Origin: Plasmodiophora brassicae
Taxonomy: Eukaryota
Length of the DNA stretch: 64,000 nt
Direction of reading: 5' to 3'
NCBI GenBank assembly: GCA_036867785.1
Contig: CP145428.1
Location: forward strand, 186,001-250,000
Position 1 is the stretch's first letter, and every line of letters begins with the position of its first letter. The notes under the pieces are model-generated. The model saw only the letters and a program-made list of their open reading frames with translations, searched no databases and was not told the origin of the DNA. The translations under genes were made by a program, and so were the position numbers. This document shows positions 1 to 64,000 of the stretch, piece by piece.

Positions 1-1
1 C

Positions 2-3000
2 GAGGACGACGACGATTACTCCGAGTTCGGGACCGTCCCGGCTGCGGGCGTCGATAGCTCTAGCGCTTCCGTCATCGCTCCCGATTGCCTCTCGGAGGTC
101 GCTGTCACTGATACGGTGGCCGCCGGTCACAGTGAACCGCCTGCTGCTGTTGTCGACAGCTCTAGCTCTCCCGCCCTCGCGCATGCCTGCCTCTCCGAGG
201 TCGCTGCCGCTGCTACTGTGGCAGCGTGCCACAACGATCCGTTATCATCGTTCCCCTCGGGCCCCGAGCCGTCGTGCGTCCGGCACCGTGGACCCGTCCG
301 TCGAGGGGCGGGACAACGCCTCTCGCCGCCTCGCCCCTCTGGCGGGCTTCGTGGTCGCCACATTATTAATCTTTTGATGACTGCATCCTTGGTCGCCCTG
401 GCCTGGGTCCTTGGGTGGACTTATCTTCCATTCACGCGGCTCCCTTCCGGCGCCTCTGCGGAGCCCCTGATCTCGAACGCCGCCGACGAGTCCTTCCTTA
501 CGCCCCTGGTCTCACCAGACGGTGACCCGGGGTCATCAACCTCGATTGCGTTCTTCAGCGCTGAGCCGTTTCTGGATGCTATCGTTGACGACGCAGCTTG
601 TTACCTTCTGCATTATACTTGGACCGAACTCGACTCGGACTCAGTCTCCGGGCCTGCGCTTCCTGACGCCTATCGCGAGTTCTCGGACGTGTTCGCCACT
701 GGCAGCCCGGCGTGCCTGCCTCCTCACCGCGCTTCCGATTGCCCCATCGATCTTAAGCCCGGCAAGGAGCCACCATTTTGTCGGTTATATGGTCTTTCCC
801 AACGAGAGCAGGTGGCCCTCAAGCAGTATCTGGAAGCCAATTTAAAGTCGAATTTCATTCGTCCTTCCCGTTCTTCGGCCGGTGCGCCCATTCTGTTTGT
901 ACGCAAGAAAGACGGCTCGCTGCGACTTTGTGTCGATTATCGCGTCCTAAATTCTGCCACGATCAAGAACCGGTATCCACTGCCTCTTATTGACCAACTT
1001 CTTGCCAACCTTAGTCGGGCCACGATCTTCACGAAAATCGACCTGCGCAGCGCGTATAATCAAATTCGTATCCGCGAAGGGGACGAGTGGAAGACGGCGT
1101 TTCGCACCCCGTATGGACTCTTCGAATATTTGGTTATGCCGTTTGGCCTCGCAAACGCACCGGCTTCGTTCCAGTCGTTCATGAATGATATGTTCAAGGA
1201 TTACCTCGACCAGTTCGTTGTCGTATATCTGGACGACATCCTTATTTTTTCTGCGAACGTCGCCGACCATGAACACCATGTGCGCCTCGTCCTGGAACGA
1301 CTTCGGGCTAGCAGTCTTACCGCTAATATGGAGAAGTGTGTTTTCGGCGCCAAGGAGGTCGAGTTTCTCGGCTACCTCGTTTCTCGAGACGGACTGCGCC
1401 TCGACCCTGCCCGTATCGACACTATCCTGTCTTGGCAACCGCCACGAGATATCCATGGTCTCCAAGTATTCTTGGGATTCGCCAATTTTTATCGCAAATT
1501 TATTCCTCACTTCGCGGAAATTGCTCTACCACTCACAAACCTGACGCGTGACGGTGTCGCCTTTATCTGGGATGCTGACGCTCAAGCTGCATTCGGCTCT
1601 CTGAAGGTTGCGTTCACATCGGCACCTGTCTTGGGCCATTTCGATCCTCATCAACCGTGTGATGTCGAGACCGACGCCTCAGACTTTGCCATCGCTATGG
1701 TCCTTTCGCAAAAGGGCGGCGCAGATGGGGAGTTGCACCCGATCGCCTACTTCTCGCGGAAGCTGATTGCTGCCGAGATTAGCTATCCCATTTACGACAA
1801 GGAACTCCTGGCGGTTGTGGAAGCGTTCACTAAGTGGCGGCAGTTCCTCGACTCAGATCAGCACCAAACGGTCGTGCATAGCGACCTTCGTAACCTCGTC
1901 CACTTCATGTCTACCCACAAGTTAAACAGACGTCAGGTTCGCTGGTCTCAACTGCTTAGCGAATTCGATTTCGTGATTCATCATCGTCCGGGGCGACTTC
2001 ATGGGAAGCCGGACGCCCTCACTCGTCGTCCGGAATACCAACCTTCGCCTGGCGACGAAGAAATTCTAGCAATGTCTCAACAGCTGCTTCCACCGCATCG
2101 CTTCTTCCGCCCGGACCCAGCTATTCTCTTTCTCCAGACCGGTACATCAGGCATCTCCCTTGTCGAACGTATTCGTCGCGAACAAGCCGATGACCCCTTC
2201 GTCCAGAAGACGTTATTATCGCTGGACGGGCCTCGTGGACGACGTTTCTGCGTTGCCGATGGTCTCTTATACAACGGAACCGCTCTCGTCGTCGCTGGTG
2301 AGGCCTGCAAGCTGGAAGTTCTGCACAGCCTTCACGACAACGTTACCGCCGGTCATTTTGGGGTTCGCAAGACATTGCAGCTCGTCAAGCGCGAGTTCTG
2401 GTGGCCCAAGATGTCCTCGTTCATCAAGGGTTACGTGGCGACCTGTGACACGTGTCGCCGCGTCAAACCTCCTCGCCATCGACCATCCGGCCTGCTACTT
2501 CCGCTACCAATTCCAACCGCTCTCTGGTCCTCCATCTCAATGGACTTTATCGTCAAGCTCCCCTCCTCCCGTGGCTATGACTCTGTACTGGTCGTGGTCG
2601 ACCGTTATTCGAACATGGCCCACTTTGTGGCGTGTCGAGAATCCATTTCCGCGGATCAGCTTGCCGATCTGTTTCTTCAGAACGTGTTCCGTCTGCATGG
2701 CCTGCCCGACGACATTGTCTCGGATCGCGGACCCCAGTTCGTATCGTTGTTCTGGAAGCACCTCCTATGCCGTCTCGGCGTTGAACGCCATCTGTCATCA
2801 TCCCGCCATCCCGAATCTGATGGCCAGACCGAGCGCGTCAACCAGATATTACAGCAATACCTTCGCTGTTATGTGTGCTACCTGCAAGACGACTGGGAGC
2901 CATTATTGCCGCTGGCCGAATTCTCTTACAATAACGTCGACCATTCGTCCACTGGAATGTCTCCCTTCTTCGCGAACTACGGCTACCACCCTCAGCTACG

Positions 3001-3034
3001 CGACCCTCGTCCTTGCAAACACGGTAGCTCCAAT
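2..3034 (+). CDS. Pol polyprotein 5' segment (RT-RNase H-integrase core)
   Basis: ORF 116..3118 is also open upstream to position 2. Residues after ...KHGSSN (codon 3032-3034) are read-through into the CACTA terminus. Confidence 0.92.
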
Positions 3035-3049
3035 CACTGGAAAAATAGG

Positions 3050-3170
3050 AGTGCCAAATTGGTGCCCCTACCTTCCCCGAGTGCCGAGGAAAGTGCCGAT
3101 TCCAGGAGCCAACAATAGGGAAGTGCCGATGTGGTGCAGGTGCATATCCTGGAGTGCCGAAATAGTGCCA
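3050..3170. repeat. Left subterminal (A)GTGCC repeat cluster of CACTA element
   Basis: About seven GTGCC(G/A/C) copies immediately inside the left TIR. Confidence 0.85.
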
Positions 3171-5923
3171 ACAGGTCCAACGCGCCAAAAAAGATTGTGA
3201 CGTCAAGCCGCCGGAATGCCCCATTTTTTGCGCCAGTCGTTGACTTCCGATCGTCGTGTTCGATCTGTGGACGATCGTTGTACCTGTGTGTGAGACGCGA
3301 CAACGGCACCAAACTCTAGCTCACCTCGCTTCGACGGCTTCGTCTGGATCTGGCTATCGTCCATCCGGTTGGATACCATGGAGGATGCTAACCCCATCAT
3401 TCGTGCATTTCCACGAGAAGGCTTTCTTGCCGCCGATGCAAGAAACGACCCTATTCTGAACCCGCGCCATGGTGTCGGCATCCCTGACGAAATGGATCGT
3501 CCGATCAGACAAACAATGGCTGTATCCTGGCTTCATGATGGTCCGCCGTTAATCGATTTCGACTTCACGGCCGGCTTATCAGACGACGTTGCTGGGATGT
3601 CTGCCGACCACATCCGGTCGGCGGAATTCCTTCGGAAGTACCGGAATGAGGTCGTCCTATCCGAGTTCCTAAAAGTCGAGATTCCGAAGCGCCTGGTTTC
3701 GTTGCAGGTGGATCCGTCCTCCATACGTGCGCTGGAGTGCTTGGATGAGTTTGCCCGCGGGCAGCATACGCAGGCGTCCCTGTGTCGCTCATTAGAACGA
3801 CTAAGCAAGGATGACGTAAGGCGCCAGGCCGAGTATACGAAATTCGTAAGCACCGTGTCTGACGAACGTTAGCTGTGTCTCTAATTCTGGTAGTTTAAGG
3901 AATACGCTGCCAGCAAGGGCTGTCCTGTGGACGACCTTGAAGAATGTTTAAACGCCGATCCTGTTCTTTCGCTGCAACGTTCTGGGGGCATCACCACTCT
4001 TGCCCAGCTACGCTCCTATCTGTCGGAGTCGGGCGTTTCGATACCGTCCCTCGAGTATCGCGTTTGCTGCAACGGTCACATGTGGCCAGCCTGCGACTCT
4101 CCATCGGACCAGGAGTGCTGCTCGAAGGCATCCGAACGTTTCTTCTACTTTTCCCGCATCCTATTTCTCCAATCGTTGTTTCGGTCGGCACACATGTCTG
4201 GCATCATTCGGTCGGAAATCGACCGACATCGAAATATTCTCTTGGGAGTTCGTTCTTCCGACACCATTCGCGACTGGACAGACGGCCAGTATTTCAAAGA
4301 TACGTATGGTCCTTTCATGCTGGAGGCGCTGCGCTTCAACGAATACCCTCTTGCGGTGACGTCTGGCATTGACGGCGCCGACGTCTTGAGATGGGGATCG
4401 GAATCGGTTACTCCGCTCATTCAGATACTCTTGAGTCTGCCTCCTGAGGTCCGGTGTAACCTCGGCCTTATCCATGCAGTCGGTTTAATACCGCACATCG
4501 CGCGAGGTCATCGTGCAGCGTTTCTTCGCCTCGACACGTTCGAATTAAACCTGATGTTCCAACTCGGGTTCCCTGTGTTCGATGCGACAACTGGGACGGC
4601 AACTGCAAGGGCAGTTCTATCGTGTGCTGTACGTACTCCCTTCTCCATCTGCTCGTGTCATTTCTGCTTACATATATCCAATTTGTGACAGACATTAGAT
4701 TACAAAGAGTTCAGCCTCACAACTCGTTGCTCCCAAGGCGGAAAGCTGGACGCCTGCAACCGGTGTCACGTTCAAGGCTATCATTTCGCGGCGAGCCACG
4801 CTACTGTGTTTCCAGGTCTTTGGCGATGGTCTTCTGAAGACGTCCGAGAGGCTGTAAGCCGCTATAATATTCGCGATTTGCACGGCCGTCTAAGACTTTG
4901 TACTCAGATGAGCAGATCGTTTTTCACGTCGATGACCGAACTGGGAAGAAGTAAGTTCCCGGAAAGTCCAGACGACCGAGATCGCGATCGAACTAGACGG
5001 CAGGAATGCCAGTTTCTCAAGGATGCTCAACCGAAACTGGATTCCGAGATGCGTCTGCGAATGACATCTGGTGATACCGGTGGGCATCGAGTCCCTGGCC
5101 ATGACATTTATTCAGTCGGATTATTGAGCGGGTTCGGCCATGCTTCGCAGTACGTGCATGATCCCATGCATGCATTCTGTATGCGTGTTATCCCGCGTCT
5201 GGTCAAGTGCTTCGATTGGCATGGGAATGGCAAAGAATTGCTTTCTCCAGAGGTTTGATCGCAATTTGTTGTACTTCATCGTCAAACTCATTTGCGGATT
5301 AGATCGATCGTGCGTGGTCGCGTTGTTCCCGACGTTCCCGTGTTGACGATTCCCAACAATCGCCGTTTTCCAGCGACGACTTTGGCTTCGTCTGCTGCAA
5401 GGCAGATTGGTAGTGCGATAGAGTCGTTGGAGTGGCCCACCGGAAACTGTGACCGCCCGAAGAACCCGTACCAGTCTTCGATGAAATCTCACGATTGGCT
5501 GATTTGGGCAAGTGATGTCGGAATCGCCATCTTTGCGGGTTTGATTGGCACGGCCCTGTTCAACAGTTCCGATTCTGCCCTATCCTGGGGAACTGTTTTC
5601 GCTTTCATGCACTCATCGATGATGATTCTGTCGAAGTCCTTCGACCGGTCGTCGTTCGACACTGTGGCGCAAACGTTCCTCGATGCGTGTGCCCGGCTGG
5701 AAACTGTAATTCCTGGCAAGCTGTTGACGATATCGGTACGTGCCCCGATTATCAATGTCGTATCTGTACATTCATCGCCGCACTGTTGCCGTTCAGATGC
5801 ATTCGATGATCCACCTTCCGGAAGTCATTCGCCAATGGGGCCCTCTTTCTGGCTTCGTATGGACCTATCCAATGGAACGGTGGATCAAGAGGATGAAGTC
5901 GATCCTGACAGCCACGCAAGGCT

Positions 5924-6099
5924 TGTGACGTCCCAACGGTGATGGTATATCAGCCGTGTAGTATATTCGTCTGTCTCCCCGACCTGCAGCTCCCACGGAC
6001 GCCGTGCGGACTCCGTGCGCACTCCGTGCATGTCCGTCATTCTTAGGGCGGCCTAGCCGGATCACAGCTATTCTTGTCTTATAGCTTGGAGCCGGCACA
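5924..6099 (-). repeat. 3' LTR of inner element
   Basis: Identical by eye to 11013-11188; minus-strand PPT GAAGGAGGGGAA at 6100-6111. Confidence 0.97.
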
Positions 6100-6297
6100 T
6101 TCCCCTCCTTCAAAGAAATGCTCCTCCTTGCAGGTGTCTTCAGTGGTGGTGTATCCTAATCATGTCTTCTCCTTAATATAGTCTAATTAACATAATTAAG
6201 TCTCAATCTTCGTAGAACACAGTTTTGGCTTCTGTCGTCACATGGCCGTCGGCATTAAAATAACCCAGCGCGCATCCGGGAAAAAAGCATGACTAGC

Positions 6298-9200
6298 CTA
6301 CTGGACTCCTTCCGCCTTAAGTAACTCCTTAACCTCATCAGCAAGGTGATGTTTCTCCTTCCTCATCCTGGCGGCATGTGCCTTCACCAGCTTCGGTACA
6401 TCCATCGCCAACCTGCAGATTGGCTCCCATGAATCCTCCGCTTCAGAGAAACCCTTCCATCCGATCAACAATTCCAATTCCCCTGTCTCCGGACTGTGCC
6501 TGCAGTCCTTGAAGACTTCAATGGCGAAACGCTCATTGTCATAATCCATCTGTCGCTTCAGTTCCTCAGTGGCATTCACTTTGCCATGTTCATAGAGGCG
6601 AACGCGGTCCCCGTGAACGGTTCGAGTGTCCGTCTCATTGAACATATTCCTCACCTCGTAGGTGTAGTTCTCGTGGCTATCAGTTATTTGATATAGGCCC
6701 CGCCACTTCATAAAGAGCTTCTTGCCCGGAACCTTACCCGGTTCAGGCAATCCGATGAGTACATAGTCACCGATCTGAAAGTTCGGTGCAGTTGCTCGTC
6801 GGTACGCGTCGCTCCTCTTCCTGTGTACGGCTCGGATTTTCTTCGATTGCTGCACTGCTCCCTTGTGCATTTCATTCAGCGACGTCTGCAATTGCATGAC
6901 TAGCTCCTGAATATGCTCCTTTGAGAGTGTAGCTTCCCCATACTTCTCATCCCCTGGCCTCTTGAACACTTGCTTCAGCGGGTTGTCTGGTTGACGTCCC
7001 ATCATCACTGTCACTGGCGCATTCCCGTTGGTACGCGCCTGCGACCTGTGATTGATCGTGTGTTCAATGTTGTGGTTCAACCATGGCCAATCGTATTTGT
7101 CCCACTGCAATTCAGACAGAAGTGCTCTGACTAGTTGCAAGTAGTTCCTGTTGATCACCTCAATTGATCCATTACTGTAATGCCCATAGGCAACAGTCGG
7201 GTGATGAGCAAATCCACATCGACGCGCCAGTTCCTTCACAACGTTTGCCAGAAAGCAAGACGCCATGTCTGACACCATCAACTCAAACGTTCCGAAGATA
7301 GCCCTCCATTCGAGCAGTGCCTCTACAGTGGTTTCCGCATTGGGTGTATGGTCAGGAGTAATCTTGACCATGCCAGACAGATCATCCCTGATTATCAGGT
7401 TCCATTGCAGATCATGTCTTCCGCCCTTCTGAGCCGCCATCATGTATAGCCAATCCAAGTGAATCACCTGATTCGGCCTAACACCATGAACAGCTGTTCC
7501 CAATGGCCTGGGAATCCTAACCCCGCCCCTTGTCGGTAGACAGTTCAAACACGCGTTGCAGAACGTCCTCATGTCCTCATCGCAGTGTGCCCAATGGCAG
7601 AACTCCCCCAACTTCCTCAACGAGGCCTTCAGTCCTAGATGCCCACTGTTTCCGCCCGCATGAGCAATAGCGCATAGCTGCAGCTTCAGCTCGTTGCATT
7701 CGTCTGGTATGATCACCTGTCCCTTCCCTGTGACGAAGAGATCATCACCATTCTTCGGTCGTTTCGTTCCTCTGAGCCATTTCCTCTGAGCCTTACGGAT
7801 TTCGTCCACGGTCGGCCATTGGAATTCCTTCCTTTGTAACGGCCGTACCCGATATCCGTCCTCAATTTGAAGCGTTATCCTCCTGATCGTGCGTACCTCT
7901 AGGTGCTGGTCATCAGGCCCACCGTCCGGTGCACCCCACCGCGTCATAAGATCCGACCACACATTGTCCTCCCCCGCAATGTGTTCAATGACGTAGTTGA
8001 CCCTCTGTATGTCCAGTGCCCATCGTTGCAGTTTCTGCGCCGTTGGCTTTGACACGTCCGTTGGTGAGAATATCCTCACGAGATTCCTATGATCGGTAAA
8101 CAAACGAAACTGCTCGTTGGTTGTAACGAGATAGTCCAGTTTGTCAATCCCATCCTTGATCGCGAACCCTTCCTTCTCCACCGTGGACCAGTTCCGCTCT
8201 GGGCCCGCGAACTTGTGTCCGACGAAACCCAGCGGTTCATGTCGCTGCCCATGCACTGGTTTACCCAAGTCCTCAGGCGGAATCTGTGTGACTACCGCCG
8301 CGCTGTTAACCTCATTTGCATCTGAGAATAGGCATTGGATCCGGTCCTTTCGCGGGTACGCTAGTTGGACCGTGTCCGCCACTGCCATCTTCAGTTTCTC
8401 GAATGCCAGCGCATGTTCGGGTGACCATCCATATTTGCACAATCGCACCCTCCTGGCAATGGCTTTCGTCCTGCCAGGTTGGTCCTTCATTGCATCCTCG
8501 TATATCCTCTGTAACAGGTGTACCTTCCTGTTGTACTCAGGGATGGACCTACTCATCCACTGAGTTGCCATAAGGAATTGTTGCAAGTCCCTTGCCGTCC
8601 TCGGCTGTGGTATCGCCATTAAAGCCTCAATCCTAGCAGGATCGTGCCTTACCCCTTCTGGCGTGAATATCCTTCCACAGAACCGAACCTCTGTTGTGAA
8701 GAGCTCACACTTCTCCACGTTGAACTTGATGCTGTGCCGTTCGGCTAGCATCAGAGTCCGTTCCAACGTTCGGAACCAATCATCCTCCCTTTGGGCATGC
8801 CCCATTAGATCATCGATCCATATGATTAGTTTGTGGAACATAAGTTCCCCGAACACCTCAAACATCCTCCCTTGATACTGAGGGGCGGAGTTCATTCCCC
8901 CCTGCATCGACCTCGTTGGCTTATACACCCCCTTATCTGTCATGAAGGAGAAGATCTCCTGACACGCTTCATCCAGCGGCATCATCCAGAAGCCTTTGAA
9001 CGCGTCTAGCTTAAACCAGAACCTCGAGCCTGCCAGGTTCCTCAGTATCGCCTCCTGATGTGGCATAGGCCACGCCACGGCGACACATTTGGCATTAACA
9101 GCTCTGAGATCAACACAGAACCGCTTTCCGCCCCCTGGCTTCGTCACCACCACCACCGGTGAAGCCCACTTCGCGTTGTAGTTTTCAACGACTAGGCCAT

Positions 9201-10965
9201 ACTTCTTCAATTGGGCGACGAATTCCTCCATGAAAGCACTGTCCTCCATACTGTACTTTCTGGCTCGGCACCTGTAAGGTTCCGCATCCGGTTTCAGCTC
9301 CGTGACAAATGGTGTAACCCTGGCTGGACCATCAGGTCCAATGCTCATACGCCAAACGTCCCTATATCTTCTGACGAGTTTCCGAAGCGATTTCCCCATC
9401 GCTTGCGGTAGGCCATTCCTCAATGCGCGCTCGACCATCCCGTCCATCTCCCTTTCCAGGGAGTCTGTGGAATCGGTTCCGATCCTCACATCCTCTGTTT
9501 CCTCTTCCTCCCCTTCCCAGAGAGGTGGCATCTCGTTTGCCATATTGTGCACTTCATCCATGACGTCATTCCCCTTCTTCGGCGTGCTCTTAATGAGTAC
9601 GTCCAGGGCCTTCTTTGGGTGGATACCCAAGTCGTCCAACAGCCTCTCCCCTAGGATTATTTCCTTTTCAGGAATGTCCCATACAAGGCATCGGCGCCGG
9701 CGAGTGATCAGTTCGCCTGCCGTCGTCGTCAGTCCCAGATCCAGTATCATCACATGGTAGGCTGTGTGCTTCGTTTCTCTGTCTACCAGACAGAACGTTT
9801 CCGGCTTCTGGAGGTTCTCCATTGTTAACAATGGGTCCCGCTCCATTAGCTCGCGCGCTATGGTCAATGGCATCAGAACGTCAACCGATGTCGCTCCACT
9901 GTCCAGAACCCCAACGTAGTCTTCCTCATGTCCGTTTACACGAACGACTACTTGGTCCCCTGTCCTCTGCGCCCCCTCCGACACTCTTCCTACCACTGGA
10001 AGCCATGGGTACTCTGACAAGTCGTCATCTTTATCAGATTTGGCCTTACGGGGTCCATCCCTTCCCGTTGGCCCCTTGCGGCGATCCTTCAGCAGGTCTG
10101 CGACCTGCTTCTTGGTAGGCTTCTTCGGGCAACGAAACGCTGGATGTCCAACCTCGTCACAGTTGAAACATCGCAGGTCCTTCCGGTGTCGTTTCGTGTC
10201 CCGGCCTCCATCGCCTCCTTCATCCGTCTGCGCCCCTCGCTTCTTCGGGGTGGGTTTGACCTTTCCCTTCCCCTTGCCATCCTCACGTCCCGGCTCCATG
10301 TACAACATCGTCTCCTCATACGATGCAGCCCGTTCCTTCAGCACCCGATAGAATTCCAAAGGGTCCTTCTGGAGATCGGTCTGGCGCTTCATGACGAGGG
10401 TCCGCATGAGCGCTTGTAAACCGGATGGGCGCACAGCACCCAGTAGGTACTTGACCAGGTTCTTCCGTCCCTCGCGGGACGTGAAGAGGTCCTGCCACCC
10501 GTTGCGCGCGACCAATTCCTCGTACTGCTGCACGAGGTTCACGACCCTTGCCGCTGGTGTGGTGATGGTCAGCTTCATCGCCAGCTTCCGCATCTCCCGG
10601 TCGATGTTCGCGTCCGTCGAGCGATCCTGCTCCAGATGCCTCTTCATCCAGTCCATCAGGTCGCTCTCCGTCACCCCCTCGGCGTCCGTGCCGAGTTCCC
10701 ACTTGCAGATCGCCCTGAGCAGACCGGGGTCGATCATACTCCTCACTGACCGTGGGATCTGGCCCTTGGCATTCGGATCGTCCCGGAAGTGATTCCGATA
10801 CGTCTTCAGCTCGGCCATGAACGTCGTGACGGCCTTGCGGTCCATGCTCTTCAAGGTCGGCGCCTTGTTCATCTGCAGGACGATCGTTGAGCCTTGCACG
10901 CTCTGTCCTTGTTGTCGATCATCGACGTCATCTTCCAGCAGCATCTCCTGCGCGGTGGCCACCAT
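6298..10965 (-). CDS. Gag-Pol: CCHC knuckle, aspartic protease, RT, RNase H, integrase, chromodomain
   Basis: CFNCDEVGHPAFRC; VLDSGAT; KLDAFKGF and WIDDL; FSDAN/EKE/FTDH; IHLDW, VSDMA, GSIEVIN; LIGWKGFSEAEDSWEP. Likely start is MVATAQ just inside the LTR; the upstream part of the listed ORF is LTR read-through. Confidence 0.95.
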   Translation of the reverse strand: MVATAQEMLLEDDVDDRQQGQSVQGSTIVLQMNKAPTLKSMDRKAVTTFMAELKTYRNHFRDDPNAKGQIPRSVRSMIDPGLLRAICKWELGTDAEGVTESDLMDWMKRHLEQDRSTDANIDREMRKLAMKLTITTPAARVVNLVQQYEELVARNGWQDLFTSREGRKNLVKYLLGAVRPSGLQALMRTLVMKRQTDLQKDPLEFYRVLKERAASYEETMLYMEPGREDGKGKGKVKPTPKKRGAQTDEGGDGGRDTKRHRKDLRCFNCDEVGHPAFRCPKKPTKKQVADLLKDRRKGPTGRDGPRKAKSDKDDDLSEYPWLPVVGRVSEGAQRTGDQVVVRVNGHEEDYVGVLDSGATSVDVLMPLTIARELMERDPLLTMENLQKPETFCLVDRETKHTAYHVMILDLGLTTTAGELITRRRRCLVWDIPEKEIILGERLLDDLGIHPKKALDVLIKSTPKKGNDVMDEVHNMANEMPPLWEGEEEETEDVRIGTDSTDSLEREMDGMVERALRNGLPQAMGKSLRKLVRRYRDVWRMSIGPDGPARVTPFVTELKPDAEPYRCRARKYSMEDSAFMEEFVAQLKKYGLVVENYNAKWASPVVVVTKPGGGKRFCVDLRAVNAKCVAVAWPMPHQEAILRNLAGSRFWFKLDAFKGFWMMPLDEACQEIFSFMTDKGVYKPTRSMQGGMNSAPQYQGRMFEVFGELMFHKLIIWIDDLMGHAQREDDWFRTLERTLMLAERHSIKFNVEKCELFTTEVRFCGRIFTPEGVRHDPARIEALMAIPQPRTARDLQQFLMATQWMSRSIPEYNRKVHLLQRIYEDAMKDQPGRTKAIARRVRLCKYGWSPEHALAFEKLKMAVADTVQLAYPRKDRIQCLFSDANEVNSAAVVTQIPPEDLGKPVHGQRHEPLGFVGHKFAGPERNWSTVEKEGFAIKDGIDKLDYLVTTNEQFRLFTDHRNLVRIFSPTDVSKPTAQKLQRWALDIQRVNYVIEHIAGEDNVWSDLMTRWGAPDGGPDDQHLEVRTIRRITLQIEDGYRVRPLQRKEFQWPTVDEIRKAQRKWLRGTKRPKNGDDLFVTGKGQVIIPDECNELKLQLCAIAHAGGNSGHLGLKASLRKLGEFCHWAHCDEDMRTFCNACLNCLPTRGGVRIPRPLGTAVHGVRPNQVIHLDWLYMMAAQKGGRHDLQWNLIIRDDLSGMVKITPDHTPNAETTVEALLEWRAIFGTFELMVSDMASCFLANVVKELARRCGFAHHPTVAYGHYSNGSIEVINRNYLQLVRALLSELQWDKYDWPWLNHNIEHTINHRSQARTNGNAPVTVMMGRQPDNPLKQVFKRPGDEKYGEATLSKEHIQELVMQLQTSLNEMHKGAVQQSKKIRAVHRKRSDAYRRATAPNFQIGDYVLIGLPEPGKVPGKKLFMKWRGLYQITDSHENYTYEVRNMFNETDTRTVHGDRVRLYEHGKVNATEELKRQMDYDNERFAIEVFKDCRHSPETGELELLIGWKGFSEAEDSWEPICRLAMDVPKLVKAHAARMRKEKHHLADEVKELLKAEGVQ

Positions 10966-11012
10966 CGCGTCCTTCTTTGAAACCTTCCCCGAAAGGATGT
11001 TCAAGAGATCTC

Positions 11013-11188
11013 TGTGACGTCCCAACGGTGATGGTATATCAGCCGTGTAGTATATTCGTCTGTCTCCCCGACCTGCAGCTCCCACGGACGCCGTGCGGAC
11101 TCCGTGCGCACTCCGTGCATGTCCGTCATTCTTAGGGCGGCCTAGCCGGATCACAGCTATTCTTGTCTTATAGCTTGGAGCCGGCACA
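11013..11188 (-). repeat. 5' LTR of inner element
   Basis: Identical by eye to 5924-6099. Confidence 0.97.
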
Positions 11189-13611
11189 GGCTTCACAATG
11201 AACATCGCCGGCAACGTTCAGCTGATCTCCGCGGCAGCGTTGCTGAGGCTAGACCTACACAGTATGTACATGTTCGACAACGACAACCCGTTTCTGTTCG
11301 GGTGCCCGGACTCGTTTCCGGCGTCGCTACCGATTGAATTCAAAGGCGAAATCAAGGCGTACGTGCTGAACACTATGGAGCGAGCCTGGCTGCATGCGAC
11401 ACTGGTCGACGAGGAGCAGTGGCCCAGCTTACGCAACCATCCGTGGAGGCGCAAGTACGTGCAGCTTGTCGAGCAGTTCGAACGTTCGACTGGCGTTCAG
11501 ATATCCTCGTATCACCACGTCAGGCGCCAGCTGTCAAACTTTGACGCTTTTTGTCAGACTGGGGACATTCAGCAGCAGTACCATGGTCTATGCCTTCCAA
11601 GTCGCCTGGATTGCTGCGATCGTCTTCTAGTCGGTACGTCTTTCGTAGGGCGGATGCTGCTGTTAATCGTATTTAATCGTTGCAATTCTTAGGTGCGTGT
11701 CTCTTTCGAACACATGATGCTGATACCTCCTACCGGAAGTCGAGCAATCGTCACTTCTTGGCGAACTTCACTGACGACGGCCTGTACCTTGGAACAGCCG
11801 AAATGTTCTGCATGCTGGAGTTACCGTATTACGATGGTCATGGCCAATCTACCCTTTTCCCGATCATCCGCGTTTCCGCCTGGAAGAAGCTCAAGCGTGT
11901 TGGGGGATCTGTCGGCGGGAGACTGCCGCAGTTCATCAGAGGTTCGCATGCTCTTCGTGGATGTTTCTCATGTATTGATTTGTACATTTGTTCAGGCAAT
12001 CCTATCCGTCCTGGCGATGACGAATCGCCCTGGGTTGCTGCCAATGAGATCGAAAGCAACAATGTCGTCCTTGTTGCCTGCCAAATTCCGTGTGGTGGCC
12101 GTCATGTACACGCTAAACTCGTCTGCGTAGTTCCTCGTGGCAACATGGCACCGAGCTGTCTATATTCTACAGTGCCCAACGAATAAAAACATTCTGCACG
12201 GCGCGTCTAACCTTCACAACCGTAGCGCCTGAGCGGGCGCCCCTTTCGCAGCGCCGGCTCGGTAGTTCCCCACCAGGGCACCGTTTTCTTCCGTCCCGAT
12301 GGGGCCCTCTCCACCACACGATTGTCGAATGGGGCCCGACGCTGTTCCTCCACCACTCACTGACAAGGTGGCGCGCGATCCAAATTCCGATCCGGGCCCC
12401 GACACCGACGACGACTTGGCACCCGCATCCTCATTCTTCAAATGCCATCGGCAGCAGACGCATCGGTATACGAACGGTTCGCAGCGCAAGGACCTCACCG
12501 GGCCCTGACGCCGGAGCGCAAGGTTCTGTGCGCTTGGTTTCCTGGTCTGTATGCCAGGTATTCGTTTGTGTGTGTCCGAAGTCAAGGACGTTAATTGCTC
12601 TCGTTTATCAGTGTGTACACGTCAGGCCATCGGGAGCGGAACTGTCCCACTAAGAACGCCGTCCTGCATCAGAGAATCCTGGCGGAGGCGGCGGTACAGC
12701 TGGGCTTAATTGCCCGCTCAAGAGTGGACCATGGAAGACACCCGCCAGCGTATGTCGATTGTTTGGAATTCCACTTTATATGCGTTTCTAATTTGCCGAA
12801 GTCATCAAGCAGTACAGGAGGGCGCTACACAGAAGGACGGGGCAGGTTCGTCGCAGGACCTCATCAAATGCCATCTTCCGTGACCTCTCACGTACTCGAC
12901 CACGTCTGCCTCCGGCGTTTGATTTGATAACAGTCAGCTTGATGTGCAGTACGGAACGATAACCTATTCCAGTTCCTATTCCAGTTGAGGAACGAGTACA
13001 TCCAAGCGGCGGAGGAACCCGTCTTCGCCAGCACCTCATTTTATTCATTATTCTCGGGCGCGATCAAGGCGGCGCTGCGGGACGCGGTACGTATTCGACG
13101 GTTCTGGCGACTCCATTACTTACAATGCGTTCGGATGCAGTCCCAGTATCAAGTGCCTTCGCATCCGGCTGGCCCCAATGGTACGCAACGACAGCGTTTA
13201 ACATCATGTGTTCCCTCATTGCGTTATGTATGAATATAGGCGGCCTTGCGGGTAGGGGCGGTGGAGGGTACGACCGTTGTTGTTCACATCCAGTTGCATC
13301 ATTTGACATGCAGGTTTTAGGCCCTGAGGATGTTCGTGGGTGGCGGACAATGAAGCTCTGCCACTTAGGCGATCCGGAAGGCATATTGGCGTCGTGGTTA
13401 ACGGCGGATCGGCGCCCATCAAGAAACAGCTACCGTTCAATAAACCATTCGTTAATCTTATTCTATTCTATTGTTAACGGCAATACCAAATACGATAGTG
13501 TCTCAGAATCTGGGGTACCATTCTATTCTATTACTGGACGGAGCAAAAATTCAATCGAGATTTTTGGAGAATGCCCGTGGAGCGCATTTTTTGGGAAATC
13601 CGGTCCCGAAA

Positions 13612-13711
13612 ACGGCACTTAATTGGCACTACCTAGTGCCGAATTGGTGCCGCTAAACGCCGAAAAGGTGCCGATTGGGTAATGAAGGGGACGGCACTAA
13701 TTCGGCACTGA
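13612..13711. repeat. Right subterminal GGCAC(T)/GTGCC repeat cluster of CACTA element
   Basis: Multiple direct and inverted GGCACT/GTGCCG copies before the right TIR. Confidence 0.85.
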
Positions 13712-13724
13712 TATTTTTCCAGTG

Positions 13725-14316
13725 AATCCCTCTGCCGATGAACGCGTGGAGAACTTGACGGCCATTCGCCGTTACCTACACCGCCAACTGCATCGTGCTG
13801 TCAGCACCATGAAACGAGCTGCGGATCGGAAACGCCGACCTCATCCCGACTTCAAGATCGGGGAGTTGGTCATGCTCCGTCGAGGGGCAATTGCGACTGG
13901 CCGGCCATGCGGTAAGCTGGATGTCCAAATGCTCGGGCCTTTCGAAGTTAGTCGCATCGTTAATCCGGTCGCCTACGAACTCCTGCTCCCGGCATCCTTC
14001 CGCATCCACAACGTCTTCCACGCATCCCAACTGGAACCGTACGTCCCGAACGTGATACCCCATCGTGTGCAGCCTCCGCCACCCCCGATTCTGCTCGACG
14101 ACGACGACCAACCGCTGTTCATCGTGAAGGAGGTCCTGGACTCTCGATACCGTGCTGGTAAGCTGCAGTATTATATCGACTGGGAAGGGTACCCTGCATC
14201 CGAGCACCTGGGAACCCGCCTCCAACTTGCAGGGCACCGGCGGATTCGATCGCCTGCTCGCGGCATTCCACGCTCGGTACCCAGACAAGCCCGGACCCCG
14301 TCTTCGACGCCCGTAA
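13725..14316 (+). pseudogene. Pol 3' segment: integrase C-terminus and chromodomain, apparently frameshifted near the chromodomain end
   Basis: NPSADERV...GPFEV...IHNVFHASQL...FIVKEVLDSRYRAGKLQYYIDWEGYPASEH; the expected WEP motif (tgggaaccc, ~14209) lies in another frame. Confidence 0.85.
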
Positions 14317-14329
14317 AAGGGGACTATTA

Positions 14330-14475
14330 TGTCACGGTCGAGTCGCTGTCTTGGCGACTCAGCCGGCACGTAATTGGGCTCCTCCGCAGCGCACTACTAC
14401 AATAAACGTCCACGGCGTTGGACCGACCTCAGTCGGTCAATCCGTGTGGTTGACACATCTTGCTCTGTCGTCACA
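14330..14475 (+). repeat. Putative 3' LTR of outer gypsy element
   Basis: Starts TGTCAC shortly after purine tract AAAAGGGGA (14315-14323), contains AATAAA (~14401) and ends GTCACA. The 5' LTR is not in the window, so the right end is unconfirmed. Confidence 0.6.
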
Positions 14476-14609
14476 GTTTGTATCAGGAGCGGAATGCGTT
14501 CGTGGTCGGATACGCGTTATACGGGATATCGAGCGTTTGTGTGTTGTCCTTCGCTTCGTCACGATGTACTGCTAAATGCCGATCATTGATGTTAATCTGG
14601 CGTATGATG

Positions 14610-15110
14610 CTAGTAGATGCTAGAGAATGGCCGGACGAGGAGACGTTGGCGGAATTTCGCGATCATAGCGAGGCGGTCAGTCATCAGTGTGGCCGTCCGT
14701 GCACACCTGATGGCCTCGCCCTTAATGTACCCACGGATGCATGCCGGGTTGTGCTGCGACTGGGGCGGCAGGTATGTGCGAAAGGCGATCTTGTTGTTGT
14801 GCTTGAATACTATCAGGTTGAGGAACGCGGCAGCTGTAGTGGAAGTCGTCACGTTAGCTTCAACACCTGGGATTGTGTTGTTCATCAGGTTGATCACTTC
14901 AGTCAGCTTCTATGGACTTCCCCGATATCTGGCGAACACGTCCTCGATGAATCGGCCATAGTATCGAAATCGAGGCACGTGTTCTTCATCGAATCCCGCC
15001 ATGTAGATGTTGGCGCTGATGACGTTGTTGCCCATTGCGATAGCGTCCAGCTGTTTGTATATTTGCGAGCATGACTGAAAATAATTGGCCTCGCAGATGA
15101 GCAGCCCTCT
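14610..15110 (-). pseudogene. Penelope-like retroelement reverse transcriptase relic
   Basis: YKQLDAIAMG...ANIYM...YGRFIEDVF (degenerate YxDD), then AFLNL and HNPACIRGYIKGEAIRCAR typical of PLE RT C-terminus; contains a stop and deletions. Confidence 0.75.
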
Positions 15111-15240
15111 CAAAATAGTGTTCGGACTCCGAAAATGCCCTAAATACATTAAATAGAGGTCCGGAATGTACCGTAAATAGGCCTGTATTCGCTTCGTGCC
15201 AGCAGTCGCTGCCCTGAGGTCCTGGCGGCTCCTGGTCAGC

Positions 15241-15411
15241 ATGCCCGGCAGGGAGGCATCGAAAAGTTTCAATAAAGCACACTGCCTCGAATACGGTCTC
15301 AAGATCATAGGCCGAGATCCTGCGACGCATAAGGTGTGCTCTGAGCGATGCGCCTTCTGTGGGCGCGAGGAGGTTGGCGCGAAGCGCAAGAAGACGGAGA
15401 ACGTCAATTAA
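15241..15411 (+). pseudogene. N-terminal fragment of a putative hAT-like DNA transposase
   Basis: H.LEYGLKII.RD..T.KV.S.RC.FC GREEVGAKRKKTENV resembles N-termini of oomycete-type hAT-like transposases as I recall them; truncated. Confidence 0.45.
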
Positions 15412-15621
15412 GTACTTTGATAAGTTCAATTAATAGCCACAATCTTCTTTAAGAACCAACTTCTACGGCAAAAACAGCTGCATCCACCTGTGCATCCTCA
15501 CTGCATCACCAATGGGAACCCCCTGCATCCCCATGAAATTGCGCCCACGGCTCCCCCGTACGGAGTACGGACTGCGATGCGTACGGACTGCGATGCGGAC
15601 ACCCCTGTCAATTTCGAGGAG

Positions 15622-18117
15622 ATGGCTCGGCATCGTGCTCAGCGTCCGAGGCGCAACCGCCCACCCCTGGCTTCTGGTATGCTTTCGCGTCGCTCGTTTG
15701 AAACGTAGCAGCTTCTCAGAGCGTCTTACTGTAGCGTTTACGCTCACTGCTGCTCAAAAAGCTGTGGTTGCGCGACGCGTTGCTGAAGAGATCGCGAAGC
15801 TCGAGCTGCAGGTCAACGAGGAAGACCGAAGAAAGGTCTTCGGTAACAGAGTGCTTGCTGAGAATTCAGAAGCGTCTTACTACGTTCACTATCGTGGTCT
15901 CAAGTACTTCTGTGCCCTGATCGGCGACTACAAGTCGCTGATCCTGCTCGGTGACTGCATTCCCAAGTACGCCCCGTCCATGTTAGCCCGCATGATTGTA
16001 CGCTACATGGACTGGAAGACCGGCGAAGAAGGATCTGCACTGCTTGACGTTAATGGCGCCTCAGTTGTCGACGTTGACGGTAACGCTGTCGTATGCGACG
16101 GGCAGTGGAAGAATCCGGGAACACTTGTCCAGTTTCTCGCCGCCGTTTCGAACGCACACAAGGCCGCGGGCATGGACGGCGTTGCTTATGCCGAGCCATG
16201 CGACCAATGTGTCGATCTGTACGAAACGAGGGGTTCAGTCAGCGGCTGCCGCCATCATGCTGGACGGTCTGTGTTGAACCAGTGCGGAAACGTGAGGTTC
16301 AGTCAGGACGTTATGGAAGCCTACGCCCGGTTGAGCAAGGTCATCCTGCGTGGATTCGTCCCCCACGGCGACTCGATGGTGTCCCCAAAAGAACTCATGG
16401 ACCTTAGGAACGTTCTGATGGGCACAGGCAGGATCAAAGACATTCGTCTATGGACGATGATTCTGTTCTCGGTTCGTTTGTTTTGTAGACCGGACCGCCA
16501 ACTAGGCCACGAGAGCAGCTGCTCCCGTGGCCTAGTTGGGCGGTCCGGTCTACAAAACATCTCACCGGCGGGAGTTCGAGCCTCCCCGCAGTCCGCAGTG
16601 GACGACGACGAGTTTTGGGGAGGATGTGTAGATACGTTACGTACGGATGCGCCGGTCACGAGAGTAGGTCTGCGAGTCGCTTGCAACGGTAGGCGGCGGA
16701 CATCGCTCGATCATCGGGGGGCTTGAGCTTCTCCGGTGAGATGTTTTGTAGACCGGACCGCCCAACTAGGCCACGGGAGAATCAGTCAAGTGCAGAGTCG
16801 GCGATTTCGTCGAGCAGCTGACAGTTGTTGATGAAGGCGTCGTCAAGCAACTGGCGGTAACCATTAAGGGCAAGCGGGATACCAACCCAGTAGTTCTTCT
16901 TATCCACCGAGACGACGACGTTCCTGAGTTCTGTCTCCAGCGACACTTGTTAGCGTGGGTCAGTTTGTCGAGAACCGGACCCAACCGATCGGTATACCTC
17001 TTTCCGCACGCCAAGAAGCCCGATAGCCCGTTCCCGAAGAGCAAGTTTCTACGTAATGCTGGGAAGATTGTTGAAGCAGTGACCGAAAGAGATGGGCCGT
17101 GGGGGACTCACTGGATGCGGAAGACCGGCTCCCTGTTAGGGACCTGGGGCGGAGCGTCCGACATCGACCTCCAGCACGCGTTCCGTCATTCCTCGATGGC
17201 GATGACGTCACAGTACAAGGCGGACTCCTCAGCTCTGCTTGAGCATGCGAAGAATCAACCGTATGCCAACTCCCTGCATTGAGGTTCAGGTTACTGATAT
17301 CATTCCATTAGGGACGACGCCATGATTCGACTTGCACCGCGATGGCGTCCCATTTACGTGGAGAACCTGCAGATCAATATGAATGCGCGCCAAGTAGACG
17401 ACGACGTGGTTAGCCTTGCAAACGGATCCTATTCGTTCTACTAGTACATTCCACCTTGTAACCCTGAATAACCTAAGTAAGGTTCAGCGACGAGCACTAA
17501 ACAAGCTAGGTAAATAGTGTCCGGACACTAAATTGAGAGGGCTGTCAGGCGTGCCTGCCCACGACCTGGCACCGGGCACGTGAAAACCAACAAAGAAAAG
17601 ATTCGCGGAAAAGACGAAAGAGCTGTTTCATGGGTACGTTGCAGCGTCTTCACGCCAATGTCACCCTGACGTCAGACATGATGGCACGAATCAGGCTCTG
17701 CAGGCTGGTTCTGACAAATCGAGGAACGGTGCAATTTACCGAGGCGTCTTGAATGGTGCAATTTACCAAGGCGTTTTGAACTTCTTCCGCAGTCGGGGAA
17801 TTGCAAACAGTGACGCCGTGCAATGGCTCTTCGACGAGACGAAGCGGAGTAAGTGCATGCACTGACTGACAACAACGTGTGCTTAATGTGGTATTAAACC
17901 TGCAGTGATTAAAAACTTTCTGGCCAACGCCAAGGCTGCCGCTGGCGTCAGTACTCGCAAGGAACCAACAAAGCATCGCTTTAAAAGAGCGCCAACCGGC
18001 ATGATCACCGGAGACGGGCCCAAATTCCGCTTCTTGGAGCGTCTATGGGCCCGAATGAAAGAATCCCAGACGGCCATCCAGGCCTGGACGGAGAGGAGAT
18101 ATTGGAACGCGCTATGA
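15622..18117 (+). pseudogene. Crypton-type tyrosine recombinase, disrupted
   Basis: ATG 15622, intron 15677-15734, ORF to WTMILFSVRLF; resumes ~16779 with ESVKCRVGDF...IKGKRD...GTHWMRKTG...AFRHSSMAMTSQY (K, HxxR, H, Y of YR fold). The 3' exons are degenerate. Confidence 0.8.
16479..16779. mobile_element. Insert of inverted tRNA-like heads (SINE/MITE-like)
   Basis: 81-bp palindrome 16479-16559; 16522-16568 is the exact inverted repeat of 16733-16779; A-box TGGCCTAGTTGG (16528-16539) and B-box GTTCGAGCC (16574-16582). Confidence 0.7.
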
Positions 18118-18196
18118 CGTCGACGTTTCGAAACACGGCTGTCACCTGGCATTCGCAATCTGATTTTGATCCATAAATTAAAGCTAGCCCACATCA

Positions 18197-18330
18197 ATGC
18201 ACGGATGCATGCAACGGATGCAGCTGGTGATGCAGACGGATGCAGCTGGTGATGCAGACGGACGCAGGTGGTGCTGCATCCGCCTGCAACCCAACCTGCA
18301 GTCATTTTTGCATCCGATCTGGCGCCAGTG
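18197..18330. repeat. GATGCA repeat cluster ending in CCAGTG (putative right terminus of the YR-bearing element)
   Basis: Repeated GGATGCAG/TGATGCAG, inverse to the TGCATC cluster at 15479-15530. Confidence 0.6.
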
Positions 18331-18475
18331 GAATGTAGCCTGCGAACGTACAATTATTATTGTACGCTCCGCCGAATCAGGTTAAGGCACATTGCTATGG
18401 GACATTCGCGTCTACTACAGTACTGCTGCTCAGTTTCAGCTACGTACCGTACCACCTTGGGCATTAGTTATATTA

Positions 18476-20704
18476 TTAGTCTTCCCTATAGTACTTCGCA
18501 ACGACGCCACTCCAGACGGGGTCGAGTGATAGCAGGTCATATGTTGCCACGTTGTGACAATCTCCAATTTGCGACACCAAGCTAGCGATTCTGTGGGGAG
18601 AATCCTGTCCAAGAAGCGCCAGGACCTTCTCGAACGCGTACACGTTCTGCCCGTCCATGGCGAAATGCAGAATGCCCCTGTTGTACCGATCCCGCACGCT
18701 CAGCAGGCCCCAGATCTCGTCGGGCGACGCATACTGCTCCAGGTACCTGAACATGATGTCGATGACGGAATTGAGGCCGGCCGCGATCGCACCCATCAGC
18801 GCCGTCCTGCCATTGTTGGTGCGCACACTGATCAACTTCATGAACACGCCCAGCCTCACCGCCTTTTCGCAGAGGATGCCGACCATCTCCTCCACTCTAC
18901 CGATGGGTATGGGAGTCAACTCCTCCCGATGTTTCCACCCTGAGTAGACCGCCAGGTGCAAGCAGGTATGGTTGTCGCTATCAACGGATAGAATGTGGTC
19001 GTCCGGGATGACCCAGTCGGAAAGGACGCCTTCGCCGGCAAACGACAGGCGTTGAAACAGATCGACCACGCCAGCACTGCAGGCGACCAGCAAGGCGTCC
19101 TTCTCCATGTGCGACGGCGCTGCCCTTATGCGCCAGGCGGCGTCGCTACCCATGGTTTCCACGATGGCGCCCGCCGATCGCCATCGCGCGTGCTGGATGG
19201 CGAACAGGAAGGCGGGCAGACCGGCGGGCTCATGGAGCGTCTGACGGTCCATCTCGATCAGGCCACGTACGACATCGACATCATCCGTGAAGGCGGCACG
19301 CTTGATGGGCGTCAGGCCCTGGTCATCGGGTACCAGCAGCGACAGGCCGCTCTTGCGGACCATATCGTCCAGAAACGCCAGCGGGTGCGCCAGCTCCAGG
19401 ACGAAGCCGGCCAGGCTGCACCGGAAGTGCTGCAGGCGTGGTTCAACGGCGGCGGGCGTCATGTAGAAGTAGAAGCGACCCGTCTTGACGCGATCCGGCA
19501 GCTGGCCAACCAGTTGTCGAACCAGAACGCCAGCAGGTAGGCCCTGCATCATCAGGTGCATGACGTTACAGGCCAGGGCGTCGCGGTGACCGCGGTCGCC
19601 CATCAACTCAACGTAGCGTGCAGGCAGGAATGCGCGGTCCTGCTCGTCCAGGGCGAACCGCAGGTGGGCGACGGCGGCGTCGACGTCGTCCTCTGTCGTC
19701 GTCGGCACCTTCAGCGTGCTGTTGGCGGCGGCGCAGCGCGCCCGGAGCAGGTCCAAGCACTGACGGGTGGCCGCCCGGCTCCGGCGCGTCAGGCAGACCT
19801 CGGCGAGCGCGCGCAGCAGGAACTCGGCGGTGGGCGCCTCGATCAGACGGTCGAGGCGGTCCAGGAGCGCCGCCTGCGACGTCGTCAGCGGCAGGACGAC
19901 CTCCAGGACGGCGTAGACGCTGTGGAAGTGGATCACGGCCGGAATGCGCTCGGCCAGGTGCTTCAGATGGACGGCGCGCGTCAGGCCGCGGCCGGCGAAA
20001 TCCCGCATGTACACGTCGAGCTGGGCGACGACGTTGGCCGCGGTCAGGTTGCCGCCGGCGCCGCCCGCCTGGAACAGCTGATGTAGGATGCTCTCGTAGC
20101 GTATGTGCATGCCGGGCCGGCTGTCGAACATCGTGCGGGACGTTCTCGCAAGGCTGTAGCGCGCGCGCTGTTCCCCGACGTTATAGGACGCGACCTGCTC
20201 CCACAGCTCCAATGGCAAACTGGGGAGGGGCCCAGGCGCAGCACGATGGGCAGCGTGCGCCTCCTGCAGCTGATGGGTCACGTCATGAGCCGATTCCGAC
20301 GTCGGCGCCGGTACGGGCGTCGGTTCATCAGAGGACCTGACCAGATACAGCACGTGCAGGGCCGCCAGCGCGAGTAACCCGTGCGATGCGGTATCACGCA
20401 GAGCCGGCCATAATGTGGGGCGTTGCGTCGGTGCGGGTGCCCAGAGATGGTTCTGCGCCACGACGTCCGATGCCAGCTGCCCGACGGTGGCGCCGACCGC
20501 TACGGCCGTCAGCCGCGCTAGACGGCGAGCATGCGGTCGACCATGTCGGGCAATCGACGGTAGCCCAGGGACATGACGATCAGGCAGCAGCGGCCCCAGC
20601 TGGGCCTGTCGACGGGCGTCCGGCGGACGCTGCGGCGCTTGGTTGCCGGCGACGAGCAGCATCGACAGGAGGGCGACGAAGCAGGCGACGGCGATGGCGC
20701 CCAT
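18476..20704 (-). CDS. Secreted or membrane ankyrin-repeat protein with F-box-like motif
   Basis: Intronless; hydrophobic N-terminus MGAIAVACFVALLSMLLVAG; LPSLPLELWEQVASY; ankyrin repeats GLTPIKRAA, NHTCLHLAV, GRTALMGAI, RGILHFAM. Confidence 0.8.
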   Translation of the reverse strand: MGAIAVACFVALLSMLLVAGNQAPQRPPDARRQAQLGPLLPDRHVPGLPSIARHGRPHARRLARLTAVAVGATVGQLASDVVAQNHLWAPAPTQRPTLWPALRDTASHGLLALAALHVLYLVRSSDEPTPVPAPTSESAHDVTHQLQEAHAAHRAAPGPLPSLPLELWEQVASYNVGEQRARYSLARTSRTMFDSRPGMHIRYESILHQLFQAGGAGGNLTAANVVAQLDVYMRDFAGRGLTRAVHLKHLAERIPAVIHFHSVYAVLEVVLPLTTSQAALLDRLDRLIEAPTAEFLLRALAEVCLTRRSRAATRQCLDLLRARCAAANSTLKVPTTTEDDVDAAVAHLRFALDEQDRAFLPARYVELMGDRGHRDALACNVMHLMMQGLPAGVLVRQLVGQLPDRVKTGRFYFYMTPAAVEPRLQHFRCSLAGFVLELAHPLAFLDDMVRKSGLSLLVPDDQGLTPIKRAAFTDDVDVVRGLIEMDRQTLHEPAGLPAFLFAIQHARWRSAGAIVETMGSDAAWRIRAAPSHMEKDALLVACSAGVVDLFQRLSFAGEGVLSDWVIPDDHILSVDSDNHTCLHLAVYSGWKHREELTPIPIGRVEEMVGILCEKAVRLGVFMKLISVRTNNGRTALMGAIAAGLNSVIDIMFRYLEQYASPDEIWGLLSVRDRYNRGILHFAMDGQNVYAFEKVLALLGQDSPHRIASLVSQIGDCHNVATYDLLSLDPVWSGVVAKYYRED

Positions 20705-21043
20705 GGTGGCCAGCAGCAGGCGCAACCTGGGCGGTGACGCGTGCGCATCAAACTCGATCGAGTACATGGCGCCACTGTAGGTGAGCTGGGGCAGGCGCGC
20801 GCGCGCGGACCGCGACTGCTGCAGGCTGCGGGACGCCGCGCCACGTCCGACGCCAGATTTAGCGGCGGCGGACGCGCGCGCCCCTGCAGCTCGGGCCGGG
20901 TCGGTCGGTCCTCCCTGCAGGACGCCCGTGGTACACCTGCCGAGACGCCGTCGTCGTACGTACGCCGGTGGGGCAGTTCAGAGCGTCGTACGCCGCCCGG
21001 TACTGACGTCGGTACAGTGTGTGTTTCTATTATGGGTTCCCCG

Positions 21044-24001
21044 TTAGTGGGCGGCAGCCGCCGCTTGCTGCTGCTGCTGCTTGGACGCAGCATCCAGGTA
21101 CAGCTGCACGTCTCGCCGGTCCGCGTCCGACAGGCGCGCCACGACCTGCCCGTTGCCCGCCGCCGCCAGGCGCTCCATGAAGACGGCCCGCAGGTCCAGA
21201 TCCCGAAGAACGTCGTCGTCGTCGTCCTCCTCCTCGTCCTCCTCATCCTCCTCGACGTACTCGTCGTCGGGATCGTCGGAATCCCAATCCTGATCCAGGT
21301 CGACGTCGCGGAACTTCCCGCCCCGAAGCGGTGCCGGCGCTGACCGCCCCGTCTCCCTGCCGTCGTCGTCGTCGTCCTCGTCGTCGTCGTGCATCTCCCG
21401 GGCGATCTGCCGGCACAGCGCCGGGATGCGCGCCACGATCGGCAGGGCCGGGTCAGCGGTCGCCAGCGACGCCAGCGCCGCCAGCGACAGCTCGGCCGTC
21501 GACGACGCGTGCAACGCCGGCATCGTCGTCGCCCAGGCGTGGTAGAAGGCGGGGGCGGTGAGGCGCGCGACCACGTCCGGGCGGCGGATGGCGCTGTAGG
21601 CGATCGGGTGCAGCAGCACCTGCAGGTACAGTTCGGTGGTGAAGTCGTCGGCCGCGTCCGGCAGCGCCCGCAGGAACGACGCCTGGCACGTGCGCAGGAC
21701 GGCGCCAACGACGACCTCGTCGGCCGGCTCCGGCAGCAGTGCCACGAGCGCCTCGAGCAGGTCGGCGGCGTACCGGCCGTCGTGCGCGGCGTCGTCGCCC
21801 TGCATCGCCCGGTGGCACACGTCGACGATGTCGTGCGCAGTCGCCGACAGCGTCGCCGGCGACCTAGCCAGGACGGTGCGCAGGACGGGCACCATGGTCG
21901 GCAGGTAGTCGGCGGCGGCGGTGCCGGGCGCCCGCACCAGCGCCAGCAGGCGCCCCGGCAGCCCCAGCAGGAACGGCGACAGCGGGTCGGGGCAGGCGCG
22001 CGCCAGCGCCCGCACCAGGTCCAGGATGTCGTCCAGCAGCAGGGCGGCGTGCTCCGGGCACGACAGGACGCGGTCGACGACCGGCAGGCACTGCGCCTCG
22101 ACGGCCGCGTAGCACCCGGGCGTCGTTGTCGTCGCGCAGGCGCCCACCAGCGCCATCAGGACGCGGACGGCCCCGCCCGCAATGAACTGACGGTCGTCGA
22201 CGCCGCCGTCGTCGTCGTCGTCGTTGTCGGGGGCGAACGCCGCCCGGGCGAACACGTCGACGAGCTTGGCGGCGAGCGGGACGGCGAACGGGGCGACGGC
22301 GTCGCGCGGCAACCGCCGCAGCAGGTCCTCGAGGACGGACAGGACCGTCTCGCTGGCGACGACGTCGACCAGGTCGACGAACGGACCGATCAGGTCGGGC
22401 AGGGCGACGGGCAGGGCGGCCAGCGCCAACGTCGGGTGCGCCTGCAGCACCTCGATCAGCGCTGTCGACGCCGCCGCCCGCACCGGCACGTGTGCGTCCC
22501 CGCGCAGCAGGTCGACGACGGCCGGCAGCAGGTGCGGGGCGGCGGGTCGCGACGCGTACCGCCCCAGGCACCAGGCGGCGCGCGCCCGTACGATCGGCGA
22601 CGCGTGCGCCAGCGCCGGCAGGACGGCCTGGGCGATGACGGCGTCGACGGTCGCCTCGACGTCGCCCCGGCCGTCGTTGCCGCACAGGACCCGGGAGACG
22701 CACCCGAACAGGTGCAGGCCGGCGTCGATGCGGATCGGGTCGACGTTGTTCGCGCCGACGCACGCCGAGATGGTCGACAGGACGACGGGCAGGGCGTCGC
22801 GCGTCCGCACGCGCACGAGGTCGACGACGAGGTTGGCGGCGTTGATGGCCGGGTCGTCGAACGTCTCGTCGGCGGCCCGCGTGAACTCGGCCCCGTCCGC
22901 CTCGAACAGGGCGACCTGGTCGGCGTCCAGCGCCAGCGTGCGGGCAACGCCCTGCGCGATGACGGCCGCCAGGCGCGGGCGCACGTGCGGCGCGTACAGC
23001 GCCCCGAAGGTGATGGCCGTGCCCAGGAACGCGAACGACGTCTGCAGGATGCGCCGGGAGGCGCAGGCGTGCGGCCGATCCGTCACGATCTGCAGGACGC
23101 TGGCCAGCAGGGGCGGGGCGACCTCCTGCATGTACAGGCGCGCGAACGCGACGTCGGCCGGGTCGGTCGCACCGCGCCCGTACAGGCGCAGGAGCGGGCA
23201 GAGGACGACCAGGGCGCGCTTCTGCGCCGCCAGGACCGCGTCGGACCCGGACACGGCCTGCAGGGTGCGCAGGCAGATCGAGGCGACCGGGCGGAACACG
23301 TCGGCGCCCAGGAAGGCGGGCGGCACCGGCTGTCGGATGCAATGGTGGAAGATCTTGAGCGCCACGCGCAGGCGCTCGGCGAACACGGCCGCCTGCGGGT
23401 CGCTGCGCGCCAGCATGCCCGGCAGGTCGCCCCCGTCGACGTCGGCCAGGCGGATCACGAGCGGCAGGGTGCGCTCCAGGAGCGCGCAGGGCCAGTGCCG
23501 CTCGTGCTGCACGCGCCGGTACACCTGCCGCAGGATGTGCAGGGCGCCCAGGGCGTCTGTCTCGCGCGCCGACTGCAACGCGGGGACCAGCAGGTCGACC
23601 AGGTCGGGCCAGCGGTCGGGGAAGTCGGCCCGGATCATGTAGTTGACCGCGTCAACCAGCTGGGCGCGCAGGGCGCGCTCCAGGCTGGTCGATACGACGG
23701 ACGACAGCAACCGGTGGCGAAGCAGGGCCAGGTGCTCGGCGGGGAGGTCCGCCGGCGCGGGCTCGTCGGAGCGGCGCGCGAACCGGGCGGCAATGAGGCG
23801 CTTGACACGCACGGCCGACGCCAGACGGATGTCGGAGCGCAGGCGCGATTCGACGACAACGTCAAGCAGGGCCACGGGGACCAGCGCCGACTGCGCCGCC
23901 AGGCCGTCCAGATAGCGTTCGGCGGACTGGCGCTCATTCGCGTCGCTAGAGAACGTGTGCGACAAGGCGGCGACGAGCTCGTTGGAATCCAGGCCGGTCA
24001 T
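21044..24001 (-). CDS. Importin-beta family protein (importin-7/8-like)
   Basis: IBN_N-like start (ERQSAERYL...IRLASAVRVK), ADFPDRWPDL, VRARAAWCLGRY HEAT repeats, acidic C-terminal tract. Confidence 0.85.
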   Translation of the reverse strand: MTGLDSNELVAALSHTFSSDANERQSAERYLDGLAAQSALVPVALLDVVVESRLRSDIRLASAVRVKRLIAARFARRSDEPAPADLPAEHLALLRHRLLSSVVSTSLERALRAQLVDAVNYMIRADFPDRWPDLVDLLVPALQSARETDALGALHILRQVYRRVQHERHWPCALLERTLPLVIRLADVDGGDLPGMLARSDPQAAVFAERLRVALKIFHHCIRQPVPPAFLGADVFRPVASICLRTLQAVSGSDAVLAAQKRALVVLCPLLRLYGRGATDPADVAFARLYMQEVAPPLLASVLQIVTDRPHACASRRILQTSFAFLGTAITFGALYAPHVRPRLAAVIAQGVARTLALDADQVALFEADGAEFTRAADETFDDPAINAANLVVDLVRVRTRDALPVVLSTISACVGANNVDPIRIDAGLHLFGCVSRVLCGNDGRGDVEATVDAVIAQAVLPALAHASPIVRARAAWCLGRYASRPAAPHLLPAVVDLLRGDAHVPVRAAASTALIEVLQAHPTLALAALPVALPDLIGPFVDLVDVVASETVLSVLEDLLRRLPRDAVAPFAVPLAAKLVDVFARAAFAPDNDDDDDGGVDDRQFIAGGAVRVLMALVGACATTTTPGCYAAVEAQCLPVVDRVLSCPEHAALLLDDILDLVRALARACPDPLSPFLLGLPGRLLALVRAPGTAAADYLPTMVPVLRTVLARSPATLSATAHDIVDVCHRAMQGDDAAHDGRYAADLLEALVALLPEPADEVVVGAVLRTCQASFLRALPDAADDFTTELYLQVLLHPIAYSAIRRPDVVARLTAPAFYHAWATTMPALHASSTAELSLAALASLATADPALPIVARIPALCRQIAREMHDDDEDDDDDGRETGRSAPAPLRGGKFRDVDLDQDWDSDDPDDEYVEEDEEDEEEDDDDDVLRDLDLRAVFMERLAAAGNGQVVARLSDADRRDVQLYLDAASKQQQQQAAAAAH

Positions 24002-24396
24002 GATGGCTCTGCGAACTGGCGGCGGCGCCCGGCAGGCAGGCGACGGTGCGGGTGCGTGTGAGCCCCTGGCAGTGTCTGGCGGGGCCCGACCGGCAAACGC
24101 CGTCACGGACACCGCAGCCTCGCCCGCACGTGCCACTGTCGCGCAGTCCTCCACGCACGAATACTATTTATAGACGCAATTCATGCAGCGCACAGTCGCA
24201 GCACACCCTATGTACGAAGATCACGGAGACGTAGGCTTGTGCGCATGGGAGACGACAGGACGTCAGCCAGCAGCAGCGCCAGCACACGGTAATCTTGTGT
24301 TGTCGACGTGTTTGACGTATCAAATGGTCGTGGTCCTACTTCGTAGGGCGTCGCGCCGACCATGCATGAAACGAAAACCGTGTATGAGATATCCCG

Positions 24397-25923
24397 TCAG
24401 TGTGTGAATGCGTTCCCGCTGCCGGGCAATTCCCCCTGGTGCCAACACCAATGACATAGGACTCCGATCGCAATCATCAGGATGACAGAGATCAGGAGCA
24501 CCATCAGGATCACAGGGATGCGGTACTGCGGCGCGACATAGATGTCGGATGCCGGTGCCCATGACGACCGGCGGCGCCCACCATTGTTATAAGGGGCAGG
24601 TGCTGGTGATGGGCTGCGTGTGTTGACGATGGACGCCAACCCAGCACCAAGAGCGGCCGCCCCTGCAGCGACCGACACTGTCGATACCCTGCGAACTACT
24701 ACTGGCTCAGCGACAACGTTGCTCCCTAGCGTCGTTTTGGTGGCATGCCACGCGCGTGGACGATCAACCACTGCTTTGCCCGCCAGTAGCGCCCCAGCTA
24801 TCAGGCCGACGTCCCTCTAGCCCATCATTAGAAAGCGCAGTCGAGGATAACGTGATGACGGCTCCTATATACCTGGTTCTTCAAACGCTTCCTCCTGAGT
24901 AGTGCCGCATCGAGATTGTTGTACAGCTGCCTCGTCGTACACCTACAGCTCTCCAACAGGTTGTCGGCTGCGTTCAACTGGGTCTCTGACTCCTCATTGA
25001 CAATGGTAAGCATTTTCTCCTCAACCGCGTTCGCTTCGACTTGTGCGGTAAGGTTCCCAATCTGTTTCAGGTCTTGCTCACGCTGCTTCTCCAATACTTC
25101 CCGCGTGCGATCCAGCTCTGCATTCGACGCATTCACATAAGGAACCTCACGATCACGCCTGCCATGATCTTCTTGTCCCCGCCCCGTTTCGCGCGCTATC
25201 TTGTCTTCGAGCTGAGAGCCATGGGTCAACCGTACTGCAGTGCGTACAGGAAATGCATTGGGCCCACGTACGTCTCTGTACTGCTTCATGAAGCCAAACG
25301 GGATGATGTTGTTCCTCGGGTGGAGACGGTGTTCCGCCCACGTGAAGCTGGCATCCGTCCCCTATGAGTGCCCATATTGTCAGCACCACGAGATCACAGA
25401 CAACGTTGGCCGAGTGCATCACGGACCTGTACCGAGATGGTGACGCTGGGCGCCAGGCAATTACCCGTCCCCGACGCCCCTTGCCGAAGGTGAATCTCCT
25501 GGAACCAAACCGGATCTGCGTCCTCAAAGTCGAACCTACACGTACGCAGCGTGCGCGCGCACATCACTAACGGCAACGTCTGACAACGGAGATCGGGGAA
25601 TCCACGTACCTGAGCCAGAGCACGCCGTTCTGGTCCGGTCTGCCGCCCCAGAACGCATCATTGTCGTCTCCGATGAGCGCGCCTGGGTCAGCAGGCAGGT
25701 GCGACTTTGCGTTCGAAGAAGCGTGCACCGACTTCCATTGGACGAGGTCGCGCGTCCCTGAAGTCGATAGTTGGAAGAACGCGACGCGGTACACATCCCA
25801 GCACTGTGCCGCCGTGGCGTCCCTATCCGCCCGTCCGTCATACGTTATCCAATACGTCGTAGTGCCCGCGTTCGCCCAATGGCACAACAGTGCGACAACA
25901 ACGAGGGACGCCAGCAGCCGCAT
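24397..25923 (-). CDS. Putative multi-exon type I membrane protein (signal peptide, coiled coil, C-terminal TM)
   Basis: Signal peptide MRLLASLVVVALLCHWANAG; coiled-coil exon ~24850-25200; TM IPVILMVLLISVILMIAIGVLC. Joining these into one gene is inferred. Confidence 0.5.
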
Positions 25924-26925
25924 CCTGCCCGCCGCTGATGCTTCCCAGCCGCAGCCGTGGCCCCCTTTTTAGCGGCAGGACTCGCTAAATTCGGCAGCGT
26001 TGCCTGCGGCAACAACGGCAGACGTGTCCACATGCCTGATGGCCTGTGGCCGTTGCTCTGCGCTGCGCCATGCACCGGTAGTCGATCGTAAATAACGCGG
26101 TTGCTACCGTCGATAAATCGCTACGAGGTCACGACGGCGCTGCGCGAACTCGTCGTACACGAGGGTATCGACTGTGGGCGCATCAGGCGATGGGTCCACC
26201 GGCTGCGACGCAGCGCGCGGTTTCCCCATTGAAACATGGCAGAACGTGTTCTCGGAGCGACCATGGACCACCGCAGATCACTCGTCAGCCTCTGCCGAGT
26301 CGCCGCACCACGACAAACAAGTCGACACGCTGGCGAGCGTCGACGCGGAGAACATTGTCAACAAGATCAAATGGGGCATTGATGACCAGGAAGTGGTGGA
26401 CCGGTACTGCCCAGGATACCCTCAGGAGACGGTCCAGCAGGAAGGACCCCATCGGGGTTTCTCCTGTCGTACCAATAGACAAATAAACCGTATTGAGAGG
26501 AATTTATTCCACGATGGACCGCCATCGAACGGCCGGATTACCGGTAGTTCTGCTGAGCTTGGTGTCACTGAGTCATCTGCCCGTACTGACCAGCCTGCTG
26601 GCCAGTACGGGGCCCTGCGGATTCTGGAAACTCAGTGATGCGGGATCATTTGCTGCTGGTACCGAGGTGCCTGCTGCTGCTGGTAGTGTTGCTGTTGACC
26701 CTGGCCTGCTCGATGGTATCCACGGCAGGGGACGGACGATTCCACAAGTGCCGAGGTCCTCCCGTCATCAGTCTGCCAAACGTCCGCGTCCACCCTCTGG
26801 CACAGCGTATCCGCATTGAGCAGGACTAGATCGCTATAATATCACCAACAACAACAACGACGCACGTTTATCGAGATACAACGGCACATGCTGGCGAATC
26901 TGCCTCTTCGGGATGACGGCCCTGA

Positions 26926-28412
26926 TTAGGACATTGCGTGCGACTGGAGGACCTTGAACCGTTTGAGTTCCGCCTGGTACTTGGGTGGGACACCGGCCTT
27001 CTGGAGTTCCGCCAGCTTCGCCTGCCGGATGCTCTCGAGCTTCTTGCGTTCCGCGCCGTCCTCGCGACGCGTCTGCTCGCCCATGTCGATGACCTTGGCG
27101 CGGTCCATGCGTCGTGCCTCGAGGTCCGCGATCTGCTCATGTAGAACGCGGGCGTACTCGGCGCGTTTCTTCTTCTCGGCCGCCTCCTTGTCCTTGTCCG
27201 ACCGCTCCTGCTCCTTGAACATGGAGATCATGGCCTGGAACTGCTCCCGTTCCATATGCGCCTGCTCGATCATCTTCCTCTCCTTCTCCATCCGCTGGAG
27301 GTCGCGTGCAGCGGCGAGCTCCGCCTGAATCTTGGCCTGGGCTCGTGCATTCGCCGCCTGTTGGTTCCGCCACTTACGGTCCGTCTCCTCCTGGGCACGA
27401 CGCGCGCGCAGGGCATCGATCTCCGCCTGGTGATCGTTGGCCTTCATCTGCGCCTCCCGAATCTTGTTGCGCTCGCGCTCCTTGGCCTCCTCGATCCGCC
27501 TCTGCTGCTCGTCCCGCTCCATGTCCCGGCGCTCCTTCTCCTTAATGTACGCCGCGATACGACGATCCTCCTCCTGGTCCGCCTGTTTCTGGCGTTGCTT
27601 CTGTCGCATCTGCTCCTGGTTCGCAGCGACAATGGTGGCCAGGAGCGCGACGCCGTCCTTGGCCTTGCGGATCTTATCCTGCTCGGCCTGCTTCTCACGT
27701 TCCAGAGCCTGCTGCAGCAGCTGGGCCCCCTGCTGCGCTTTCAGGGCCCGCTCGCGTTCCCGAATGCGCTCCCGTTCCGCCATCTGCTCGACGATGGTCC
27801 GAGCGCCCTTCTTGCGCTCCTGTACCGTCTTCCGGTCCGTCTCCCGCTGGCGCTGGATCGCCTTTTGCCTCTCGTACTCCATCATCATGTCCAGCAACTT
27901 CTCCTGCTCGGCGCGTTCGGCCTCCATCTGCTTGGTCTGCTGCACCTAGAGCCAGGGAACCATCAGGGGCGCTTCGCGACGACCGTACAGGAGCCCCACA
28001 GTACCTGCTTGTCGCGGATCGTGACGCATTTCGCATAGAGCACCATCTGGTTCATGCGTTTGACGTCGTCGTGCTGTTCGTCGGCGGCCGCCCGTCCTTT
28101 GCGGAGCAGGGCCTCGCGTGCCTCCATGTCCTCCAGGTCGATGGAGGACGTCGTGGCCGTTTGTGCCTTGCGGGCGGCTTCGAGCTCCAGCATGCGCTGT
28201 TTGCGCTCGCGAGCCTTCGTCTGTCGGGACAGGCGCGCGTCATCCGCGCCCTGTTTGAGACGGAGCTTGTCCTCGACGGAGAGGATCACGGACGACGATT
28301 TGATGCGGTCGAGGTCATCGGACGACAGGACGACCGTGTTGCTGTCGGCGAAGACGACCTTCGGGTCCGACCGGATCTTCTCGAGCACCGACGCGGGAAC
28401 AATGGCCGCCAT
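26926..28412 (-). CDS. CFAP45: Cilia- and flagella-associated protein 45 (TPH domain)
   Basis: EQHDDVKRMNQMVLYAKCVTIRDKQ and KLAELQKAGVPPKYQAEL; intron 27946-28005. Confidence 0.9.
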
Positions 28413-28893
28413 GTGTCGATCGACGTCGACGCGCTGCCGATCTCGGCACACTAGATCGAACAAGAATCGCACAGGAGTACCCTGACGATCGTTATGAATA
28501 TTTGCGATCGGAAGCCCATACGTGAGCTCTTACAATCCGCTACAGGTCCGCATGTGGCCGTCTGCGTTCGGGACGCGGCCATTTCAACAGCAACCACAAG
28601 ACGGTACAGATCAGAATGTTGGAAGTTCGCAGTTGGTACTGACAGATAGGTTAATCTATCATGGCTGTCATCAGCACTTGCGGTAAGCATTTGTAGATCC
28701 TCCCGAGTTGTGGACCAGCTGTTTGTTACTTGTTCGTTTATGGTACTGAACCTAAGTTTTATGAAATTCATCGCGCGTCACCTTTTGAGCCATCAGTACT
28801 TCCCCGTCCTTCTTCTTGCGATATTGGAACCTCTCGTCAACAGCCGATTTGAGGAAACGTTTGTGTCTCAGATAGGGACACTACAAGTACGGT

Positions 28894-29963
28894 TTAGCGT
28901 TTGAGCACAGTGGGACGCGGGCAGTTGAATGAAATGTTGACAGACATGGTGGAGGGCTGTGCCTTGGGTTTGGAGGATGCCGATGTATGGGGCGTTCGCG
29001 CAGTGTAATGCACCTTGAATGCTCGGGGTATCCACCTATAAGACACTGCCAGTCAGCTACCAGTCCACGAAGGTTTTCGCGTACGTAGATGTTATACGCA
29101 GTTGAGCATGTACAGATCACTGTGATGTTGATCGTCACGTCGACGATGGCAATCAAATTCTCAACGGCCATGTTAAATGGATCGAAAGCGTCGACCACGA
29201 TGTCATTGATGAGAAGGTATACCATGGTACTGGTCGTACCCCCAAGTGCAATCGACGAATAGAACAAGTTTCGGCGCGCGACCTGTTCCAAATTGTCATT
29301 GCGTGCCTGACCGCCGCCTGATTTTCTATCAGTCGTTGCCAGGCGCGCCTGGTGCTCACGTAGCGACGCTGTGAACTTGTAGATCAGTAGTACAGAAAAG
29401 GTGGCTGTGGCAAGGACGAACAGGACCGCCACATACACAGGGTAGTGCGACACACAGACGCCAAACGTTTCGTCCACGTGACCCCTTGAAACGGCGGCAG
29501 TGAAAGCCGCGAATGGTAATACGCCGACTATCCCGACCTGGATCACTTTCATTAACGTCGTCGAGCGGGCTTGTTCGTCGACCAGCATCGCACGACTATA
29601 CAGGAATTGCAGAACTGACCCAACTGTAGAGCAATCTAGAACGTGACAACCTGTCAGGTTTACCCGGGTCAGTTGCTCCGCAGAAATTGACGACGTATTA
29701 CAGAGGATGCTTGAGATTTTGCCGGCGACAATGTTGCAAACGAGCGCTTGTGATGGCGACCACGGGTAAAGCCACTGAACCGCCACGCAAATCCCAGCGA
29801 GCGTCGCACAGGACGAGGCACAACAAATGGACCCCAGCATGACGGTGAATTTCTTCTCCTGAATCATCGTCATTGCAGTACATATGGCGACCAAGGCAGT
29901 GCCGAACGACACGCTACTGGCGGCAATGCCCGCGGCCTGGACCATCGCCTCCACGTCCGACAT
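28894..29963 (-). CDS. 7TM GPCR-like protein, paralog 1
   Basis: Multiple TM segments, extracellular Cys pair, two introns; closely similar to 30346-31373 (LIYKFT.SLREHQAR, LEQ.ARRNLFYS, WIPRA). Confidence 0.75.
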
Positions 29964-30345
29964 TTCATCCGAGTAACTAAATGTGTTACCGATCCGGTGA
30001 TCGAAGCCGGTACTCTTGCGCAAGGATAAAAAAGCCTAGGTAGTATATCAGTCGATCCTGTGGTGTCTGGTTGATAAACAGGCTGGGCGGCGCCCGACGC
30101 AACGGTGTACTGCGCCGGGTCGGCTGGCTATGCTCGCCACGATCATAGTGACGGTGCGCACTGCGCCGCTCAGTCAAACTGGTGGCGAGGCTGTCTCTAC
30201 AGTAACCTTTTGCGTGAATTTAATTAAGGCACTTCTATTACAACAGCTAAGCATTCGTATTACATATATAGAAACAACCAATTTACAATACTGTATGGAA
30301 TCATGAGGACGACAGGTACGTACAGCACCGGCGACAACAGATTCA

Positions 30346-31373
30346 TTATAGCACGGTTGAAGGATGCTGCTTCGATTTCTTGGTGTCGCCGGCTGTCGTC
30401 GCCTTCGCAGTGGACGACGCCTTAAGGGCTCGTGGTATCCATCTAGGAACAATGGAAATGAATTCGCGTTTCATTACCACGGGTACGTTTCACGGTGGAG
30501 AGTTACGTACACATTAGAGCACGTGCAAACCACGGTGATGTTGATGGCCACATCGATGAGGCCCAGGAAGTTTTCGATAGCCTGATGGAATGGGTCGAAC
30601 GCTGCGAACATGATGTCGTTGAGGAGGAGGTAGATCATGGTGCTTGTCGTCGCCCCAAGTGCGATTACCGAGTAGAACAAGTTCCGGCGAGCGATCTGTT
30701 CTAGTGAGTCGCTGCGCGCCTGGTGGCCGGCGCTTGACTTGCCGCTAGTCGACGATGCGATACGGGCCTGGTGCTCGCGCAGAGACGATGTGAATTTGTA
30801 GATCAGTAGAGCTGAGAACGCGAACGCGGCCATGACGAACATAGCCGCCAGATACAAGGGGAAGTTCGAGACGCAAAACGTATTGTCAACTTGTCCAGTC
30901 GATACAGCCGCTGAAAATGCACCGAAAGGTACAACGGAGATTATCCCGACCTGGATCATCCTCATCAGCAGCGTTGATCGGGCTTTGTCGTCAACCAGCA
31001 AAGCACGACAATGCAGGAATTGCAGGACGGATCCGATCGTGCAGCAATCTATGTATCACGATCGGAATGTCAGAATAACGGTAGTCGGAAACGTGAAGTA
31101 CAGCCAATTACAGAAAAAGCTGACGATTCTGCCGGCGACGATATCGCACGGTACCGATTGGGACGGTGACCATCTGTAAAGCCACTGGAGGGTGACGCCA
31201 ACCGCGCCGACCAAGGCGCAAAATGCTGCGCTGAGGATAGATCCCACCATGATTGTTGTTTTACCTTCTTGGAACATGGTGGCTGCAGTGCATATTACAA
31301 TCAGGAACGAGGCCAGCGCCACAACAATGGCGAGAGTGCCGGTCGCAAGTGACATCCACTCCACGGACGACAT
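30346..31373 (-). CDS. 7TM GPCR-like protein, paralog 2
   Basis: Tandem duplicate with equivalent intron positions. Confidence 0.75.
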
Positions 31374-32025
31374 TGTTCCACCCCGACTCACAAGGTATGG
31401 AGGTATGATTAATGCCCTCACCGGATATGTGACGAGCGAGGTACGTAGAGTACCTCGGAAAATCCGGAATCGCAACTGTACCCTCTGGAATAATTGGATC
31501 GTAAACTCGGAACGGCTAGATAGTATCGACATTGGATTTGGAGACTAACAGCTCCTTGGTTGACGGAAGGGAACAGTATATGAACGCTCATAGTACCCTC
31601 CTCTTGGGTCGTATGGGCAGGTGCAAACATAAAGTTGATTGCCTGTCACATCGAAAAGGGTAAGAGAGTGATCACTGCCAGCTTATAGAGTGGAGCGAGT
31701 GCTTCGAACTGGGTGCCGCGGATGAGGTGCCCAAGTGTATAACTGGTCATAGCCCCGGGTGCAATGTTCGAGGAGGATAACTTCAGCGCGTGTGGACGTG
31801 ACGTCCCAGTAAGCGCTGCGCTCGTTTTAGCCCTGCCCGCAGTTCCGAGATCCACGCAATGCGAAAGCGCAGTCCTCGCCCCTCGGGCCCCTTGGCCTCT
31901 TCCATTGTTGTGGATTGGCGTCTAGCTATTTCTGGGTACGGTTACCTAGGCGTGGGAGACGTTTGACATCCCGCACAGTGTAATCCAGAGCGCGCGCTCG
32001 CTGAAGCTGAGTCAGGACGACCATC

Positions 32026-32968
32026 ATGCTATCGATGATGTTGATCGTTGTCCATTTGTCATGGCAATCGACGACAGGCGAGCGAACGACGTACACGATC
32101 GCTAAGGTCGAAAACGCCGACAACGACGTCGTCGTCAGCCAGTGCTGGGAGCTGCCCACGGTGGCGTTCTACAGGACACTACGCAACGGGAGCCGCCACA
32201 AATTGCAATTTGATGACATTCTGCTTCCGGGAAGCGACACCACAACCTCCCGCGAGCTCCCTCTGGGTGACGACAATGTACATGGGATTTCGCATGCTAG
32301 GTTGCTCATCTACGACGGGAACTCCCACGTCAGGTAATACGCCGTCTGTCGAAACACATTGAATGAAGGTGTAAACGGAAACGCTGCTGGTTAGTTTCGA
32401 TTTCGACGCTGCAAGTCACGTCTGGTTCGACGAAATGCACATCCTGCAAGGGCCAGAGGGCTCGTCCTGCCGAGCGTCGGTTATCAGTGTCGCAGTGGTC
32501 GGGTCGCCTCCTGTGGACCATGTATATGCCGTCATGCTTAAACATGACTGCCAGGATATCGTTGACGGTTCCACTCTACTGGACTGGGAGAAATATCCAG
32601 TCTATGCCGACAACAACGTCATACCACTTGGCCTGATGAGACAACACCAACAGGTATATTGCCATGCACCAGGCCCATAGATGGGACGTCTTTGACGCTA
32701 ATCCATTCTACAGCTTGAACACAAGAAAATCAGCGTATGCCAAGAACGAAATAGAATCAAAGTACAATTGGCAATCCTGGCCGGGCAGATCGGTGCGCAT
32801 GCCCAAGTATGCCGCAATGCAACGCGCCAATGCGCCCAGCTGAACCATACGGTGTCCTTGCTGAAGAAGGATATCGACCGAGCAAATGCACAGGTGCATC
32901 TGTTTCAGAAACAGGTCTGTGCTCGTGGTCAATTATTCATGTGGGTATATGCTCTCAATAACGTGTAA
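32026..32968 (+). CDS. Hypothetical multi-exon protein (hydrophobic N-terminus, C-terminal coiled coil)
   Basis: Three consecutive ORF pieces separated by GT-AG introns. Confidence 0.4.
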
Positions 32969-33664
32969 CGATATAGCGGAACATTCTGCTGGGACTTGGA
33001 GCATTAGCAGTCGTCGGGCACCGACGTATCAGGAGCATCTCCGGAGGTTCATTGCTCCCACGAACCCAGGCAGGTCCGAGGCTATCTCCATTGAGTATCG
33101 CCACAGGAGCGATCGCTGTTGGCGTTAGTCTGGCTGCCTTCGCGAAAACACAACCCTCATCGCAGGGAGCGGGGGCCCGGGACAACATTCGACATGGGCC
33201 ACCGATTACGTCACCGGTTGCCATCGACATTGAGTCCCGGCATCGTTTCCGGATACGCATCCTCGTGGTCTCATTCGTCGTTGCCCTACTGATCGCGACC
33301 TGCCTCATTATCAGGAACCGACGACGTCGCTGTCGCCAACCAGTTCGACGTCCTGACAATTAGCGGTATACGTTTCCCTGAATGCCGGCCGGTTGAGCAT
33401 CCCTTTATAAATCGACGGGAACCGATATCGTTAGTGCTCGGCTCAACACCATGAACGACGTCGTCCACCGTCTGCAGGTCGATGCACATACGGAACGGGC
33501 ATGCAGCGCGTTCGCCGACCGATTACGGTGCATGCTCAAGGACTGTCTGTATTGACAGTGGCTGTACCGCGCGTTGTTGATCATGACATGCTCTACGACC
33601 CGGGCTCCGGCTTCTGCTCCCCGGGGCAATATAGCAGAAGGTGCAACCGATCGATCGGCCTGTG

Positions 33665-34036
33665 TCACGCGTCGGCGTCGTTTACGTCATCGGGTTGCAC
33701 GTCTTGCTTCGCCTCAGTGCGGTCGGATTGCGCCCAGTACGCGTCCATATCGTCGTCCAGTGTGTCCTTCGTCGCCGGTTGCGTTTGCCCACCACGGCCG
33801 CCTCGCCCACGGAAACTGCCACGCCCGCGACCCCTTCCACGGCCCCGTCCGCGCCCGCGCCCTCCACGGTACGGGAACGGCGCCGGCCGACCCCGATACG
33901 ACGTCGCCGTCGCCGGCGCCGGCGCCGCCCCAAACTTCTCCCTGCGCTTATCAATCGCCTTGCTGGACGTAACAGCCGGCGCGCTCGTCACCGACGCCGG
34001 CCGCGGGTCGGCGTCGAACACGACGCCCCGCACCAT
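33665..34036 (-). CDS. RG-rich FoP/CHTOP C-terminal domain protein
   Basis: RGRGRG tract followed by TLDDDMDAYW. Confidence 0.75.
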   Translation of the reverse strand: MVRGVVFDADPRPASVTSAPAVTSSKAIDKRREKFGAAPAPATATSYRGRPAPFPYRGGRGRGRGRGRGRGRGSFRGRGGRGGQTQPATKDTLDDDMDAYWAQSDRTEAKQDVQPDDVNDADA

Positions 34037-34280
34037 GATCGATGGGCAGCGGCGGGCGGGCGGGCGGGCGGGCGGCGACGGCGCGAAATGTGCGGTCCGT
34101 GGCTACAGCACCGCGCCGCCGGGCGCCCACCCGCCTGCCGCGCCCGCGCACTGCGGCGTGCCCGTGGCCGCTCCCCCCACAGGGCCCAGGCCGCCCCTGT
34201 AACATTCCCCGCCGGCCGCCCCGTCGGCCACGTGGCACACCGCCAGACTCGTATCGGCAGCAGCCCAGTCCCGGCAGTCG

Positions 34281-35191
34281 ATGGGCGACGACGACCCATG
34301 GAGGCAGCGACGTCTCCAGGTGGCGCTCGCGTTCCTGCTGTCGATAGTAGCGGTGTACCTGGCGACATGGGAAACGTTGACCATCGGCGACGACGACGTT
34401 GTCCGGATCGAGTACGACGGGTTCACGATCTTCCTATCGTGCGCGGCTCGATCGGCGCTGCGGTTCGAGTACCGGCTGGACGCTGACACAGGCAATGCGC
34501 GTCGGGCTCGACGATTCCGGCTCGACCCCCGCGTCCCGAAACGTTGCCAGCAATGGTCCACCGGTTCGTATGCGCGCATGCACGCTGGCTACGACCGCGG
34601 GCACCTGGTCCCCGCCAACCACGTCCGACGAGTCGCCGTGCGTGGTCTGGGAAACGTCGCTGATCACCTGACGACAGATGGACGAGTCCGATGAGCAGAT
34701 CCGCCAGACGAACTTCATGACGAACATCGTCCCGCAGGCGTCGGCCGTGAACCGTGGCCCGTGGCTGCAGACCGAGGTCCTCATCGAGTGCGCCAGGGAC
34801 ATTGCACCAGTCGACGTCTGGGGCGGCGTCCTGTTCGGCAACGACGCCCGCCAGGACTACTTCCTCGAATCGCATGGCATACGAACACCGTCGCACTTCT
34901 GGAAGGTGGCCGCCACCATCACAAACGACCAGCCGTACGTACGCGTGCCAGCGTACCAGTTGGACGGGGTGAGATGTGCACACTAACGGGAATCGGCGCA
35001 GCAACGTGATCGCCTGGCTGATCCCGAACACGGAAACCACGACGTCGTCGCACGCATCCTACATTGTCCCAGTGTCGACTATCGACCGCATGATCGCAGT
35101 GCACGGCCTGGGGCCCGTCCCCATTGACGAACGCCTGAAGCATACGATCGCGTCGCCATGGACAATCCCGGCGAATTGCGATCGATCATAA
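34281..35191 (+). CDS. DNA/RNA non-specific endonuclease with N-terminal anchor
   Basis: GYDRGHLVPANH, TNFMTNIVPQ...NRGPW, PSHFWKV; two introns. Confidence 0.9.
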
Positions 35192-35275
35192 AAGGGAGCG
35201 CTGACGTTTATGGGTACTGTATTACAGTCATTTCGATTGGTGTCTGTCTGTGTTTGTGTGGGCGCTATACAGCAA

Positions 35276-36087
35276 TCAGTCCTCCTGATTGTCCTGGCTG
35301 TCCTGTGTCCAGAGCGTCAGGTTGTCACGCAGCAATTGCATGATGAGCGTGCTGTCCTTGTACGACGCCTCGTCGAGCGTGTCGAGCTTGGCGATGGCGT
35401 CGTCGAATGCCGTCTTTGCCAGCTCGCAGGCCTTGTCCGGCTGCTGCAGGATCTCGAAATAGCAGACGGAGAAGTTTAGGGCCAGGCCGAGGCGAATCGG
35501 GTGCGTCGGCGGCAGCAGGTCCGGTGACGACGTCGCCAGCTCCATGGCCGCCTCGTAGTTCTCCTTCGCCTTGTCCGCGTGGCCCTGGTCGGGTTCGAAC
35601 TCGGCGAAATAACGATAGTAGTCGCCCGTCATCTTTAAATAGAACACCTATGGCATCCGGCCGGTTCAGCGTTGTCGAGAACGAAACGGTCGACGGCGCG
35701 AGCGCAACCAACCTGCGATTCGACGTTGTTGACCTTGCGTGCGGCCGGTATGAGGTGCTGGTACAGGATATCGAGGACTTCGCGGCAGATTTTCGCGAGT
35801 TCGCCTTCGACCTGTTTGCGGTAGACGCCAATCAGGTCGTTGGACTTGTTCTCTTCGACGTTCAGCGTGCGCCAGGAGGCGCGCCTCGCCCCGATCACGT
35901 TCTTGTAGGCGACCGAGATCAGGTTGCGCTCCTCGACGGACAGGTCGCCCTTGACGACGTCGGTGACCAGCAGGCGCATGAACCGCGTCATGTCGTCATA
36001 CCGCTCCGCGGTCTCCGCCGTTTTCGCCATGAACAGCAGCTGGTCCTTGCTGAGCGGGCCGAGATCGGTCTCGACGGTCTCCCCCAT
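35276..36087 (-). CDS. 14-3-3 protein
   Basis: [66 protein letters not shown]. Confidence 0.98.
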
Positions 36088-36375
36088 GACCGGCACCACC
36101 ACCACGACGAACGGACCAACCGACGACCAGCGACCACCGCGCGACTGCTCCCCGAATCGCGCTGCGGACTTCGCGTCGTGGCAAAATCAGGCAACGCGGG
36201 TGGGGCGGGCCCGCGCGCCCCACCCGGCCGTAACGTTAGCCCCGACTGGGCGCCCCGAAATAGCGCCCCCCAGTGGCGACCACGGACCGCCCACCCGACC
36301 GATCTGCGTCACGACGCTCCCCGGCCCCGGGCCTCGTTCGGATGATGTTGCCATCATCACAACAATACAATACAT

Positions 36376-38996
36376 TCAGGGTGCCGTCGCGCGTACAGCC
36401 GAGCGGCGCATGCCGTGTAATTCAGAGGAACGTCGGGCGTTGCCGCCGCCGGGGTTCCGACGTCGTCGCGTCCAGGTCCAGGAGGTCGTCGTTGAACAGG
36501 ACGTCGGCATTGTTGGTACTGTCGTCACCGGCGTCGTCGTCGTCGTCGTCGTCGAAGTAGTCGTACTGGCGATCTTCCTCAGGGACGGGGCCGAGCTCCA
36601 GTCGCCCTGTGCACGCCACACCGTAAACGCAACGTTCTCATGGCATGCCATCGATCGGCATATCGCACGCAGGATCACTTGTTCGAGGCGGTCGTACTCG
36701 GCCTGCAGATCGTCAGACGGTTTCGTGTGCAGGACGTTGGTGGCACCCAACAGGACCGACGTGTGCTGGGAGCACTCCAGGCAGATGACGGCCTGGATGG
36801 CATCCATGGCGAGGACGCGCTTGCGGAACATCAGCCTGGCGTGTGCTGTACGTGCGATGTTGCCGTCAATCAGTGCCTGCGATCATACCAGTCCATTACG
36901 TACCCTGCGCGAGTCGCACGAGGCTCTCCATCAGTCGAAGCGTGGTCCGCGACGTGCTACGACGGGGCGAGTTCCGCTGCAGGCGATAGTATTTGGACAG
37001 GATCTGACACGGCAGTCAGAGATCGGCCGGCGCGATGTGCCCCCGGAACCACAACCGACCAACTGGCTGAACGGGGACATGACCGGGGCGAGCTCGCATC
37101 GGATCAGGTCAAAGTACGCGCGAAGCGTCGCTAGCGGCCAGCCTCCGTCCCTGCCGGCCGCATGCGTCGTCCCGTTGACCACGTAGTCGGCGACACCCTC
37201 GTCCCAGGCCGGGTCCTGGTTGTCCAGCAGCAGCACTGCACCCGATCGGTCAGGCGGGCGTGGCGACGTCCGCTATCCACCTACTGATCATGTCGAACCG
37301 GCTCAGGAGCGACGAGGCGATGCCGAGGCTGGCGGCAAGGTCGCCGGAGACGTCCAGGCGGGATCCGGCCGGCGGGTTCATGGCGGCGATCACCGTGCAC
37401 CGCGTGTTCAACGTGCAGACCAGGCCGCCTTTCGCCACACCTACGCGTGTGTCAGGACCGCGAAGCGCCATCCCCAATTGCGCGTTCCCTCACTGATCGA
37501 CTGCTGCTCCATGGCCTCGTGGATCGCGGCCCGATCGGCGGGTCGCATGGCGCCGAACTCGTCGATGCAGCACAGGCCGCCGTCGGCCAGGACCAGGGCG
37601 CCGGCTTCCAGCGCCATCTGCCCGTCGGCATCGCGGACGCAGGCGGCCGTCAGCCCGGCGGCCGTCGTCCCGATGCCGGTCGTCACCACCGACCTGGGCA
37701 TCAGCTTCGCCGCGTACTGCAGCAGCTGGGACTTGCCCGTGCCGGCCGACCCGACCAGCAGCAGGTGGCTGTGCCCACGAAGGTGATGGTCGCCGTCGGA
37801 CGCGACCCCGCCGATCAGGCTGAGCGCCACCGCCAGCTTCACGGCTGTCATCTCGTACAGGTGCGGGCAGACGGATTCGACAATGGCGCGCCGGGCGTCC
37901 AGCAGCGTGCCGCGCCGGGCGTGGTCGCGCCAGAACGCGCGGAACTCGCGCCGATGGCAACGGGTGTCGCCGCCGCCGACCTTGCTGATGCCGCTGCCGG
38001 TCGCGCTGCTCGCCCTGTCGATGTGGATCGCGTCGACGAACAGGCGCAGCAGGCACGGGCGCTCGGGGTGCGGCCCGGGGACCGCCCATTGCACGCGCAC
38101 GATGCCCGTCACGACGACGCCCGTGCCCGGCTGGACCGTGTCGACCAGGCCGTCGCGAAGGATCACCGTCGTGGAGCGCGGGATCGACCCCAGCTGCAGG
38201 GCGGTGACGTTCTCCTGCACGCGGATCTCCTGGTAGTCGGTGCACACGCGGGACCCTTCGACGAACCTGTCCAGGGGCGGGGGCGCGCACGCGCACGTCA
38301 GCAACGACGCTGTCGGCGCGCGGGCGAACGCGCGTATACTATACGTGAACTGTTTCGAGCGGCAGGCACGCGACGACGGGCACTTTGCCGGCGAGGCGAT
38401 CGTCGTCCCGTTCTGCAGGTCGACCTGGACGGCGAACGTCGTCCCGCACGCCTTGCACAGGTACTGGCGCTCGCTCTCCAGGACCTTGACGGCGCCGACG
38501 CGCACGACGGTCCCGTGCAGGTCCACCAGCCGGCCGTCGTCGTCCGCTCGCATCGCTATGCCAACGCGTCGTCGTCAGCGATTGCCAGCGGCGGTGGCGA
38601 CGGCGACGAGCGACCCTTACCGGAGACGGTTCGTCGCGTGGCGAACCTGTCCAGGGGCATGGAGAACAGGCGGACGCGGGCGTTGCGGTTGCCGTCCTGG
38701 CCCTGGGCGATCAGGAGCGCGTCGTTCAGCCTGGCGAGCATCTCGGTCGGGTTCCGGTAGATCAGGTGCGCCAGCAGCGGGTCGTCGTCCAGCAGCGTCA
38801 TGACGTTGACGTCGAGGAACGCGTGCCCGGCGGGGTCGCCGGCCATGGCGGCCAGGTCGCCAGGGAACCGCTCGGCGATCATGCCGGCGAGCTGGTCCGC
38901 ATCGGGCAGCATCCGCTCGGCGGCGTCGTCATCGACGTCCCAGAGGTCGGCCCTCCAGTCGTCGACGTCGTCGGCGTCGCTGGCCGGGCGCGGCAT
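36376..38996 (-). CDS. MCM9: MCM9-like DNA helicase (multi-exon)
   Basis: Zn finger CKAC...C...C, DYQEIRVQE, GSAGTGKSQLL, LEAGALVLADGGLCCIDEF, IHEAMEQQSIS/VAKGGLVCTLNTR, LLSRFD. Confidence 0.85.
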
Positions 38997-39032
38997 CCGT
39001 CCTAGAATTGGCCTCCCCCGCGGGCACCCGCA

Positions 39033-39767
39033 ATGCTGACGGCGGGCGCCTGCGCGCGCAACCGGCAACCCATCGCCGGTCGCTTCCGGGACCGCCTCGG
39101 CGCCCTGCTCGGTCGCCCGTGGACCCTACTGGAGGTCGGATCAGGTCGGGCGGCAACCGTCGTCGCGGCCTGGCCCGCTGCTGACTGCTCGACAGGGACG
39201 GGGGAGCACGCCGCGTACCTGTCGCAGGCGCTGGACAATGTCACGTGGCACCCGACGGAGGCGGACGTCGACGGGCCCCTGATGCAGTCGATCGCGTTGC
39301 GGAACGCGGGGCGGGCGAACGTCGCGCCCGTTCGCGCCCTGGACGCGACGCGGCACCCGTGGCCCGTCCCCGCCGACGCGTTCGACGTTGTCTTCGCCTG
39401 CAACGTCATCCACATCGCGCCGGTCGAGGTCGGGATGAACTCGGGTCCGGACGTAGCACCCCGCCGGCGCGTGATGACCTGTACGTAGGTGCTGGAGGGG
39501 ATCGTGGCGGGCGCGTATCGCGCCTGCCGTCCCGGCGGGTACCTGGTGACGTACGGGCCGTACAAGTTCGGGGGCGCCTGCTCGCCCCAGTCCAGCGTCG
39601 ACTTCGACGCCTGGCTGCGGACGCGGGACGCGCGCTTCGGGATCCGCGATTTCGAACACGTCGATCGGTGCGCGCGCGACGCCGGGTTCGCGCTGCACGC
39701 CTGCGACCCGATGCCCGCCAGCAACCACATGTGCTTCTGGGTCAAGGCGCCGCCGCCGTCGGGCTGA
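39033..39767 (+). CDS. DUF938 / METTL26-like SAM methyltransferase
   Basis: ACARNRQPI, LLEVGS|GTGEHA, CNVIHIAP, YGPY...SVDFDAWLR...GIRD, MPASN; two introns. Confidence 0.88.
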
Positions 39768-40019
39768 ATCCAGGGCCGCACGGCGCACATCGACGCGCGT
39801 CGGTGCCTGTACAGAATGCTACAGGGGCGACCGGCCGGGTTGCTGCCGCACCACAAACAGGAACAGAAAATGACGTGCACATGTTTTACTGCACCGCCAC
39901 GAATATTCACCACCTAAACTACCCACGTTCTTGGAAATACGCCATGTTCGACGTTTTTAGTACTTGAGAATCCCAGTGTATTGAGATTCAATGTGGACAT
40001 CGTACTCTTCAGCTCATCA

Positions 40020-41591
40020 TCAAGAACACGAGGATCGCGATGACCTGTATAGGAAAGAGTTCAGAGATTGAGCTGTCGTTCTGTTCGTCCGAGCCGTTAC
40101 CAATGTAGTGGTCATACTGCTCGCAACCGCAGCGGTCGAGGCCTTAGATGATAATGGAATACCCTCAAACGGTTTCGAAGATGAGGTTGGACTTTGGCAT
40201 CTGGTCGTTGGGGTCTTTATCGGTTTCGGGGTCACGATTCGTGGCGACGATACAGTCGACGAAGGATTTGAGGCCGGATTGGAGCGTTGTGGAACTGAAG
40301 TCGGTATTGGACCAGATGTCGATCGTGTTGGAGCTGGGTTCGATATCGTTCCAGTCGGCGTTGATCTCGAGGTTGGACCAGATGTCGATCGTGTTGGAGC
40401 TGGCTTTGATATCGTTCCAGGCGGCGTTGGTCTCGGGGTTGGAACAGACGTCGATTGTGTTGGAACTGGCTTTGATATCGTTCCAGTCGGCGTTGATCTC
40501 GAGGTTGGACCAGATGTCGATAGTGTTGAAGCTGGCTTCGAAATCGTTCCAATCGGCGTTGATCTCGGGGTTGGAACAGACGTCGATTGTGTTGGAGCTG
40601 GCTTCGATATCGATCCAGTCGGCGTTGATCTCGAGGTTGCAGGAGTCGACGACGGTGGCGACGGCCTGAACTTGATCGGTACCGATATCTGGTAGATGGA
40701 CGTCGGTGAATTAGCATTCGGATTTGTCGATGTCTCAAAGGCTATGGATGATCCATCGGGAGACCAGCTCGCTGCTCCATCATATCCACCACTATTTGTG
40801 AGAAAGACCGGATTCGTTGAGCCCGATATCGACACGATGGCGATACGAGCGCCAACGGTCGTGCTGTCGGCACCTGAGAAGACGATGAATTGTCCATCGG
40901 GAGAGAACGCTGCATCGGTCGACGACCATGTCGTTGGCGTCACTCGGGTTATACCGCTTCCATCAGTGTTCATCGTGTAAATCGCCCAGTCGTTTGTGAA
41001 TCTTTGGAACAGAATCTTATCGCCTTTGGGGGACCAATTCGGCTGACGATCTTGGGAACCTGAAGTCAGTCTTTTCAGACCGGTTCCGTCCGAATTAACC
41101 ATCCAGATTTCTGCCGATGTAGAAGAGATTGACGACTCGAACACGATCTGATTGGCGCCGGACGAAAAGCTCGGTTCGATATAGCTCGCTCCGTTGTGAT
41201 TGGTCACCTGATGATAACCAGAACCGTCCGAATTCACGACTGATATCTCATCAGTCGTGGCGCCATCGGCAGCGAGCGTGATGGTCCCGTGAGCGCTCCA
41301 GCACGACCCAGGCAGATTCACAAACGCATGGGAGTTGTCATTGACAATGGTCTTCAATGGACCGCTGCTCATGATCGACATGGAATAGACGCCTGCAGAA
41401 CCAAGATTATATCCTCCATGCCAAAGAGTCAGAGCCAGATTGGTGCCATCGTAACTATAGCAGGGATTCTGGGCTGAATCCTTCCCCGTTGGAACGTAAA
41501 TGGCGCAAGCACCATCGGCACGACATGATAGCGCAGCGGCCGATAGAATTTGAAGACCAGTGATTGCGATAACGACGATGACAGAACCCAT
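40020..41591 (-). CDS. Secreted TolB-like (PD40) beta-propeller protein with S/T/P-rich tail
   Basis: Signal peptide; repeats PSFSS, PNWSPKG, AAFSPDG, ASWSPDG with NSDGSG/TG turns; intronless. Confidence 0.85.
   Translation of the reverse strand: MGSVIVVIAITGLQILSAAALSCRADGACAIYVPTGKDSAQNPCYSYDGTNLALTLWHGGYNLGSAGVYSMSIMSSGPLKTIVNDNSHAFVNLPGSCWSAHGTITLAADGATTDEISVVNSDGSGYHQVTNHNGASYIEPSFSSGANQIVFESSISSTSAEIWMVNSDGTGLKRLTSGSQDRQPNWSPKGDKILFQRFTNDWAIYTMNTDGSGITRVTPTTWSSTDAAFSPDGQFIVFSGADSTTVGARIAIVSISGSTNPVFLTNSGGYDGAASWSPDGSSIAFETSTNPNANSPTSIYQISVPIKFRPSPPSSTPATSRSTPTGSISKPAPTQSTSVPTPRSTPIGTISKPASTLSTSGPTSRSTPTGTISKPVPTQSTSVPTPRPTPPGTISKPAPTRSTSGPTSRSTPTGTISNPAPTRSTSGPIPTSVPQRSNPASNPSSTVSSPRIVTPKPIKTPTTRCQSPTSSSKPFEGIPLSSKASTAAVASSMTTTLVTARTNRTTAQSLNSFLYRSSRSSCS
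40308..40637 (-). repeat. Coding tandem repeat, 5 x 66 bp
   Basis: 22-aa unit T(S/P)RSTPTGTISKPAPT(Q/R)STS(V/G)P with alternating variants. Confidence 0.9.
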
Positions 41592-41602
41592 GAGGTAGCT
41601 GT

Positions 41603-41766
41603 TGATATGATGTTTGGCTAGTCTGATATTATCAAAACGGCACGCGAATTGGATCTTCTAGGAATGGATAATTGCGGTTGCCCTGATATCGTATTGGTGA
41701 TATGATGTTTAGCTAGTCTGATATTATCAACGGCACGCGAATGGGATTTTCTAGGAATGGAAATGC
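41603..41766. repeat. Direct duplication of ~70 bp, 95-bp period
   Basis: TGATATGATGTTT.GCTAGTCTGATATTATCAA...CTAGGAATGGA at 41603 and 41698. Confidence 0.9.
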
Positions 41767-42160
41767 CCGATCTTGTAGTGCCAGGGCCTATGATTTTCCG
41801 CTGCTCGCACGTTGGTCCGGAGAACGTGCTGAAGCATCAGCGCTTCTGTTAGAGCAATGCCGGCATTCAGAGATCCGAACTTCTTCTTCAGAACGCGGTG
41901 GTTGCCTTTACAGCAATTGGTTCCCCTTGAGCATCGGTACAGCGTCAGCCCGTTGGGACCGACGCCAATTCTCCTGGTAGAAGACGTAGTCGTCTCCGTC
42001 AGGATCGCTACAACAACCTTTGTCAAAATGTGCTCAAGAAGGTTCTGAAGGTCTCTGTGCGCCCGATCGTCGAACAACGGCACTCCTGGAAAACATCCAA
42101 CAGGTCGGAAGACGTATGATCGAAGGGATGAGTAGGTAGGTACACCACCCGTCTGACAGG
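41751..42160 (-). pseudogene. DNA-transposon-derived relic
   Basis: PGVPLF...NGLTLYRCSRGTNCCKGNH resembles the YRC.RGTN..E..H motif of eukaryotic TE-derived proteins; decayed. Confidence 0.5.
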
Positions 42161-42383
42161 TGACAACCCGTGAAGCAAGAAGAAATCCGCACCAAAAATT
42201 CCGGGGCGCACGCGTGTCTGCGGAATGCAAGTTTTCCCCAAAACAAAACGGAACCCCAAAAACGACGGCCAACGTGTCTCGGCTGCTGCGGCGTGCAGTG
42301 GCCGGTGCATATTTTGGCAGCGGGGGGCCGGGCCGGCGGCGCGACGTCGGCGCGTCAGTCCGTGGCCGGTACGGTCCGCAGCG

Positions 42384-44730
42384 TATGTCGTTCCTGTCGG
42401 GGCCGGCCGCCCTGCAGGCGCAGGTGACGCGCGACGCCCGCCGACAACGCTTGCTGGGTCGGTCCGTCCGCCGGCGCTGCTGCTGTTGCGGTTTCTTCGC
42501 TGACTGACCGATTTGCAGCGGTGCGGGCGGCGGCGGACGCGTTCCGGCAGCGGCGGAACGCGGCGTTCCGTCAGGGCTGCCGGCGCGAGCGCAAGGCCCT
42601 GGTCGACGAGGCCGTCGCCGTTCAGGCCAGCGTCACCCTGCAGGACATCGTCGCCCTGGAGGATCAGCTCCGCGACGCGCTCGCCCATCTCGGACAGGCG
42701 CACGACGACGCCGCCGTCGCGTCCGCCGACCTTACCCAGGTCGGCAGCGCGCGCCCCTCGCTCGTCGTCGCCCCCCCCCCCTGTAACGTCGCCTGACGCG
42801 GCGTCGTCCGTTGCAGGCCTGCCTGGTCGAGAACCGGGCGTACCGCGCCCATGTCCAGTGTTCGAATTCGCGGTTCGAGGCGGCGCTCGACCTCGTGCGC
42901 CAGTTCAGGGCCGAACAGGAAGCGTTGCGATGCGCGCCGGTACGCCCGACGAGTCCATGTCGCTCCCCGCGCGGGTTCTGAACGTCTTCGCTATTGCTCA
43001 TTCAGGCGCACGCCCGGCAGGAGGCGTTCGGGCGCGCGAAGGACCTGCTCCGCGCGATCACGTCGCTGAACGCGCAACGCGAGCGACGCGAACGCGATGC
43101 GGAGACGCGGGCCCTGGTGCACCCGTACGATTCGCTGCAGGGGCGAACGCGCGTCACGACGACGACCGACTTCGCGGTCACCCGGTTCCACGCGTCGGCG
43201 GCGGGCCCGTCCGCCATGGACCTGGCCAGGGTCGAGGCCGAACGCCAGGCCGTCGCCCAGCAGCAGGCGGTCGCCGACGCCGACCGACGACAGCGGGCCG
43301 TTGCCGCACGAGGCGCGGCCGCGTCCACCCGCGTGGACGCGCTGCGGACGGCGGCGTCGCTGACAACGGGCGACCTTCGCCAGGCCGTTCGTGCGGATCG
43401 CGCCCAGAAACTCGAGCGGCGCGCCGCCGAATCGCAACGGGCCGGGCAGGACGCGGGCCGGGCGGCCCGGCTTCGTCGCGAGTTCGACGCGGCGTTCCCC
43501 GTCCTGCACGAGATGACCCGCGCCGACGCCGTCCGTTCTGCCAGGTCGCGCGCGGGTCGTCGTGCACGCCGCGAGCGTCGTCCTGTTCGCCGCGAGCGGG
43601 ACGCGGCGGCGGCCGCGTTCTCGCCGGACGACGTCGCCGATCGGCACCGCCCGGCCGTCGTGACGCCGGCGCTCATCGCCGACCTGCAACGACGCGTTGC
43701 CGAGCCTGACCGCCCGACGACGCCTGAAGCGCGTTCGGTCACGTTCGACGTGTCGCCGCCCAGGCGTCCGGCAGCGCCGTCGTCGTCATCGCCCGAGGCG
43801 GCGGCCGCGACCGTCCACAGCATCCCGCAGGTCGTCGCCGACACTGGCGTCGTGGAGCGGTTCCCGGCACCTCAGCAGCGGCAACCTCCCGGTGACGTTG
43901 TTGGTCGACCCCCTGCCGACGTCGTCGAAGGACTCCAACAGGCCGAGGAACAAGGCTATGAGCACCAGGCCGAGGATCAACGCCACGAGCAGCAGGCCAA
44001 GGAAGGCCGCGAGTCGCCACCCGACGCTGTCGGTGTGCCTCCTCTGGAAGCGTACCTTCCTGAGGCGGCCCTTGCGACGGACGTCGTTTCCGTTGCTGAA
44101 GCGCCGGTTGCGTTCGACGAACCAGGGCCTGAGGCGGCGCTTGCGACGGACGTCGTTTCCGTTGCTGACGCGCCGGATGCATTCGACGAACCAGAGGTGC
44201 CCGTGAAGGCGCCGTCGCTGGACGAGGAGGACGTCGATGAGGCGCGCCTGTCGGCCTTGCTGGAATCGGTGGAACCGCTGCCAGCGGACGCGGCGCTGGC
44301 CGCCCTGGCGTTCGGGTCGTCCGACGACCTCGACGACCTGGACCGGCGCGCCGAGGCCCTGCTGCGCAGTCACATCCCGACGACGCCCCAGCTGCTGTCG
44401 ATGCGGTCGGCGCCGCTGCCGACGCCCATGTCGCTCGACGACGCCAGCGCGTTCGCGCAGACCATCGACGAGACCCTCGACTTCCTTCGGCGGTCCCGCG
44501 TTGAGCTCGACGAGAGCCGCGCCGCCCTGGAACGCGGCAGCGCTGACGCCGGGGACAACAACACTGCATCGCCGCCGTCGTCGTCCACGACGCCGACGCC
44601 CGTCACCGAATCGACGACGTCGTCGTCGTCCTCGTCGCTCCAGGAACAGTTCCGGACGAACCGCGTCCTGATCGAACGCATCGAGCGACGTCGCCAGCAG
44701 CTCCTGCAGCGACGCGCCAGTCGCCCTTGA
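42384..44730 (+). CDS. Hypothetical coiled-coil / low-complexity protein (multi-exon)
   Basis: GC-rich coding exons, long ORF 42994-44730, internal 2 x 69-bp repeat at 44059-44196. Confidence 0.6.
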
Positions 44731-44887
44731 CAGGTGGTGGAGTACGAAAAACTGCACGACCCCGTCCGCACATTTTCTAAATATAGCGTGACGTCCGCCC
44801 CCGTGACTGTACCCCACGTCCGATCGACGACCTGGGCGGCCAGCCGACATGGCGCTATAAGTATAACGGTATGCGCCTGTACGTCTA

Positions 44888-46830
44888 TGTGCGGATACGA
44901 TCGTCGACGAGGTCGCCGGCGCCGTCCGACCTGTCGTCGACGTTGTCGACGGGCGCCTGCGTCTGTCGCGGTCGCTGCGCCTGCGGGCGTACCCGCGCCT
45001 GGCGGACAGGTACGACGACCTCGACGAGGCGTTCGGCGCCGACTGCCCGCAGGCGGGTGTGTACGACCGGACGCTGCGGGCGCACGCGGCGTCGGCCCTG
45101 CAGGTCGTCGCGATAACGGAGCCCCGGTCCAACGTCGTCTGACGGTGGCCGATCCCAGGGAGGGAACGTCGCGGTGATCGCGTACGGGGCGACCGGATCA
45201 GGGCGCACGCGCGCGCTCATCGGTAGCGGGGCCGGACAGCAGCGCGGCCTGGTCCCCCGGTGCGTCAGCGACCTGCTGAAAGGTGCTATCCCTTTAAAAA
45301 TGCATCGGCACGAACGCGCCCCTGACCGACCAGGTCCCCCGCCCCAGGATGTGAGGAGCACCGGTCTGCTCTGCCCTGGACACTGTCGGCCACGCTGGTG
45401 TGCATCCGGCGCGAGGTCATCACCGACCTGCTGGCCTGCGAGCACGCCCGGACGCGCCTGCCAATCGCCGATGACCCCTCGGGTACGTTCCGCATACGGG
45501 ATGCCCCGCCAAGGGACACAACAGGCAGCGGTAAACCGTGGAGCAGAGGGCGTTCACGTCCGAGGGTCGGAACGGGCGCCGATCCGTGACATTCACGACC
45601 TGTACGACATTGCCCAGAGATGGACGCGGTACAACCGTCGCCACGACGACGACGACGACCGCACCACGGTCCTGTCCGTGTCTGTCCGGCGCCAGCAGAC
45701 CGTCATCGGCACGGTGCACTTCGTGCGCTTGCCTGCGGCCGACCCGCATCGACCCGACCGGCACCTGCCGGCGCTGACAACCGCCATCCATGAGCTCAGC
45801 AACAGCCAGACGTACCGTCAGCATCGCACGTCGAAGCTGACCCATCTGCTGAAGGCCGTGTACGAATAACGAACCCAGTGGTCACCCGTGCGCGGGACGT
45901 GCTGTTCCCCTGACGAATGGGTCGCCGCAGGCTGTCCGAGACCGGGGCGCTGGTCGTCGTTGGCGCCGTGCCGAGCACGGGCGACACCTGCGCGACCATG
46001 GCGGCATCGGTGGCCACCATCAGGTTCTGCTCCACACTGGCACAGAATCGCCCGCTCTGTAAACGCCTCGAATCCCCGTCAAGTGCCCCGGGTTCATCAC
46101 CGGACGCCGACGTCGCCGATCTGGCCTGGGCCGGTGACGTCGGCGACCCGTATGACATCCCTGTGAAGGACGATCCGGACGTTGCGCCCGCTCGACAGCA
46201 CATCGCGGAGAGGGCGCCCAGCGATGACCATCAGCGCTGGGCCTTGGCGCTTCAGGTCCGGACCTCCCCGTTCGCGACGTTCCACGTGCTGACCCCCCGC
46301 ATTCGCAGCAATCGGAACTGGAGATGATCCGGGCGGAGATCGTCGCCAGGGATTACTCCAGGATGCACGAGACGGCCAACCTGGACGTTCACCCGTACGA
46401 TCCTCCCGTCGAGGCCGACGCCGGGTGCCCGACGCTGCCCGACGCGCACTTCCCCGCCGCTGCAGTCGCGGACCTGCAGCCGACCCGGGCCGCGCCACTG
46501 TATGATTCGCCGCCGCCGCCGTCCACCCTTGACGATCCGCCGCTGCCCGGTCGTCCGGGGCCCGCAGCGATGAGGTGCCCGTCGCCAACGGCAGCGGCAG
46601 GCCCCGACCCGGGCCCCGCAAGGTCTCCATCGCCAGCGGTGGACTCCCGGCCAACGCCGCTGCGGCCACCGCCAATGATGTTCGGGGATCGCGAGCGGCA
46701 ACGCTTCGAGACGGACAGGCGACGGGCGCCGGATGTGGGCAGGCGCCTGGCATGCCTTCGCGAGCAGCTGCGGCGGACCGGCCACGAGGTAGCCCTGCTG
46801 TCGCAGCGGCTCGCCAGCCTGGAACAGTGA
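44888..46830 (+). CDS. Divergent kinesin-like protein (multi-exon)
   Basis: VIAYGATGSGRT, RGLVPRC, EVITDLL, GTVHFVRLPAAD, RTSKLTHLLK, ATIRF. Start uncertain. Confidence 0.7.
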
Positions 46831-46999
46831 ATGAATAGTCTACCATTGCGGGGGGTGATTTCAACACGTGAAGAACAGGGGGACGTCCGCGGGAACGTCG
46901 ACACGAGTGTGACGGCCCTTCGCGTGGGGTTGTTCCGCTGACGATATTTATCCATGCATCGATGCCAATACTTCATACCAATGGTACAATGTCGTCGTG

Positions 47000-47813
47000 G
47001 CCGTTGCACGGGCTCCCCACGCGTACGTCCTGCTGAGCCACACCACGATGGCTCTTCCTTGGCTTGCTCGCCCAGCACGAAGCAGAGCAGGCGACATCCA
47101 CGACCGACGCCGGAAGGCGAACCGGCGGAACACTTGCTCGTTTGGAGTACGATGACGACGTCTTCTTCCCCTGCGGCGCAACGGCCCATCCGCCTGCTCT
47201 GTCGCAGATCGCGCCGTTGGTCCAGTCCTGAAGACAGACGAGCAGGTCGTGGCTGAAGCAGTCGTCGCAGATCAGTCGAGTGGCGACGATCAGCGCCAAC
47301 GTCTGCACCGCCACGACGACGAACCGCACCGAGGCCGCCATGGCGTAGAGCGACGTCAGCGCTGTGAACAGGTTGCCGCCAAACACAAACGCAAGCGTGG
47401 CGCGGTTGCCGTTATGGACCAGCGCCCGCCACAAACACCGGCCATAGTACGCGACCGCCGGTGTCGTCGTCACTGCCGACGCCACGACGTACGCAGACGC
47501 CATGTGCCCTCGCACCGCCGTCGATACGCTCATCAGCACCATCAGCATCAGGCACTGCCGTCGAACTGTACGATATCGCAAACGGGTCAGGCGATCCAAC
47601 GGGACCCGGCGCCGAAGGCCTACGTTCGCCTGGGTTGGCTGCGGTCCACCGCGCGTGTGCCTCCATGGCCCTCGTGACGACCTTGACCGGGTCGCCGTTC
47701 GTCGGCCGACACGACGTGAACGCGTCATAGGACGGCAGGCGGATCAGCGGGGTCGCGCTGTCGTAGAGCGGCTCGGCGGCGATCCGATCCCAGTACCGCA
47801 TGCCGTTCGACAT
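47000..47813 (-). CDS. Hypothetical multi-pass membrane protein
   Basis: Several hydrophobic segments in ORF 46973..47728 after an intron; 3' end uncertain. Confidence 0.45.
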
Positions 47814-47935
47814 CGACTGGTCGCATCGGCCGATGAATCCCGTATCCCGGTGCCGAATACATCAATGCGAGCGAAGAATCTTCGGCGGGCGGCACGTGCC
47901 AGGCGACACAGCCTCGGTCGACGATCGATACGACG

Positions 47936-49020
47936 ATGAGGCCTTCCCAGATCGACGTACCGGTACACCTGCTTCGACGCGACGCGCTGAACGGGATGTG
48001 ATGACCGCGCGTTGTACGTGTCAGGCTGTCGAACAGGACCAGCTGAGCCCATCGCCACGACGTCGCGATAGGCAGGTCAGCGATCGGGTCCAGCTGACCG
48101 AGGCGCTGGCCGGGCAGCTCCAGGAGCGGCTGGACGACGCCGAACGACGACTACGCGACAGCGAGGAGCAGATGGCGCGCGTTGCCGACCACCACGCCGC
48201 GGTCGTTGCCGAGCACAATCGGAAGGTCGCCGAGCTGAACGACGCGGTTGAAGATGGGCGGCGTGCGGTTGCCGACCTTCAGGGACGCCTGGACGAGGCC
48301 GTCAGGGACAGGGACGGGGCCCGCGACGAGCTCAGGGACTGCATCGCGAAATTGAACGCGCTGAAGGTGACGTCCGAGAAGGAGCTCGCCGCCCTGCTGC
48401 ATGCGGAGAAGGCCAAGACGAAGGCGGACACGCGGATGGACGAGCTCGCCCAGGCGAAGGCGGATGCCGAGCAGGACAACGAGCAGCTGCGAGCCAGGGT
48501 CAGCGCGCTGGAGCAGCGCAACCAGGAGCTGGAACAGCAGGTAGGGATCGCCCAGACGCAGGCCGGTGAGGCCAATGACAAGGTCGGGCGCTTGGCTGGC
48601 CAGCTTGCAGCCAGCGACAAGGAGTTCGAGGCAGCGCTGGCCAAGGCCGATCGATTGCGGACGGAATTGCAATCGAAGCTGGACGCAGCCGCAGCGGAAT
48701 CATCACGGCTGGCTGCCCAGCTGGGGAGGGCGGACGCTGAGAAGAAGGAGCTGGCGGGGCGCCTGCAGACCGCCGAAGCGGAACGCGACGAGGCGGGCAG
48801 CAAACTCGCGACCGCTGTGACGACACTGGAGGACAAGTTGTCGTCCAGCGAGGCACGACACCAGGCCAGGATAAACGAGATGCAGGCCGCGATGCTGCAG
48901 GACCAGAAGGACCTGCAGCAGAGGCACGCTGCTGACCTCGAACAGCTCCGCATCAGCCATATCCAGGAGGCGCAGCCGCACGTCCCACACCGCGACCGGC
49001 AATACATGTACGGGTTCTGA
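47936..49020 (+). CDS. Coiled-coil protein
   Basis: Long heptad-rich ORF; probable ATG 47936 with one intron before AVEQDQ. Confidence 0.65.
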
Positions 49021-49225
49021 GCGGTCGCAGCTAATAGCCTCCTCGCCTTTACGACGGGACGGAGAGATAGATGCTCCAATGTGTGTTTGTATTCGCCGTC
49101 CTGACAGTGACGGAGCTGCGTCGGCGCGCGGACTCCGCCGATGCGTCCTGCGCGCGCGACACGGTCAGCCGTTGTGACCGGTTGAGTGACGAACGCCCCT
49201 CCTTAATAGTTGTCGTCGGGGCGTC

Positions 49226-49942
49226 ATGGGCGGCCACGGCGGCCTGAACATCCTGCCGCAGAAATCATGGAACGTCTACGGGGTTCGCCAGCAGAACAAG
49301 GTCAAGGAGGACGAGCGGCGGTTCGCCGAGGAGCAGGCCGGCGCGGAACGCGACGCCCGTCGCGCGGCGCAGTCGGCGCGTCTCGCCGCGCTGCGATCGA
49401 CGCAGGCGCCGTCCGACGCGTCGCCGACGCGGTTCAGCCTGTTCGCCGACGAGGAACGAAGCGCGGCCGAGTACGAGCGCAAACGCGTGCAGGCGGCCCG
49501 CGAGCTGGCCGAGAAGGAGAAGGGCACGCTGTACCTGGGCGGGCGTCGCGCCCCGCCGCCTTGGTACAGCCGGTTGCAGGCGCCGCCGACGACCGGCGAC
49601 GATGCGCCACCCGCCCGCCGCAGGGGCGACGACGACCCCATGGTGCTGGTCAACACGCTGCTCAGCGGGGCGGACGCCGCTCCGAAGAAGCGGAAGAAGG
49701 AGCGGCACCGTCATCGCCCGTCCAAGGCAGACGCTGACGCCGACGAGCGGGGTCGGAAGCGCGGGAAGGTCGACTACGCGGCGCTTCGTGCCGAGCGGGT
49801 TCACCGGGAGGCGTCCGAGTCGGCGCGTGCGGAACGGCACGCCCGACGACGACGACGACCGGACGACGACGACGACGACGAGAAGGACGGTACCGAGTAC
49901 CATTCCGGGTACCTGCGAGAGATCCGGAAGGGGCGCTGGTGA
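49226..49942 (+). CDS. LENG1-like / CIR N-terminal domain protein
   Basis: MGGHGGLNILPQKSWNVY...NKVKEDE; LRAERVHREASE. Confidence 0.85.
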   Translation: MGGHGGLNILPQKSWNVYGVRQQNKVKEDERRFAEEQAGAERDARRAAQSARLAALRSTQAPSDASPTRFSLFADEERSAAEYERKRVQAARELAEKEKGTLYLGGRRAPPPWYSRLQAPPTTGDDAPPARRRGDDDPMVLVNTLLSGADAAPKKRKKERHRHRPSKADADADERGRKRGKVDYAALRAERVHREASESARAERHARRRRRPDDDDDDEKDGTEYHSGYLREIRKGRW

Positions 49943-49991
49943 TGGTGGGCAACGACGACCCATCGTCTGTAGTATCGCTGCCTCCGCCCGA

Positions 49992-52900
49992 CTATAAATT
50001 ATGACGCGCGGCCGTCGTCGTCTCGACGAAGCGGATGCCCCGGTCGGCGGCCATGTCCAGCACCGGGTTGTAGACGTCGGGCGTGGTGGGCTTCACGACG
50101 CCCCGCTTGGCGACGCCGCCGTCCAGGACCAGGCGGGCGGCCAGCGCGGCCGTCACGCCCACCGTCTGAGCCTACGTCGTAGCGTGATGAGATCGGGTGA
50201 TTGGCGTGGCGCCCCGAAACGTGCAGACCATGGCGCTGTCGCCGAACGGGTTGCCGTACTGGACCAACGTCGACACCTTCGTGACGGGCGACGTCGTGCC
50301 GCCGTGCGGCGCGACCGAGAGCCGGTGCTGGAGGATCACCTGACGGCACGGTTCAGACACACGCGACGACGACCGCAGCGGACCGACCAGGTCGCGTTCG
50401 TTGGGCCCGAACGAGAGCCTGGGACGCAGCACGGCGACGAACGCGTCCAGGACGGTGCCGTCGCGGGCATCGACGCGGGCGCCGCTGTCCAGCATGCCGA
50501 GCCAGCGCAGCGCCGACACGCAGCGCCCGGCATCGTCCGCCGACACGCCCCTGCTCTCGAGGAACGACGCCAGATCGGCGGACGCGGTCAGCCTCGACAG
50601 GAGCGCCGGCCAGGTCCCGTCGAGGTCCGCCCGCGCCTCGCTGGACAGCAGCCCCAGCTGCGCCATGCAGTACAGCAGCGACGAGTACCCCGCGTAGCGA
50701 ATCGTGCCACCTGACGAGCAGCCGTCAGCACGCGATGGCTCGACACGTGACCCCAGACGCAGGGTACGGTAGAACGACTGGACCGACTCCTCGACGCCGT
50801 ACTCGCTCTCGTATATCAGGCTGTTACGGTTCGGCGTGTGCTCCAGCCGGAGCGCTGGCGATAAGTGCAACGGGCGGCTGGCTCGCAGCAAGTCCTTCCC
50901 CTCGACGGCGATGACCTGTGTGGCACACGCACCCCGGTAAGACGCGCGCCCGTGCACGTGCGATACGCACCGCACCTCGCCATTCTGTCGGTACACCGCC
51001 GCGTTGAGCGCCGCCAGGAGCGCACCTCTCGGTGACCAGCTGAACTTGTACATGAACGGGTTGTCGGCGGCTTCCGGAGCGGGAAGGCCTGCCGACACCC
51101 GCGCATTACGATCGAGCACGGCGGCGCGTACGTTGACGTACCTCCGCACGTGGATTCGAAGGATACAACGCTGCCACCCGTGCCCTTGATTTCGTCGATC
51201 ATCTTCATGGCGCTCATGTGGTCGAGCCCGGGATCCAGACCTGCGCCGACGACACATTCGGTTGGATGAGGTGCGCACCCACGACACAAGCGACGTCCCC
51301 GACCGCATTCGTTCAGCACGACGATTCCTAGACGACGATTGCGGTCAGCGGCAGGCGTTCCGATGCGCGCTCCATGTTGCCCCACTGACCTGCCTCCTGT
51401 GCAGCCGTATGCAGTTTCGCCAGCTCGGGCGACACGTAGCTGGCCGTAATCATATCCGTTCGCACGTCGATACAGAGGCGCGCGACCTTCGCATGCAGGT
51501 GAGCTGGTAGCAGGCTGATGACGGCGGCGCCTCCTTGGACGAGCTTCCGAATGTCGCGTTCTACGCAGACGGGGGGCGGATTAGGCACACCGCCCGATTG
51601 ACGCGACTGGGGTCCTCACCAAAGTCGTCAGCATCGATCTGCACGGCGGCCACTCGCGATCGTTTAGAGCGGCGCGCCAGTGCTTCCGCCTGCTGGAGGT
51701 TGTCGCTCCCGATGACCAGCTCAATGTCGTCGTAGCTGGTCAGGACGTCGACGCAGGGGCCGGCGACGAGTCCGGACCCCAGCAGAACGACCCGCTTCTT
51801 GACTGCGGGGATCGAGGCGGGCATTGCCTGACAATGGAAGCCGGTTAGAAGACGGGCCGGGCGACGCTGCCCAAACGATCCACACCGGGGCACGGGACGA
51901 GGCCGCCCTCCCGTTCGACGGCAGGGCGGTCACGACGGCTTCGGCGCTGGGCAAACTTTCGGCCAGCTGGGTGACCCGGGCGCTCATGGCGGCGATATGC
52001 TCGCTGTCGTGGCCGCTGATCTCGACGACCGCATTGCTCTTTCGGCTCATGCGCGGGCGGTTCGAGTCAACGGCCATCTGGTGGATGGTCAGGCCTCCGC
52101 CGCACAGCTCGATCACATCCAGGACTCGGTTGATCAGGCCCGTGTCGAACAGGTGGCCTGGCAATGCGAACCATGAACCGGGAGGGCCGACAGCGATCCC
52201 CAGCGACGCCGACCTGTGATGGACAGTACGGCGGACGCATGCGGTTTGGGCGGGCGCGACGACTCCATCGACCGGCGCAGCTCGCTGATGTAGTCGTACT
52301 CGTGGCACAACGCACCGTTCGACGTGATGCAGGCGGCGCGTAACTCGTCCGGCAGGGCGCACTCGTCAAACGGCTGGTCGGCCGCGCAGGTGGACAGCAC
52401 CGACGCGAAGTCCACCAGCGCCGAGCTGAAGTGGCCGGACGCCTCGCGCGGGAGCTCTGCGGGAAGGTTGTCGACGGCCAGCAACAGGACGCCGTCGTCG
52501 TTCAGGTCGGTGGTCGTCGTGCCCGACGACGGGTTGTACACGACGAACGGGTCGTCGATTGTCGTCGCCTTCTCCAGGAACTGGATGGACCCGCCAATGT
52601 CGCACGAGATGTCGGCGATGGCAGCGAGGTTCCGGGTCGGCGAGTCCTTCAACTGCTCAGCAGTCAGGAGGCGCGGGAACCGGTGGTCCCAGTAGATGCC
52701 GTTGACCAGCACCGTGATGTTCGGAAGGACACGCTCGTGGAACATGGGGCGGTACAGGTGCGGGTTCTCGTAGTAATGCTCGCGGTCGAACGTGGCCCCC
52801 GCTGAGAACACAACGCATGAGATGGTCGAACCAGGACGGAACGGCACGCCGTACGTTCGACAGGAGCCACCAGGTCCGAGGTCTTGAGGTGGACACCGTA

Positions 52901-53759
52901 CACTTTGTGTGGGTCGGCGTTCCCCCGGGCGCGAAGATGAGCAAGGTCGTCCACGTCGACGTACTCGTGTGGCAGCAGCTTGAATATGTCCATGGCGCCC
53001 TGCGTGACGTTGCCCGCGCCCGTGAAGGCGAACGTCAGCGGGGTCAGCGCCTTCGGCAGGCCTACGCGGGCAACCTCGCGCCCAGCAGCAACCACGTTCT
53101 CCTTGGCTTGATCCAAGCTGGCGTGCATGTAGGCGGACGGCATCGCCAGGAACGGCGTCGACATGCCCATCGTCAGGAACCGGTGGCCGCAACCTCGCAG
53201 GATGTCAATCATGCCGGCATTGCCGGCGAACCTGCCGAACGCCACCAGGCGCGTGCTCGTCGCCGGATCCCGAATGCATTCGTAGTCGAACAGGCGGACG
53301 TTCTTCGCCAGGCACGCGTCCAGGAACGGCATATTATCCGGCTGCGCTTTGATCACGTGCGAGAAGATCACGTAGTTCCTACCAGGAATCAGGTTGTCAG
53401 CCGGGACCTCCTTCACGCCAAAGATCGTGTTGGCGGCCGTTAAGTCATTCGTGATGACAGCACCCGCCTCTCGGTACTCAACGTCTTTGAACACGCGCCT
53501 AGACAACGTTGGGCATGAACGGCACACACCGACGTACGCTCGGGATGCAACCTTTCGGAAGGTTGAACGAGGACGTCGATGCCGCTGGCGACAAGCGCGG
53601 CAACGTCCTTCGGTATCAGCGGGGCTCGTCGCTCCCTACGTACCCGGCAATCGTCAAATCGTTCCACGACGACGATTGCGCCCCCCCCCCCCGCGGCTAC
53701 CATTGGTTCTTGACCTCGCGCAGGATGCCGATGCAGGGTCGCCGCCCGTGACGCGTCAT
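49992..53759 (-). CDS. AASS: Bifunctional lysine-ketoglutarate reductase / saccharopine dehydrogenase (multi-exon)
   Basis: IGILRE.KNQWERRAPL, FSHVIKAQ, AIADISCDIGGS, DNLPAELPREAS, GHLFDTGLIN linker, LLGSGLVA, GLDPGLDHMSA, YKFSWSPRG. Confidence 0.95.
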
Positions 53760-54095
53760 GGAACAATGGCCGTCACCGGCGACGTCCACTTTAAACAGAG
53801 TGACGCGTTTTGTTGCCCCTCAGTGGGGATTTTTTGTACGACACGCGCGATTTGATTCGCGCCCCCAAAAATAGACGGCAGTGTCGTTCCGCACCGGCCC
53901 GGCCGTTCCTCCCCACATACTCGGAACGCCACACACACACACTGCGCATATAGCACTCGATCGGCCTCGTGGTGCCGCTACGAAGCTGTCGGCCGCAACC
54001 GCATCGCGCGCGATCGTGAACCATTGCCGTTTCTCTAAACCTTTATCTTAACAGACATACCTGGCACTGCTGCTGGGACCACCGCACGATGGGGG

Positions 54096-54923
54096 TCACA
54101 CCGCAGCGATCGTGAAGCAGATAGCGCCAAACGCGATCATGATCGAGGGGAGCAGCGAGGAAGAAGAGTTTGGGGAGTTGCGTCGCTTCCGTTTCGCGGG
54201 CTCGGATGACGTCGGCGCTGCCGCCGCCGCCGCCGGCGTCTGCTGTTGGGCTGGCTGAACCGCCCACGGTTGCTGGCAATTGTTCAGCGCGGTGATGTGC
54301 GCGACGATCTGTTTCGGCGTGTGGGCGTCCGTGAAGCGTTCCCAAGTGTTGGCCTTGGCGAAAAAGTAGAACTCGTGATGGTCCCCTTTGCGGGTGCGCG
54401 CGAACATGAAATCCCTGCCCGAGCACGCCATTTCGGTCACCGTTTGATACCCGAAGCTCGGGGAATTGTCCTCATCGAATCGTCCTTTACAGAGCGAGAT
54501 CGTCTTCCCGACGCGCTCGTGAATCTTCAGGCAGTTATCCGTCGTTAGCGTAACGTGTGTGAAACTCGGCTCCTCGAGCGTAGCACGTGACAGCTGTTGC
54601 CCTCCGCTACCGTACTCGATCCTGTCGAAGCCGCGGTACACGATCAAGGTGGAAAAGTCACCAGACCCTCGCTGGCTGTCGGATACACTGATGAACGCTC
54701 CGGCGACGTGCCCGCTCGACGTTGAGTAGAGCGACCATAGCTGGCCGGTCCACAGCGACCGTAGCGTGCCCGACACGAATTCCGACCCGGGCAGCGCACG
54801 CCAGATGCGGCCCGGTAGGTGCGAAAACCATTCCGCCCACCCCTCAGCGCGCTTGTTGGCGGCGTCCACTCCCGCAAGGCACGATGACGCAATCACGATC
54901 GCCAGAAGGACACGGACGCGCAT
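54096..54923 (-). CDS. Secreted protein with C-terminal hydrophobic (GPI/TM) tail
   Basis: Signal peptide MRVRVLLAIVIASSCLAG; terminal LLPSIMIAFGAICFTIAAV; intronless. Confidence 0.7.
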   Translation of the reverse strand: MRVRVLLAIVIASSCLAGVDAANKRAEGWAEWFSHLPGRIWRALPGSEFVSGTLRSLWTGQLWSLYSTSSGHVAGAFISVSDSQRGSGDFSTLIVYRGFDRIEYGSGGQQLSRATLEEPSFTHVTLTTDNCLKIHERVGKTISLCKGRFDEDNSPSFGYQTVTEMACSGRDFMFARTRKGDHHEFYFFAKANTWERFTDAHTPKQIVAHITALNNCQQPWAVQPAQQQTPAAAAAAPTSSEPAKRKRRNSPNSSSSLLPSIMIAFGAICFTIAAV

Positions 54924-55524
54924 CGGTTCGTTCGTGCCGCACGTGTGCGTGCTCCAGCGCGCTCGAATCAGTCAGCCGTGCGCGTCCATCCAAATATAGC
55001 AACGGAGGCCCCGCACAACTGCAGCGAACTCCCGTCGTTCGATGCGCACTTGACGTTCGGCCTTGCCTGTAACTTGTTCCAGGTTTACCGTAGGAGGTGG
55101 CCTGCAGTGGGCCACTCGGCAAGCGCGTCAGCGGGGAGCGGAAGCGTTCTGCAAATAAATTCGCCGGGATCCGGTCATGGGCTGTTGTTGCCTGGTGACA
55201 GTGTTCAGCAGGCTGCATGGGCAGTCCGATGCGGGCCCTGCTGTCGGGCGTCGCCGCCCGTTGCGGTTGGCTCTGACGACCCCGACCGCGCCCGGAAGTC
55301 GCCAATCACGTCGGTTGACGACAACGACAATTCGAACGCATCGCATACAGACTGTGACGGCGTCGCCACCGAGCAGCACAACAGCCTGCCAGCAATGCCT
55401 CGTCGCAGTAGATAGTGCTGCACAAGACGGAACCGCCACGGCGTCCGCCGCGCCGTGTGTTGCGTTTCTGGCGGCAAAGGGCGCCCGCCAGTCCGTCGGC
55501 CGATCCGTCGCGGCGCGGGGCATC

Positions 55525-56178
55525 ATGTCGATCGCGAGGTCGCGCCTGGCAGAGGAGCGCAAGGTCGGTTGGGAGGGGGGCGTGACCCGATGCGGAACGC
55601 TGACTGGCTGGCGTGGTGGCTGCAGGCCTGGCGGAAATCGCACCCGCACGGGTTCTTCGCGCGCCCCGATCGCAACCCGGATGGGTCCACCAACATCCTC
55701 CGATGGGTTTGCGGCATTCCAGGCAGGCAGGGCGTACGAGTTTCCGATTCCATCGTGCCTGGGCGTCCGTTTGGTTTTAATGCGTTCGCGCACAGACGGA
55801 CTGGGAAGGCGGCGTCTACAACGTCGTCGTGCAATTCACGGAGGACTACCCGATGAAGCCACCGAAATGCCAATTCGAGCCTCCGATCTTCCACCCGAAT
55901 ATCTGTTCGTCCGCATCTACGTTCGGTCGGGCGCCTCGTTAACATGTACCGCAGATCCATCGGGGACCGTCTGCCTGTCGATTCTCAGCGAGGACAAGGA
56001 CTGGAAGCCGTCCATCAGCCTGAAGGAGATCCTGCTCGGCATCCAGGCGCTGCTGAACGAGCCGAACAACAACGACCCGGCGAACGAGGCGCCGTACCAG
56101 CTGTACCGGACGAACAGGAAGGCGTATGCGGAGCGAATCAAGGCGCAGGCACTGAAGTTTGCGCCAAAGTTCGACTGA
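55525..56178 (+). CDS. UBC9: SUMO-conjugating enzyme Ubc9
   Basis: [53 protein letters not shown]; three introns. Confidence 0.95.
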
Positions 56179-56300
56179 GACGACGGGACGTTGCTGACTG
56201 ATTCGAATACAGTCCGGTCGGGCATGTCACGGGCACAAGCACTGCCCCTGCCTGCGATCCACCAGGCGTACCCGCCTGATCGTTAGTGCGGTGGTCGGTC

Positions 56301-58641
56301 ATGTTGGCCGGCGCTAGCCGGACCTCGCGGGTCGCCCCTGAGATCAGTCGTTCCGCTAGGGAACGCATCACCGACACCCTTGACGAGATCGACGATGATC
56401 GCTGGACAACCATCGTGTCGTACGGCACGTCGTTCACGCTGATGATGGCGCACGTCGTCGACATGGTCCGGTTCAGCAATGTCGAAATGGAGCGCGACTT
56501 CACCGAGGAGAACATCACGAAGCACCTGCCCAGCAGCCAAGCGCGTCTCGTCGTCGTCCTCGTCGTTGTCGTCATCGTTGAGGCATGCATCATGGCTGGC
56601 CGTGGTCAGATGATCCAGCTCGGCATCGCCTGCGCCCTGATCGCCATCAACGCTGCCAGTTACTTTGCCAGACATTACGTCGATGTTCGACACTTTGCCG
56701 TCGTCTGCACTGTGGTCAGCCTCGTCGCCGCGATCATGGTCGCGTTCGCGCCTGCCGATGTCAACAGCAAGTGGCCGATGGGGCTGCTCCTCGCTGTCCT
56801 CGGCCTGTCCTCCGTCCTAATCCGCATGCGCCTGCTGTACTTCATCGCGATCACGTTGGGCACGATCGTGACGTTCGTCGCGTTGACGTACCACGACCTG
56901 GCGGGCGCTGCCCTGCTCACCGTCATCTCCGTCATCTTCCTGATCGGCGCGTTCCGCAACGAGGCCTGGCTTCGTAGCGAGTTCCTGCAGAAGAGCGCCG
57001 TCGAGAACGAGAACAGGATCCTGAAGATGCGCCTGGAGCGCCTGAACCAGGCGCCGGTGTCGTCCCCGCTCGAGCACGTCGTCACCGTCCTTCGTAGGCC
57101 TGCGTCGCGCCCTCCGGGTTCCGTCCGCCCTAACGTTTGACCGCAGGGGCCCTGCTGCACAGCAAGTATAACGTGCCGCCCGTGGTCGAAGATCGCATCA
57201 AGTCGGTGATCGAGATGCTGTCGATGGACCCGGAATCGCTGTTGCGGCCGTCGTTCACCGACCAGAGCGAGGACAACAGGCGCCTGCTCGGGTCGCTGAT
57301 CCTGGGGACGTCCGAGCGCAAGGTCGGGTCGGCGACGTCGCGGCCGCACGTCCTGGTGCATCAGGTGTCCATGGCGCACCTGCAGCAGTTCCAGGCGTCG
57401 GTGGACAGGTCGGCGTCGTCGAGGCACCAGTCGGGGATCCACATGCTGGAGCGGACGAACTCGAAACGGGCGCTGGCCGACAGCAGCATCGTGAACGCGA
57501 CGATCGAGATCGAGCTGAGCAAGCAGATCTCCGCGCGGTCCTGGAACATTGACCTGATCGACATGAACGCCAGGACCGGCGGCCACGTCCTGTCCCTGGT
57601 CGCCAAAGTCCTGTTCGACAAGCGCGACCTGTTCAAGACGCTGAAGATCGACCCGGTGGTCGCCAGGAACTTCTTCGGCGAGGTCGAGAGCAGGTACAAG
57701 CCCGTGCCGTACCACTGCGCCTCCCACGGTACGTACGCGGCCCATGTCGCATTCGCTCGGATGACGGTCGTCGGCAGGCGCCGAGGTCGCGTACTCGTTC
57801 TACCACCTGCTGGTGACCAGCAGGCAGCTACAGAGCCTGGAGTCCCTGGAGGTCATGTCGGCGCTGATCGCCTGCCTGGGCCACGACATCGGCCACCCTG
57901 GGTTCAACAACGCGTTCATGGTGGCGACGTCGTCGGACGTGGCGTTGCTGTGTACGCTGGTGCGTCGTCGGCGACCTCGGGCCATCGCTGAACCGCGTCC
58001 CAGATAACGACATGTCGGTGCTGGAGAACTTCCACATTGCCGAGCTGTTCCGAGTCATGTCGTTGCCGAAGCACAACATCCTGGCGTCGCTGTCCAAAAC
58101 GCAGTACCGGGTGGCTCGCCAGATCATCATCGACGTGATCATGGCCACCGACCTCGGCAGGCACTTCGACGTCCTGTCGAGCGTGCGCGCCAAGATCGCG
58201 CTGGCGCCTCCGGGCGACGAAGCGACCGTCGTCAACTTCTTCGAGAAGGACGTCACCCTGATGCTGAAGCTGGTGGTCAAGCTCGCCGACCTGTCGCACT
58301 TCGCGAAGGACCACGAGATCCACATGAAGTGGAATTCGCTGCTGCTGGAAGAGTTCTACGCGCAGGGCGACCAGGAGCGCACGCTGGGCCTGCAGGTGTC
58401 CCCGCTCATGGACCGCAACGAACGGGAGTACTGCCTGGGGAAGAACCAGAACGCGTTCATCGACCTGATCGTCCGGCCCCTCTACGAATGCGCTAACGTC
58501 GTCCTGTTCGGCATGACGCCCATCGTCAGCGAGCTCAACAGCACGGTCGCATACTGGGCCAGGTACGTAGACCGGCCCAAGTCCCTTGGGCTGGGCGGCG
58601 AACCACCACCCAAACTCACCAGAGACGGCTCGAATATATAA
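56301..58641 (+). CDS. Class I cyclic nucleotide phosphodiesterase with N-terminal TM segments
   Basis: PYHCASH, GHDIGHPGFNN, SVLENFH, IMATDL, KLADLS, EEFYAQGDQE; several TM helices upstream. Confidence 0.93.
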
Positions 58642-60746
58642 CCCCATCGATAGAAGGCCATAAAGCCCATGATCAGGATACATTCGGCCACAAGCGCTGC
58701 TGGAACCACTCGGCGCCATATGGGTCGGCCAACCCGCCACACAAATCGACGGTCATTGCTTCGTCTGGGACAGGTTGGCCCTGTAAATGAACACGACATG
58801 CCGACGGCGGTCGCCATGATCATGGCTCTACAAGCACCATCGATCAGCAGCGCGCGCCACGCCGTCGCTGCCATCGCCGTCGCGCGAATATTCTCGACGT
58901 ACACGTTGGGGACCCAGGCGATTGTCCCGACGTCGGCGAACGACAACAATAATAATTCTATTCGGACGAAAAACCATTGCAGACGCGGTCTGTGCCAAAT
59001 CCCGCAGCGTTTGTGCCTTGTTCCTGAACCGCGCAGTTTTTGACGTCGTCGCAAGACGATCCATCCCGCGCCAATGACCGACGCCGCCTTTGCCTTGTTC
59101 CAGCAGGCTCACGCCGCCGCCGCGGCCGCGCGCAAGGCGTACGACGACGCCTGCGATGCGGACGCGAGTGATTCGCGTCTGGCCTTGCTGCGCGAGCGTG
59201 CGGAGCACGCTGAGCGTGCGCGGGATGTTGCCCGCGATGTCTACGTAGCGTCACGCGGCCCGTCCAGCGGTACGTATCGGCTCGGCTTCTACTGGATTTT
59301 TTTTATTGCGTTGATTGAACTTCTAGATGACTCGACGCTGATAGTAGGCGATTGGTTTCTGGTCGCTGCAAGAGACGTGATTGCTCATGCATATGCTCTG
59401 TTTCGACATCCAGGGCCGGATCGGCCACAATTGGGGTCCTCTGCTAATAGTCCTGAACGGCGTCATCGCCAACACGCATCCGAACTCGGCCGTACGAATT
59501 GTGCTGACATTATTCGCGAAAATTTGTCTGATCTTAAAACGTGCAGCAATATCTGTCAGGGACGATAGGAACAGTCGCGCTGTTCCTGTTCCTTTATCGG
59601 GTGTGCAAACGGCGCCGTTGAGGGCAGTCGAGCTGCGCCATCGCGCCAATCGCCCTTCGCCTCAAGATTACAAACATCATCAATAGTATAATTTCGGTTT
59701 TGTTCCAACGGCTCTGGTTCTGCCGCCTCAATCAAACGCCAACTCTCCTACAGTATGCACGATAGGAAGGTAGAAAAAGATTTATTTTTGTTGTATTACG
59801 ACATTTGAAGCGACCGGTAACGGGAGCTCGGACGAAATTGTCGGAGCAGGAGCGCATGCTGTCCATCGGGCTCTCACACTCGTAGGATTCGTGCCATAAA
59901 CTGTCACATTGAAATTGGCCTCATCATGCCTTCCATCGATCTCCACCGGTGAGCTAAACGGTTGAGTTATAAAAATTTCGTCAATTGTGGCAGGGCATTT
60001 ATTAGTGGTATATCATTTTCTGTGTCTAGCCACGTTCTGAACCGCTGTCATTATTGCAAGCATTGACATGCGTTTGTGACGTCCTCGATGACTGATGGCG
60101 AATGACATGATCGACAAAATCTGGTCACGAGGCGGCGCGTCACGGCACGCGGGTTCGCCAACGTCTCCATCAACATGACTAGATCTGCGGTGACATCTGT
60201 AAGTTCCGGCGACAGCCGTGCGAAAAATCAGCTACAAACCGTGCGCGACAATATTGAACACGCAGTCGAGGTGCATCCGGTCCTGGCTACGCTCGAACAT
60301 GTCTCGAACCTCGACGACGTATCGCGTACCGACCCAGTCATGGTCGAGCAATTGCTGGACAGCCTGCGTTGATTGATGAGCCAAAGCTTAACAGACAGGA
60401 CATTGTGTCAGTCGCACGAGTGGGTTGGTACGAAGGCCTGTGCCGATAAAGCATGTATCACCGGCCATGAAAAAGTCGCCGCCCTCGAGCGTGGCAGGCG
60501 CCGCGATGCGACCAAGCACGCGTGCCTGCAGGATTTCCATCACCTCAACCATAAGATCGACCTCGCCGGCACGTTGCGGAGATGTATAAACATACTGAGC
60601 GTTGTGCCAGTGGCGTTTTTTGCGACCTCAGTTGAATCGCAAAAACAACGCCGACAAACGTTCCAAACGTTGCGCCTGTTTTTTTTTGCGCACCAGGTGC
60701 TTTCGTCTAAACGACTGCGACGAAGGTTCAGCCCAGACAGGCAGCG

Positions 60747-61921
60747 ATGGTGCAGCCCGGAGGGTTCTGGGTGCGGGCCGGGGCGCTGATGCTGGGGTCG
60801 GTGGCGTTCGGCGCCAGCCTGGGCTGGTTTGTCGCCAGGTCGATGCGCGATCGTCGGCGGCCGCGGAAACCGTGGCGCATCTACCTGATGCGCCACGGCG
60901 AAAGCACCGGCAACGTCGACAGGAACCTGTTCACGTTCGTTCCCGACCACGCTATCCCGCTGACGGTCGGTGGTGTCCGACGCGAAGCCGCGCGTCATCG
61001 TGTGAACGGTGTATTGTGCACAGGGCGAAGGAGCCAGGCAGGCGAGTGCAGCTGGGAAGACACTTCGGGCGATGGTCGGCGACGACGACGTGCGGTTCTG
61101 GGTGAGCCCGTACCAACGCGCCCGCCAGACGTTCGACCTCGTCGCGACCCATTTCGACGCCGGGAAGGTCAGCGTCAGGGAAGAGCCGCGCCTCCGCGAG
61201 CAGGACTGGGTGCGTACTCGTTGCCCGCGCCTCTGCGACGATCACTGATGCGCCCGGTGCTCGCGCAGGGCAACTTCCAGGACTGCGAGATCATCGCCGA
61301 GTGCAGGCGACTGCGCCGGAAGTTCGGCCCGTTCTTCTACCGTCAGTGTCGCCCCCGTGTCGCCCGTTCGTCTCTGTGATTAACGTACGGATCGGCAGGT
61401 ATTCCTGCTGGCGAGTCTGGTAAGGGCGCCCCCGCCCCCAGGCGGCGCGTCCCGATGTGCTAACGCGCCGCCATGGTCACAGGCGCCGACGTGTTCGACC
61501 GCGTCAGCAGTTTCCTGGAGAGCCTGTACCGCGACTTCGACGCCTCCAGAGCGCAGCACGTCGTCCTGATCTCGCATGGGCTCACCGTACCTGGTCCTTT
61601 GTCGTCGTCGCCGTACGCCGGTTTGACCAATGTGTCGTTACCCAGTGCCGGCTGTTCCTCATGCGGTTCCTGCACTGGCCGTTCGAGAAGTTCGAGAGGA
61701 CCAAGAACCTGGACAACTGCGAGATCCTGATCCTCGAACGCCAGGCCGACAATCGATACGCGCTGATCACGCCGGTGGAAGAAACGCCGATGGCGGCCCA
61801 CGACGAGTGGGACGAGTACGCGCGGTGCAAAGACCACCACAATCCGTCATCAGCGTCGTCCCCGCCGGAACCTCTGTCGCCCGCCTCGCGGCATCGCAAG
61901 CTCATATCGAACCTGGTATGA
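60747..61921 (+). CDS. Histidine phosphatase / phosphoglycerate mutase family protein
   Basis: IYLMRHGESTGN, VSPYQRARQT, EEPRLREQD, LISHGL; multi-exon. Confidence 0.92.
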
Positions 61922-62087
61922 TCGTCCGTCGAGCCCGCGCGTTGCCCGGGTCGACAGACTGGCTCCGATCGCGACGCGAGGTTGGCGTCGTCCAGTGCCC
62001 TCGTCGTTGGGATCACGACTCCACCCCGTCCTACTCGATGCAACGCGCCCCTTCCCTGCTCTTCTGCAGGCTGCCACACACAATGTA

Positions 62088-63940
62088 TTACACAGATTGC
62101 CGTTTGTTTCCCACGCCTGTGTGCAACCAATCTCTAACAGGCGGGTCGCCGTTGACTGATGATGTGTCGTCCAACGCGCTGGCGCCGGGCGTTTGTGGCG
62201 TCAGGTCAACAATACGATGCTTTATAGTTGGCATGTTGATTCGCGTTGCGAACGTCGTCGGGATATCTAGCCCGTCTGCTGGGAAGCGCACTGGCGGTTC
62301 TGTGCGATGCCCGCCTGGACGCACGACGCTGTGTACAGACTGGCCGTCTGGACCGGGTGGCCTGGCGACGGGTGCACGATGATGGTGCTGCCGACGTTGC
62401 CGGTCAGCGCGTCTGGAGGGGCAGACGCATGTCAGCCGGGTCCCTTCGAGCACGGAACTGGGTACCTACTCTCACAGCACATGACGTTGCCACCCGTGCT
62501 CTGGTTGGGGCCCATCCACAGGTCGACGTGCTTCTTCCCCGACTTCGCGTCGATGTCACATTGGGCGCAGTCGTCCTCCATGATGTAGTATTTCTGCACG
62601 CCGGGCACGTAGATGATGGTGCCAGGAGCAATCAGCTTGGCAGCACCTGCCACGTCAGAAGGTCACTCAACAGGTTCCCACAGACGAACCGCGTTGTACC
62701 GACCTGCGAAGGTGATCGGATCACTATACGTGCCGGATCCCTCGTGGGCAATCTGGTGCTGCTGTGGTCCCTGGCCTGGATACGAGATGTCGGCACCACC
62801 GTACCCGCCGTCCGACGCCGTGTTGTCGTCGTATCCGTAGAAGGTGATCAGCACGTTCGTCCAGGTCGTCTCGGACGAGGACGGCACTGTCGATGGAGCA
62901 GCACTCGGCGTCGGGCGAGGAGGGCTTGGCGTCGTCGCTGGACCGTCGCCGGCGCCTACATTCGTGCTGCTTGCGCAGGCGCCGGAGACGCAGACCAAAG
63001 CGTCGTCGCAATCGTTTTCTGATGCGCATGTTGCTCCCAGACAGTGGCCAGCCTGCGCCAATGCGAGGTTAACGAACCGCCGAACGCAATGGCGCTGTCC
63101 ATACCCAGAAGCAGGCAGTGGTTCCTCTGGTAGAAGGTGCAGGCGTAACACGAGGGGCGGGTGTTGACGTGGTACTCGGCGCGTTGCTGTTCCCGCAACG
63201 CCCAGAGACGCAGGTCAGCGAATCACTGCAGTCGTCGTCTGATGTGCACGTTGCTCCCGAACAGTGCCCGGCCTAATAAGGGCGGAATTAGCAGATGATG
63301 ACCCGCAGGCAGTGGCTGGTGTCCTTACCCAGGTGCACGTACTGCTCGACGCGCTGCCCAGCGATGGCGGTGGTGTCGAACGGGCGGCGGGCGTTGCTGA
63401 GCTGGGGGCGTGGCTTCCCGCGCAACGTCCGGAGGCACAGATGAGGACGTCGCTGCAATCGTTGTCTGATGAGCACGTTGCACCCAGGCAGTGCCCAGCC
63501 TGATCACGTTCCATTAGTGCAACCGCGTAAGGCACTTCATGGAGTGTCGTTACCCAGGAGCAACTAGGGGATGACGGTGACGGTTTTGACGACGAAGGGG
63601 TTGGCTGCGGAGACCTGGACGGGGACGGTGGCGAAGGAGGCACCGAGCTGGTTCCTCCGCAGACGCGGTTGACGCAGGTCAGGGCACCGTCGCAGTCATC
63701 GTCGGAACCGCACGACGCGCCAGCACAGTGACCAGCCTGTTGTAGCAAACCACGGTCAGACGCCAAACCTGCATGACGATGGTTAACTACCCAAGAACAC
63801 GTATTCGTCGATGGTTTGCTGATCAGCGACGTGGCTAGCTTCTGTAGCGGCGAAGAGGCTTGACGACGTGCTGCTGCAATTGATGATAGTATTAGCAGGG
63901 CGACAGAGAATAGCACTGTCCAGTATATTTGGCGACCCAT
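62088..63940 (-). CDS. Secreted protein with four Cys-rich repeats and C-terminal 3D/RlpA-like domain
   Basis: Signal peptide; 4 x C.W|AGHC.GA.C.S..DC...L.C....C; TFYGYDDN...GSGTYSDPITFA...PGTIIYVP...YYIMEDDCAQC...HVDLW. 3' end approximate. Confidence 0.8.
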
Positions 63941-64000
63941 ACGCGCGCCCCCCAGATAAATGATACAGACTCAAACGATAACAAGCACTTAACAATAACG

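Follow-up and report, generated by a model that had tools for sequence, protein, structure and literature searches.

In Plasmodiophora brassicae, or in an organism very close to it, a copy of a Crypton-like tyrosine recombinase gene is interrupted by a 295-nt insert, which is a broken mobile element inside another mobile element. The explanation that we favour, and to which we give about an even chance, is that the insert comes from an inverted-repeat (MITE-like) family with multiple copies, of which it is a non-coding piece captured when a break was repaired. The window referred to below is the whole 64-kb stretch of DNA that was analysed, and positions are counted from its first letter.

The interrupted recombinase gene

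The gene copy lies on the plus strand at 15533-17420 and is interrupted at 16484-16778. Its closest protein, P0003 (727 aa), is from Plasmodiophora brassicae. When P0003 is used in a tblastn search, residues 1-271 align at 15533-16495 and residues 272-470 at 16779-17420, with nothing significant further on. The last ~257 residues of this relative have no match in the gene copy, which is therefore 3'-truncated. At the insert site P0003 reads SVRLF-LRSD-ETVKC, and the first catalytic Arg, which is part of LRSD, is kept in all 14 aligned relatives. It had been suggested in the earlier note that the insert sits where the first catalytic Arg of a tyrosine recombinase is expected, and both the tblastn result and the alignment of relatives agree with this. 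In the catalytic half (16779-17260, plus strand) KGK, H-x-x-R, RH and Y are all still present, as the translation and the alignment with the 14 relatives show. This half is directly followed by a 51-nt GT..AG intron (17261-17311), seen in the sequence and as a gap in the tblastn alignment with P0003.

By these sequence features, the host gene is a broken member of the Crypton-like tyrosine recombinases. As in Crypton DNA transposons, there is a stand-alone tyrosine recombinase ORF with the pattern R..K..HxxR..H..Y in the relatives of the gene, and the family is large (599 proteins at E <= 0.001), with several paralogs in the sequencing runs. Unlike a Crypton, the host copy is without the first Arg and the 3' part, and its C-terminal half gives only a weak match to Pfam Phage_integrase, under the cut-off (E 0.0074). 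When the catalytic residues of Cryptons are compared, the relatives have all of them, while the copy keeps HxxR, RH and Y without the first Arg. The copy is unable to make an active recombinase, because LRSD with the first catalytic Arg is gone, the frame is shifted and the 3' third is absent. Elsewhere in the window, more than 4 kb away, RT-bearing ORFs at 2-3118 and 6301-11217 look like separate Ty3/Gypsy elements.

The borders of the insert are fixed by empty-site contigs from four public runs. In each of the four, a contig passes from 16483 to 16779 with 12 letters in between, and these letters translate to LRSD, as in P0003. The insert, to which no strand is assigned, is thus 295 nt in place of 12 nt, that is, of exactly four codons; the net gain of 283 nt is 1 mod 3 and shifts the frame. 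The alignment of uninterrupted paralogs, proposed in the earlier note as a way to define the empty site, gave this joint. It also upheld the insert described there at 16479..16779 while correcting its borders to 16484-16778, since 16479-16483 belongs to the recombinase gene. These five plus-strand bases, TGTTT, are kept in the empty-site contigs and are identical to 16742-16746, left of the third head of the insert. On inspection of the sequence, no direct repeat is present at 16483/16484 and 16778/16779, nor around 16519-16779, in agreement with the earlier view that no target-site duplication is visible.

A reading of the insert as an intron was rejected: the paralogs carry 12 coding letters at the site, the gain of 283 nt is not a multiple of three, and no GT..AG pair restores the LRSD codons. 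Introners are MITE-like insertions turning into introns, and the insert is similar to them as an inverted-repeat element in a coding exon of an intron-rich protist. It differs in that the four replaced codons are missing and in that the exon of the paralogs is uninterrupted, so that these do not hold the sequence as a spliced intron, a case that the earlier note had raised.

Layout of the insert and its repeated head

The insert begins with a 35-nt head copy on the minus strand (16484-16518), which abuts, end to end, a second head copy of 36 nt on the plus strand (16519-16554). A third copy, at about 16747-16778, is contained in the right arm of a perfect inverted repeat. Relative to the other two, the first head is one base short and has one substitution. 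At its outer end, the right arm lacks the final bases that are present in heads 1 and 2 at the palindrome centre. A repeat search over 16200-17100, together with an alignment, gave the arms as 16522-16568 (left, plus strand) and 16733-16779 (right, minus strand), 47 nt each and 100% complementary, with the similarity running on for ~20 more bases at roughly 75%. Just inside the left arm is a T-arm-like hairpin (16570-16586, plus strand) with a 5-bp stem and a TTCGAGC loop of 7 nt; the right arm has a decayed equivalent of this hairpin. The core (16590-16710, no strand assigned) is non-coding. The stretch 16522-16779 measures 258 nt (about 260 nt from one outer end to the other) and has no coding capacity; only short stop-to-stop frames and frames read through from the host gene cross it.

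The repeat search also returned two pairs of 21-nt arms, 16479-16499 with 16539-16559 (100%) and 16498-16518 with 16519-16539 (95%), which together form an 81-nt near-perfect palindrome (16479-16559) centred on CAGCTG. The palindrome appears to have 81 nt instead of 71 because TGTTT of the gene matches the bases beside the third head. Both this palindrome and the facing copy with 47 bp exact had been noticed earlier, and both were recovered. An 82-nt stretch holding the palindrome folds at -72.5 kcal/mol (z = -16.0, none of 200 shuffles as good), and the whole 321 nt, folded as DNA, reach -97.8 kcal/mol (z = -10.6, none of 100 shuffles as good). Judged by these predicted energies, the insert should be able to form very stable hairpins as DNA or RNA, and long double-stranded stems would be part of any read-through transcript.

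Within the window, a 32-nt head string has two matches at no more than 3 mismatches, a number that none of 100 shuffles reaches. A BLAST search of 16401-16850 against the window gave no match of more than 14 nt away from the locus, so that neither string search nor BLAST detects a further head copy in these 64 kb. An exact 20-nt head string has no matches in a metagenome contig collection and none in a genome contig collection. As to the sequencing runs, over 16484-16571 the summed contig depth, which is not to be equated with copy number, is far above the flanks in all three DNA runs; it is 13,885 / 12,461 against 238-464 in the flanks for run X3, and 15,623 / 20,225 against 874-1,500 for run X10. 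In the same three runs, the core (bin 16616-16659) has a depth near that of the flanks. Among the loose contig ends listed, 4 to 12 contigs per DNA run end at 16554/16555 without a consensus beyond, three contigs in each of two runs do so at 16517, and at 16483, just left of the insert, contigs turn into unrelated sequence, again with no consensus. The head of ~36 nt is multi-copy in these runs, with many unrelated flanks, and the core looks low-copy. That a repeat unit is present, as proposed in the earlier note, is in this sense borne out by contig depth and by the variety of the flanks. The T-arm-like part lies outside the stretch of highest summed depth and is not common to the copies at the level of the head.

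Several parts of the insert occur exactly in contigs, namely 16539-16762 (X9), 16539-16647 (X1), 16612-16718 (X3) and 16580-16655 (X10). A contig of X3 leads from 16765 back to 16503, and so through the right arm and then the palindrome centre. Furthermore, each of the four runs has one contig with the last 10 nt of head 1 beside head 2 and with another flank, and in X10 two contigs, of 515 and 5,634 nt, carry the palindrome between unrelated flanks. Heads abutted end to end thus recur at other loci. The arrangement at this particular locus is given by the assembly alone, because no contig among those listed from the four runs bridges the junctions between gene and insert or covers the stretch as a whole, and because at several positions, 16939 and 17129-17131 among them, the letters of the gene copy are in none of the four; contigs can lose rare variants, and unseen letters or uncovered parts are not evidence of absence. 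Of the sampled words, a share of at most 0.70 is found in any one of the 24 public runs listed; none of these is a confirmed RNA run, several being RNA by guess only.

Likeness of the heads to tRNA

The heads had been described in the earlier note as tRNA-like Pol III heads, and this part of the description is not upheld. ARAGORN calls no tRNA gene in the window at its default setting, nor with introns allowed or with -ps. At thresholds of 80% and 60% it makes 1 and 4 calls in the 450-nt region, which are to be taken as noise since the window as a whole then yields 172 and 224 calls. The Rfam tRNA model scores 12.7 bits (E 2.5) on the 86-nt unit, where the gathering score is 29, and gives no match at E <= 10 on 2.3 kb. 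It is nonetheless the only Rfam family that matches the unit at E <= 10, and the alignment makes use of the hairpin at 16570-16586. Ten other Rfam matches on 15500-17800, including MIR7526, mir-187 and snaR-A, were set aside as generic long-hairpin matches, all of them far under gathering. A cloverleaf with acceptor stem and anticodon arm was not found, ARAGORN giving no gene in the window and the unit folding no better than shuffles; the earlier note had itself seen no proper acceptor stem or anticodon arm.

Its A-box, and its B-box within a T-arm-like hairpin, stand in part. An A-box-like 12-mer pattern has three matches in the window, one in each of the heads, where ~1.1 would be expected per shuffled window, but strict 11-nt A-box and B-box patterns have none. 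The hairpin at 16570-16586 is the only one in the window with a perfect 5-bp stem and a TTCRANN loop (mean of 0.19 in shuffles), but the B-box/T-arm is intact in one copy of three, being decayed in the right arm and absent from head 1. A single head folds no better than shuffles (z +0.93, with 168 of 200 shuffles at least as good).

Could the arms be Pol III promoter units derived from tRNA, with A and B boxes, in a hybrid of MITE and SINE whose convergent transcription would give dsRNA? The confinement of the A-box-like 12-mer to the heads, the right distance between it and the perfect hairpin in the left arm, and the tRNA match itself speak for this, as do the diverged inner arms, which show that both arms once had a full unit of ~68 nt. 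This reading is nevertheless improbable in view of the tRNA score, of a unit that is called by ARAGORN only at ps80, of the folding of the single head and the chance level of the A-box-like pattern, and of a T-arm that is decayed or absent in two copies and lies where the summed depth has already dropped. There is also no poly(A) or simple-repeat tail at the insert, and no duplication. The same low probability is given to an extended version, in which a new inverted-repeat family of Plasmodiophora would have arms from a tRNA-like Pol III unit, with the A box in the 36-nt head and the T-arm/B box just inside, and would occur as end-to-end palindromic copies. It could be imagined that intact members are transcribed from both arms into hairpin or dsRNA for the small-RNA machinery, perhaps against transposons such as its Crypton host. 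Were the tRNA/Pol III reading true, a new design of mobile element would have been met with, a claim that the evidence here does not carry.

SINEs derived from tRNA are known by internal A and B boxes, by direct units in the dimeric forms, by a 3' tail and by a target-site duplication. The unit of the insert is similar to them, dimeric forms included, in having an A-box-like motif near its 5' end and a T-arm-like hairpin ~40 nt downstream. In contrast to SINEs, its units are not recognised above noise by tRNA models and are inverted instead of direct, there is neither a 3' tail nor a duplication, and a B-box is found in one copy of three. The tRNA likeness of the heads is weak. By their sequence the heads may descend distantly from something related to tRNA, and nothing points to a working Pol III promoter in them.

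Mode of arrival and competing explanations

MITEs, or miniature inverted-repeat transposable elements, are non-autonomous class II elements. The insert is like them in being small and non-coding, with perfect terminal inverted repeats of 47 nt, a repeated terminal sequence and a strong potential for hairpins. It departs from them in several ways: no target-site duplication flanks it, 12 nt of the target have gone, one end carries an additional abutted head, the core looks low-copy, and the common module has only ~36 nt. The insert can be read as a 35-nt head copy joined end to end, with nothing in between, to a nearly complete small element, which would consist of a head, an extension, a core of ~120 nt, an extension and an inverted head, its arms being identical over 47 nt. 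Such a layout would be expected of a cut from two head-to-tail elements, or from a circular form.

A clean cut-and-paste by a transposase was probably not the route of arrival. Most likely, the piece would have been copied or ligated into a double-strand break of the recombinase gene, guided by microhomology in end joining or by template switching. Three features favour capture during break repair: 12 nt of the target disappeared, a target-site duplication did not arise, and the left junction falls in a 5-nt identity within a longer imperfect match: 16466-16483 and 16729-16746 agree at 12 of 18 bases, the last five being identical, which is microhomology at this junction. Only 20 of the 127,966 18-mers of the window match as well as this pair, a statistic that was made post hoc. 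Of the two alternatives in the earlier note, joining by hairpin or template-switch repair therefore fits the junctions best. The other, a MITE-like element whose terminal inverted repeats are tRNA-derived promoters, survives as far as the MITE-like anatomy between the 47-nt arms is concerned, and not for the tRNA-derived promoters. Filler DNA arises by microhomology-mediated end joining or template switching, and the insert is similar to templated or captured filler at double-strand breaks in the few target bases lost, the lack of a duplication, the junction in a short identity and the repeated DNA that was its source, although 295 nt is long for filler. Some observations run against the favoured explanation. 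The two differences of head 1 from heads 2 and 3 argue against copying in one step from a single element, a core that looks low-copy is unusual for an amplified MITE, and the explanation does not account for a contig of X1 in which 16498 and 16720 are joined on opposite strands.

Canonical transposition followed by damage is possible, though rather unlikely: a MITE (16519/16522-16779) would have inserted with a duplication beside or into an older copy of the family, and a later deletion would have removed this duplication together with 12 nt of gene sequence and the greater part of the older copy. The perfect arms and the MITE-like size fit such a history, the differences of head 1 would be explained by its origin from a different, older copy, and abutted heads do recur elsewhere. 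However, at least two events would be needed, the deletion would have to end by chance in the 5-nt identity and the 12/18 match, and no trace of a duplication is left on either side. Less weight again than to Pol III arms is given to an artefact of assembly, in which reads containing the repeat would have been mis-joined and the insert thereby put into the gene copy. The share of sampled words in the 24 runs, the lack of a listed contig across the junctions and the letters unseen in four runs would all be in line with it. Yet 12 nt have been exchanged for 295 nt with base precision and with microhomology, which is unusual for chimeric joins, the exact contig of X9 and contigs with the palindrome centre come from other runs, and the missing letters are explained by a collapse of paralogs in the contigs.

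The least probable of the explanations considered takes the ~36-nt head for a different sort of dispersed palindromic module, such as a site for binding or recombination or a terminal hairpin of an HUH-type single-strand transposon, with the locus being one cluster of it. The module is short, sharply bounded on both sides and often present as abutted inverted pairs, and it comes without target-site duplication; according to PMC10288648, end hairpins without duplication are typical of Rep/HUH elements. But neither a Rep/HUH gene nor a target motif is in evidence, and the Replitrons are described with short direct terminal repeats, not with inverted heads of 36 nt (PMC10288648).

The genome and repeat papers on P. 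brassicae give broad repeat classes only in their accessible text (PMC11191646, PMC4815078, PMC6823432, PMC4471660, PMC12903343). The supplementary archive of PMC11191646 holds no occurrence of the terms searched, and its repeat table may be in another format. A literature search for Plasmodiophora brassicae with Crypton gave nothing relevant, MITEs of P. brassicae itself are not among the literature matches listed, and tRNA-derived terminal inverted repeats are not the subject of any title among them. A description of the family of the insert thus seems to be absent from the searchable literature. The locus documents a repeated palindromic, MITE-like module in the compact genome of a parasite, in all likelihood the clubroot parasite. 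It may also be a base-exact case in which microhomology led to the capture of repeat DNA at a break and the recombinase of a transposon itself was thereby knocked out. Long perfect inverted repeats are trouble spots for assembly and replication, and the locus is therefore a useful check for the assemblies of this organism.

Boundaries of the insert and its host gene

Contigs of four public sequencing runs, X1, X3 and X10 (marked 'DNA?') and X9 (guessed to be 'RNA?'), were placed on 16000-17300. Each of the four runs has a contig that passes from 16483 to 16779 through 12 letters encoding LRSD (shorter side of the joint 26, 196, 140 and 255 letters), and a second X1 paralog connects 16476 to 16785 via 25 letters, likewise coding ...LRSDET. 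The insert that the earlier note had placed at 16479..16779 is thus confirmed as an observation, with its boundaries corrected to 16484-16778 (295 nt). The bases 16479-16483 belong to the gene itself and lengthen a palindrome to 81 nt. The insert substitutes for 12 nt, a net gain of 283 nt (1 mod 3), and no direct repeat was found in the sequence at its borders, in agreement with the absence of a visible target site duplication noted earlier. The flanks of the empty-site contigs show about 2% difference from the window sequence, and these contigs therefore represent paralogs and not this copy; the proposed comparison with uninterrupted recombinase paralogs defines an empty site of 12 nt in all four runs. 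In frame, the opening 12 bases of the insert (16484-16495) give CRPD in place of the relatives' LRSD (6 of 12 bases identical), so that many tblastn alignments extend four codons into the insert. The likeness to the lost motif is probably due to chance.

The frames on either side of the insert form one tyrosine recombinase gene (15533..17420, plus strand), which we take to be Crypton-like from its stand-alone recombinase architecture and general knowledge of the class. At E <= 0.001, a representative library contains 599 relatives of the N-terminal half. Against Pfam Phage_integrase the C-terminal half (16779-17279) gives only a weak match of 16.5 bits (E 0.0074; cut-off 27.1); it is 98% identical to P0003, the closest protein (727 aa; source named as Plasmodiophora brassicae). 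By tblastn, residues 1-271 of P0003 fall on 15533-16495 and residues 272-470 on 16779-17420. Beyond residue 470 no significant tblastn match was found downstream, and the window copy therefore lacks about 257 C-terminal residues. Where it passes from ...SVRLF to ESVKC..., all 14 aligned full-length relatives have L(F/L)LR, and P0003 reads SVRLF-LRSD-ETVKC. In the same alignment the later catalytic motifs KGK, THxxRKT, RH and Y are retained. The host of the insert is best read as an already decaying Crypton-like recombinase gene.

Some further features of this gene were observed. A 51-nt GT..AG intron at 17261-17311 contains an in-frame stop at 17280, and its excision links ...KNQP with DDAMIRLAPRW..., matching P0003. 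A segment of about 24 residues, VFGNRVLAENSEASYYVHYRGLKY (window 15860-15895), is missing from P0003 at residues 74-75; since it is kept in the window and in more distant relatives, the P0003 gene model is probably mis-spliced there. The source name of P0003 is tagged '(mitochondrion)', yet the gene appears nuclear and transposon-borne. Within the open reading frame lies a 20-nt direct repeat (90%; 16223-16242 and 16287-16306), and contigs in all four runs jump nearby from 16234 to 16308 (73 nt); some paralogs therefore differ by deletion or replacement near these repeats. Other paralog forms skip from 16077 to 16190 or join opposite strands at 16161/16445.

Anatomy of the insert and repetition of its heads

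On re-inspection, the sequence agrees with the earlier description of the region. A repeat search of 16200-17100 gave a pair of perfectly complementary 47-nt arms, 16522-16568 with 16733-16779, separated by 164 nt, and two 21-nt inverted pairs, 16479-16499 with 16539-16559 (100%) and the adjacent 16498-16518 with 16519-16539 (95%). The latter two build the near-perfect 81-nt palindrome centred on CAGCTG that had been described. Its fold (-72.5 kcal/mol, z = -16.0) was equalled by none of 200 shuffles, and the DNA fold of the whole 321-nt stretch (-97.8 kcal/mol, z = -10.6) by none of 100. BLAST of 16401-16850 against the window gave no match beyond the locus itself. A 32-nt head string matches twice in the window (<=3 mismatches), and two matches occurred in no shuffle.

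The insert starts with head 1 (16484..16518, minus strand, 35 nt), directly abutted by head 2 (16519..16554, plus strand), a 14-nt extension and a T-arm-like hairpin (16570..16586). After a core of about 120 nt (16590..16710) follow a diverged counterpart of the hairpin, again the 14-nt extension, and head 3 on the minus strand (about 16747-16778). Inward of the identical outer 47 nt, the next ~20 nt of the arms are still about 75% alike, so that a full unit of ~68 nt must once have been present in both; by eye, the differences in the alignment are mostly transitions. Compared with heads 2 and 3, head 1 has one base fewer in a C run and one substitution, and head 3 lacks the last bases found in heads 1 and 2 at the palindrome centre. 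Heads 1 and 3 also point the same way, and the whole insert therefore resembles a little over one unit, as would result from a cut through two head-to-tail elements or through a circle junction.

Summed contig depths are not copy numbers; alongside loose ends, they served here only to indicate multiplicity. In the two head bins (16484-16571) they reach 97,682 and 56,969 in X1, 13,885 and 12,461 in X3, and 15,623 and 20,225 in X10, as against about 750-2,900, 238-464 and 874-1,500 in the flanks and 2,884, 269 and 835 in the core bin 16616-16659. The right-arm bins (16704-16791) give 11,659-14,694, 1,781-2,048 and 5,793-6,827. Contigs leave at 16554/16555 into unrelated sequence (at least 4 in X1, 7+4 in X3, 6+6 in X10 and 2 in X9), and others enter from unrelated sequence at 16484 (at least 3, at least 4 and at least 2) or at 16517 (at least 3 each in X3 and X10); beyond these listed figures there are 115 more loose ends. 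The agreement among the flanks of the listed ends is 0.44-0.60, by our own arithmetic about the level of unrelated sequences. The head is a repeated family, which the core does not appear to be. Depth sums and loose ends together delimit a shared module of ~36-38 nt (roughly 16517-16554) with sharp limits on both sides.

Furthermore, end-to-end abutted heads recur at other places. An X3 contig follows the right arm to 16765 and continues from 16503, thus combining right arm, palindrome centre and next head. Each of the four runs has one contig with just the last 10 nt of head 1 before head 2 and a different flank. In X10 the palindrome is spanned by two contigs, 515 and 5,634 nt long, that run on into unrelated sequence, and contigs in X1, X3 and X10 contain two inverted heads with 13 other letters between. 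In X1 alone, a contig (depth 248) connects 16498 with 16720 across opposite strands, another head-core arrangement that none of the readings accounts for.

None of the contigs listed from the four runs spans the gene-to-insert junctions, and they lack several letters that the window copy has; the arrangement at this locus therefore rests on the assembly. The highest share of sampled window words in any listed run was 0.70. As contigs can drop rare paralog variants, the missing junctions do not count as evidence against the arrangement. The stretch 16539-16762 is found letter for letter as a 224-nt X9 contig, and parts of it exactly in X1, X3 and X10. The X9 contig reaches 30 nt into each 47-nt arm, presumably where a 31-mer assembly halted at the repeat. 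A 20-nt string of the head had no exact match in two large contig collections.

tRNA resemblance and mode of arrival

The suggestion that the heads are tRNA-like Pol III promoters was not supported. ARAGORN found no tRNA in the 64-kb window, nor in a 450-nt region under default settings, the intron option or -ps; a call on the unit appears only once thresholds are relaxed to ps80, at which the whole window yields 172 calls. With Rfam (E <= 10), a 2.3-kb stretch gave 10 matches, none of them tRNA and all far below gathering; in the top ones it is the long hairpin that aligns, with microRNA and snaR-A models. For the 86-nt unit alone the sole Rfam match is tRNA, drawing on D-arm-like and T-arm-like parts; its 12.7 bits (E 2.5) stay below the gathering score of 29. 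By our own arithmetic, the tRNA model alone should reach such a score about 0.4 times in 64 kb. The fold of a single head is not more stable than those of shuffles (z +0.93). Strict 11-nt box patterns gave no match, a looser 12-mer A-box-like pattern matches in the three heads only (shuffle mean 1.1), and the perfect T-arm-like hairpin is the single instance in the window (shuffle mean 0.19). The resemblance to tRNA is thus real, but does not exceed what a degenerate match or chance would yield. Type-2 Pol III promoters require the box in the T-arm part, the B-box. Of the three copies one has it intact, and the T-arm-like part (16570-16586) falls where the summed depth is already down several-fold. 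Judged from sequence, a tRNA or Pol III design seems unlikely.

On the best reading, a break took up this insert as a fragment of an undescribed, multi-copy MITE-like family with inverted repeats. The gene left of the insert (16466-16483) and the sequence left of head 3 (16729-16746) match at 12 of 18 positions, the last five being identical; this post hoc observation is equalled by 20 of 127,966 window 18-mers (binomial P 2.3e-4). The identity at the right junction does not exceed one or two bases. From what is established about repair junctions, loss of a target stretch, absence of a duplication and a junction within short identity point to a break healed by end joining or by template switching and not to transposase integration. 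The piece would have been captured in the recombinase gene by one of these two processes.

In the searchable text of P. brassicae genome papers only broad repeat classes are mentioned; repeats are put at under 2% (PMC4815078) or 5.4% (PMC4471660), the latter also describing Argonaute genes and one protein with two RNase III domains. Nothing relevant was found in the accessible parts of PMC6823432 and PMC12903343, nor were the terms sought found in the supplementary archive of PMC11191646, whose repeat table possibly lies outside the searchable part. Among the papers listed on Crypton or MITE elements in P. brassicae, and on MITE arms derived from tRNA, none was pertinent. Replitrons, as far as described in the accessible text of PMC10288648, have short direct terminal repeats, unlike the inverted heads of the insert.

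Genomic neighbourhood

A transposon cluster occupying the first ~17 kb of the window includes the recombinase gene. One pol-type frame (2-3118, plus strand) has RVT_1, RNase H, an integrase zinc-binding domain and the rve integrase core; another (6301-11217, minus strand) has the first three without the rve core. A separate integrase SH3/chromodomain fragment lies at 13701-14405 (plus strand). Ordinary-looking genes (ankyrin, HEAT, WD40-like) follow, and from the cluster to these genes the G+C content climbs from 51-57% to 60-74%.
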